Positions 1-64,000 of a DNA stretch of 64,000 nucleotides are shown here, in pieces; position 1 is the stretch's first letter, and the number at the start of each line of letters is the position of its first letter. Below the pieces are notes generated by a model, which was given only the letters and a program-made list of their open reading frames with translations, did not search any database and was not told the DNA's origin. Source of the DNA: Octopus sinensis (taxonomy: Eukaryota); the NCBI RefSeq assembly GCF_006345805.1, contig NC_043002.1:65162001-65226000 (forward strand). Direction: 5' to 3'. Both the position numbers and the translations under genes were made by a program.

Positions 1-26
1 CTAGCTGTTGGAAATTCTCATATTAT

Positions 27-368
27 TTTCTACTGTAGGCACAAGCCCCGAAATTTTAGGGATGGGGGTCAGTTGACTGGATCGACCCCAATATGCAACT
101 GGTACTTAATTTATCGACCCCGAAAGAATGAAAAGCAAAGTCGATCTCGGCGGAATTTGAACTCAGAACGTAGCGGCAGACGAAATACCTATTTCTTTAC
201 TGCCCACAAGGGGCTACACACAGAGGAGACAAACAAGGACAGACAGACGGATTAAGTCGATTATATCGACCACAGTGCGTAACTGGTACTTAATTTATCG
301 ACCCCGAAAGGGCGAAATACTGCTAAGTATTTCGCCCGGCAGGCTAACGTTTCTGCCAGCTTCGCGCC
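27..368 (-). mobile_element. tRNA-derived SINE family A, two joined copies (27-188 and 189-368)
   Basis: Reverse complement of the family A body (GGCGAGCTGGCAGAA...GTTCAAATTCCGCCGAGGTCGACTTTGCCTTTCATCC) repeated many times in this window; the second copy has an internal deletion. Confidence 0.85.
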
Positions 369-694
369 TTCAAAAACCTCATATTACCAATATTGAATCA
401 TCATTTTGTACTGCTGCATCATCTTTAAAAGTAAAAATTCGTGAGTATAGTTGTTGTAGTTATTATAGTTGAGAGTGTTTGGAACGTAGGTAACTAGTAC
501 TTCTTTTTACCCAGGAAATTTTCCTCAAATGTGCTCCTATTTTAATTGAGGTAGTTAATAATATATATAGATCAATTTTGGTGTTAAACATTCTATATTC
601 TGTTTTGTGTTCGATATGTTTCTCCACAATAACGTCTACTTTGATATTTTTCTATTTTCAAATCATGTCGTGTAAAGTGGGTTAAAACGAGCCA

Positions 695-923
695 CGAGCT
701 GGCAGAATCGTTAGCACGCCGGGCGAAATGTTTATTGGTATTTCGTCTGCTGTTACGTTCTGAGTTCAAATTCCTCCGAGGTTGACTTTGCCTTTCATCC
801 TTTTGGGATCGATAAATTAAGTACCAGTTACGCACTGGGGTAGATATAATCGACTGAATCATTCGTTCGTCTGTCCTTGTTTTCCTCTCTATGTTTAGCC
901 TCTTGTGGGCAATAACGAAGTAC
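695..923 (+). mobile_element. SINE family A, full length, with 11-bp target-site duplication
   Basis: A-box-like TGGCAGAATCG and B-box GTTCAAATTCC; AAAACGAGCCA at 684-694 and 924-934. Confidence 0.9.
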
Positions 924-1511
924 AAAACGAGCCATGACTAACATCAATTTCTTCTCTTTAGTGCTATGGTACGCTAATATATCGGGAAGGAAGTCACTCC
1001 AGCATGTCGTGAAGAAACTATGATGATTATTTTATGCTAAATTTTCTTTTACTTTGTTTAGTTTCGTCAATTTCATATCATGTGCCATTTTTCTATGATC
1101 CTCTTTCATTTGACAGATATTTGTCAATATTTTTGTGTTTCGAATCTCTCCGATGTCTAGGGATGGATATTGATATATATGAGTTTGTTTTCAAATGTAA
1201 TTCTGTAGAATTGAAGAGGAAAATGTCCCTTGCATAGCTGACTCATTTTGGTCCATTTTGGTAGCATTTGTTTTTTATGTGGTCAAAGAGAACGGAGATA
1301 ATCTTCTGATATAGTGTTCAACTTATGTTATAAAGTTTTAAATACATTTAGAGAAGGTGATTTGCTTAGAAGGTATAGTTTTCGTAAGGTTGCGACCATT
1401 TGTAAATAGCTATATTTCTTTTCAAATTCAAAAGTGCAGTAAAAGCAATTTTTTTTTCAGTGAATCTCTGGTACAAACTGGCACACGTCTTGTTTCTGAA
1501 TAGATTCCAGC

Positions 1512-1557
<46 letters not shown>

Positions 1558-2365
1558 TGTGTTATATTTCAATATGAGACTGGTTTTGTGTTTTGTTGTT
1601 TCTAATTTCTAATATTATTAGACAAGTGCTTCGTCTATATTGAAATGAGTGTTATGTAATGTTTTCTTACAATGCGCCTTTTTGTTTTGTTCAGTTAGAT
1701 ATATTTCGCATCTGCTACATAAATTATTCTGAGTTTCGAGTACCAGGCGGTTGTTGTGTATGTGTTTAATATAGTATTACATGATAACTTTTTAAAGTCA
1801 TCTCTAAGAATCTTGTATTGAAAATCGTTTTGTATTGTATTGTCGAGTCAGCACCGAAAGTTTCGACTTTTCGTTCACGCATACGTCTAATGTAAAGTAT
1901 GCGATCGATGATAGAAAAAAAACAAGAAATGGGTGTACATGCATGTTTCAGGTGTTATTGCTCTTTCTTCAGTATAACTAAATTCAGTGTCTCTCCCAGC
2001 AGTTAATGCGGTAATTATGTCGAATAAGTATTGCCTGGGTTGTTATAGGTTCATTGATTTTCTTGACTATTACTTGTTTCTTGTGATTTAGCGTATTTCT
2101 AGTTAGGATTTACTCTGTTGAATGTGTGATTTGTTAGGAGATATTTTATTGGATTTGGGATGATGCCCGTGAGTAGATGAATGGCAGTAATCAGCATGGC
2201 CTTGAAAATGTTGAATCATCGTAATTGTCATCGTCATCATGATCATCATCATCATCGCCGTCGTCGTCGTCGTCATCATCGTCATCATCGTCAAACTCAT
2301 TGTTGGCATCCTTTTTTCAAGGGAGACAATGAAGTTGCGCATAAACTAACCCAATCTTGTTTTTA

Positions 2366-2366
<1 letters not shown>

Positions 2367-2418
<52 letters not shown>
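2367..2418. repeat. (ATT)n microsatellite
   Basis: Direct reading; flanks the R4/Dong fragment. Confidence 0.95.
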
Positions 2419-2419
<1 letters not shown>

Positions 2420-2870
2420 TTTTTTTTTTCTTCTTCCTTCAAATTTTCTTCCATTTCTTGCCGAGTGTCTTCCCGACTCCTAGGGCAAAGAAACTCATAG
2501 TGTATATTGGTAGGCCATTAAACCAAACTCAGAAGTTCGTTCATTTTTTTTTTTTTTTTTTTTTAAAGTAGATTAAAATACATGAGCAGCAACAGTTCTC
2601 ACATCGACAATGCTCTTCTCAATACGTGTGATGTACCAGTTAAGACAATCTTTTGCACTTCTTGCAGGGATGGTAAGCCAGGGATCATTCTCATATAATT
2701 TTCGGTTCCCTTCTTGATCATTCCTAGTGCTCTACGATCATTGGTATTGTAACCGCCTTGAGATGCCACATTTTCTCAATTTCAATGAGTAGGTCTTTAT
2801 ATTTCTGAGCTTGTCAAACTCTTTCGCTGAGATATTATGATCACAGGGGATGCTCATGTCGATCAATAAG

Positions 2871-2872
<2 letters not shown>
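2419..2872 (-). mobile_element. 5'-truncated R4/Dong-clade non-LTR retrotransposon (REL endonuclease C-terminus plus 3' UTR), copy 1
   Basis: Minus translation with frameshifts: CLLIDMSIPCDHNISAKEFDKL..KYKDLLIEIEKMWHLKAVTIP..GMIKKGTENYMRMIPGLPSLQEVQKIVLTGTSHVLRRALSM*. A-rich 3' end; flanked by (TAA)n on both sides. Confidence 0.85.
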
Positions 2873-2933
<61 letters not shown>

Positions 2934-2934
<1 letters not shown>

Positions 2935-3229
2935 TCACCTTTTTTCTTCAAAATTCTTCCGTTTCTCGCCGAGTGTTTTCCGTACATCTTGGGCAGAGAA
3001 GCTCAGTGTATGCCTTCTCAGATTACACGCGCAAATTCACAAGCAAAATATGTATTTAAAAATGTAATAAATAGATAAATTCATGAATGGATGTTGTTTT
3101 CACAGCTATAATGCTCTTCTTAGTATCAGAGACGTTCCAGTTAACACAATTTTTTGCATTTCTTGTAGGGATGGTAAACCTGGTATCATTTTCAAATAGG
3201 TTTCAGTACCTTTTTTATCATTCCTAGAG
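2934..3229 (-). mobile_element. R4/Dong-clade 3' fragment, copy 2 (diverged, shorter)
   Basis: LGMIK..GTETYLKMIPGLPSLQEMQKIVLTGTSLILRRAL and a 3' terminus homologous to copy 1; abuts (ATT)n at ~2872-2933. Confidence 0.8.
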
Positions 3230-3236
3230 AATGTAC

Positions 3237-3356
3237 ATAAAGTTAGGGTACTTGGGTATGACTCTAGGCTTCGTAAGAGAGTTTATAAGATAGTCCAAGA
3301 AGTTCAGAGGGCTAATTTATGCATATATATATATATATATATTATATAATATATAT

Positions 3357-3401
<45 letters not shown>

Positions 3402-3715
3402 ATATATATATGTATATATATATATATATATAATATATATATAACACATAATATATATATGTATATATAATATATATATTATATATATATATATATACAC
3501 ATACATATATATGTATGTATATATATATATATATATTATATATATATATATAACACATTCATATATATATATATATATATATATATAGATATATATGTAT
3601 GTATATATGGTGTGTGTGTGTATTATATATGCATTAATTAACCCTATGAACTTCTTGGGTATCTTATAAACTTTCTGAGGTAGTCTAGAGGTATACCCAA
3701 GTACCCTAAATTTAT
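3237..3715. repeat. Imperfect ~90-bp inverted repeat arms flanking a (TA)n-rich tract
   Basis: 3237-3328 (ATAAAGTTAGGGTACTTGGGTAT...TGCATATA) is the near reverse complement of 3626-3715. Confidence 0.8.
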
Positions 3716-4164
3716 CTAAATATCACTAAAGTACACTGAAAAGATGGAAATAACATGTGGGGTACTGTGGTCTCTTGGCAGAAACAGGTGTAAGAAACCG
3801 CTCTTCTTTCTCTATTCTAGAAATTTCTAGTAATTTACACATGTATATATATATTATCAGAACTGTTTTAAATAAATAAATATACATAATATAGTGTCTA
3901 ATAGCTCATGAATACTACCTCTGGACTCCCTCCATTTTCTTCTTCCGATATAAATCAAAGGTAAAATCACTTATCACCCTCGCCTAGTAATGTAACTGTC
4001 ACGCAATAACCAACACTTGTGTGTTAAGTGGGTATTCTACCAGCAGTATATTGGATACATAATATCCCTTAGTTGGTTGGATTCACAACCTCTAACTCAC
4101 TTTGAATAATTTATATTATGTATGTATGTATGTATATATATAATATATATATATTATATATATA

Positions 4165-4202
<38 letters not shown>

Positions 4203-4206
<4 letters not shown>

Positions 4207-5034
4207 ATAAAAGGCTGACGAAAGAAATGTCGAATTGTATTTGGCTCATCTAGAAACGTACGTTCTCAAATAATCTTTGCACTTGTGATTTTTAATGTTT
4301 TTACCCCCATACCTTCGTGGGTATTTTGAGTAAACACTATCTGAGAGAAATTTTCTTTAAGTATTAGAAATGGCTAAAAAATCTTTTTTTTGGCTGCTAT
4401 TTCTAATGAGTTCAGTATGTGGCAAAGTAATTTATTTTACTAAGCCCTTTTATACAATGTAATATTTTGAATTCGCCTTAAATGGTCCCTTTACATACTG
4501 AATACTTGGTGAAATTGATTAATAACTAATTAATTTTACCCTCAATTGTTGAAATTATAATTCATTTCTCTCTGTTTAATGCCTCGGTTTTCACCGATAA
4601 AATATGGTGTTTACTAGTCTGACCCACGTGGGTGGAAGGGGGGAGCAGGAATTCTTCGCTTGCATATTTTGAATTTGTTGGCACTGTTAGTTTGAACGGA
4701 TCTTCTGAGTTGAAAAGTCGCCAAAAGGGTATGCTCCTACTTTCAGTGTTTCCAAATCCGAATTAAGAAATTTTGGGCTGACGAAAGAAATGTCGAATTG
4801 TATTTGGCTGATCTAGAAACGTACGTTCTCAAATAATCTTTGCACTTGTGATTTTTTTTTTTTAATGTTTTTACCCCCATACCTTCGTGGGTTATTTTGA
4901 GTAAACACTATCTGAGAGAAATTTTCTTTAAGTATTAGAAATGGCTAAAAAATCTTTTTTTTTGGCTGCTATTTCTAATGAGTTCAGTATGTGGCAAAGT
5001 AATTTATTTTACTAAGCCCTTTTATACAATGTAA
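4203..5034 (+). mobile_element. Non-coding element with ~250-bp direct repeats (period 563 bp), each starting with a hammerhead motif; retrozyme/Penelope-LTR-like
   Basis: 4213-4462 nearly identical to 4776-5034; embedded in (TA)n; no long ORF in the supplied track. Confidence 0.75.
4772..4833 (+). ncRNA. Type I hammerhead ribozyme motif, canonical core
   Basis: Stem I TTTGGG/CTCAAA; CTGACGA 4778-4784; stem II AGA..GTCGAAT/ATTTGGC..TCT with an A.A closing mismatch; GAAAC 4816-4820; palindromic stem III AACGTACGTT; cleavage triplet GTT. The partner at 4213-4270 lacks most of the 5' strand of stem I. Confidence 0.7.
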
Positions 5035-5094
5035 AATTATATATATATATATGTATATATACATATATATGTGTGTGTACATATATATATATTA

Positions 5095-5125
<31 letters not shown>

Positions 5126-5329
5126 ACACATATATATGTATATATATATATATAACTGAGTATATAATATACATTATATTGATTTCAAATTTTGTCACGG
5201 GGACAGCAATTTCAGGAGAAGGATAAGGGAATTATATTACCAGTGTTCAACTGAGACTTATTTATCGACGTCGAAAGGATGAAAGACGACCTCGGCGAAA
5301 TGTATGATCCAAAGTGTAACTACATGTGG

Positions 5330-5519
5330 ATTGCTGGCGAATTTTTTTCCTCCATCTTCCTTTTCTTTTCGACTTTCCTCTGTCTCCTGTTTATGAAGAA
5401 GAACTTTGCTCGAAACGTATAACACCCTTCTTTTCCTTCCGCGAGCGACTTATTAATACTTTGCATGTTACATGTCCCCGCGTTGTTTTATCATGTTGTT
5501 TTATCATATTTTTATCCTA

Positions 5520-5521
<2 letters not shown>
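5330..5521 (+). mobile_element. Short element with decayed hammerhead motif (5388-5424)
   Basis: TGTTT-ATGAAGA-AGAAC-TTT-GCTC-GAAAC-GTA-TAACA; the 3' tail resembles 25633-25722 (+) and ~62200-62247 (-). Confidence 0.5.
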
Positions 5522-5560
<39 letters not shown>

Positions 5561-5585
5561 ACACACATACACACACACACACACA

Positions 5586-6049
5586 TTGTTTAAGCTATCT
5601 TTTCCTGGAAGAAGGTTTATGTTCCTAAAACCTGTGTTAATTCTGTAATCCTTTAAATTGGAAGACAAGAAAGTTCATTTTAGGCACTTGATGCCTTTCT
5701 TTTTCCGTAAAGGGAAAAATGCCTCACAAGCAACTAAAGAAATATGCGCAGTTTACAGTGATGTTTCTTTATACGAAATAACTGTACAGAAGTGGTTTGC
5801 AATGTTCCGAACTGGAGATTGTAGCCTTATTGATAAAGAGCGATCAGGCAGACTATCAACTACAGATGATGACAAAATTAAGTCACTAATTGAAAATAAC
5901 CCTCATTGCACAACCCGAGAATTGGCAGAAAGGCCCAACCTATCAAAATCCGTCGGTCATGAGCACCTGCTTAAGCTTGGGTAATGGCAAATATTTATTG
6001 ACCTTTTTCTTTCCTTTAAAAATTGGCACGAACTTTCCGGACAACCCAA
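5586..6049 (+). mobile_element. Internally deleted mariner element: N-terminal HTH of transposase (ORF 5658-5984) joined to the right TIR
   Basis: MEDKKVHFRHLM.FFFRKGKNASQA...WFAMFRTGD.SL.D.ERSGR...TTRELA resembles the mariner/Mos1-type HTH; TIR-like GGCACGAACTTTCCGGACAACCCAA at 6025-6049 followed by TA; no catalytic domain. Confidence 0.88.
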
Positions 6050-6335
6050 TATATCTCTATATCTCTCTGAAAGCATTAACAGATAAAAGAAATACCTGGT
6101 GCGGTATATATATATATTTACTCATAATTTAAATATACCAATATACTTATTATTCAAACATAATTCTTAAAGTCTATGATGAAAGCAAAGATGATCATTT
6201 TGATTTGTAAATATATTATAAAACGCAGTCAATAAATACAACCATCAACCTGTAAACTTATATCAACTAACATCTTAAATATTTTCTTTTGTGAAATAAT
6301 GAATAATGGATATATATGCATATATGCTGCACCTG

Positions 6336-6394
<59 letters not shown>

Positions 6395-7268
6395 CATATA
6401 TATGAGGATGGATGTTCTATGTATGCGTCTTTATACATACATATGCGTATATATACAAACTTATATAAATGTAAGTTGTACACATATATGTGTGAGTGTG
6501 TGTGTGTGTGTACATATTTATATATATATATACATACATAAATATATACATACATAGATACATACAAAAATACATGTATATATGTATGTATAGTACTGCT
6601 ACGGCTTGTCAGCTGATGGACGTCTTATTATTTGTTGGTTAGTCAATCTCTGTTCAATGACATGCAATATTGATTTCAGTGATGGCACTTAGAACCGGCT
6701 GATGATTCCCGGTGTCTAAAGCGAACATAAAAGACAAATCTCTACAGTTCTACAAGATTGATTGAATTTGAGTCTGGAATGACATTCTCTTGCAATAACA
6801 AAATGAATTAATGAAAATGACGAAACGTCAGTACCTTATTGGGTTACAGTGACATATCTCTGCACTTCACGTATCTCATTGTCTTCATGGTTAAAGATTT
6901 CATAGGTAAATATCCAGCAGAAAAGAAGACTAAGAGAACTGATAACCACTTCAAACGAGGGGTTTTTTTTTTATACGACAGAGGAATTTTGTTTTTCTTT
7001 TTTATTCTATTTTGGAGATTTCTGATAGAAAGTCTATGCCAGTCAACTGAGATTCGTTCCTACAGAAATCTGGATGCGGAGTTACAAGTCTGTTAATTTG
7101 TACGTTCTTTGCAGGGCTATATGTATTACGTGTGTGTATTATAATATACGCACATATGCACAAATGCACACACAGGCTCACATATACATAATACACACAG
7201 TCACATACACACAATCACACACTCACTCATATGAACAAAAGCACACACATATATATATATATATATAT

Positions 7269-7855
7269 AGGCGTGGCTATATGATGAAAAGTTTGCTTCC
7301 CAAGCACAGGGTTCCTGTTTCATTACGTGGCACCTCGGCTAAGTGCTTTCTGCTGTAGCCTTGAACCAATCAAAGCATTGTGAGTGGATCTGATAGGCAG
7401 AAACTGAAAACTGAAAAGGCGGCGAGCTGGCAGAAACGTTAGCACGCCGGGCGAAATGCTTAGCGTTATTTCGTCTGCCGTTAAGTTCTGAGTTCAAATT
7501 CCGCCGAGGTCGACTTTGCCTTTCATGCTCTCGGGGTCGATTAAATAAGTACCAGTTACGCACTGGGGTCGATGTAATCGACTTAATCCGTTTGTCTGTC
7601 CTTGTTTGTCGTCTCTGAGTTTAGCCCCTTGTGGGTAGTAAAAAAATAGGTATTTCGTCTGCCGTCACGTTTTAAGTTCAAATTCCGCCGAAGTCGACTT
7701 TGCCTTTCATCCTTTCGGGGTCGATTAAATACGTACCAGTTACCCACTGCTGGTGTTTTGTATGTTTACGTCCTCCTAAACTAGCGGCTCGCCAAAAATG
7801 ACTGGCAGAATGAATACCAGTAGTAAACAAATAAGTACTGCTGGCAATTCATTCG
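7269..7855 (+). mobile_element. SINE family B interrupted by SINE family A copies (7418-7649 full length, 7650-7748 partial)
   Basis: Family B head GGCGTGGCT...GTGGCACCTCGGCTAAGTG, then family A, then degenerate family B 3' part. Confidence 0.8.
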
Positions 7856-8154
7856 TGATATCCCTGTTTCGCCGCAGTCTTATGACTAAAACAAACGATA
7901 ACATATAAAGATATAATCCAGATAAGGTATGGATGTTATTTAGCACATCTTTATTACTAGTGACACTCAAGCATATAAATGTTTCCATATGCAAAGTTAC
8001 GTAATATATGAGGGGTATTACATAAGAGTAGTATTCTATAGCTCTGGTATGAATAGATGTGCTCTCACACTGAGTTAAGTGATGCCTTGTAGGTTCCTTA
8101 CATATAAAGGTGGAAGTAAGTAAAAAAAAAAAACAGTAAACTAACGGAAAAAGA

Positions 8155-8362
8155 CTTTTCTACTCTAGGCACAAGGCTCGAGATTTTGGGGGAGGGGGCC
8201 AGTCGATTACAATCGACCCCAGTACGCAACTGGTACATATTTTATCGACCCTAAAAGAAAAACTTGACCACGGAGGAATTTGGACTCAGAACGTAAAGAC
8301 ACACGATATAACATTAAGCATTTCGTCCGGTGTGCTAACGATTCCGCCAGCTCGCCGCCTTA
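8155..8362 (-). mobile_element. SINE family A
   Basis: Reverse complement of family A with the CTAGGCACAAGG tail variant. Confidence 0.8.
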
Positions 8363-8611
8363 ATAACAGAAAAACATCGAGACGATAATTATACGCGGGA
8401 GAGAGAGAGTGTGTGTGTGTGTGTGAGAGAGAGAAAGAGAGAGAGAGAGAGAGAATAGGAAAAGCCAAGAAAAAGTGTATCAGAAATACAACAATTAAAA
8501 TAAGAATATATACATGCATAAATATGTACGTGTGTATGTGAGAGTGCATGAGATTGTATGTGTATATATGTATGTATGTATTATGTATGTATATATGTAT
8601 CTATCTATCTA

Positions 8612-8622
8612 TAGATAGATAT

Positions 8623-8679
<57 letters not shown>

Positions 8680-8688
8680 CGGACAGAT

Positions 8689-8762
<74 letters not shown>

Positions 8763-8770
8763 ATAGATAT
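8612..8770. repeat. (GATA)n microsatellite
   Basis: Direct reading; similar tracts near 18334-18414, 26762-26912, 34187-34266, 55345-55408 and 56740-56820. Confidence 0.95.
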
Positions 8771-8851
8771 ATAGAGGTACAATGTATGGCACCTCGGGTT
8801 CGACATGGTCACTTCAACGCGATCTATGTTTTTCAAAATAAAATTATAATT

Positions 8852-8896
<45 letters not shown>

Positions 8897-9613
8897 AACA
8901 CATACATACATACATACATATTTGCGCACACACACACTCTCACACACACACACATATATATTCATTGTTTTCTTTTCTTTCCTAGACAGTGAGATAAACA
9001 AAACTAGGCTGAAACGTTTACTATTTAAGTCTTTCCAAACAACCTGTTATATTATCGTTCCGTCCCTTAAAATACTCTGCCTCGTGAAACGTGTCTCCTC
9101 GTCTCTCTTAAATCCGACCTAAACGTTCCGTCAATATTATCACATAACTTCAATTACCGCATTAATTTTCTTTAATTCTCTTTCTTAATATGCAATAAGT
9201 TACACGTGTCTCCAATCTTATACCATAGGCTCCTAAAAACTTAATAACATACCACAAGATTTATTCTTTTCTCTCAATACCTGGCGATAAACTTATTTAC
9301 TGCCTTAGGTACTTTCTTAATAATAGTCCAGTACAATACCTAATATAAGAGTTATTCCTTCATCAGAATATTGGAAAAATTCTCTTGGAATTCAACTTAA
9401 ATATGTTTCATATAAGTTAGAATGATTCCTGCTGAAAATTTTATAGAATATATAACCTGCTTATTTTTCTGACTTCCTTTCCTTTTTCATTTTGATTCCC
9501 GCCTTTCTAAATATGCCTGTACATTTATGTGTATGTGTTTCAATTACTCCTTCTCTCTCTCTCTCTTTCTCTTCCTTTGTCTTTATCTCCCTCTTTGTCT
9601 CTCCCTTTCTCTG

Positions 9614-9900
<287 letters not shown>

Positions 9901-10102
9901 ATAAATTAATATGTGCAATAAGAAAACATTATTTTCGAAATTTTTCTCTTATGAGGTTTTTCACGCTATCTACCCGATAATTTCTTATTAAGATTCCTTA
10001 TTAAGAAGTTGTCCTTAATTGCTATATATATATATATATATATATAACAGTTGCAGCGTGGAAGATGTTTATAAACTATTTAAGAACACACACACACACA
10101 CA

Positions 10103-10149
<47 letters not shown>

Positions 10150-10153
10150 TCAC

Positions 10154-10187
<34 letters not shown>

Positions 10188-10229
10188 TCGCGAGTCGGCT
10201 AAAAGTCCATAAGTCAGGGAAAGGATGCA

Positions 10230-10700
10230 CTCGTATATCTGTCAATAGATTGGGTATACTACCCGAAATGTACTCTAATATATAGCCATCACACACTGAT
10301 CTTACCAATCGGTTTCGCGCTAAGAATACAACGGCGTGTTATGTAACGATCGGATTATGTAATATAACGCTCATCAGAGTTAGCCGACATGGAAAGGAAT
10401 ATGGCGAGTGCTCTCTATTGTCGCAGGTAAAACGACGCATCTGGTTTGTGGTTGTTGTGAAAAAGATGGTGAAACGAAAATGGGCAGAGTATTAGGTCAG
10501 GAGTTACATGCCTTGGTTGGATTCGCTGTAAAGCCGGTAAAAATTATTTCGAAATGTTTCCTGCGTTATTAAGTCTGGTGCCCCTGTAGGGTTGGGGTAT
10601 GTGATATGTGTAATGGTGACATACGTTTAATATTATCCAGAGTATATATAACTATGATCCTTAGTCCGTTTTCTTTCTGTATTGGTAAAGGCCATAAGGA
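10230..10700 (-). pseudogene. Heavily decayed Penelope-like linker/GIY-YIG fragment
   Basis: Frameshifted minus-strand remnants ITY-P..LQG..RKHFEII, LCPF and RRFTCD resemble PLE motifs; alignment by eye only. Confidence 0.35.
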
Positions 10701-10847
10701 TTATGTTAGCCTTGCTGGGGCGTTCGTACATGAGTACATTGGTGTATGCTCTGGTCAAATTATTTGCTGGGTTCGAGGGTATCGGTGAAAGGCCGAGGTC
10801 GAGAACCTGTGGTTGCAGTCATGGTAGGCCGGAGGTACGATAGAATG

Positions 10848-11125
10848 TAGTTCCTTTCATGTGGACAAGGTTTAAGCACTTCACTCTTGCTACTCAGGTA
10901 AACATCCGGGTGTTGGGTACCTTTTAATACCGCTCACTTGTCATCCAGGCACAATTTGCATCTCCTACTGCTATTGAAGTGCGGTTTACACAACTCCAGG
11001 ATCTTCTACTTTATGTTGTACTGTGTGACGCTTTCTTTCAAATACCAAATGTGCTCAACCGGGGTTGTGGCGTTGCGTCTTGCTTGCATGAGACCATTGG
11101 AAGCCTTCTTGACACACAACCGAAT
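10848..11125 (-). pseudogene. Penelope-like element, GIY-YIG endonuclease C-terminal remnant
   Basis: NATTPVEHIWYLKESVTQYNIK*KILELCKPHFNSSRRCKLCLDDK*AVLK...LSSKSEVLKPCPHERNYIL matches the PLE pattern HIW.LK...I.W.IL..A.PY....K.C.LCL.EK...LN.RSE....C.H. Confidence 0.8.
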
Positions 11126-11127
11126 AA

Positions 11128-11263
11128 TGTGCGTGTGCGCGCGTGTGTGTGCGCGCGTGTGTGTGTGCGCGCGTGTGTGTGTGTGCGCGCGTGTGTGTGC
11201 GCGCGTGTGTGTGTGCACGCGTGTGTGTGTGCACGCGTGTGTGTGTGCACGCGTGTGTGTGTG
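11128..11263. repeat. (GTGTGTGCGCGC)n-type alternating purine-pyrimidine tract
   Basis: Direct reading. Confidence 0.9.
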
Positions 11264-11933
11264 TAGGTAAATGTATATAAATATGTGTTTGTGTCTGAAT
11301 ATATGTGTGAGTGTATGTATTTTACGCATGTATGTATGAACAAGGAATGAATTGGCACACAGTTGTACAGAGTGCGCTGTTTGTTCTTGCGCTCTTCACT
11401 CTAATTTGATGTGAATTATCATTTCGAGCTAAACAGAAATTACAAATTCAGAGCAGTGTATTAGCAGAAATGTTATAGAATCGCATCATTTGTCTTACGG
11501 TACATGTTCACGTTTAATGCATTCCAGCAGCAACGCATGCAACAATTCCTTACCAGCGGGTATCGACCCAATTCAGAGGTTTTTACCTGGATAAACAGCG
11601 GTGGTATTGAAATGCAATATTTACTAGTGGGGGCAAAAGAGCTGCAGATCCTCAAACAAATGTTGCCCATGGTTGAAACTAAGATGTTCAGATGCACGAA
11701 CACGATTGAATGAATTGGGCCCAACGTATGTATGTGTACATTTGCGTGACAAATCGTTTATTCATTTAATTATTTATGCTACCTGTCCCCATTTGTGTTG
11801 TGTTCTTTGTTACCTCTTATATGCGTTTGTCAAAGCGGATGTATGTAATCTCCTTTAGAGAGACTTAGTAATTTTAATATTTCTATTATTGAAAACAAGT
11901 GGATGTATTCCACTGAAACTAGGTAAATAGATT

Positions 11934-12066
11934 CTTCGAACAGGGACAGTCAGTAGCGACACCTGCTGGGTCTGACTACGCTGCATTGATAAAGGGCAAA
12001 TACCCTGAAACATGTCTGCAGCTGTCTGACTGGCAGGATGAAGCGGCTGACCTCCCCTGTTCGAAG
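11934..12066 (+). ncRNA. Type I hammerhead motif (11980-12022) with U3-A8 core at the tip of a long rod-like stem
   Basis: GCTGCA-TTGATAA-AGGG-CAAATA-CCCT-GAAAC-AT-GTC-TGCAGC. Stem I extends through GAC/GTC, CCTGCTGGGTC/GACTGGCAGG, GTCAGT/GCTGAC and CTTCGAACAGGG/CCCTGTTCGAAG. Confidence 0.7.
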
Positions 12067-12188
12067 GTTTATAATGGACGCAGGTTGTGTGTCAAATAGC
12101 TAGCTTGAGGCAGTGGCCTCTTGGAGCTAACCAGCGACAGCTTTCGTCTTATATTTATAAGACTGCCATATAAGTATGGCGATAACTA

Positions 12189-12281
<93 letters not shown>

Positions 12282-12363
12282 TAATAATAATAATTGAGGG
12301 AATATTATCCTAACTTACAAGGAAAAATTCAATTTAGAAATACTAAATCAAATTTCACAAAAT

Positions 12364-12408
<45 letters not shown>

Positions 12409-12493
12409 AAATTAGAAAAACCACTTATGTAATTTCTAGATAGTGTAACTTAGATTTTCATTTTGAATGATAAAATGTGTTATTTTTCTAATT

Positions 12494-12544
<51 letters not shown>

Positions 12545-12616
12545 GTGGACAGTTCATTAAATAAGTGGAGGAAAAGACATATGGAGTATTTTTTAATTAC
12601 AGATACTAGTGTAGGG

Positions 12617-12850
12617 CAGCAATCTGGCAGAATCGTTAGCACGGCGGGCGAAATGCGTAGCGGTATTTCGTCTGTCGTTACGTTCTGTGTTCAAATCCTG
12701 CTGAGGTCAACTTTGCCTTTCATCCTTTCGGGGTCGATTAAATAAATAGCAGTTACGCACTGGGATTGATCGATGTAATCGACTTAATCCCTTTGTCTGT
12801 CCTTGTTTGTCCCCTCTTAATTTAACCACTTATGTGCAATAAACAAATAA
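12617..12850 (+). mobile_element. SINE family A
   Basis: TGGCAGAATCGTTAGCACG...GTTCAAATCC...TTTGTCTGTCCTTGTTTGTCCCCTC. Confidence 0.85.
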
Positions 12851-13474
12851 TTATATATACCAGTGTATCCCATGGAAATTAACCCTAAAAGGTTGCTGTC
12901 CCAGAACAATATTGGCTAAGACGTGAATTCATATTCTTCAAAAGCACTGGTATTCCTAAACCAGGGCCTCACTAACGGATTTGTTCTCAATCATAAATAC
13001 ATATATAGAAATGCAAAAACTGAAGGATGGATATACAGATCGATAAGGAAAGCAATAGTTCCTTTGTCTACCTTTAATAAATGAATATATGACAGTGTAT
13101 TAAATTGTAGTATTTAGTTCTTCGTTCTAGTGTGTGGTTATTTTCTGTTCTAACACACAAAGAAATTCTAATACAAACATACATATATGTGTGTGCTTGT
13201 GTGTTCGTGTGTTTGTGTGTGCCCGCGTGTGTATGAGTGTCCGTGTTTGTGTGTAAATATATATATACACACAATGGGTAATAGAGAGTGAGAGAGAGAG
13301 AGAGAGAAAGTGAGAGAAGTGAGAGAGAATGTGAGTAAGAATAGTTTATGGTTGCTGAACAATATTTATAAAGTGCTTGTTTGAATCGTTTGAATTACTG
13401 ACTCATTTATTAATATATATTATATATATATACATATACGTATATATATATATACATATACGTATATATATTAT

Positions 13475-13553
<79 letters not shown>

Positions 13554-14349
13554 ATACACATATATATACTTGTGTGTAAATATACATATATATATATATA
13601 TATTATAATGTTGGGCAGACCCTAAGCGGTCTTCATTTATTGAAAATGCGTTGGCTGTTTATGAGCTTTAGCAAGAAAAATAAAATACGAATGGGTGGGA
13701 TATTTTTCATGTATTTTTTTCCCTTTTATAAATTTAGAAATAACTCTTTGTAATTCCCGATGTTCTATTGGAAAGAAACCCGGAAACCAACCTTGTTTAA
13801 CGGCAGGAGTTTCACCGCCCCCTTAATCTTATATATTCTCTGCGTAGCTCCAACATATCACTTCCCCTACGCCCAACCTCTGTTTACAAGCATGCCATTT
13901 TGATTGTATGCGTGTGTGTGTTTATGTGATGCTGTGTGTGTATGTGTGTATGTGTTTACGTGAGCGTGCGTATGTGTGCGTGTTTGTGTGCATCTGTGTA
14001 TGTGTGTGTGAGTGTGTATGTGTGTGTGTGCGTGTGTGAGAGAGAGAGAGAAAAAGTGAGTGTATTTCTCGTTTTCATTGTTCATTATGTACAGTATATG
14101 GTTCGATAAACACACGCATATACATACATGCATAAATCACGTACGCGTATATGGGTTTGTGGATGTGAGTGAACACGTAGGTGTGTGAATGTCTATTGGG
14201 GGCGAGTGTACGTGTGTAGATATGTGTATGTGTTTGTGTGTGCGTGTGTGTTTCTGTATACACATACACATACATATTTATATGAATGCATTTATGTATA
14301 ATATATATGTACATGTACATATGTGAATGTGTACGTGCGTATGTGTGTA

Positions 14350-14388
<39 letters not shown>

Positions 14389-15341
14389 TTATTATAGATA
14401 TATATATATATATATAATACATATATTATTACATAGCGAGGGAGAGAGAGAGAGAGAGAGAAGGAAGGGGAGAATAATGGAGTATATTCGCAGAACCATA
14501 CATATATAGATTTGTATTAACATATGGATATATTTTAACATTACCATATACAAAAAATGTACCGAATGAAACTTCTGTATATGAAAATACCAATATAAGC
14601 TAATATATATCATATTAAATTAACTAATACTTGATATATGCGTGTGTGTATATAAGCACGTATGTGGTTGTGCTTTGTGTGTGTATGTGAATGTGTTTGT
14701 GCATGTATGTATGTATGTATGTATGTATGTATGTATGTATGTATGTATGTATGTATGTATATAACAAATTTATTCATAGTCGTGCGCACACAAATACGAG
14801 GAAACTCACAGACATACACACACGCATGCACGCATACATGCATATAAATATATACACACACATACATGTGTATACATATATATATATAGACATACATATA
14901 TATATGTATGTATATATATGTATATATATATATATATATAGACACACATATATATATATATATAGCTATATACATATATGTGTACATACTTATACGTATA
15001 ACTGTACACCTGCACATCTATAACTGCTAATATTTATCATTATTATCCTTATTATTATTATTGTTATTATTGGTAGTATTGTTATTATTATTATTATTAT
15101 TATGATTATTATTATTATTATTAAACAATTCATAAATGGCGGCCTATATTAAAACCCTTTACATATATATGCGTGCTCGTATAAATATATATATATATAT
15201 GTTTGTGTGCGTGTGTTTCAAAAGTTAGGCTTATTGCTTTCTAGGTCTCTACTTCGTTTGCATGTGTGTGACTATGAGTGTGTACGTATGTGTGTGTATG
15301 TGTCCGTGTCCGTATGTGTGTGTATGTGTCCGTGTCCGTGT

Positions 15342-15387
<46 letters not shown>

Positions 15388-16211
15388 TGTGTGCCACCCT
15401 GAATTTCGTTGTGTGATTAATATCACTATAAATACTATCAGAGCTAATAATGTTAATAATAACATAATATTTTCCACTTCCCAAAAGGAAGCCATAACCC
15501 AGCAGGTGTCGGGCGTCTCACACCGGATTAGTAGACGAACACGAGAAACTTATATCTGATAGTCTTTAATATATTACTAGATAGGGGTTGGGTTAAAACC
15601 GCATTTTCCTTTTTAAATGCGTAGAATATTTTTGTGCGTTCCTATTTTAAATAGACGCGTATACCGTTCCACTTCTCTCTCTCTCTCTTTATCTCCATCT
15701 CTCTCCTTCTCTCTACCTCTCGCTCGTTCTCTGTCTAAATATGCCTTATGAGCATATGCCGAATAAGGAAAGAAGGAAATAAATAAACAAGGTATATTGA
15801 GAACTCTTTTGATTTGATTCATCTCGTCAAAGGAAAAGACGGACATGCATGACTGAATCAAGGCAATATTAAATATGACTACTATATTATTGATTGCGAG
15901 GCTGTGCATAAGTGTGTGCATGTATATATATGTATATATGCACACAAACTGATGCACATACAGAGATATGATTACACACGCATATCTGTATGTGTGCGGG
16001 TGTATGTGTGTATATTTGTGTTTGTAGATATATATACATAAGTATGCATACATATATATATAAATACATAATTATACATATATATATATATATATATTAT
16101 ATAATATATATATATATACATAATATATACATACATATACACTTTAATATACATGCATATGTATATATTATACACTTTATATATATATATGCATATGTAT
16201 ATATACACACA

Positions 16212-16242
<31 letters not shown>

Positions 16243-16357
16243 CATACATATATATATTATATATTCATATATATATATATATATATATATATGCACGCAC
16301 ACGCTCATACACACACACACTGACACACACGCACGTCTGTATATGCAGATATATAAT

Positions 16358-16389
<32 letters not shown>

Positions 16390-17252
16390 ATATATATATG
16401 TACCTACATATATTCTCAGAAACAAAAGTGACGCAACACGGATACCAACACGCTTACGTTACGTGAATGCGCGCTTACAAACACACGCACACACACACAA
16501 GTTTTATAGAAGCACACGTTTACATGGACGTAAGTACATATCTGCATGTGGGTGTATGGAAACAAAAGCGAGAGCAAAATGTAGACAGGGAGATCGAATC
16601 AGAAATCTCGTTTATTCAAAGATACACACAGATCTACACATAATATATATGTATATATATATATACACTTCCACGTAATACATGTATATTCTGAGATATA
16701 ACATACACACACCCACAGATACGTACACATATTTCGTTCCACTCCTCAGTGTTGTTTCGGAAGACATAGACATTTCTAAGTAGTCTATGGTTCATATTGT
16801 ACCTACTCGGAGTTTTATGCAATGATTATTGAAGACACAAGAATTAACTTCAAGAGCACCTGGAATATTGTATTACTAGAAAGTCAGCTTACGTCAGCAG
16901 CAGATTATATCAATATAGATCATGCTAAATAAGTGTATATTAATACGTATACCTAGTATCTATGAGTATATACGCGTGTGTGTGTGTGTTTGTGTGTGCG
17001 TATTTGCTTACAATTCTGAATGTATGTATATGTTGCCATTCATATTTGTGTGTCTGTATGCATACAATATATATAGGTACATACATATATACACATATAT
17101 ACATGTAAATAGAAGAATTGTGTATATGTTTATATGTAAAAATATATATTTATATATATAAATAAATATATAAATACTTGCATGAACGTACTTATATGTC
17201 TCTCTCTCTCCCTCTCTCTCTCTCTCCCCCTCTCTCTCTCTCTGTGTATCTC

Positions 17253-17319
<67 letters not shown>

Positions 17320-18159
17320 TCACATACATATATTGACGTGCATATAATATATACGTACACATGTTTTACATAGAATCACACCGTTTGAGACACAAAGTGA
17401 AAGAGCTGTACGTAAAGACGCGACTCCTCTCAGTCTCAGTTGATTCCATATCAATCGAAGTTCCTTAGAATCCAGGAATACACATATGAATAGAACGCAT
17501 AGATGAAAGAACATCATGCTGGAAAGCAATGTATGAAATCAATTCCAGTCATGCTGTATCGTGTATACAACCGCGTATTCACACACACTCACACAGAGTC
17601 GGATCCATTCAAGTCTTCATGTATTTAGATTTTCTGACAACAGTATCAATCATACCATGTGCTAATATTTTCGTGACGAATGAAAAATTACAGCAGATTA
17701 AATTCCCCTACTGGGATCGAACCCAAAATGCACTCTTCGGATGTATATGAATATAACAAATTTTTCTTCATGTGAGAGCACAGTGCCGCATGAGGCGATA
17801 CATATTCTGGTAGATCAAATTTTGTAGATCATGGTAAGGAAATGATACAAGACAATGAATGGTAGTAGTCGTTCATATTCCACGAAGGATTTTGTGCAAT
17901 GTCTTGCGGAGCAGCCAGCGCAAGCGATTTGCTTATAGTGATCAATTATATCTGCTCTACATCGGCTCAGTCTCTCTCCATCAAATCGATGTTTGAACAG
18001 GTGCACAGTATACCACATGTCACATGTTAAAGTGATTGCAGAGTATTTAAGCATACAACGCACAACACGGTCCAGGAATTTAAGCCCCGATCTCATGAGA
18101 CAACATAACTACTAGGTCATTAAATATATATATATATATATATATGTACATATATATAT

Positions 18160-18332
18160 AGGGAGAGTTTACGAAAAAAAACAAAAGACGAAAATAGGTG
18201 GTGTACACAACAAACAGATGTATTAGTATAACGCTCAGGAATAGAAAAAGTCTTTTACGTTTCGAGCCTACACTCTTCTACAGAAATAGACACTGAAAAA
18301 AACAAGGAGAGAGAAAAAATGTGTGTAGTGGC

Positions 18333-18333
<1 letters not shown>
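18160..18333 (-). mobile_element. Short non-coding element with hammerhead-like motif (18250-18291, core CTGTAGA)
   Basis: Minus strand: GTCTATTT-CTGTAGA-A-GAGT-GTAG-GCTC-GAAAC-GTA-AAAGAC; homologous to 33950-34145 and a stub at ~57238-57278. Confidence 0.65.
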
Positions 18334-18414
<81 letters not shown>

Positions 18415-18448
18415 TGTCCTGTGTACCTATGTGTGTGTGCGTGTGTGT

Positions 18449-18502
<54 letters not shown>

Positions 18503-18972
18503 CTATGTATGTATACATGTATATATGAATGCATTTTAGTACTCATGTATTTATTAATTCTTACGATGTTAAGTTTGACATTGACTTCTAGTCTTCTGCT
18601 TATCACTTCTTTAGCAAAATTTGATAAAGATGTACTTATAACAAAACGTATTCAATGATTTTTCAATTTAATGTTGAATTGCTTTTAAATATAAATCCGC
18701 GTTAAAGACAACCTTTACTATAAATGTAATATATAGGTATATAAATATATATACATATACAGTTATATGCATACATACACATATATACACACATATAGTA
18801 ATATTCATATTCATTATATGCGTCTAATGTTAATCTTTATGTATATATATGACTAATATATGTTTGCTTGTGTGTGTATTTATATTTATATACACACATA
18901 CATGCATATATATATATATAATATTATATATACACACACACACATATACATATATATATATATATACAATAT

Positions 18973-19015
<43 letters not shown>

Positions 19016-19180
19016 CATGATGCATACACGTGAATGTTTGAAAGCACACACATAAACAAAACTAATTTAGAAATGTAGCTTTAGTAAATAGTAAAGAGCA
19101 GCGTAGAAAATTACGTAAATGTTTAATATACACCACTCATACCTATCCATCATGATGATGACGATGACGCTGATGATGAA

Positions 19181-19212
<32 letters not shown>

Positions 19213-19296
19213 TGACGAGGTGTTGATAATGACGGATATATTACGACTAATGCTGTTACCACAATTGATACTACAACTATTCTTACTACAAAGGAT

Positions 19297-19414
<118 letters not shown>

Positions 19415-20530
19415 GCAACAGTAGCAACAACAGCAACAACATTGTGGCAGCGGTCTGTATGACTACAATAGATTAATGTTATACCAATACATTGATATTG
19501 TAAATACGGCGCCAGTCCCCCGCTGTTTTTGGCTTGGCTCAACCAGTAAAACGGTCTCCAAATATAACTGACCGTATAGCATTACCTCAATTATGAAAGA
19601 TTTTGTTAACATCGATTGGGAAGGGGTGGTAGCAAGAACAAAATAAAATAAACTAGATAAATATATCAAAGATATTAAAGGAGTGGGGGAGAACACAGCA
19701 AAGTAAAAACGGAAACATTTTCAATGTGTTTTTTTTTATCGTTTTCGCTTTGTATTATTTTTTTTTCTGTAGTTGTTATCGTTGCTTCGTTATTTTCCTC
19801 TTATTTTTGTTACTGCCTTTTGTTTTGCAATAGTTTTCATCGTATTTATTGAACTTTTTGCTCGGGTAATGAAATGTCAGTATTGTCGCATTATGTAAAA
19901 CAATATTTCAGTACGTATGTCGGTGTTTTACCTGCAATATACATTCCAAGCGTATGAAATATTGGCAGCCTCCAAAAACATTGCGTCTCGGTTAAGGGAG
20001 AAATTATCGCTACGTGATACAACAAGATGAAATAAATATGAATAACTTTTATTAATATAATAAAACCACGAACTTCTCCATAGATGAGCAGGGCTACCTA
20101 ATACGCCGTTTATTTAGTTGTATGTTTGTCATTTAGGTTTAATACAAGCTCATAAACTGAACTAATAAAATAGAATTATTCATCACCATTATTTCTACGA
20201 CAAGGTTTGTTTAGGGGCGGAATCAATTAGTATATTTGCTGGGTTCAAATCCGACCAAATCATCTTGAATTTTATTCGTTCCCATGACAGGCATGTGTGT
20301 GTTGCAAAGAAATTCGCTTTGCAACCACGCAGCTTGGGGTACAGTGAGCAGTGGTATATATATAACGATCTGAATTCTTAACTGGGGCAGAATACGCTAA
20401 GTTATGTTTATTAGAATCCACACAATGTCTGATATATGTGTACATGTGATTCTATATATTGTATATCTATATACGTATATGCATATAGATATATACATAT
20501 ATATGTGTATGTATGTATATATATATACAC

Positions 20531-20564
<34 letters not shown>

Positions 20565-20613
20565 ATATGCATTTATGTATGAATGTATGTATGTATGTAT
20601 ATATGTATGTGAA

Positions 20614-20951
20614 GGCACGTGGCTCAGTGGTTAGAGCGTCGAGTTTACGATCGTGAGGTTGTGAGCTCGAATCCCGGACCGGGCTGCGTGTTGTGTTCTT
20701 GAGCAAGACGCTTTATTTCACGTTGCTCCAGTTCACTCAGCTGTAGAAATGAGTTGCGACGTCACAGGTGCCAAGCTGTATCGGCCCTTACCTTTCCCTT
20801 GGATAACACTGGTGACGTGGAGAGGGGAGGCCGATATGCATGGGCGACTGCTGGTCTTCCATAAAAAAATCTTGCCCAGACTTGTGCCTCAGAGGGTAAC
20901 TCTCTAGTTGCAAGCCCATGGTCAGTGTCTGACCGAAAGGGGTCACAATAA
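20614..20951 (+). mobile_element. tRNA-derived SINE family C
   Basis: A box TGGCTCAGTGG 20620-20630, B-box-like GCTCGAATCCC 20665-20675, central GTGTTCTTGAGCAAGAC domain; flanked by (ATGT)n. Confidence 0.8.
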
Positions 20952-21510
20952 TGTATGTTTGTATGTATGTATGCATGTATTACAGACAAGAAAGTGAGTT
21001 TTGAACACAATACAACTGCCAAAAGCAGTCAAGAAAGATTGGGTATTTACAGTTCAAAAGTTCCAAGAGTCCAAAAAGCTTTTGAGCGTGAATTGTATTT
21101 GATTTTAGTGGATAAAGTGCTATACAGCACTGAGCTTATTTTTCAGCACAATCAGCCATAACGCCAGGAGCACAATAAATTTTGTATGAGTTTACGTTCG
21201 CCTAAAAGGAAGTTTCACTCATTGATCCTTCACTCATTGTAGGTCACATGGTAAATAACGCACTGCAGAAACCTCAGCAGGTCCCACTACTTACTGCATT
21301 AAGGTATTCTGTTATTTGCCGGTGGTGATACTGTATTTCAGAGTTGCAAATATTTTTCTGACACCAGTAGTTGTCGATAAGTGAGGTTCTTAATTTTATC
21401 TATCTACTGTGCAAAGTAAAAGCAAACTTTTTCAGTCATTTACATCTTACTTGTATTTATGTGTGTGTTTGTGTTGGTCCGTGTGTGTGTATTTGTGAGG
21501 GGTGCGCGCT

Positions 21511-21541
<31 letters not shown>

Positions 21542-22229
21542 CTGTGTGTGTGTGTCTCTGTGTGTGTCTGAGTCTGTGTATCAGTGTTGTGTTTGTCTGT
21601 GTGTGTGTCTGTAATCCTTCTGAGTATTTATTTGAAAGGGGTTTTATGTAGACTTGAGGAGCTGCTATATTTTTTTCCAGTCCTATACACCGTAGTCCTG
21701 CATTGACCAATGGCGCGCGTATATGTCTTGCCAAGCAGTTCGGGATATTCCGTTTGATGTAAGTTGAACATATGAGAAAAATTTATATATTGATGTGTAT
21801 CCTTTTCTTATCAATAGAATATGTTTTGTGATCTCCGTATCGTCTACTTTTCATAGAATTTCTAAGAATTGTAGTTCTTTTTTATTAGTTTCTGTTGTGA
21901 GTTTAATGGATGTATGGATTGATGAATGGATTGTGTTTTTCCTTTGTACCAACACTTATGAGGTAATCCAATAAAATGTTCAGAATTGGAGAGATATTTA
22001 ATAAAAATATAATCCTAAAAAACCAAATACGATATCATAAAGAATCAATAATTAGACGATAAGACAAATTTTAACAGCTTTAGACCGCCCATATCCGCCC
22101 TATAAAGGAAAGGACGCGAAAAAGCAAAACTTAAGCATTTCTTTAATAGTTTCTGCATTTTCTCTATTTTTGGCTACGCAGTTAGGAAGTTCGCTTTCCA
22201 GCCAACTGTTTCTGATGTTGTTCTAGGAG

Positions 22230-22790
22230 ACTTCTTTCTTGAAACTGCCCAATAATTGCTTGCATCAAGAGGGATATCATCTACTGCACTAATAAATTAG
22301 AATAGAGCATCGAAACATTTCAAATCTGCCGCATGAAGAATATTTGGTACTTCCAGCGTATCTAGCTTTAGGTGTTATAGTTACATTGACTTTGGCCCTG
22401 ACCAGCCGGTAGTCAGTCAAGCACTCTGCCCTTCTCATTATGTACAAACTACATACAACCTTTACATCACATTGTTTCACTAAAATATAATCAATGAGAT
22501 ACTAATACTTAGACCTTGTCTTCTTTTCGTTTTTCTACTGAAAGAATGTTTCTGCATCAAAACGTTTATGTCCATTGCAAATTGTATGGAATGAATCACC
22601 ATTTCGATGTTTTTCTCGGCAAGTTTACCGTGCGCAGGCCATGGTACGAAATTGTATCAAATACTCAATTTGAAGTCATCCACAATTATTTGGTCATCAG
22701 AAGCTGGCACTTTTCTCACTAGTTCCTCCAACTTCGTTACAGAATTCTTCTGTGTGTGATATTGTGGTAGCTTAAGCATTTATTATTGTA
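22230..22790 (-). pseudogene. RTE-clade LINE apurinic endonuclease remnant
   Basis: LEELVRKVPASDDQIIVDDF (GDFN motif) and YLIDYILVKQCDVK...MRRAECLTDYRLVRAKV (IDYI and SDH motifs) typical of RTE/BovB-like APE domains. Confidence 0.75.
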
Positions 22791-22921
22791 AGGCATCTCC
22801 GTTTTTTTTTCAGATGCATAATATGCGATCTCACACTGACACACAGGCATACACACACACACACACACACACGCAAACACACACATACACACGCACACAC
22901 ATATATATATGCGTGTGTGAG

Positions 22922-22969
<48 letters not shown>

Positions 22970-22998
22970 TATGTGTGCACGTATTTATATATGTATGT

Positions 22999-23665
22999 AG
23001 AATTCAATCATATCAAAGGGAAATGGAATTTAATTAAAGTTAAAAACATTCAATCAAAAATTACATTTCCAGTGGTCCAACGCGTAAAAATATTTTAGTC
23101 AAAAAGACTATATATTAGTCATACAATATAGTGTATATTTAAATACATAGAGAATCCACTTATAGAGATTCTACACGCTAAAAAGAACAGCTAAGTTCTA
23201 TAACCACCAAAAATCGGGGATAAGATTCGACAGAAATAAATTTGGAAATTAAAAGCATTTACCGTCTAGATTCCCGGACGAATTGGTTTCTAATCTTCTT
23301 TTAGCGAGTCATGGAGAGCTCACAAGGTCTGATTTTTGTCAGCAGGAACCAACCTATCTACACGAGACAAAATAGGTTACCTGTCTCGTATACATACGAC
23401 CTAACTTTTCAAATTTTCTGCACAGACGCAGTCCATCCGTTGACTACAATAAACCGCCAACTTTTAACCGAAAATTATCCAAAAATTCGCAGAATTCAAT
23501 CATATCAAAGGGAAATGGAATTTAATTAAAGTTAAAAACATTCAATCAAAATTTACATTTCCAGTAGTCCAACGCGTAAAAACATTTTAGTCAAAAAGAC
23601 TATATATTAGTCATACGATATAGTGTATACTTAAATACATAGAGAATCCACTTATATGGATTCTA
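22999..23665 (-). mobile_element. Non-coding element with ~175-bp direct repeats (period 492 bp) and an internal hammerhead motif
   Basis: 22999-23173 matches 23491-23665. Minus-strand motif at 23269-23350: GGTTCCTG-CTGACAA-AAATC...GATTA-GAAAC-CAATTC-GTC-CGGGAATC. Confidence 0.65.
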
Positions 23666-23695
23666 AGTGTATGTATGTATGTATATATACATATA

Positions 23696-23758
<63 letters not shown>

Positions 23759-24442
23759 TAGGTTTCGATGTTTCACCAAAAAGGAGAATTATAATTGTCG
23801 CTAAATGTGACTGGGGTGTTAAAAACACCAACTTTGCTAGAAATAAGAGCTAAAATGATCTAATACTGTAGTTAATGTACATAAATAAAGAATATACATT
23901 TAAAAGGACCACAATGGTCCGAAAAATGCCGACGATTAATTTGGATGACGAAAATATATATACTAATTGAGAAACAGGTCTGAAAAAAGCCGAACACTGA
24001 TCTGGCTTAACTGATAATCGTCCCTGTAAGTGTATGTGTTCTTATTCATGTGCGTTAACTAAACCTTTAGCGCATTTTAGTTCTTATTTCTAGCAATCTA
24101 GGTGTCTTTTAACATCCTGGTGTAATTCTTATATATTTATATATATATATATATATTTAATAATTCTAATAATAAAATTTTAATTTTAATTTTAATAAAT
24201 ATATATAATTTCAATATATATATAATGGTACGAGCATGAGGAGCAAGTTTTTCCCTGACCAAATCGCGTGTCTTCGAGAAGCGACATCTAAACCCAAAAT
24301 AAAACAACGTGATCACCTCTTAAACAGGGGTAAAGATTGTCTATTCATCTCAAGAGAACAACAAAATTACACATTTAAATACTTAATCAACATTCCACAA
24401 AACCATTATTGCATCATTTCCTCAAGAAATGTCTAAGAAATC

Positions 24443-24572
24443 TACTCACAAGTCTGTGGCCAGCCCGAGGCTACAGTAGAAGACACTGGCCCAAGGTGCC
24501 ATCCAGTGGGACTGAACCAAGAACTATGTGGTCCAGAAACAAGCTTCTTATCACACAGTTATACCTGCGCCT
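24443..24572 (-). mobile_element. SINE family B, 5' part
   Basis: GTAGAAGACACTGGCCCAAGGTGCC...GGGACTGAACC. Confidence 0.8.
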
Positions 24573-24717
24573 ATATGATAATGTAAAAATTATCAAATTT
24601 TAAACTTTTGTAAGATTTAAAAATTATTTCTGGAATGAGTAAACCTCAACATCAAATTCATCGTGAAAATGCAAGTCAATATATCAAGTTTGAAAAATTT
24701 CACTTAAATTAAAATCC

Positions 24718-24773
<56 letters not shown>

Positions 24774-25731
24774 TATATTTCACATTCTGTGTCACACACG
24801 CACACACACTTTCTCTCTCTTTTAGGTTATCTCTTTCATTTCTTGATGTATTTAAAAAAAGAGAAAGATAGATAAGGAGAGAGATGGTGTGTCTCTGTGT
24901 GGAGGAACGAGAGAAAAACATGTGTGTGTATATATGTGCGTGTGTGCGTGTGTGTATGTGTGTGTTTCAGTGTGTATAATATCCGGATGGATAGAGTAGT
25001 AGCTCTCAATTTTGTTGTATGTTATGGCTAACCTCATTAATTAGTACTTAACGTCTATGCCTACAAAGAGTTGTCAATCACACAGTAAATCCTTGTATGG
25101 ATAATTCCGTGTTCGCTTAACTAGATGTTAATATTATATGGAATGTATATTTGCAATACATATAAACATAGAGAATATGGAGACTGGTACATCCCCAAAA
25201 TTTATTTCCTTTCATTTTACAAAGCATACAGGATGTTTTTATGGTTATGACAACCTACAGGTGTTTCTACTACATAGATTATGAGGAGTTGTACATGCAA
25301 CCGAGCAAATATGTTCTGTGCAGTTTCGTTGAAGGTCTTTCGAGGGGTAGTTAATAAGCTTACTTCCAAGCATAGTTCTTTCAGTAGAAACATATGTAGG
25401 TCGTCGTAACCATAAAAATATGCTGTATTCTGAGGATGTACCCATCGCCAATTTCTCTATCGTTATAATTATGGATTATGTATATAATATATACATATAA
25501 AATTAAATAACAATGGTAGAAATTGATATTAATTAAATAAAACCAGTGGCTTAGTATATTTAAAAAACCCGAAGATCAAAAATTGTATTACATACATTCC
25601 TCTTAATTTTGTATGTATGTATATATATGTATATCTTTCCTTTCCGAGCGTCCAATAACACTATACTTGTTCCACGTCCTCGTGTTGTTCTTTCTCTTTG
25701 TGTTTTCATGTTTGGATTAACTTTATATATG

Positions 25732-25762
<31 letters not shown>

Positions 25763-25900
25763 ATGTGTGTGTGTATGTGTGTATGTGTGTGTGTGTGTGT
25801 GTGTGTGTATAAATTTATATAAATAAGGATAATATCGTTGTTTAAATACCTATCTTATCATCGGAATAAAAAAAAAATCCAAAGGTAATAATTATTATTA

Positions 25901-26175
25901 AATTATAATTTGGGGTATCTAAGAGCACCAGGCTGGAAATAGCAGCCAAAACCTGACTCTAAAACAACATTAAAAGTTCGAACAGCACGAGGAGAGAAGA
26001 CAAAGAGACATAACAAACTAGCAAAAAAAAATCATATAGTAATTTTTTTGCTAGTTTATTTTGTCTCTTTGTCTCCTCTCCTGTTGCTGTATAAACTTTT
26101 AGTGTGGTTTTAGAGTCAATTTTTGGCTGCTATTTCCAGCGTAGAGTTATCTCTTAGATACCCTGAATTATAATT
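25901..26175. repeat. ~275-bp imperfect fold-back element
   Basis: Two ~130-bp arms are reverse complements around a ~9-nt loop near 26032-26040. Confidence 0.88.
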
Positions 26176-26197
26176 TTAATTTTATATATATATATAT

Positions 26198-26560
26198 TTC
26201 ATTTGTTTCAGTCATTTGACTGAGGCCATGCTGGAGCACCGCCTTTAGTCGAGCAAATCGACCCCAGGACTTATTCTTTGTAAGCCTAGCTATTTGTAAG
26301 CCTTGTTACGGGGACGTAAACACACCAGCATCGGTTGTCAAGCGATGTTGGGGAAACAAACACAGACACACAAATACGCACACACATATATACATATACA
26401 TATATTCAACGGGCTTCTTTTCAGTTTCCGTCTACCAAATCCACTCACAAGGCTTTGGCTGCCTCGAGGCTATAGTAGAAGACACTTGACCAAGGTGCCA
26501 CGCAGTGGGCCTGAACCCGGAAATATATGGTTGTTATGCAAGCTACTTACCACACAGCCA
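26198..26560 (-). mobile_element. SINE family B (tRNA head, CORE-like GGCACCTTGGGCAAGTG domain, internal microsatellite)
   Basis: Matches copies at 29693-30122, 39420-39805, 56928-57560 (-) and 42155-42575, 43703-44140, 60893-61402 (+). Confidence 0.88.
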
Positions 26561-26791
26561 CTCGGATATTTAGCAGAAGCATGAGAGTGGTTCAAGGGCT
26601 GATAGTTTCGTGAGGTGATGCTTATATTTCGGCACTTGAGTGAACGTGTTATTTCTACCAAATATTAATAGAGATATAGATAGATATACTCATATTTTAA
26701 GTTCTATTGTTCCTGTTTGCATCAGCATACCTATATATAGATAGATGGACAGACATACATAAAGATAGATAGATAGATAGATAGATAGATC

Positions 26792-26849
<58 letters not shown>

Positions 26850-26850
26850 C

Positions 26851-26913
<63 letters not shown>

Positions 26914-27268
26914 CTTTTCCCATTACGATCAGGACCGGGTAGTAATATTATGCTGTTAGACATTTATTAAACTTCTTCTCTTGTTCATATTTTTCTTCTC
27001 CCTGCCTTCTATATTACTTTCTTCTAACCCACTTATTTTATTCCCCATTCTTCTAATTCTTCCAGTTCTTTTTTTTTCTCTCGTCTTTCTCTTCTTTTTC
27101 TCTATCTCTTCTCTAATTCCACCTGTCATTTTCACTTAATTTTCCATCTGTGATTCACATCGTTTCATCTGTCTGACATTTGCTGTCTCATATTTCATTC
27201 CAATATCTTCATTACAATATTTTGTCTTGTTTTGTTTTTGTCACAATTTTCTAAATTATTCATTCTCA

Positions 27269-27385
<117 letters not shown>

Positions 27386-28343
27386 GTCATCGTCATCATC
27401 ATCATCACCGTGATTATTTTCTTTATTTTTCCGTTTCGGCAACTATGACTGAAATATTTCATTTATATTCTTTATAACAATTTATTCTTCATTTTACTTA
27501 CATTTCTTTCTAACGTATATTTTTTTCCCTTCAAATTCTTAAAATTTCTCCGGTCTCAATTCACTCTTCCTTTCCTTTCATACACTATATCTCCTTATCA
27601 TTTTCATATTTTCATCATCAAATGTTTTTTTTATATCTTTATATACTTCTTCAGTTCAAAATTTTCCTATATTAAACGTTATTCATTTTATTTTCTGTTC
27701 TGTTATTTTTATTCTCTTTTAGTATTGTCTTTCTGTATTCACATATATTTCTTTTGTATCAATACTCCAATTCGTTTAACGTTCCCTATCCGAGTTTAAA
27801 AATTCTTTCATAACAAAATTATTAATACACTGTAACAAAATATTTATTGTCATTTTTCAGTATATTTTAGGTTGTTACGTAAATCTGAAGTAAGAAATTG
27901 AATTTTCATACGCAGGATTTTACGCTCACATGCACACATACAGACACATGCTTATAAAGATGCATATGCATTGCTGCAAAATCACACACACATATGCGTA
28001 AGTGTATGTGCTTGTTAATTTTTGCTTTTATCTCAAGTTATATACAAAATCAATTTACCATTGCACTGAAGGATTACACAATATATTTAACGGAGTACAG
28101 GAATACATGATTTTCAAGTTCTCAAGGAAAACTTTGATAGTGACGTCGAAGTTCATGTTTACATACCTTCGTCAGAATTCTGTGGTAAATAATTTTTATG
28201 TAACTATTTGTGAGGGATTATCAATCCGGGAAAAATAATTCAGAAGCGCTCCGTCTGCAAACCAAGCTGATAATATTTATTCCTTTATTGCCCGCAGAGA
28301 GCTAAGCATAGAGGAGCAAGGTCCCGGTCGTAGTCCATCAACA

Positions 28344-28470
28344 TTGGCTCTGCTGAAACTAGCATTCATTTTTTTAGGTCGTTCAACTTTTCTCAAATAA
28401 ACTAAAGTCCAAATGAGTAACCCTGTCTCAAGGGAACCTATAATGACTACTGGAAACAGCTGTAAGCCAA
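28344..28470 (+). ncRNA. Type I hammerhead motif with A6C core and long stem II
   Basis: TTGGCT-CTGCTGA-[~96 nt with TAG..TCATT..TAGGT / ACCTA..AATGA..CTA pairing]-GAAAC-AGCT-GTA-AGCCAA; perfect 6-bp stem I; palindromic ACAGCTGT. Confidence 0.55.
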
Positions 28471-28508
28471 ATTTAATCCAATAAAGGGAAATGGCCATTA
28501 TTTATACC

Positions 28509-28562
<54 letters not shown>

Positions 28563-29069
28563 GGCGAGGGAGAGAGACCGACCGACGGACAGACAGATGT
28601 ATGTATGTATACAAATATATATATATTTGTGCACATACATATATGCACATACATTTACACGTAACACTAATATCACTAATCTTGTAAACATCCCCAACTA
28701 TAGATGATTGCAACAAATAATGTTGTTGAACTGAACAAACAAAATTTTATTTCGAGTTCATTCAAGCCATCAATTGTGTAGTCTTCCTTCCATAATAATC
28801 TAGATATTTCAACGGCAAGAATTGTTAAGAATAAACATTTCTAGTTTCACTATATATATATTCTGTTTCTTAAATTTGTTGTATACTTCAGTTTTATATC
28901 AACAGTTCTACCACACCTAATTCATATATTTATTGGAGGTTGTTTATTTAGTTTTGTCACTCTCATTTCTTTGTTTATTTTATTTTCCATCTTTATTTTT
29001 TTTTTATATTTACGATTTCAGACAATTTTGTTTGTATTCGCTTTTAAAACTTCAACAAATAATAATTTC

Positions 29070-29270
29070 AAATTTTAGCACAATACCAAAAAATTTGACA
29101 GAGTGGATAAACAGATTACATCGTATTCAGTTAGTATTTAACATTATCGATCCCAAATAGATGAAAAGCAAAGTCGACCTCAGCGGAATTTGAACTCAGA
29201 ACGCAAAAACGGACGAAATGCTGCTAAGCATTCTGCCTGGCGTTTTAACGGTTCTGCCAGCTCTCCGCTT
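29070..29270 (-). mobile_element. SINE family A (diverged)
   Basis: GATGAAAAGCAAAGTCGACCTCAGCGGAATTTGAACTCAGAACG...TTCTGCCAGCTC. Confidence 0.8.
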
Positions 29271-29692
29271 TCAAAGATACAACAAATATACAAGAAATAG
29301 CGCCATATATGTTTTTTTTATTTTGAAATGTTGTATTCAGATAATTTCTCCTTTTAGTTTCTAGAGGAGTTTTTATCCCACTTGACGTAGGGTTGGGATG
29401 GGGGAAATTGAAGCCTCTTCTTTTTAAGGTGCAGGTATGGCTGCGTTGTTAGGACATTCCATTTGTATCTATGTGGTTTCTGTTTCAGTCAGACTAAGCG
29501 GCACCTTAGGCATCAGTCTGTCACTGTAACCCCTAACCGACGGAAACGGTGTGGAAAAACGTGGTAAATATGTATGTATGTATGTATATACACACGCAAG
29601 CGCGCGCACACACACATGTTTATGAACTTGCGTTGCAAGATTCTTGATGTGAAATAGTGTGTTGAAACATATATTGTTATATTTCGGAATAC

Positions 29693-29911
29693 TCTTTTAC
29701 TTTTTTACTTGTTTCAGTCATTGACTGTGGTCATGCTGGAGCACCTCTTCAGTCGAGCAAATCGACCCCAGCACTTATACTTTGTAAGCCTAGTACTTAT
29801 TCTATTGCTCTCTTTTGCCAACCGCTATGTCACGGGGACGTAAACACACCAGCATCAGTTGTCAAGCGATGTTGGGGGGACAAACACAGACACACAAACA
29901 TACACACACAA

Positions 29912-29956
<45 letters not shown>

Positions 29957-30122
29957 CATACGACGGGCCTCTTTCAGCCTCCCTCTACCAAATCCACTCA
30001 CAAGGTTTTGGTCGGCCCGAGGGTATAGTAGAAGACACTTGCCCAAGGTACCACGCAGTGGGATTAAACCCAGTATCATATGGTTCGTAAGCAAGCTACT
30101 TTTCACACAGACACTCCTACGC
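29693..30122 (-). mobile_element. SINE family B, full length
   Basis: Complete reverse complement of the family B sequence. Confidence 0.88.
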
Positions 30123-30727
30123 GATCAGATTTTCTTTGTTTTTTTTTTTATTTTGCCAAATAAACACAGGCACTATATAATTGTTATTCACCCGTTTATT
30201 ACTGCTCTTAGAAGAACGTAATGAACTAAGTGGAACAGGAGCATACACGTGATCAGTGACGAAACATCAGTAATAAAATAGTAAAGGATGAATATACAGT
30301 GCGTGTGTTCATTTGACAAAAGATATAATTATATATATATAATTTGGACGTTGTTATATTTCAAGATGTATGCCGAATAGTCCACTTGGATCTTAGTGGT
30401 TATGGTCACTGATTACAATTTTGTTCCATTTGTTTTCAAATTTGGTATATGGATTAAGTTTTGTATGCTAATTATTAAAATGAAATTCATCTTCCCAATA
30501 AATTCATAATGGAAAAGTTACTAGTCTTTAAATTTTAAAAATTTAGGTATTTTAGCCAATTAGAAGCGAGTATTTTACACATCAGGATGAAGTTCTGTTA
30601 GCATTGTAAACAAAGAAGCTTAATATGTGTTCCATAGCTGATTGCGAAGAACTCTGTTTCTATAGTAACCAAAGATGCTGTGCATGCGCAAAAGTCGTGT
30701 AACCACCAAATTAAATGTAACCAATAA

Positions 30728-30860
30728 ATTGTGAGTACCTGGGCATCTTTACAGCGTAGAGACAAACGCTGGCGTAGGACACACGGTTCCATGATTCACG
30801 CTTCTCTTTGTGAATTTATGTGGAGAACGAGATATGAAAAAGATTACTTATATTCCTAGA
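30728..30860 (+). pseudogene. Merlin/ISXO2-like (IS1595-related) DDE transposase C-terminal remnant
   Basis: IVSTWASLQRRDKRWRRTHGSMIHASLCEFMWRTRY resembles the Merlin motif IES.W...KR.....GT....L.SYL.EFMWR; too short to appear in the ORF track. Confidence 0.65.
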
Positions 30861-30918
30861 GTGTATTGCAAACTTACTTTCTTGAGGTTTTCAACGTATA
30901 AACGTCTGTTTTAAGCAA

Positions 30919-31712
30919 TGTTTTGACTGTTATTTCTAGCAATTCCTGTTGGTTTGCTTGTAGCTTTTAAATATTTAATTTGCTCGCAAATGTTTTAATG
31001 TTTTTCACTGTTTTCACTGTTTACTTTGCTGGTGTATATTTTAACGTTTTGACCGTTATTTCTAGCAACTCCTGTTGGTTTGCTCGCAGTTCTTAAATAT
31101 TTACTTTGCTCGCGAATGTTTTTTTGTTTTTCCCTGTTTATTTTGCTGTTATTGTTTTGACTGTTATTTCTAGTAACTCCTGTCGGTTTGCTCGTAGCTT
31201 TTAAATATTTAATTTAGTTGCAGCTAGTTTAATGTTTTGACATGCCAGTGCCCCCCCCCCTCGCTTTCTCGCTACTGTAACAGATGTTGGAAGAGATAGC
31301 CAACGCGCTGTTTTCTGATTAGCTGAAAATTCCGAAAATTATCAAACTTTGAACACCTGCAACATTTTCGCAAAATTTTTTGGAATAAATGATTAACAAA
31401 TTCGGATCCAGCGTCAACAATTACGGAACTAGTCTTCTTCATTAGCAAAATGAGCCCCTTTCAATTTTTTTCAGATTGCTTTCACTTTTGGTGTATCGGT
31501 GCATCTCTGAATTTTGATTACGATCAACCAATTACTTTATCTCGTAAATTAAAGAATTTTAGCGAATCAACAAACAGCGTGGCATTAGCAGCTTGTTATC
31601 ATGGCAACCGCACGCTGTGTTGCGGTTCACTGCCTGTGCCTCACGTTTTGACTGTTATTTCTAGCAATTCCTGTTGGTTTGCTTGAAGCTTTTAAATATT
31701 TAATTTGCTCGC
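30919..31712. repeat. Four ~68-bp dispersed direct repeats
   Basis: GTTTTGACTGTTATTTCTAGCAATTCCTGTTGGTTTGCT...TTAAATATTTAATTTGCTCGC at ~30919, 31046, 31153 and 31645. Confidence 0.85.
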
Positions 31713-33329
31713 TTGGGACAAAGAATTCATCCCAAGGAAAAGAATACCTGTATCTTATATGTTTTTGTATGCAGAATTCAAAAATAATGTCATATTATCT
31801 GTATCACCCACAGATTCTCTGTTTCGCGATATCCCTCTCAGTTCCTGTTACGTGGGCTAAATTTCAGTTAAGAAGTTGAAATGTGAAGCTAACGGTTTTT
31901 GTTAGAAATACTACTAATTTAAAGTTTTATGAATAGAATTAACCTAGTGAAATCATAAATCCCGCTATCTAAGTCAATGTGTCCCAAAAATGAAAAAATA
32001 GGCAAAAATACTAACACACAGAAAAACTAGATCCAAAATTACATCTATATGATACATTAATTTTTTTTTTTAAGATTTCGACATACAGTGACGGTAACCA
32101 CAAAGATCCGAGCATTTTCATCGTTTCGACTTGATTTTTCACATTTGATTCTTCACATCACGAAATTCTTCTCATCCGCATGCCTTGTTTTAATTCTTCT
32201 GTTTTAGTATATTACATATTTTTCAGTGCTTCTGTGAGTTAATATTTTTCTCTGCTTTTCTGTGAATAATTTCGGGGTTATAACCAATAGTTGAGGCTAT
32301 AATTCACTGTTTATACATAATATAAATTACAGAAAAAGATGGAATATAAACCTGGCGAGATAAAACGAAGGAAAACTATACATTTGTTGACATGAACACA
32401 TATATAGACGTATACGTACACACACATATATACACACTCACACTTTCGTCAAGGAAAGGGCATTCTCAAACAATCAAGATGGTCGTATTAGAGGCAGAGA
32501 AATTAATATCTTGCGCCCCGTTGTGGAGCCATTCTTCAGCCGGTTACAGATGACTGGATCAGCTTACTTAGCGCTGGTTTGGTAGACAGGAGTACACATA
32601 CACAAGTATACGTAGGCACACACTCACACATATATTTAGCAGTTTTTAGCATGCGCAAACACGTGTATACTAATACTAGCATTTATATACATACAACTAC
32701 AAATACATATGCTTATATTTATACGCTTATATTTATGTGCATTTATATGTGTTCATTCTACATTCACATGGAAGGTCTCTTAAAATGCGCATAGATATAT
32801 TTATATGCATGTGCATTAATATTTTTACATGTATGATTCCCCATACAAACATTTATATTCCAGGCGTATAATCGCACCTCATGATATATCTCACTCTTCC
32901 TTACCCACACCTATGAAGTCATATTTATATATGCACGAGCAAAACGCCCCCCCCCCCCGCAGTATAATGGACGGTGCTGAGTTGTCAAACATTTAAACCA
33001 AATTTTCTCAAAACAACTTGTCCGACCGTCCCATAGGCCTCCCCTTCTAGAAACACTGATTTAACCTAAATTTGAGACACCAGCAAAAGAAGAAATAAAG
33101 ATAGACTTCTTTCTATTCCAAAGAAATACGATTTTATTCACACAAAACCGAAGAGTTTAAAGTACCAGTAATAATAAGCCTGCTGACTGGAAGAACACAA
33201 ACATGGTTTAAATAGTAAGCTTGGCAGGAAAGAAACGTGCTTTAAGCAGTACAAAAACAACCAAAAATGAAAGGTGCAGTTATGTACAGGTTGACGGCAG
33301 AAAAGCAGGACAAAGACGACTGTATCGAT

Positions 33330-33491
33330 TGCATTCTCACCTGGAATCGATTTTTGTAATTTTTTCAAGACTTATACACGCCCTGACACCGTCGGTATCT
33401 ACATATCAAATTTGAGCGCAATCGGATGGAGGATGCTTGAGATCCTAGAAGACACACACACAGGCAGTCAGAACGGATTTTATATAATAGA
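33330..33491 (-). mobile_element. Probable Helitron-type 5' end fragment
   Basis: Minus strand begins A|TCTATTATATAAAA, then a (GT)n stretch and CCGATTGCGCTCAAATTTG, like non-autonomous Helitron 5' ends; no 3' CTAG/hairpin located. Confidence 0.45.
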
Positions 33492-33949
33492 TGTATATAC
33501 GAGTAGCTATATTTTCGTATTTACATACGTCAATACATGTCAAGGGCGCATTAGTGTCTAGTGGCAGTCGGACAGGCAGACTCATTCCCATAGTTACATA
33601 AATAATCAGACAATAATCACAACCCATAATGTATAAGATGGAATCACATAGACAGTTAACACATACTACTTGAACAGTCAACAATTTTACATATAACATT
33701 CGACATTATTCCCGGTATAGATACTACTTGGATCGATATTCCAGGAGTCTAGGGTCAGTCCGTATGTGTTAGTGCGGTACAACATTCTCAGCCTATAACA
33801 TATATCATGTAATTTATGGAACACAACATATAGTGTTTTGGGGATTTATATAGTTTTTTTTTATGCGTACGCTGGTAGTATATATATATACTCGCGTCTC
33901 ATGTTTGATCTTTGACTTCTGGCCGAAATCAGATCGCCATGTTGATTCG

Positions 33950-34266
<317 letters not shown>

Positions 34267-34843
34267 CATGCGTACATACATGCATATGTGTGTGTGTGTG
34301 TGTGTGCGTATGAGTGTGTGTGTGTGTGTGTATTCTGTTTGATCTCGACAGTACTAGCTATATTTAAAGATCATATCTGCTTCAAACACAACATTCACTG
34401 CCGCGAATCACAACAATAAATATGATTGTTTCTAACCGAGTCACATGATCTGGAATTTGTGGGAGAAGATTAATCGATTGTTTTGATATCAATATTTTAT
34501 TGCTACTTTATTTTAACTACCGTGGAGGGATATAAGTGAAATTTAACTCCGACGAAATTTGAATTCAGAAGTTTGTGAAGCAAAAGATATAACAACTGTC
34601 CTAAGTTCTTAGGGCACTGTCAATGCACTGCTCTGATTTAGTCATATTGCATCAAACAACACTATCTACTCTATTTCATAATATTTGCCATAAGGCAATA
34701 CATAGAGGGGACGGACAAGGACAGACAAGCATAAAAAGGGTGAGTAGCTTTAAACGATTAAAAATTGACAATGATTATCATACAGATGAGATTTAAAATG
34801 AATACATTGCTAAAAGCAATGTTTAACACGAAGGAAAGGCACC

Positions 34844-35083
34844 CTACACCAGTGTAGAACCTTTGCTTTCTTTCCGTGGCTCCGCTCGCTCGGTGCCAGT
34901 TACTCCCAGCTTTCTTTCCACAAGCTTCCATCTTTTTCTGAATTTTTCACGTGGCAGTTGCCTCTTCTCCAGCCTGATCTTACTGCTGAGTTGGTAACTA
35001 AAAAAGTTGACCAAATCCTGGCCAGATACGAAGGTACCCGTCACAATCTCTTTCAGCCGCGTCTTCCATACTGTTTCTTTCAA
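34844..35083 (-). pseudogene. Tx1/L1-like LINE ORF2 C-terminal fragment
   Basis: KETVWKTRLK...LVNFFSYQLSSKIRLEKRQL..EKFRKRW resembles the Tx1-type tail K..IW..R....F...L..RI..E.....F...W; GC content above flanks. Confidence 0.55.
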
Positions 35084-35469
35084 CCAACACTATCTACTCA
35101 ACACATGGTATACAGAAGATAATGTTAGTTGATCCCATAAAACCTGAGAATCCGACTGGTCACATTAATTTGTCTATCCCGAAAGAATGAAAGACACAAT
35201 TTTGTTCTCGGTGGAATTTGAACACACAATTTAAAGAGCCTGAACAATTAGCGCAGGTATTTGCGTTCAGGCAAACAAACGATTCTGCTAATACAGAAAG
35301 GGAAGTTGACCAAAGCGTTTTTTTTTAACGTAGAACGCATAAAACATTGAAGAAAAAATGATGAAGGACGACAAAAGACTTCATTCAATTGACCGTTCTT
35401 TCAACTTTCACTTCATTTCTCCAAATATTCTTCAGATACCTTCTTTATATTGTATACTGGTGGCGTGGT

Positions 35470-35521
<52 letters not shown>

Positions 35522-35553
35522 GAGGAGGAGGAGGAGGAGGAGGAGGAGGAGGA
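35470..35553. repeat. Compound (TAG)n(GAG)n microsatellite
   Basis: Direct reading. Confidence 0.95.
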
Positions 35554-36016
35554 AGTGTAGTAGATTAATTATTATTATTCAGTCAATCTTATGATAAAAT
35601 GCTTTTCGGCATTTGCTTCTGTTTTCATTGGTGTGTTGGTCTATGTGTGTGTGTGTATGTGTGTGTATGTGTGCGTGTTTGTGTGCGTGTTGTTTTTTTC
35701 TTTTTTGTCCTGTTCCATTTTTAGGGAGAGAAGAGAGAGGGTATGTATTGTTTTTGTTTTTTTTAATTTTCAAATTTTCAAAAATTTCTTATTTTCGCGA
35801 AAGTCCATTTATAAATGTATGAAAGTTGGTGTTGGTGGAGGAATATAGAAAATGAAATAATCAAAACCCCCAAAAAAGATGGAGAATAAATAAATAAATA
35901 AAAATAATTTCAACGATAATGATATAAAATTGAAGAAAATAATAAGGATAATGATAAACACGAAACAATAAATAAATGAGCAAAATTTTTGAAAGGAAAA
36001 AATAGGATGGACGCTA

Positions 36017-36052
36017 ATTTGCATAAAGCATTGAGGAAATTTGCATATTCAT
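36017..36052. promoter_or_regulatory. Two octamer (POU-binding) motifs, the second extended to ATTTGCATATTCAT
   Basis: ATTTGCAT at 36017-36024 and 36039-36046 in non-repeat sequence; function is inference. Confidence 0.35.
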
Positions 36053-36168
36053 GAGTTTCAGAAAGTTTTTGTGTGATGTCTTTTGTTTTTGTATTTTATT
36101 TTTCACTTGTTTTCTTATGTGCGCGCACGAACTTCAGGTCTTCAAATATGTTCTCTTGTTCTTCTCAC

Positions 36169-36371
36169 GGTGTCCAGTATTGTATGTTTGCGATAGTTAT
36201 GTAGTAGTGGGGGATAAAACTTGTAGATGGGTGAGGTGCGTTCGTCGCATGTCGTGGTAGTGGTGAATAAATGAGGTTACTGGTTGCGAACGTGGCCGCC
36301 ATGTTGTTGCTATTATTTTCACTCTTACTGTCCTTACTGTTGATGCTGTTGTTGTTGTCGTTGTTGTTCAT
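36169..36371 (-). CDS. Candidate first coding exon of an unidentified host gene
   Basis: In-frame ATGs at 36371 and 36302 (context AACATGGCGG); reads MAATFATSNLIYSPLPRHATNAPHPSTSFIPHYYITIANIQYWT, then donor-like ACC|GTGAGA at 36169/36168. No recognisable domain. Confidence 0.3.
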
Positions 36372-36686
36372 ATTGATGATGATGAAGACGATGATGTTGA
36401 TGATGATGATGATGATGATTATGACGACGGTTGTAATGTTACTGTTTAAACGCAAGGCTGTAGCGCTTATTAAGCAGGTCTGTGATTAAACGCATTGAAG
36501 CTGAGAGTATCTTGTCTCTCAGGCATCATGAATTTAAAACACTATATTATGTAGCTTCACACTCACACACACACACACACATACACACACACAACGCACA
36601 AATACATATAATCATGTATATGTAGGCAAAGCACGTAGCATGTATATGTATGCAACACACACACACAAATATATATGTATATATAT

Positions 36687-36945
36687 CACCGTGATCACAG
36701 TGACCACCAGGCTAGCTGATGTTGCTACACATCGCTGGTCACAATGCGCTTCACATTGTTTAGCCTTCAAATGACGCCACCCCGCTACGAACAGAAGAAA
36801 GAGTGAGAGAAAGTTGGTGTGAAAGAGCCTCGTGGAGCTTTAGGTGTTTTCGCTCAATAAACATTCACAACGCCCGGTCTGGGAATCGAAGCAGCGATCC
36901 TACGACCGCGAGTCATCTGCCCTAACCACTGGGCCATTGCGCCTC
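36687..36945 (-). mobile_element. tRNA-derived SINE family D (internally deleted)
   Basis: Minus head GAGGCGCAATGGCCCAGTGGTTAGGGCAG...TTCGATTCCCAGACCGGGCG; related head at 57640. Confidence 0.75.
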
Positions 36946-37459
36946 AACATATGTATATATCTGTGCGTGTATATATACAATTATGTATACGCATGTAATG
37001 CACGTAACACACACACACACTCACACACACATTTATATAGATACATGCATACACATATGCACATGTACCTGCAGATCATAAGAGTGCAGTTTCAGAGGAA
37101 TCTGGGTAGTATTTCTAAAAGACCAAACGTAGAAAGCACAGTGTTGGCTTCGTTTTCCTTTTGTCCTTTCTTCTGATCATCGCTGTAGCTGTTATGAAGA
37201 GTTATAGACAGGCAGGATGGTGATCACAGAAAGATATTAATGCTGTAGAAGGCACCTCGTTATGTTTCCAGTTGGTGTACAATGGTCCGTTTTAACCTAC
37301 ATCTTTTCTTTTTAACCGTTTAAGATGCATATGTTTGGTTTCATTAACATTTGGCAATGGTCGTGGAGGTGGTGGTGGTGGAGAGGGGGTAATGGCGGTT
37401 GTCTTGCTGGGATTACTGTCGGAAAAATTCAATGATGAGCGGTACTAATTCAAAGTAGT

Positions 37460-37650
37460 CAAAAAGAAGAAAAGTATTAAAGAGAAAACGGTGAAGGAGA
37501 AGGAAGAGAAGAGGAGAGAAGGGGAGGAGAGAAGAGAGAGGAGGAGGAGGAGGAGGAGGAGGAGAGAAGAGAGAGGAGGAGGAGGAGAATAGAGAGAGGA
37601 CGAGGAGGAAGTGGAAGAGAAGAGAAAGAGGAGGAGGAGGAGGAGGTGCA
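37460..37650. repeat. Polypurine (GGA/GA) tract
   Basis: Nearly pure purines on the + strand. Confidence 0.9.
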
Positions 37651-37894
37651 CAATAGAGGACAACAAAATGAAAGTCGTTAAACATTCGACGAATTGACGG
37701 AATACATCCATAACTACGCGCAAAACAAACACGCATGCACCCTCAAACACACACTCACACACACATGCACACATACACACACAGATATATATGTCTGTGT
37801 GTGTGTGTGTGTAATTAATATCACGTGGAAGAAGGTGGTTCTTTTCCATTACCCAAAGTGAATGGAGCTTTGCCAGGAGGAATTCATATCCTGT

Positions 37895-38022
37895 CTATTC
37901 TAGGCACAAGGCCCGAAATTTTGGGAGAGGAGGCCAGTCGAATAGATCAACCTGGTACTTAATTTATCGACCCCGAAAGGGTGAAAGGCAAAGTCGACCT
38001 CATCAGAATTTGAACTCAGAGC
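37895..38022 (-). mobile_element. SINE family A, 3' part
   Basis: CTAGGCACAAGGCCCGAAATTTTGGG...GAATTTGAACTCAGA. Confidence 0.8.
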
Positions 38023-38097
<75 letters not shown>

Positions 38098-39419
38098 TAT
38101 TATTATTATTATTATATTATTATTATTATTATGATTATATGTAGAAAAATACAAACTGGGACGAGAACGCAAAACACGGACGGGACATTCGAAGCCATCA
38201 ATCTTCAGTCAAGAACCGGATCATCGTAGCAATTTCGGCTGATTAATCTTGAGATCGCTCCGATCCGGCCAGCCCCCAGGAAAACTAAGCTACGAGCATT
38301 AGAAAAACTAAGCTACGAGCATTAGATTTCTTGGAAGAAGGATCGAATGTATACGAAATAGGGACAGAAAAACGGACGATGCCACACGAATATAAAATAC
38401 AAAAAACAAAAATGAAATACGATAATGAAATACAAAAAACAAAAATGAAATACAAGAAGTAATAATGGTAAAAATAGGACGAAAACAGCAGGTGTCTTAC
38501 GACTAATAACAGTACAACAAGTTTAGCTGGCGTATTTTGGGAAAATGCCTTTATCGGCAGACGAAGACATCAGATGTTCTCATGGCTGTGGTCGAAGGCC
38601 AAAAGGCTGATTTTGACCAGCGGTCACATGACAGAAGAAAGAGAAAAGAAAGGGGGCGAAGGAAACAAAGAGAGAGAGAAAAAAGAGGGACGAAGGCAAC
38701 AAAGGGGAGAGAAGAGAGAGAAAGAAGGAATTAGAGAGGGGAGAAGGAGTGGGTGTCAAAGATTGACTTGTGAGTGCAAAGTAAGAAAGACAGAGAAATG
38801 TAAGAGTGGGGGAAGAGTAGACCAAAGAATCAGAGGCAAGAAAAGAGAAAAGGGAGAGAAGTAGAGAGAGAGAGAGAGAAGGGGACAGATCAAAGTAGAA
38901 AGCAAAGTGTGAAAAGCAGAGAAAGGTAGGAGAGAGAGACAGTGTATAGAGTCGTACCAAATTTACAGGAATATATGCTCACATAAGTGTCAAGGGGGTA
39001 CGGTCTTCGCCAAATATATTATTATTATATGTAGAAAAATACAAGAGTGTGTATGTGTATTTATGTGCCTGTGTTTGTGTTCCCACCACTACCATCGCTT
39101 GGCGACTGATGTTGTGCGACGAATATGAATCCGACAGAATATGTACCTACAAAGAAAATTTTTTCGAATAAAGGCGATGCTCCAGCATGGCTGCAGGCAA
39201 ATGATTTAAACAAATATAAAGAATACATAGAGAATACATATGTCCACGAAACCCATTCCCAAAGATTTGGTCTGCCCCACGCTAAACAAACACATGCCCA
39301 AGGTGCCACGCAGTAAGACTTAACCCGGACCCATATGATTGGGAAGCATACATCTCACCACAAAGCCACACCTACACCTCTCAACCCCTCTGTCTCATAC
39401 ACTCTCCCTATATATATAT

Positions 39420-39801
39420 TACTCTTTTTCTCTTTTACTTGTTTCAGTCAATTGACTGTGGTCATGCTGGAGCACCGCCTTTAGTCGAGCAAATCGACCC
39501 CAGGACTTATTCTTTGAAAGCCTAGTACTTACTCTATCGGTACTCTTTTCTCGTACCGCTGAGATACGGGGACGTAAACATACCAGCATCGGTTGTCAAG
39601 CGATGTTGGGGTGACAAACATAGACACACAAACACAGACGCATATATATATACATATGCATATATATGACGGGGTTCTTTCAGTTTCCGTCTACCAATTC
39701 CACTCACAAGGCTTTAGTCGGCCCGAGGCTATAGTAGAAAGCACCTGACCAAGTTGCCATGTAGTGGGACTGAACCCGGAACCATGTGGTTCGTAAGCAA
39801 G

Positions 39802-39805
<4 letters not shown>
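39420..39805 (-). mobile_element. SINE family B
   Basis: Matches family B; further fragments at ~39045-39380. Confidence 0.88.
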
Positions 39806-39886
<81 letters not shown>

Positions 39887-40281
39887 CTAGCAGTATCGCC
39901 CGGCGTTGCTCGGGTTTGTAAGGGAAGTAACTATATAAGCATTTTTAGAGATGTAAAGTATAATAGCCATCTCAATATGGCTAACCACAAATCGGGGTGC
40001 TGTTACTGTAGCTTTTTACGTTTTGAGATTTAATAATAAAGTTTTAGAGAGTTACTTCCCTTATATATGCCAAAACTGCATTAAAAATGGGAAAGACTGA
40101 TGGTAATTTTTTTTTAAATCGTAGACTCATCGTAGAAGCGCGCTAATACCCAGAAGGGCTCGATATGAATCACGACTATAAGATACCCGGTTTTGGTTAA
40201 ACTGCACCGCAAAATGTGGGAGTAGTTAGGAATCTAAATCGTAGGAGACACAGCACACAACCTCACTTTTATATATAAAGA
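39887..40281 (-). mobile_element. Complete non-autonomous Helitron (~395 bp)
   Basis: Minus strand 5' A|TC (40281-40280); 3' hairpin CCCGAGCAACGCCGGG then CTAG|T (39887-39890); inserted between A and T within (TA)n. Confidence 0.85.
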
Positions 40282-40288
40282 TATATAC

Positions 40289-40322
<34 letters not shown>

Positions 40323-40842
40323 GTATGTATATCACTGATATATTTATCTTTCTACATATAGTAAGATATATATATATATATATATATAAGTAATATATAG
40401 ATATGTTGTGCATGTATGGATATACGTGTGTGTACAACCCTCAACATCCTATATATGTTCATCAACGTGCTCCGCTTTGTTGTGTAGGTGTAATAATGAT
40501 TGTACTTTGATTTGACTTCGTAATTGTCTGTAGATTAAATGCAGTGTCTCTCTAAGACAACATGTCACACATTCTTGAACAAATTGTTTATATACCTGAA
40601 GGCATAAGCTGACAGATAATTTAGATAATGCTGATATATGTAGGAGATGCGTTAGATTCTATTTGTCTTTCGTTAATGGCTGAAGGTTTTACCTCCAATA
40701 ATATCGAGATATATGCATCATAAATCTGTCTGTGTGTTTTCCCTTTCTTTTTTTCTCTCAATCACTAATATATATGTGTGCGTATGCATTCACACACGCA
40801 TATACATATATCTATATATGTATGTATGTGTATTATATATAT

Positions 40843-40874
<32 letters not shown>

Positions 40875-40935
40875 AATATATATGCATATATGTATGTGTA
40901 TATATATATGCATACATATATACATATATATATAC

Positions 40936-40979
<44 letters not shown>

Positions 40980-41101
40980 GTATACATATACATATATATA
41001 CATGCATATATATAGATTATACATATATATAGAGAGAGATATATGCATATAACATATATATATACATATATATATACATATATATACATATATATATATA
41101 C

Positions 41102-41146
<45 letters not shown>

Positions 41147-41227
41147 ATATGCATATATCTATGTATATATATATGTGTGTGTATAATCTATATAGATTAT
41201 ACATATATATATATTTTATATATATAC

Positions 41228-41297
<70 letters not shown>

Positions 41298-41690
41298 TAG
41301 ATAGATAGATATAGGTATATACATATATACATATATATACATATATATACATGTATATATGTATATATATATTAAAATATGTGTGTGTCTGTGTATTTGT
41401 GTGTGTGCGCGCGTCTTTGTGTGTGTGTGTTTGTGTATGTGTGTGTGGGGGGGTTCTATGGCTGAATGCATAAATGTTCTTCGCAACGACGATTATCGTG
41501 TTCGATTCCTGCCCGTGTCATATTAGGACCAGACGATTTTTGTATAAGCTTTGTTGTTTGGTTCAGCACACGCTTTGCCACGAAATTAATTAGACGGAAA
41601 CTGTACTGAAGCCCATCGCGTGAAATATATCTGTAATTATATATGAATAAAAACAGGCTTGTTAGACGTTGTGATAGTTTGTGTGTGCTC

Positions 41691-44560
41691 AAGAGCAGTT
41701 AGTTCAATTGAGTGAATAACTAACCCTGCATCACCGAATGACGAAGATCCAGCACTGTATATATTCTTATATGTATGTGTTTGAGCGAGTGTCTGGGTAT
41801 GAGCGAGTGTACGTATGTGTGGAGAACGAGAGAAACACGTGCAATGCAGCGACGGAGTGATGTTGCTTCAATATAAAAGAACAGAAGGTTGCGGGCTGAC
41901 AGTATCGTTAACACGTCGGTTAAAATGCTTAGCGACATTTCGTCCTTCCATACGTTCTGAGATCAATTTTCTCCGAGTTTAACTTTGCCATTCATTCTTT
42001 AGGGTCGATAGGTAAAGTATCAGTTGCCCACCGCAGTTCATATAATCGTCTTACCATCTTCCCCTGAACTTGATGGATTTGTGCCAAAATATGAAAGCAA
42101 TATACAAGAATACGATTAAGTGACGATTCATTTTTTTTCTTAATAGATATGTATATAGGCGCAGCCGTGACTGGTTCCGACTAGGTGTCAGTTTTGGCAG
42201 GTGTCTTGTAGTATAGCCTGGAGTCTTGTGAATGGATTTGGTAGACATATTCTGAAAGAGGTCCGTCGCATGTGTGTGTGTGTGAGTGAGTGAGTGTGTG
42301 TGTGTGTGTGTGAGTGTCTGTGCGCGTGTGTTTGTGTGTGTGTATGTGTGTGTGTATATCTCAGTGTGTCGTGTCTGTTCCCACCACTGCTTCACAGCCA
42401 GTTCTGGTGTGTTTATATCCCTGTAATTTAGCGGTTCGGCAAAAGGTCTCGATAGAATACGTACCACGCTTAAATAATTAAGTACTGGACTCGATTCGTT
42501 CGACTAAAATTCTTCAAGCTGGTGCCCCAGTATGGCCGCAGTCTAATGGCTGGGTCAGATAACAGATGAAAGATATATTTCATTAACCACGCAACAGTTT
42601 TCTTCCTATCTTCACAGATTTATAAAACTGTTTTAGTTTAGCTTTGTCTTTTATTAAGGACATGTATAGTTTTAATTAATGTTGTTCGGTAATAAATACT
42701 TACGAGAAAGTTACTAAATATATTGTTTTGCTTTTGAAACTTTTGATTCTCCAAGTCAGATAAAAGTTAGACCAAAATATCAACCATTCTATCAAAATAT
42801 CGAAGTATGGAACTTAAAGTGGCCAATGCTTCTTACCAGACACACTATCTCCTGTTTTTATCATTCCTGATCACAACCAAACTGATTTATCCGTCATTGT
42901 TCTCTAGTCATTGATATTGGTCAACCACATATTTTTAGTCTTGTTACTTCACTAGATGTTGATAAGACAAATATAAGATAAAAACTGAAAAATACACCTT
43001 CGGAAAAGAGCAGTTAGTTCAATTGAGTGAATAACTAACCCTGCATCACCGAATGACGAAGATCCAGCACTGTATATATTCTTATATGTATGTGTTTGAG
43101 CGAGTGTCTGTGTATGAGCGAGTGCGTGTATGTGTGGAGAGAAAGAAACACTTGTAATGCAGCTAAGGAGTGATGTTTCTTCAATATAAAAGAACTGAAG
43201 GTTGCGTGCTAAGACTATCGTTAACACGTCGGTTAAAATGCTTAGCGACATTTCGTCCGTCCTTACGTTTTGAGATCAATTTTCTCCGAGTTTAACTTTG
43301 CCATTTATTCTTTAGGGTCGATAGGTAAAGTATCAGTTGCCCACCGCAATTGATATAATCGTCTTACCTATTTCTTTATTACCCACAAGGGGCTAAACAT
43401 AGAGGGGACAAACAAGGACAGACAAAGGGTTTAAGTCGATTACATCGACCCCAGTGCGTAACTGGTACTTAATTTATCGACCCCGAAAGGATGAAAGGCA
43501 AAGTCGACCTCGGCGGAATTTGAACTCAGAACGTAACGGCAGACGAAATACCCCTTAGCATTTCGCCCGACGTGTTAACGTTTCTGCCAGCTCGCCGTCT
43601 TAACATCTTCCCCTGAACTTGTTGGATTTGTGTCAAAATATGAGAGCAATATACAAGAATACAATTAAGTGACGATTCATTTTTTAAAATAAATATGTAT
43701 ATAGGCGCAGCCGTGACTGTGAGGTAAGACATGTGTTTGCCAAGCACATGGTTCCGACTGGGTGTCAGTTTTGGCAGGTGTCTTGTAGTATACCCTGGTG
43801 TCTTGTGAATGGATTTGGTAGACATAAACTGAAAGAAGTCCGTCGCATGTGTGTGAGAGAGTGAGTGAGAGTGTGTGAGTGTGTGTGAGTGTGTGTGTGT
43901 GTGCGTGTATTTGTGTGTGTGTATGTCTCATTGTGTCGTGTCTGTTCCCACCACTGCTTCACAGCCAGTCCTGGTGTGTTTATATCCCTGTAAATTAGCG
44001 GTTCGGCAAAAGGCTTCGATAGAATACGTACCACGCTTAAATAATTAAGTACTGGACTCGATTCGTTTGACTAAAATTCTTCAAGCTGGTGCACCAGTAT
44101 GGCCGCAGTCTAATGACTGGACCAGGTAACAGATGAAAGATATATTTCATTAACCGCACAACAGTTTTCTTCCTATCTTCACCGATTTATAAAACTGTTT
44201 TTAGTTTAGCTTTGTCTTTTATTAATGATATATATATTTTTAATTGATGTTGTTCAGTAATAATTATTTATAAGAAATTTACTAAATATATTGTTTTGCT
44301 TTTGAAACTTTTGATTCTCCAAGTCTAAGTTAGACGAAAATATCAACCATTCTATCAAAATATCGAAGTATGGAACTTAAAGTGGCCAATGCTTCTTACC
44401 AGACACACTATCTCCTGTTTTTATCATTCCTGATCACCAACCAAACTGATTTATCCGTCATTGTTCTCTAGTCATTGATATTGGTCAACCACATATTTTT
44501 AGTCTTGTTACTTCACTAGATGTTGATAAGACAAATATAAGATAAAAAACTGAAAAATAC
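41691..44560. repeat. Tandem duplication: copy 1 41691-42995, copy 2 43006-44560
   Basis: Colinear, highly similar sequence including an old family A SINE and a family B SINE; 10-bp junction filler ACCTTCGGAA. Confidence 0.92.
43369..43596 (-). mobile_element. Young SINE family A present only in duplicate copy 2
   Basis: Near-consensus sequence; TSD GTCTTACC (43361-43368) / GTCTTAAC (43597-43604); empty site at ~42048-42055. Confidence 0.9.
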
Positions 44561-46264
44561 GAAAACAATATTACAGGACTTCATTCTCTTACCATATCTG
44601 ATAACCACGCTCTCTGGCTTTGGTTTTGTTCGTTATTTTTTTTCCTAGTGTTGATGTAGAATCTTGTTCCGCCATGATAGATTTGATGCATGCAGGAAAC
44701 TAAACAACGGGAAATTATACACTTATACAGTGAACTACGCATGTATACTTACCACTGCACTAATTTTAAGTGAGTACCGAGCATAACATTCTTCATTAAA
44801 TGGGTTAGAGTGACAGCGTCTGAAGCATGTTCAATTCATATCGCTGTCAAGTTTAGACCACCATGTCTGTAGTTAGTATTGTCAGCAGCAGATTTTACTA
44901 ACGTAAATGGACACAGACGGGGAAGCGGCAGTTAATGTCAGTTATCACATAATTCACTTTCAAAGATGTTGGGTTTGTTGTTGCTTTTGAAGATGTTATT
45001 GTGTTTGTTGTTGATACTGATTCTACTTTTCCAGATAAGAATACCTCTAACGGTCGAAATGAGGTCTGATGGATATTTGGTAGTAATTTTTAACATGTTG
45101 ATTGACCACAAACGTTTCTTCAATGACTACAGTTTCAACCTCGATTTAAGAAATTTAATATAAATAACCAGAGGAAACGAGAGTGTGTCTAGTCTGCTTT
45201 TTCATGTAAACGTTGTGATGCATTTTTATCTAAATTGTTTTTAAGATCTTGTCTTAGAAAATGTTTTGTGATATTGTAAATATTTTGTGTTGTTTTAGCA
45301 TGATTGAATATGTTCATGGCACGGGCTGTCTAGTTTGGAGCTTGCTAAACTAACAAATGTATTCTATCATATATCCAGGTGTTCTTTTTTCTGATTTCAG
45401 TATATTTGTTTCATTCATTGTATGTTGGCGTAGTCGATGCGCAGACAATGATGATGTCATTTACAATATTTTGTCTGTTTAGTCTCTTATTTGTAGACAT
45501 ATTTGTGGTCTCAGGCAGGAATAAAATAATTCATGATGGGTCTGATATATATTATCTGTTCATGACTGTTCTTATTTTATGTTGGTTAAATATGTTACAT
45601 CTAAACTCTTCATTTGTTCTTGTGCGTCATTCAACTCTTTCTTTTTTTTTTAACTATGTATCATTATACATTACACACGTGCGTAGGTGCGACATTGCTG
45701 AAGGATGAGACATTTGCTTAACAAAGATGCAGTTCTATGTTCTATCTCAATGCTTGATATATATGACATTAGTCTTCCATCTATTGCCTCGTGTCTACCA
45801 AAGACTTGAATTAAATTTTTGACACGGAAACTGTATAGAACACCGACAGATGGTTTGAACCGCTTATTCAAATGGTACGGTTTGCCCACATATTTTGTAA
45901 AGCTGATTGTGCCGGAGAGTCATTTTATGTTTACTGGTATCTGTGAAAGTCTGATCCTTCCACTGACGCCGAAATTCAGGATTCAATTGAAGCTTCACCG
46001 TCGAACTACCGATACTCTCTACCTCTTGTGTCTGTGCTGGACATTAAAGTCGTTGAAGGAAACTCGATTTATATCTGCGTGTGTTATATTTATATTGTTC
46101 GTTAGTATTATAGTTATTATCTATATATGTGAAGTATGTTTATATTGCCCCACCTTCTTGAGAATCGCGGAATCTAGGCTACCTGTCAGGTAACCAGTGA
46201 AGTACATTTATGAAAAATCCTTACGGAAATACACCATAGAAACCATTGAAGTATCATGGTTTAT

Positions 46265-47930
46265 AATTTAATGTCAAGACCAAAACCTTTGCGCGATGGT
46301 GAAGGGGCAAGACAATTGATACGATCGTTCCCAGTTTTTGTTTGAGGATTTATGTTATCGATCCCAGATGGTTGAAAGGCAAGATTGGTCATGGCAGGAT
46401 CTGAAGTCAGAATGCAATGTGATAGTGGAAAACATTTTCCGACGCTCTAATAATTATGGCCACTGGCTGCCTTGAGAGCATTGAAGTATAATATTTTATC
46501 ATTTTGAAACAAAGCCAGCAACTTTGAAGAGAAGAGAAGCCGTTTGCCTCAACCCCTATGTTCAAATTGTACTTATATTTTTAGACATTGAAAGAATGGA
46601 ACGTAAAATTGATCTCTGCGGAATTTGAACTCAGAACGTAAAGAACGGAAAGAAATGCCGCTAAGAACTTTATGCGGTAACAATTCTGCCAGCTCTCCGC
46701 ATTAGCATTGAAGTATAATACCAGAAGTTACAAGCTGTTTAAGTAACATGAATTTATTAACAATTAAAAACACGTGTTGTGTCTCGGATAATCTTAGTTT
46801 TAGACAGAAGTTGCATATTTCGTCATATATTCCAATTGTTAGAATTAATTATCAATTAATTAGGGGAAAAATTCAATCAAAGCTAGACAATATCTTATTT
46901 CAGCTCACCGCTTTCTTCTCGCCACCCCACCTTCAGTCACCCTAAAACAAACTGTCTGCTGGTGTAACATATAAATTTTATGAACTATGAGAACAAGTGT
47001 TAATGTTTTGGTTAATCTCTCTTTCAGAAATAATTTGCATATTTCGTCGCCTCTGTTTGGCAAATATACCAACTGGACGACAGAAGTCATTAATTCATTT
47101 CGAAAATAGTATCGGAAATAGTTATTTCTTTTAAAAAAAGCTCGATGAATTTAATTGACCGAGATTCTATTAATATTCTTTATGCTATAGGCACTGGGCC
47201 TGATATTCATGTTCGTGTGGGATACACGATTATATCGACCCCAATACTTAGAAGGTACTTGTATACCGACCCTGAAAGTATGTAAGGCAAAGTCGACTTC
47301 GGTGATATTTGAAATCAGAACGCAACGCCAGAAGAGATTCCACAAAGACTTGTATCCGACTTCGTAACGATTCAACCATTTCGTCGCTTTCGTAATTCTA
47401 ACAATTTTGTGAAGAGATGACTATTTTTTTCTAAAAATCTTAAGTCGACGAAACAAAATCAAGGATGAACATTCATATTCAAGGAGAAATCTTGAAAGCA
47501 AATACGCCAGGGTCACGATTAATTACAGTTGGAATGAGGTAATGCCGGGAGAAGACGTCAAGTCGTATATTTTAGCAGTCACAGCAACATATTGGTATTA
47601 TTAAACCGCATTAAGGCGGCGAGCTGGTAGAATCGTTAGCGCGCTAGACGAAATGCTTAGCGGCATTTCGCCCGTTGCTACGTTCTGAGTTCAAATTCCG
47701 CAAAGGTCGACTTTGTCTTTCATCATTTCGGGGTGAATAAATTAGATACCAGTTGTAGAAAATGCTTAGCGGTATTTCGCCCATCGCTAAGTTCTGACAT
47801 CCGCCGAGATCAACTTTGCCTTTCATCCTTTCGGTGTCGATAAATTAAGTGCCAGTTGAACACTGGGATCGATGTAATCGACTTATCTCCTCCCACCAAA
47901 CAGCTGCCCTTTTGGCAAAACTTGAAGCCA
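46265..47930. mobile_element. Cluster of diverged family A SINEs (46265-46475 -, 46500-46705 -, 47180-47390 -, 47615-47930 +)
   Basis: Family A motifs recognisable in each segment. Confidence 0.7.
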
Positions 47931-48440
47931 TTACTGAATCTCACCAGTAGAGCATTATTTGTCACGTGTCTCTAACACTTATGAGGTAGACAAACATGTA
48001 TGCAAATTCAATGGCGGTACTCATGCAATTACTTGCCACGGATAACAAATCAATGGGAAAAGGAAGAGAGAGATATTGTTTGCTAAGGACAGACATATCT
48101 ATATTTATAACGCTATATTGTTGAGATTCCTTCTTCTTAAATAATTATGTTAGAATATAACGAATGTCCCTGGTTCGTCCTTGCTGAGATATGAGAAGGA
48201 AAATTAATGATGCTAAATATATAGTTTTGCAGGTTATATTTTCATACACATGCTGGATTCACATTGGTCGTATAAGTTACTTCATTCTTCTAGAGATCGA
48301 TGACATTGCAGAGTTTTGTATGATTAGTTAATATTATTTGTGCTGTTGTTTCTGTATAATCCCAACTGGTACCTGTGCACAGAGTCGAATGATTATGTGC
48401 GTAAGATCCATACGATGAATGCTCCAGATGTACATACGTG

Positions 48441-48700
48441 TTTATGTGGGAGGGGGGCTGCATGTGCGTGTGGGTTTGTGTGTGTGTTTGTGTGTGCATG
48501 CGCATGTGAGTTTGTGTGTTAGTGTGTGTGTGTGCATGCACATGTGTGTGTGCATGCGCATGTACGTGTGTATCTGTTTATGTGTGTGGGGGGGCTGCAT
48601 GTGCGTGTGGGTTTGTGTGTGTGTTTGTGTGTGCATGCGCATGTGAGTTTGTGTGTTAGTGTGTGCGTGTGCATGCGCATGTACGTGTGTATCTGTGTGT
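48441..48700. repeat. ~136-bp tandem duplication of GT-rich low-complexity sequence
   Basis: GGGGGGCTGCATGTGCGTGTGGGTTTGTG... occurs at ~48452 and ~48588. Confidence 0.8.
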
Positions 48701-48745
48701 TTTATGTGTGTGTGTGTGTGAAAACAATCTCATGAAAAATATACT

Positions 48746-48972
48746 TATTTCTTTACTGCCCACAAGGGGCTTCACAGAGAGGGGACAAACAAGGACAGAC
48801 AAAGGGTTTAAGTCGATTAAATCGACCCCAGTGCGTAACTGGTACTTAGTTTATCGACCCCGAAAAGATGAAAGGCAAAGTCGACCTCGGCGGAATTTGA
48901 ACTCAGAACGTAGCGGCAGACGAAATACCGCCAACCATTTCGCCCGACGTGCTAACCTTTCTGGCAGCTCGT
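48746..48972 (-). mobile_element. SINE family A, young full-length copy
   Basis: Near-consensus reverse complement. Confidence 0.9.
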
Positions 48973-49499
48973 GAGAAGTATACTGTACACTCAGATACGT
49001 AGAAGTATGCCATTCGATATGCAGTATGACACCACGAGTATCTCAACAGCATTCTGTTTTTGAAGGTCAGTATATTCTGATTACAACTATACTGGTGACG
49101 TGCTTCTTTGAATCCTGTAGACGCCTTCGGTTTTAATGTGCGTGATGCTAAGTACGATAATTGAGAATATTGAAGTTATTGCTGTTGTTACCTTGTAGCT
49201 ATATTTTTAATGACTGTTTTAATTCAATTTATTACATTATTGTGTTATTTGTGTGGTAAATGGAGACTGATTTTATCAAGCTGTGAGTAACAAAATAATT
49301 TTTTTGTGCTTATTTTTAAATCTTCAAAAACCCTATGAGAATCATTCAAAATATGTTGCTGCACCAATTTTCAAACTAGCCAGTAATGCACTTCTCAAAA
49401 CAACTCGATGCTACCATCACAAATGTAAATTCTGTACTAATAACTTCAACAAAAGGTTTGTATAGGAATGACGTTCAAAACGGAATTAAAGATATCACA

Positions 49500-50500
49500 A
49501 ACAAAATATAAAAGATTAGAAAACTGATTTTTCTACTTTCTATGGCAACAAACGATTTCCCTTGGTATCATTTGTCCAATAAAATACGTTCTAGGTGAAA
49601 ACGTTATCCTTATTCCTCGCTCCATTTATACAATTTTCCAGATAACGTTCAAGATGGAATATGAAGAATACATTTTCGCACTAATCTTATTTGCAAATTA
49701 ATGAAACTGTTCAATCGTGCTTTCACTTAGTTATTCAGTGACGACAAGCTTTTGAGTTACGAAGGACATTTCTAAAAAGCAAATTTAGTTGTTTGTAGGT
49801 TTCTAAATCAATTTCAATAATGATCTTTCCATTGTTATTTATCTTTCTTCTGTAAACTCAATTTTAGATCCAACAACATTGGTAGCATCTAATTTTGTTT
49901 AAATTAAAAGAAGCGTCTTACCGTGTGTACGGTTGAGAGGAAATGAAATGATAACGGTTGCAGATCTTTTGATAGTCGTAATGAACGAACGTGGCTAGGA
50001 AGGAATTATCAGATATCCGAGGGATGACATTTTGGAGACTAAGCTCTTGGAACCATAATTAGAGTTTTTGCTAAGGAAATACATTTCGACAGGCGTACAT
50101 GAGTAGAGACAGCTATATCCAAGGGATTATAGGTTGATATGTCTGTAGGACAAATGGTAGACAAGGGAGAAAACCCAAGTGTGGCGGAGTGATACAAACA
50201 TGCCTATATATTTAGTAGTAGCCATAACCCAGATGTGATAATATTCTTCTATAATGTTTGCACATTAATTTTCCTGTGGTTTGTAGAGATTAGTTGGCAG
50301 TTAGTAGCTTCTATAGACTGAATTATATTTTTATAGGTGAGATAATGCAGTTTTTGTGGTTCCAACACGATAAAATATCTAATTTCTTTGAAACTGCTTA
50401 TACATAATAAGCTTGTTATGTGTGATGATTGCATGTTCATAAAGAACATGTAGTCATGTGGCAAAACCGTCATGTTCGTAGACAATTTGAAAACTATAAG
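49500..50500 (-). pseudogene. Possible very old I/Nimb-like LINE remnant (post-RT and RNase H region)
   Basis: Weak motifs only: EIRYFIVLEPQKLHY (KYLG...KL.F), SHLGYG (SKLDYG), HIPS..LSG (WIPSH..I.GN). Confidence 0.3.
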
Positions 50501-51236
50501 CAGTGAAGTTTCAACGATAAAACTGAAATGTCTTTCAATTAACGAAAGAGCAATAACAACAATTTCAAAATATGGCAGAATTTATTATCTCTGTATGAAG
50601 ATTCGCAGTACTAAATACCATTTACTGGTAAAATAACACAAGGCAATATAACTATGTCATAGAATTAATAGCGAAGATATTTTGTATTACCAAGCTGAAT
50701 TATTTGAGTAAATTCTGCAAGCTTTCAAATTACCATGGGTAGCATTTGGTAAGAAATAGCAATTTGTACTCGCGATAATACGTTATAATTTGATAGGAGT
50801 ACTTTCGTATGTTTCCAATAGTTTTTATGGAGTGTATATAACTTTTAGAAAGTTAAGGTGGTCTATTATACAATAACACTTATTTTATATGCAGCTTGTA
50901 AGAAATATAAACAATGTCCATTAATTGTTTATTATGGCATTCCAATTCCTTCAATAAGGTCTTTATTGTTTGATTTTGCAATAAATTCTTTCTCCATATA
51001 ATCACATAATGTAAATGCGATTCCGCTTGCAAGTAGGTTTGCATTTAAACTCAATGAAACCAACAATTATATTTGAAATATTATGTAAAGATTACTATCT
51101 AATATTTAGTTATGATAATCTATCTTAAATGATGGATGTATTATGAGAACCAATTATCTAAATATGATACACAACATAGAATATATGTTTCTATTTCTTT
51201 CACACTGTTTCTCTTGTTGCAGACAGACAGTACACA

Positions 51237-51284
<48 letters not shown>

Positions 51285-51423
51285 CACATCTTAAGAGACA
51301 GACAAAGAGACAAGTCGATAGTTATAATTATATATATGCGTATGAGCGTGTATGCGTGTGCGTGTGTCTGTCTGACTGCCTCTGTGTGTGGGAGGTGCAT
51401 ATGTGTTTCTAAGTGTGTATGTG

Positions 51424-51492
<69 letters not shown>

Positions 51493-52507
51493 TATATATA
51501 TATTATATATATATAACTTATAAACAATGGTAAAAGAAAATTTTTCCGTGCCAATTTTCTTTTGCCCTTGTTTATAAGTTGTTTATAATTTTAAACTTTT
51601 AAGGTATTTTAATATGCTGCCACCTTTTGGTGAAATCTTTTCTGTAAAAAAACTTCAGCCTATATTAGTATATATATATAAATTTATGTTCATAAATGTA
51701 AGGAAACAGCACGTAGTGGTAGAATTATATTGAATTATATTTCTGTCAAATATGTTAATGATTCTTTCCATTACTATTTATGGATTCACGGAACAATAGT
51801 CGCTTTATAATCGCCCAGGAAACTTTAAATTAAATAGCTGAGTCCTCAGCGTGACAGTAAACCTGGTTTTTATTGGGTGAGGTGCGTCATATAATCACTT
51901 GTATCAATAGAAGAAATATTATCTTTACTGCTTTGAGTGCAATTTTATTAGAGAAATGAAGCGGCCAGATAGGTGAGAGACAAGGTGTAGTTACTTTGAA
52001 ACTCCATGCTACATCATTAGATGTTCCATCACTGAACCATTTAATGAATGTGGCGATACAGAATAAATATGTTATACTCGTGTGGAGATTAATGCAAAAT
52101 GCGTCATGTAGCATATGATATTTGTGCGACAGTTAAACTATTAGAATTTTGTCACTTTTTATGCAGGATATTATATTTCAAGCAAGTTGACAGAATCGTT
52201 ATAGCTCCAGATAAACGTTTCGGACCAATGGTCTTGTAGTATGCATTTCGAATACTGAAAGGCAATTGATCTGACACATTTATCTGAAGCTAAACCGATT
52301 TAAGTTATGATTTGAAATCTTAAGAATTGAAATCTGCCTTCTCTTCATCCAGAGTCGATAACACAAAAGTACCAATCAATAATTGATGTCAATATTTTGA
52401 ATATCTCTTCCCCTTAACAACAGCACTGCAGTTCTATATTTAAGAGATGAGGAATTATGTACAGTATTTACATTCGATGGATATTTGTCCTTATCTTGTT
52501 TGTTGTT

Positions 52508-52577
52508 AACACAACGTTTCGGCTGATACCCCCACCACCACCACGACCGCCAACACCACCAGCCTTCATCAGGTGTT
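52508..52577 (-). ncRNA. Minimal Penelope-type type I hammerhead motif, canonical core
   Basis: Minus strand: AACAC-CTGATGA-A-GGCTG-[GGT-rich loop]-CAGCC-GAAAC-GTT-GTGTT; lies within a short element ~52410-52605. Confidence 0.75.
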
Positions 52578-53460
52578 TTGGGGAAATTTCGAACCTGGAT
52601 TTTCATGTATACACCTTTGTGATTTGAAAACTTAGAGACCATCTTCATCATGCACTTGAATAAAAACACTTACTCTCTCTTATGCCATCTGTATGCTCTT
52701 CATCTTCAAGATACTTCACACCAGTAACTCATTCTCATTTGGAATATTCCATTTTTGGATTCATTATCACGTGAATGCTGTGTCATACCAAGCTAGTAAG
52801 TGATATCTGCCCATCTGAGTTCAATGATCTCCCAACATATTGCAATTTTACGCTTCAGTATTCTGAACGTGGTCTCTTGTTTTTCAATTTTAATTCTATC
52901 AGCAGACAATCAGATTTTGCATGATGAATACATGACACATTTCTCATTTATCACATTGTTGACAGTTTGTCGCTAACGTTCAAGAAACCGTTAAGAATTT
53001 GCTTACAGTTACGTCTTCTCCCGACACAAACTATATCAGAGCTATGGTTAAAAATAATCGATGTCAAGCAGAGACAGGAGGACCTACTGAATTTGTATTA
53101 TATTGTCAGATTGGTTGTTCTGATGTTTTGATGTACGCAAAATTGTATTAAACAAAAATCACAAAGAACACGATTGCTAACATTTTTTTTTCTTCTCAGA
53201 AATAATATTATTACAAAATATTTCTATCAAAATTTTTACTGATGAAAAGTGATTTCATGGAATGTCTTTCAATGAAAACGACATTACATGAAAATTAGTT
53301 GTACTTATATACATATTCTATCATTTATCAATCTATCTGTCTATTTCTCTATGAATCACAAAATCTAGCTCTCTGTTTATCTATCTAACAGACTCTCTTA
53401 ATTATATGTATGTGTGTGTATCTATGTGCGCACATGTGTGTATGTATATCTATCTATTTC

Positions 53461-53549
<89 letters not shown>

Positions 53550-53766
53550 TCTAACGCAAAATAATGGAATTGAAAAAGACGTGATCGAATGTAGACAGTA
53601 TAAACATGAATATATTCCCAACCACACACACACGCACACACACACACATAGAAACATGCACACGCACACACATGCACACACACTTCATCAAGGAATCCTC
53701 CCTAAACTTGAATATTTGAAGGTAAAGTGGAGTATTTGAATTCTTTATTCCAAATGTGGCCCATCT

Positions 53767-53807
<41 letters not shown>

Positions 53808-53994
53808 CATACATACATACATAGATATGTGTGTGTGCGTATATGTGTGTGTGTTCGTTTTATTTAATTTACTGACTGATTTTTTTCAAATTGTTAATTT
53901 GCAAATATTATACTAATGTATTTTCATGCAGAACCACACTTTATCAAAAAATTCCCTCCAAAAATGCACGTTTGGAAGGGGTATATTCTAAATA

Positions 53995-55068
53995 TTAGGT
54001 TGGCAGCTAAGTTCCCGCTGTTTTTTTTAATTTAAATTTTTTTAAATGTTTAATACAAAATAACAACTAATTAATCAATAATGTATTCACTCTTATTGTT
54101 TACAATTTCTTCCCAATATTCCACAAGATTTGCAATACCTCGTTGGCAGAATCACCCGATTTCGACTCGAAAAATTGATCCAACCAAGCTCTCTCAATTG
54201 TGCAGCAATATTGAACGAAACTCCGCAGACAGCATTTGAAAGAGATCGAAAGAGGTTGAAATCCGTTGGTTCCAAATCAGGAGAGTACGGCGGGTGTGGC
54301 AGCACTTCCGATTCATGCGTTTGAATGACTTCCTTAGTTATAATGACGATATGAAGGCGGACGTTGCCGTGCAGCAGAAGAACTCCATGATGCCGATTAG
54401 GTATTTTCTCTTGAATAGCCGTGTTGAGTCGTTCCATCAGTTCAACATAGTGTTCTTGCTTGAATCCATGAGTTGAGCGGTGACGAGCAAGCAAACCAGC
54501 GGAGATTGTGACTCGTTGATTTTTGTTGTTATCACTTAAAGCACGCGGAACCCATGCTCCATACTTCTGAATATTTTCCATTGAGTGAAGACGCTTCGCT
54601 ATAGCAGTGTGGGAGCATTCCATTTTCTCTGCCAGTTCCCTTCACGTTTGACGAGAATTTTCGTGCAAAAGTTGGTTTAATCGCTCTTTATTTAACTCAT
54701 TTGGACGGCCAAAATGAGGTGCGTCTTTGAGGTCAAAATTTCTATTTTTGAACTTGACATACCAATTACGAGCGCTTCTTTCAGCTATGGCACCCTCTCC
54801 ATACAGAGCACAAATGTCGAGGGTAGTTTTCGCCGCCTTGGAACTTTGATTAAAAGCAAAAAGGAGGTGTCAAAAATGCTCGTTTTTCTTAACTTGATTT
54901 TCTATTTTGATGATCTGAAAATAAACTAAAATTAACTAGAAAAAATCAAAATAGATTCCAAAATGATTCACAAATAGAATTCTCGAAAAAAAAAATAGAT
55001 TCCAAAATCTAAAAGCGCAATAAATTCCAAAATCCATAAAAAAGGTGGGAACTTAGTTGCCAACTCAA
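53995..55068 (-). mobile_element. Decayed, internally deleted mariner transposon with both TIRs and TA target duplication
   Basis: TIRs TTAGGTTGGCAGCTAAGTTCCCGC / GTGGGAACTTAGTTGCCAACTCAA, flanked by TA. WVPRAL and HPPYSPDLEPTDF motifs; first catalytic Asp region deleted; HDN mutated to HGN; stop codons and frameshifts. Confidence 0.93.
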
Positions 55069-55347
55069 TATAATTCAGAGATGAGAAAAAGAAAGAAATG
55101 AGGAAAAAGGAAACAAAAAGGAAAGAAGAAAAGAAGAAAGGGAACAGAGGAGAAATAGAGAGAGAGAGAGAAAGAAAGCAAAAAGACTTTCAGTGATGAC
55201 CAAACCACACCTGTTTTTTAAGTGGTGACCATCCTTAAAATCATTCCAATACAATGGTAAAGGTAAAAATAATTAAATAAATGAATGAATGAATAGGAAG
55301 TTGGATACCCTTTCTCTCTCTTTCCCTCCACCAATCTGTCTATCTAT

Positions 55348-55408
<61 letters not shown>

Positions 55409-55769
55409 AATCTATCAGCCTAACTCCATTGCTATATTTCTATCTATCCATCTCGATTTCCTTGGAACCACACGCAAAAAAACAAAAAACAATGTTCTCT
55501 TCTAAACGAAACCCCCCAAATATCTGTTTTATATAAATGAACAAGCTGTTTGTACATTCACAAAATCGTGTTTGACAAGTTCTAGAGAGGAACGAAAGCG
55601 CTAATAATAATGAAGAAATAAAAGGATTTTTTTCCAAAATTCTGACGACTTTTTTCTCAGTATTCAATCCTGTATATTACAACAAACACAAACTCTTTCT
55701 CTCTTTCTTTCTCTCTCACTCTCTCTCTCTCTCTCACTCACTATAAATATATATATGTGTGTGTATATA

Positions 55770-55834
<65 letters not shown>

Positions 55835-56695
55835 ATATACTGATAGATTCTCTGACAAACCGACACAGACGGACGGACTGCCAAACAGATAGATAATAGA
55901 TAAATAGATAGATAAATACATGCATACATACATATATTAAAGCTTGAATTGAGATACCTTGTGTGATATCATAAAAAAATATTGGTAATACTAATGGTAT
56001 AATTGTTCTAGTAGCATATAACTTGAAAGAAATTTCCTTAGATATACATACTGCTATATCTGATAATAACTATCTACACAATTTTATTGATAATATCTTA
56101 TATTTTTAATATATAATTTCGATTAGATATAATAAAGAAGCGTGGAATTGCCGACGCTCAACAATTCATAACAACTGTTGGTCATGACCGACACAACACC
56201 GAGGTAAATGCTTGATGTTTGATTACAGGTTTAGGCATAAAGCTATCAATACAGAAGGGGATCCTATGGATTCTGTCTCATCAATATTTGACTGGCACAT
56301 TTGGTTTCGCGCCTCTGGAGGAATAAGAGTCAAATTTATCAAAGTTAACCTTGGATGGATATGAACTCCGAACCAAGAACGCGGAACATCTACTGCAATG
56401 TAATTTGTCCGATATGTAACCAATGTACCAGATCAATTGAAATATGATATCCTATATAGCGAGCGAAAGGACGCTATCAATTTAACGCTCGAACAAATGT
56501 GTTTTGAGTTTATGTCATTCTGGGAGAAAACTTCCTTGATAACAGAGCTTGCTGATCTTCGTCTCTATCCATCCATATTGGGAAAAGTTTTCATTCCCGG
56601 TCCTCATAAACATTTGCTATGCTTCAAATAATTTAGTTAGTTTCAGCGAGATTTATTGAGTGACATTAAGAAAAGGAGTTCATATATTCTTTATG

Positions 56696-56821
<126 letters not shown>

Positions 56822-56856
56822 CACACACCGACACACACACACACACACACACACAC

Positions 56857-56891
<35 letters not shown>

Positions 56892-56927
56892 TATATATAT
56901 ATATATAGGGAGAGAGAGAGATATTAT

Positions 56928-57163
56928 TTTACTTGTTTCAGTCATTTGACTGCGGCTATACTGGAGCACAGCCTTTAGTCGAGCAAATCGATCCTGTGAC
57001 TTATTCATTGTAAGTCTAGTACTTATTCTATCCGGCACTTTTGCCGAACCGCTAATTTACAGGGACGTAAACACACCAGCATCGGTTGTCAAGCGATGTT
57101 GGGGGGACAAACACAGACACACAAACATATATACAACATACATAGATACATACATATATATAT

Positions 57164-57232
<69 letters not shown>

Positions 57233-57386
57233 ATATAGGGAGAGTTTACGAAAAGAACAAAAGACGAAGACATGTGGTTACAGGGACGTAAACACATAAA
57301 CATCGATTCTCAAGTGGCATGCAAACACATACATGCAAACATACACACACAAACACACAGACACACACACAGACACAGACACACAG

Positions 57387-57419
<33 letters not shown>

Positions 57420-57560
57420 ATATATACGATGGGGTTCACTCACAAAGCTTTCTTCGGCCCGTGGTTATAGTAGAATACACTTACCCCCGGTGTCACGCAG
57501 TGTGACAGAACCCGAAACCATGCCGTTGGTAAGCAAGCTACTTAACACAAAGCCAGCCCT
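56928..57560 (-). mobile_element. SINE family B with expanded, rearranged interior
   Basis: Family B ends; interior (TA)n carries a stub of the 18160-type element and a partial repeat. Confidence 0.8.
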
Positions 57561-57570
57561 ATATATATAT

Positions 57571-57639
<69 letters not shown>

Positions 57640-58252
57640 GGGGCGCAATGGTCTAGAGTTTAGTGCAGCGGATTCGCGGTCGTACGATCATGGTTTCGAT
57701 TCCCAGACCGGACGCTGTGAGTCCACAGGGCTCCGGCAGAGGATGAAGGCGAACCCTGTTGTACACTTTCACCACAAATTTCTCTCACTCTTCCTTCCTG
57801 TTTCTACTGTACCTGCATTTCAAAGGGCCAGCCTTATCACACTCTTTGTTACTCTGAATCACCCTGAGAATTACTTTAAGGGTACATGTGCCTTAATTAC
57901 ATTAAGGCTACATGTGACGGTGATATGGCAGAAACGTTAGCACGTCGGGCGAAATGCTTAGCGATGTCTCACCTGCCGCCACATTCTGAGTTCATATCCC
58001 GCCGAGGTCAACTTCATTCTTTCGGATTCGATTAAATAAGTACCAGTTACGCACTGGGGTCGATATAGTTGACTTAATCCGTTTGTCTCTCCTTGTTTGT
58101 CCTCTCTGTGTTTAGCCCCTTATGAATAGTAAAGAAATAGGTACATGTGTCTGTAGAGTGCTCAGCCACGTGCACATTAATTTCACACGAGCAGGCAGTT
58201 CCGTTCATCGGATAATCTGGAACCTTCGATTTCGTAACCGACGGAGGGCCAC
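57640..58252 (+). mobile_element. SINE with family D head interrupted by a family A SINE (57917-58140)
   Basis: TACATGTG at 57883, 57909 and 58142; the host element appears to resume after 58140. Confidence 0.75.
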
Positions 58253-58263
58253 CATATATATAT

Positions 58264-58294
<31 letters not shown>

Positions 58295-58490
58295 TGGGGG
58301 GCGTAGGAGTGGCTGTGTGGTAAGTGGCTTGCTACCCTACTTCCCATGAGTCTCTGTTGTCAGTGTACGCATGCGTTATTGTGTTGTGCACTGAAGAAGA
58401 TAGCCGGCAGTGTTTAGCGTGCCAAAAGAATCTGCTCAGGATGCTGGTCTTTGCTTGCGGTTCAGCAATGTTGTTCACATTAAGTGAAAT

Positions 58491-58755
58491 TTTTTTTCTC
58501 ATAGTGAGAAGTACAGTTTGGGTGCGTATCCTTCAAACAAAAGTTGTTCACTTTTTAATAGTGTATGTTTTTACAATAACATTTACCATTTATTGCAAAG
58601 CTGTATTTCAAGAGTTCACATTAAGTTAACTTTTTTTCTCATTGTGAGAAGTATAGTTTGGTGACGTATCATGCCACCAAAAGTTATTCGCTGTTTGTAA
58701 ATAGTGTGTATTTTTACAACTACATTTACCAATAATTGGAAAGCTGTATTTCAAG
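58491..58755. repeat. Diverged ~140-bp tandem duplication
   Basis: TTTTTCTCAT.GTGAGAAGTA.AGTTTGG...AAAGCTGTATTTCAAG occurs twice. Confidence 0.85.
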
Positions 58756-59120
58756 TGGAGCAGTCCAGGTTCTAATCGGAGTACCATAGGGCTTGGAGTA
58801 CCTGAATGCCCATAAGGTTTTTGCTGTGTTTTGTTGAACTGTTGTTTTCTTCTTCTATCATGACTTTCTTATTGAACTGCTTGCTTTTTCTTTTCTTCCC
58901 TTTCGTTTTCTTTTGATTTCTCTCTTTTGTTTTTGAAATGTGTGAACTATTGTTTTGGAGTTTTTAAATTTTTTATTTGAAACATGGCAAAAAATACGGA
59001 TAAGATTGTAGAGTGGGAGATTGTCCCAACTAAGGAGTGACTCACACAGCAAGAGGAGGAGATGGTGGTGCTGGGAACATATTCGAAGGTTCTCGACACC
59101 ATTGCCGTCTTCTCTCAGAG

Positions 59121-59251
59121 AACTACAGAAGACTCGTGTTATATGGTTAAAGAATATATTTAAATCGTTATGTTCGGAAAATTTTATAACATTTTACTAA
59201 CATAACGATTTAAATGTATTTTTATCCCTATAACACAAGTCTTCTCTAGTT
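59121..59251. repeat. ~130-bp fold-back element
   Basis: AACTACAGAAGACTCGTGTTATA...TTTAAATCGTTATGTT pairs with AACATAACGATTTAAA...TATAACACAAGTCTTCTCTAGTT. Confidence 0.85.
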
Positions 59252-59510
59252 TTTCACTCTATTTCGTCTTATATATATATATATTTGAAAACCCCACTAG
59301 AATGGGAGAAAGTGCTAATAATCTGAATGATATGATCTGAATGATATGATATATATATAAGTAAAAAAATGTAATATATAAATAAATATCTGTAAATATG
59401 AACCATCCGATCTTCTGATTACCTCATTTCTTCTAATATATAATACCTGTACATCATCTCCAAACCTTCCAATATATATATATATATATATATAATTATA
59501 TATATATATA

Positions 59511-59552
<42 letters not shown>

Positions 59553-59601
59553 TACATATATATATATATATAATAACATATATATATATATATATACATA
59601 C

Positions 59602-59632
<31 letters not shown>

Positions 59633-59683
59633 CATACATATACATATATATATATACTATATATATATATATATATACATATA

Positions 59684-59730
<47 letters not shown>

Positions 59731-60727
59731 TGGGTTTCTTTCAGTTACCGCCTGTCAAATGCACTCACGAGGCTTGAGTCGGCCTGAGGCACTGACAGAA
59801 GACAATTGCCCTAGTTGCCACTCAGTGGGACTGACCCTGGAACCACACTGTTGGACACAAACATAGTTTAATATAAACCGAAACTTAATACAAATCCTTA
59901 GTTTTGGCCCTTGGCTCCTTCGATAATTGTGATTTAATAATGAATATGTGTTATAGTCATATGATTTAGAGCACCTTACAAAAGTCATTAAATACTCGCA
60001 AATGTTATATGCTATTAGGTAGATCGTAGTTAAAATCGCCGTATATAGGTATATAAACTACAGCAATGTAACTGATGAAAGAAAAGAAAATGGGTAGAGA
60101 ATAAGAAGATAATGGGAAAAGTTTAGATAAGAAGAATGATGTAGAAAGAAGAAAGAAAAGATAATAGTACAGAAAAATTAAATGTGAACAATATGTATCG
60201 ATTAAAAAAGCATCTAAATCAAAAGATGTAGATATGATTGGAAGATAACCAAAAGTAGCGGGTATGAGTAATATAGAAAGAATTTATTGTGTAATATGTT
60301 GTTTAAATGAGAACTTATATAACGGTCTGTTTACAAAATAGCGATTAATAGCGAGATAAGAAAAATAAGTTAAAGAGGAGGTGAAGAAATAAAAGAATTA
60401 TTAAGAATGTAACACTATAATATATGGTGTCTGGAAGATATGGAAAAGTTAATTGCAAAGTTTTTAATGTGATGTTATCAATTAATTGTAAAACATTATT
60501 TATATTTATGAGTCTAGATTTTATACCTCGATAGAAATACAATGGGTTGGTTGAGTGGTTATGCGGCTACGAGTGGAAATCTATTGGCTTTTTTTTTTTT
60601 TTTGTGATATAAAATACATAATTAGTTAATGCTAAGATACCCACCGGTACTTCAGTACAAACGAAAGTTTATAGCGGTAGATATAAATTTAGTTTTTAAA
60701 ATCTTTTAAGCACCTGTCTGTCTACCT

Positions 60728-61055
60728 TGGCGTGGCTCTGCAGCAAGAATTTACTTCTCAACAACATGGTTGTGGGTTCACTCACACTATGTGGCACCTT
60801 GGGAGAGTGTGTTCCACCATAACCTCTGGTCGACCAAAGCCTTGGGAGAGTCGATTTGCTAGACGAAAACTGAAATATACGTATATATATGTAGGCACAG
60901 GCGTGGCTGATTGGTAAGAAGCTTGCTTCCCAACCACATGGTTTAGCGTTCAGTCCCACTGCGTGTCACCTTGGGCAAGTGTCTTCTACTATAGCCTCGG
61001 GCTGACCAAAGACTTGTGAGTGTATTAGGTAGACGGAAACTGACAGAAGCCCGAC

Positions 61056-61108
<53 letters not shown>

Positions 61109-61402
61109 AGTTGTATGTATATATACGTGTGTGTATACGTGTGTGTGTGTGTGTGTGCGCGCGCGCGTGTGTGCATATATTTATGTGTGCGTGTCTTTGT
61201 GTCTATGTTGGTCCCCCCAACATCGCTTGAAATGATGTTCGTGTGTTTACGTCCCCGTAACATAGCAGTTCGGCAAAGCAGGCCGATAGAATAAGTACTA
61301 TGCTTATAAAAAATAAGTCTTGGGGGTCGATTCTTTCGACTAAAGGTGCTGCTGCAGCATGGCCGCAGTCAAGTGACTGAAACGTGTAATATAGTAAAAG
61401 AG
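60728..61402 (+). mobile_element. SINE family B: old 5' fragment (60728-60875) followed by a full-length copy (60893-61402)
   Basis: GGCACAGGCGTGGCTG..TGGTAAGAAGC...GTTCAGTCCC...CACCTTGGGCAAGTGTCTTC; another 3' half at ~62490-62675. Confidence 0.88.
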
Positions 61403-62258
61403 ATATATTAGTTCCAAATTTTGGCATCAACCAAGCCAAGCAATTTCGGGATGGGTTGAGTGACTAGTCGATAATTTTATCAACCGCGGGAGGATGACAA
61501 AGTCGAAAACGACTTCCCCAAGGCTTTGGTCAGCCAGAAGTTATAGTTTAAATTTTGGTACCAAGCAATTTCGGAGAAGGGTATACGTCAATTACTTTCA
61601 CCACCGTGATCAATTGTTTCATTAACTATTTCATCAACTTCGAAAGAATGAAATGCAAATTTGGCCTCGACGGAATTTGAAATCAGAGCGGAAAGACGAA
61701 CGGAATGCCGGTAATCGTTTCGCCCGGCTTTCTCACGATACGGCCAGCTCGATCCCTTATGTATACATGTATATAGATAGAAAAAGGTAAGAAAAAATGA
61801 GAGAGGATGCCTAAGCAATTTGAAGTATGAGGGGGTATATTACTTGCGTTCCTTAGAGGAAAACAAACTGCATTATACATAAGCTAAATTTTACAGATGA
61901 TCATTGTATCAAATGTCTAATGATGGCGACATTTAAAAGGAAACTTCAAAAACAAACGAGTGCATATCACATAACATAGTATGCAATTCTTGTTATTTAT
62001 TTAACATTAGAATGTTTGATATCGAAGTAGATAAAAATCTTCCGTTCACTGAATTTTATATATTCACATGTAATATGGAAAGGTTAAACATTGACTATTG
62101 CTGTCCATCAGCTAGCGTTTGATGCCTGGGAAAAGAAACCTGACGACAAGCAGGCAATTGCGTATGGATGAAGGTATGGATGTGTGTGTATATATATATA
62201 GTTAATCCAAGCATGAAAACACAAAGAGCAAACACAACACGAGAACATACACACACAC

Positions 62259-62325
<67 letters not shown>

Positions 62326-62813
62326 ATATATAATATATATATAATATATATATATATATAATATATATGTGTGTGTGTATGTGTGTATATATCTCTTATT
62401 ATAAATATATATATATATATATATAGAAAGATAGATAGATAGATAGATATATCTAGCTAGCTAGCTAGATAGGTATATAGATACATATATGTATGTTTGT
62501 GTGTCTGTGTTTGTCCCCCTACCATCGCTTAATAACCGATATTGGTGTGTTTACCTTCCAACTTAGCGGTTCGGCTGAAGGAATCGATAGAATAAGTCCT
62601 GGGGTCGATTTGTTCGATTACAGGCGGTGCTCCAGCTTGGCCGCAGTCAAATGACTGAAACAAATAAAAGAATAAAATATATATATGTATATATGTATGT
62701 ATCTATCTATCTATTTGTCTGTCTATCTATGTATCTGTCTATCTATCTATGTCTTTCTATCTATCTATCTATATATCTATCTATATATATATCTATCTCT
62801 CTATCTATCTATC

Positions 62814-62895
<82 letters not shown>

Positions 62896-62980
62896 TGTGG
62901 GTGTGTGGGTGTGTTATAAGTATACTTATGTGTTTAAAATTAAAATATAGTTTTTAGTATCAAAGTATGATAAAGTGATG

Positions 62981-63081
62981 TGGAGGCCTGATGATTGGGG
63001 TTATATTGTAAGAACGGTTCCTGCAAAATACGGCGTGGTTAAGGAACCGGAAAATGAACCGCAAGAAACACATGTAGCCCA
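62981..63081 (+). ncRNA. Type I hammerhead motif, canonical core, extended stem II
   Basis: TGGAGGC-CTGATGA-TTGGGGTT...CGGTTCCT/AGGAACCG...AACCGCAA-GAAAC-ACAT-GTA-GCCCA. Confidence 0.68.
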
Positions 63082-63240
63082 GATATATGTAGTAAGTATT
63101 AAATTAAATTAAAATTCTTTTATATGGTGTGATGAAGGGGCCTACTATCTCTAAATGAAAAATTATATATTTCCTCATTGAGAATAATTTGACCCCCTGT
63201 GACGCCGTAATTTTTATTTCCTAACAAACAAAATAAAATG

Positions 63241-63274
<34 letters not shown>

Positions 63275-63352
63275 CTTAGAAGTTTCAAATAGTGAATGTG
63301 TAGCAAAGCTAACGGCAATATCCCAGCATGGTAGCAGCTCTGGAGATTTATA

Positions 63353-63395
<43 letters not shown>

Positions 63396-63693
63396 TTGTG
63401 TGTGTGTGTGTATGTGTGTGCGTGTGTGTGTGAGTGTACGTGTGTGGGCGCGCGCGTTTGGACAAAAAGATGAAGAGGTTGACCATATAAGTTTTATGTC
63501 TCTTTACAGTTAGATGTTGGCACTAATTGATGACTGAACTGCTCCATATATTCTGTGAAGTAGATATTACAGAAATGTTAACCTCAGTTATATTACCATT
63601 ACGGTATTTCTCGGTCATGAGAGTAAATCGCCTAAAATTGTATCAACTAATAAATATTTTGAAACTGATAGAATTTTTAAAATTTTATGCCTC

Positions 63694-63834
63694 AAGGCTA
63701 TGACATGTAAGGCTACAACACGTAAGGCTACGACACGTAAGGCTACGACACGTAAGGCTACGACATGTAAGGCTATAACACTTAAGACTACGGCATGTAA
63801 GGCTATAACACGTAAAGCTACGACACGTAAGACT
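63694..63834. repeat. 15-bp minisatellite (AAGGCTACGACACGT) x ~9
   Basis: Direct reading; head-to-tail units without spacers. Confidence 0.92.
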
Positions 63835-64000
63835 TTCATGTCAATGCACAGTACTTTGTTCAAATGATGATGATGATGATACCTGCGGCGAGTGAGAAAA
63901 ATACTGGCTTCAAAGCTGAATGCTAAAAACATAATTTCGGCAATAAACTCGTGCGCAGTCGCAGTAGTTCAGTTTGGCACTGGAATCCTGAAATGGACAG

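Follow-up and report, generated by a model that had tools for sequence, protein, structure and literature searches.

A non-coding, hammerhead-bearing insert in Octopus sinensis DNA, probably written by Penelope-like machinery

Between two TA tracts of the Octopus sinensis genome lies a non-coding insert of ca. 830 nt in which a segment bearing a hammerhead motif is directly repeated. This arrangement raises the questions of what kind of element the insert represents, which machinery wrote it, and whether the template was a circular or a linear RNA. The insert was examined within the whole stretch of DNA analysed here (64,000 nt), hereafter called the window, which consists of AT-rich DNA with many microsatellites and transposon fragments. 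Some repeats of the window may resemble octopus SINEs. An N-terminal fragment of a mariner transposase was found at 5691-5940 on the plus strand (Pfam HTH_48, E 2.9e-12), and a 182-codon open frame at 54093-54641 on the minus strand appeared mariner catalytic-like by eye, with no Pfam family at E<=0.001. Two inverted arms of 62 nt (3231-3292 and 3660-3721, 84% complementary) surround a TA/CA tract and possibly represent a miniature inverted-repeat element.

Layout of the insert and its repeats

The insert occupies positions 4203-5034 (832 nt) and is bordered by (TA)n microsatellites at 4110-4202 on the left and, as judged by sequence inspection, at 5035-5156 on the right. It contains two direct repeats on the plus strand, 4213-4462 (250 nt) and 4776-5034 (259 nt), which over 250 aligned positions differ by 1 mismatch and 3 indels (7, 1, and 1 nt); the initial annotation had described direct repeats of ca. 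250 bp opening with a hammerhead core, and this description was correct. The first repeat is pLTR-like and corresponds to a 5'-truncated copy of the unit, and a single-copy spacer (4463-4775) separates it from the second. The direct part of the insert measures 822 nt, which equals 1.46 units of 563 nt and agrees with the earlier estimate of a 1.45-mer.

The 12 nt at the left end (4203-4214) are an inverted copy of the 3' end of the element, being the exact reverse complement of 5018-5029 and also of 4446-4457. The probability of such a match by chance, calculated from base composition, was ca. 8e-6 for the last 40 nt and 3e-4 for the whole insert. A short inverted repeat at the ends had been noted earlier, without being used; it held on inspection, and in our analysis it is the feature that points to Penelope-type machinery. 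The inverted stub stops at the equivalent of 5029 and the direct part at 5034, so that the two ends lie 5 nt apart. At the join between the stub and the direct part, which falls within a short shared GG(G)CT stretch, both donors read GGGCT and the join has one G fewer. The 16 nt closing the left TA flank recur at 5038-5053 and form a possible, weak candidate for a target duplication inside the microsatellite, which is indistinguishable from chance because 41 of the 198 TA runs in the window end in the same way. For non-LTR retrozymes, target duplications of >4 bp are described when these are present.

No second copy of the insert was found within the 64-kb window, nor were relatives found in viral, metagenome, and prokaryote collections, a result of little weight since animal DNA is not expected there. 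Because no second copy was seen in either place, the status of the insert as a member of a family is presumed. The hammerhead pattern itself gave 4 metagenome and 10 viral matches, sharing with the insert only the searched motif, and 0 in genome contigs. One identical hammerhead-like pattern match was present in all three of the viral contigs L007, L009, and L010 and is unrelated to the insert. Among the sequencing runs listed, 20 of 24 contained part of the words of the stretch. Four contained half or more (3 studies, 2 organism labels), one of which may be the source; the remaining 16, with shares of 0.24-0.49, were left out of account. No RNA run was listed among the 20, which is uninformative on expression.

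It is conceivable that the second repeat was made by a local DNA duplication after insertion, which would render the tandem uninformative on the RNA template. Such an event would suit the unstable microsatellites flanking the locus, the 7-nt indel that separates the repeats, and the lack of another copy in the window and in the three kinds of collection. However, the first repeat starts exactly at the inverted stub and stops at the position matching the end of the element, which is what a second, truncated round of reverse transcription would leave, and we regard a later duplication as very improbable.

Hammerhead motifs and predicted cleavage

The first hammerhead core starts at 4215 and its GUU triplet ends at 4264; for the second hammerhead, the corresponding positions are 4778 and 4827. 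The claim of two hammerheads 563 nt apart was thus borne out. Motif 1 (4215-4270, plus strand) comprises the core, stem II, and a palindromic stem III, with a predicted cut after 4264, and motif 2 (4765-4833, plus strand) has its core at 4778-4784 and G12 at 4816, with a predicted cut after 4827. The pattern CTGANGA-N25-45-GAAACGTACGTT was matched twice in the window and not once in 100 window shuffles, and the features of a type I hammerhead (CUGANGA, GAAA, the A15.1-U16.1 pair, and an NUH triplet) occur in order in both motifs. Motif 2 has a full core and a stem I in which 4772-4777 pairs with 4828-4833 (6 bp plus a 4-bp extension); its stem II is interrupted, and its 2-bp stem III lies within the palindrome AACGUACGUU. 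At the base of stem II, both motifs have A·A and not G10.1-C11.1 (A4785 faces A4815, and the first pair is A4786-U4814), a pair described as highly conserved in the hammerheads of Penelope-like elements (PLEs) (PMC4209133). The second motif, previously called complete, is therefore complete in its core and stem I but deviates at the base of stem II.

With Rfam, no matches were obtained in the window at the gathering score, and the 26 matches obtained in 4100-5200 at E<=10 included no ribozyme family on either strand. The isolated motif 2 did not fold better than its shuffles (z -0.38). Published metazoan PLE hammerheads cleave poorly in vitro (PMC4209133), and eight of the nine Xenopus retrozymes tested gave no cleavage (bioRxiv 10.64898/2026.07.22.740005). 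If the insert cleaves, its A·A stem II base would widen the hammerhead descriptor.

Elsewhere in the window, a minimal hammerhead-like motif is located at 52572 and downstream on the minus strand. An extra A precedes its stem II, the closing pair is G-C, and the palindrome reads AACGUU, all of which fits the description of PLE hammerheads; three frames of the upstream 600 nt contained no Pfam family.

Motif 1 is the same as motif 2 save that the 5' strand of stem I has been replaced by the inverted stub, leaving 2 bp, while stem I was predicted to have 6 bp in cross-copy and circular folds. When folding of the whole insert (832 nt) was predicted, the stem III palindromes of the two motifs paired with each other (p ~0.94), and 4265-4270 paired with 4772-4777 in the lowest-energy fold and weakly in the ensemble. 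The predicted cost in the whole insert was 0.9 kcal/mol for placing core 2 on site 1 and 6.6 kcal/mol for the monomeric motif 2, and that of forming core 1 was 12.8-13.7 kcal/mol; after a cut at 4264, or in a circle, the monomeric motif 2 would cost 4.3 kcal/mol. The initial annotation had proposed cleavage at both GUU sites; cleavage of each site by its own hammerhead does not agree with the 2-bp stem I and the high cost of core 1. Since hammerhead 1 keeps only these 2 bp, site 1 would need core 2, in a double-hammerhead fold, and the costs of the three arrangements thus allow a two-step release rather than two independent ribozymes. In a transcript of this copy, the palindromic stems III would pair, allowing core 2 to cut site 1, and hammerhead 2 could then refold and cut site 2. 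On these predicted energies, a two-step release of the 563-nt unit may be feasible.

Folding and coding capacity of the 563-nt unit

The cut-to-cut unit (4265-4827, plus strand) measures 563 nt, has a G+C content of 0.34, and was predicted to form a branched rod with 63% of its bases paired. All structure results given here are predictions from one sequence, without covariation. The linear unit gave -153.9 kcal/mol as compared to -118.4 ± 6.1 kcal/mol for 100 shuffles, and the circular fold gave -149.9 kcal/mol (z -6.15, 40 shuffles) and still left formation of the hammerhead possible at 4.3 kcal/mol. The excess energy of the unit (-35.5) was not exceeded by any of the window control stretches (50 of 60 run, 8 shuffles each; lowest -31.3). 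The z-score was not unique to the unit, being lower in 2 of the 50 on 8 shuffles each. Three control stretches (19975-21160, 24767-25330, and 47281-47844) folded far better than their shuffles (z -4 to -7, 8 shuffles); 19975-21160 overlaps an imperfect TA tract, and 24700-25400 is without a long inverted repeat.

Neither the repeat part (4265-4462) nor the spacer (4463-4777, 315 nt) folded unusually well when taken alone (z -2.0 and -0.15, respectively). When the two were joined, the predicted gain from their interaction was -39.0 kcal/mol, as compared to -7.0 ± 2.9 for spacer shuffles (n=132, lowest -16.9) and -8.1 ± 3.7 for window segments (141 of 141 segments, lowest -20.0). This gain arises from 12 short nested helices with 74 predicted pairs, 8 of them G-U, over 4463-4777. 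The minus strand gained -23.6 kcal/mol, which is also beyond its 126 shuffles (lowest -18.6), with 1 G-U in 60 pairs; the plus strand is thus favoured in both gain and G-U cross pairs (8/74 vs 1/60). Neither exact inverted matches of at least 8 nt between repeat and spacer nor their collinear inverted DNA homology was significant alone (24 of 200 and 29 of 300 shuffles as high, respectively), and therefore a recent inverted duplication does not explain the pairing. An old inverted duplication could still lie behind it. We infer that spacer and repeat may have evolved together as one plus-strand RNA. The unit would form a single branched rod, its two ends brought together in hammerhead stem I, and the stretch from hammerhead to hammerhead is predicted to act as one RNA, not as captured filler, which is new here. 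The pairing needs repeat and spacer in one molecule, in either order, and this also counts against the local duplication considered above.

The unit has little capacity to encode protein. The longest ATG ORF in the doubled unit was 30 aa on the plus strand and 24 aa on the minus strand, and Pfam detected 0 families in six frames of 4310-4779. Profile and tblastn searches of the insert with 150 PLE-like proteins gave only noise (best E 0.35, 33 weak-hit bins), a test that covers other PLE clades less well because all 150 proteins stem from a single query. No RT/GIY-YIG ORF was found between the repeats by the ORF, Pfam, profile, and tblastn searches of the insert. The 30-codon ATG frame, located at 4369-4461 on the plus strand in repeat 1, has a signal-peptide-like look; in repeat 2 a T-run indel shifts it. 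Its overlap with predicted hairpin arms led us to discount this frame. Separately, the end of a 47-codon frame in the spacer had resembled a PLE C-terminus by eye, and this candidate was rejected when the profile and tblastn searches with the 150 homologues returned only noise. Together with the strong predicted self-pairing and the pairing of spacer and repeat, these results support the description of the 563-nt unit as a retrozyme-like, non-coding hammerhead unit.

These observations bear on the idea that the insert is a one-off product of Penelope machinery, in which the ordinary pLTRs of an autonomous element surround a deleted or captured 315-nt piece, the template was a linear uncleaved transcript, and neither a self-standing unit nor a circle existed. 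Insertion of an anole PLE in vitro did not need hammerhead cleavage, and reads terminating at the cut site were absent (PMC11167929). Furthermore, the repeat holds a 30-codon ATG frame, and pLTRs often include the start of an ORF (PMC3846280). On the other hand, this frame mostly overlaps predicted hairpin and stem arms, the spacer holds no PLE protein remnant by Pfam or by the 150-protein searches from one query, and its predicted pairing with the repeat exceeds that of all 273 controls, which would be unexpected of a random capture. We therefore consider a one-off product unlikely.

The size of the unit, its lack of an ORF, and the predicted branched rod with its circular z-score would also suit an endogenised viroid-like circular RNA that replicated from RNA to RNA and was captured by Penelope machinery, and RNA-RNA replication has been raised as an option for mussel retrozymes (PMC7229834). 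However, the minus strand of the insert has no hammerhead core, even with one mismatch, Rfam detects no ribozyme on either strand, and runs of several studies contain DNA of the stretch. Moreover, genomic retrozymes have the same predicted self-pairing (PMC7229834). Such an origin seems highly improbable.

Insertion machinery, template, and relation to known elements

A 5'-truncated Penelope-like remnant is located 6 kb from the insert at ca. 10186-11070 on the minus strand, with a frame of the endonuclease end at 10826-11059 that contains two stops. At 10377 it carries a motif resembling a type I hammerhead, in which the base of stem II is G-C and which is followed 191 nt later by (TA)n; the remnant thus has the same hammerhead-then-(TA)n end as the insert. 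A full protein search with the remnant gave 468 matches at E<=0.001, one of them a protein of 723 aa that contains the motifs YRDD and GIVYIG, whereas a word-indexed search gave nothing. All of the 150 PLE-like homologues matched the remnant back, as expected since the remnant was the query, and one of nine remnant homologues matched in Pfam, below the cut-off. From their domain order and motifs, we take these homologues to be PLE proteins. The remnant shows that Penelope-like elements moved in this genome. A blastn comparison of the remnant with the insert at E<=1 gave no match; the remnant was not shown to be the partner of the insert, because they have no detectable common sequence. The 64-kb window yielded no autonomous partner whose pLTR matches that of the insert.

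The anatomy of the insert, the absence of an ORF, and the Penelope-like remnant 6 kb away with its hammerhead-then-(TA)n end are direct observations. The insert is probably one copy of a non-autonomous hammerhead-bearing retroelement that was written by a Penelope-like RT/endonuclease in trans. Published PLE insertions consist of a full copy with a truncated one in front of it, which gives rise to pLTRs; the 5' end often bears a further truncated copy in inverted orientation, and insertion is biased towards microsatellites. The layout given is of two direct pLTRs of ca. 200 bp with an adjacent inverted shortened pLTR (bioRxiv 2021.04.23.441226; PMC3846280). PLE hammerheads are placed within pLTRs and have a palindromic stem III (PMC4209133). 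The anole PLE studied in vitro nicks AT-rich DNA, with both strands primed, and starts reverse transcription inside the RNA at two nearby sites (PMC11167929).

The insert may have arisen in a similar manner. A Penelope-like endonuclease would have nicked the TA tract, and reverse transcription would have begun inside the unit, ca. 200 nt downstream of the cut site, and run 822 nt through a hammerhead junction to 52 nt past the cut site. On the other strand, a second copy of 12 nt would have begun 5 nt further inward, to be joined at the short GG(G)CT overlap. Position 5034, the final base that matches the unit and the presumed start of reverse transcription, corresponds to 4462 inside the unit and was predicted to be moderately unpaired there (0.68 vs a mean of 0.38).

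Since the template ran without a break through the hammerhead junction, it would have been either a circle closed by ligation or a tandem transcript left uncleaved. The two are indistinguishable here because both give the same DNA, and we place the odds between them at about even. The more-than-unit length, which had been read as a sign of a circle, cannot serve as such, given that PLE partial tandems look alike and the anole PLE used uncleaved RNA in vitro. A single pass round one circle is made slightly less likely by the 7-nt indel that separates the repeats, although slippage or an assembly error could explain this indel. Circles have been proposed as PLE templates (PMC4209133), and circular RNA has been demonstrated for coral and mussel retrozymes (PMC7229834). 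A bolder reading is that the 563-nt unit lives as a viroid-like circular RNA, under selection and perhaps copied as RNA, that the locus records a Penelope enzyme rolling 1.46 times around the circle, and that the stub is the footprint of the enzyme; we give this a slim chance. In that case, the circle would be larger than those demonstrated to date for animal retrozymes and would use a hammerhead with a non-standard stem II base.

Among known systems, the insert resembles metazoan non-LTR retrozymes in having a non-coding unit with a type I hammerhead, a G+C content below 50%, and a predicted self-paired circle (PMC7229834), and mobilisation by PLEs has been proposed for these as it is here for the insert (PMC7229834; bioRxiv 10.64898/2026.07.22.740005). 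Its unit of 563 nt lies within the range of 51-972 bp given for retrozymes by Li, Clavereau and Pollet 2026 (bioRxiv 10.64898/2026.07.22.740005) but is larger than the retrozyme RNAs of 170-400 nt detected on Northern blots (PMC7229834). Unlike non-LTR retrozymes, the insert has 1.46 units, one complete hammerhead, and an A·A stem II base, and an inverted stub is not described for retrozymes in the literature covered. Li et al. require two complete units of a retrozyme (bioRxiv 10.64898/2026.07.22.740005); with 1.46 units, one complete motif, and an atypical stem II base, the insert was not filed as a formal member.

With PLE insertions, the insert shares the partial tandem, pLTRs of ca. 250 nt, a 5' inverted piece, a hammerhead with a palindromic stem III, and a microsatellite target (PMC3846280; bioRxiv 2021.04.23.441226; PMC4209133). 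It differs from them in that an RT/GIY-YIG ORF is lacking, the inverted piece is only 12 nt, the spacer is complementary to the pLTR, and a 5-nt offset takes the place of the 30-40-nt tail that is typical, if optional, in published PLEs. Non-autonomous Chlamys PLEs such as MRC1 are likewise non-coding, pLTR-forming, often head-to-tail, and mobilised in trans (Craig et al. 2021, bioRxiv 2021.04.23.441226), but they are algal, and their clade is described as without hammerhead motifs (bioRxiv 2021.04.23.441226). The pDo500 satellite of Dolichopoda crickets has a unit of ca. 500 bp with a hammerhead for which double-hammerhead action has been proposed, but it is a satellite making up ca. 5% of the genome, in contrast to a dispersed insertion of 1.46 units (PMC2837043).

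Taken as a whole, the insert likely works, on its predicted structure, like a non-LTR retrozyme with the ends of a PLE insertion. Retrozymes of 51-972 bp as non-autonomous PLE derivatives have already been published (bioRxiv 10.64898/2026.07.22.740005), as have non-coding sequences captured between pLTRs; the kind of element is thus likely already known, with the insert as a further example. A literature search on octopus and cephalopod hammerheads and Penelope elements, of partial coverage, met no report of a cephalopod retrozyme. In the literature covered, the link between retrozymes and PLEs consists of shared hammerheads, co-occurrence, and pLTR similarity. By joining a predicted retrozyme-type folded unit to a Penelope-type stub, the insert would provide a direct structural link between both. 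It would also be a convenient, clean substrate for testing if a circle or an uncleaved tandem serves as the template and if the hammerhead has any role.
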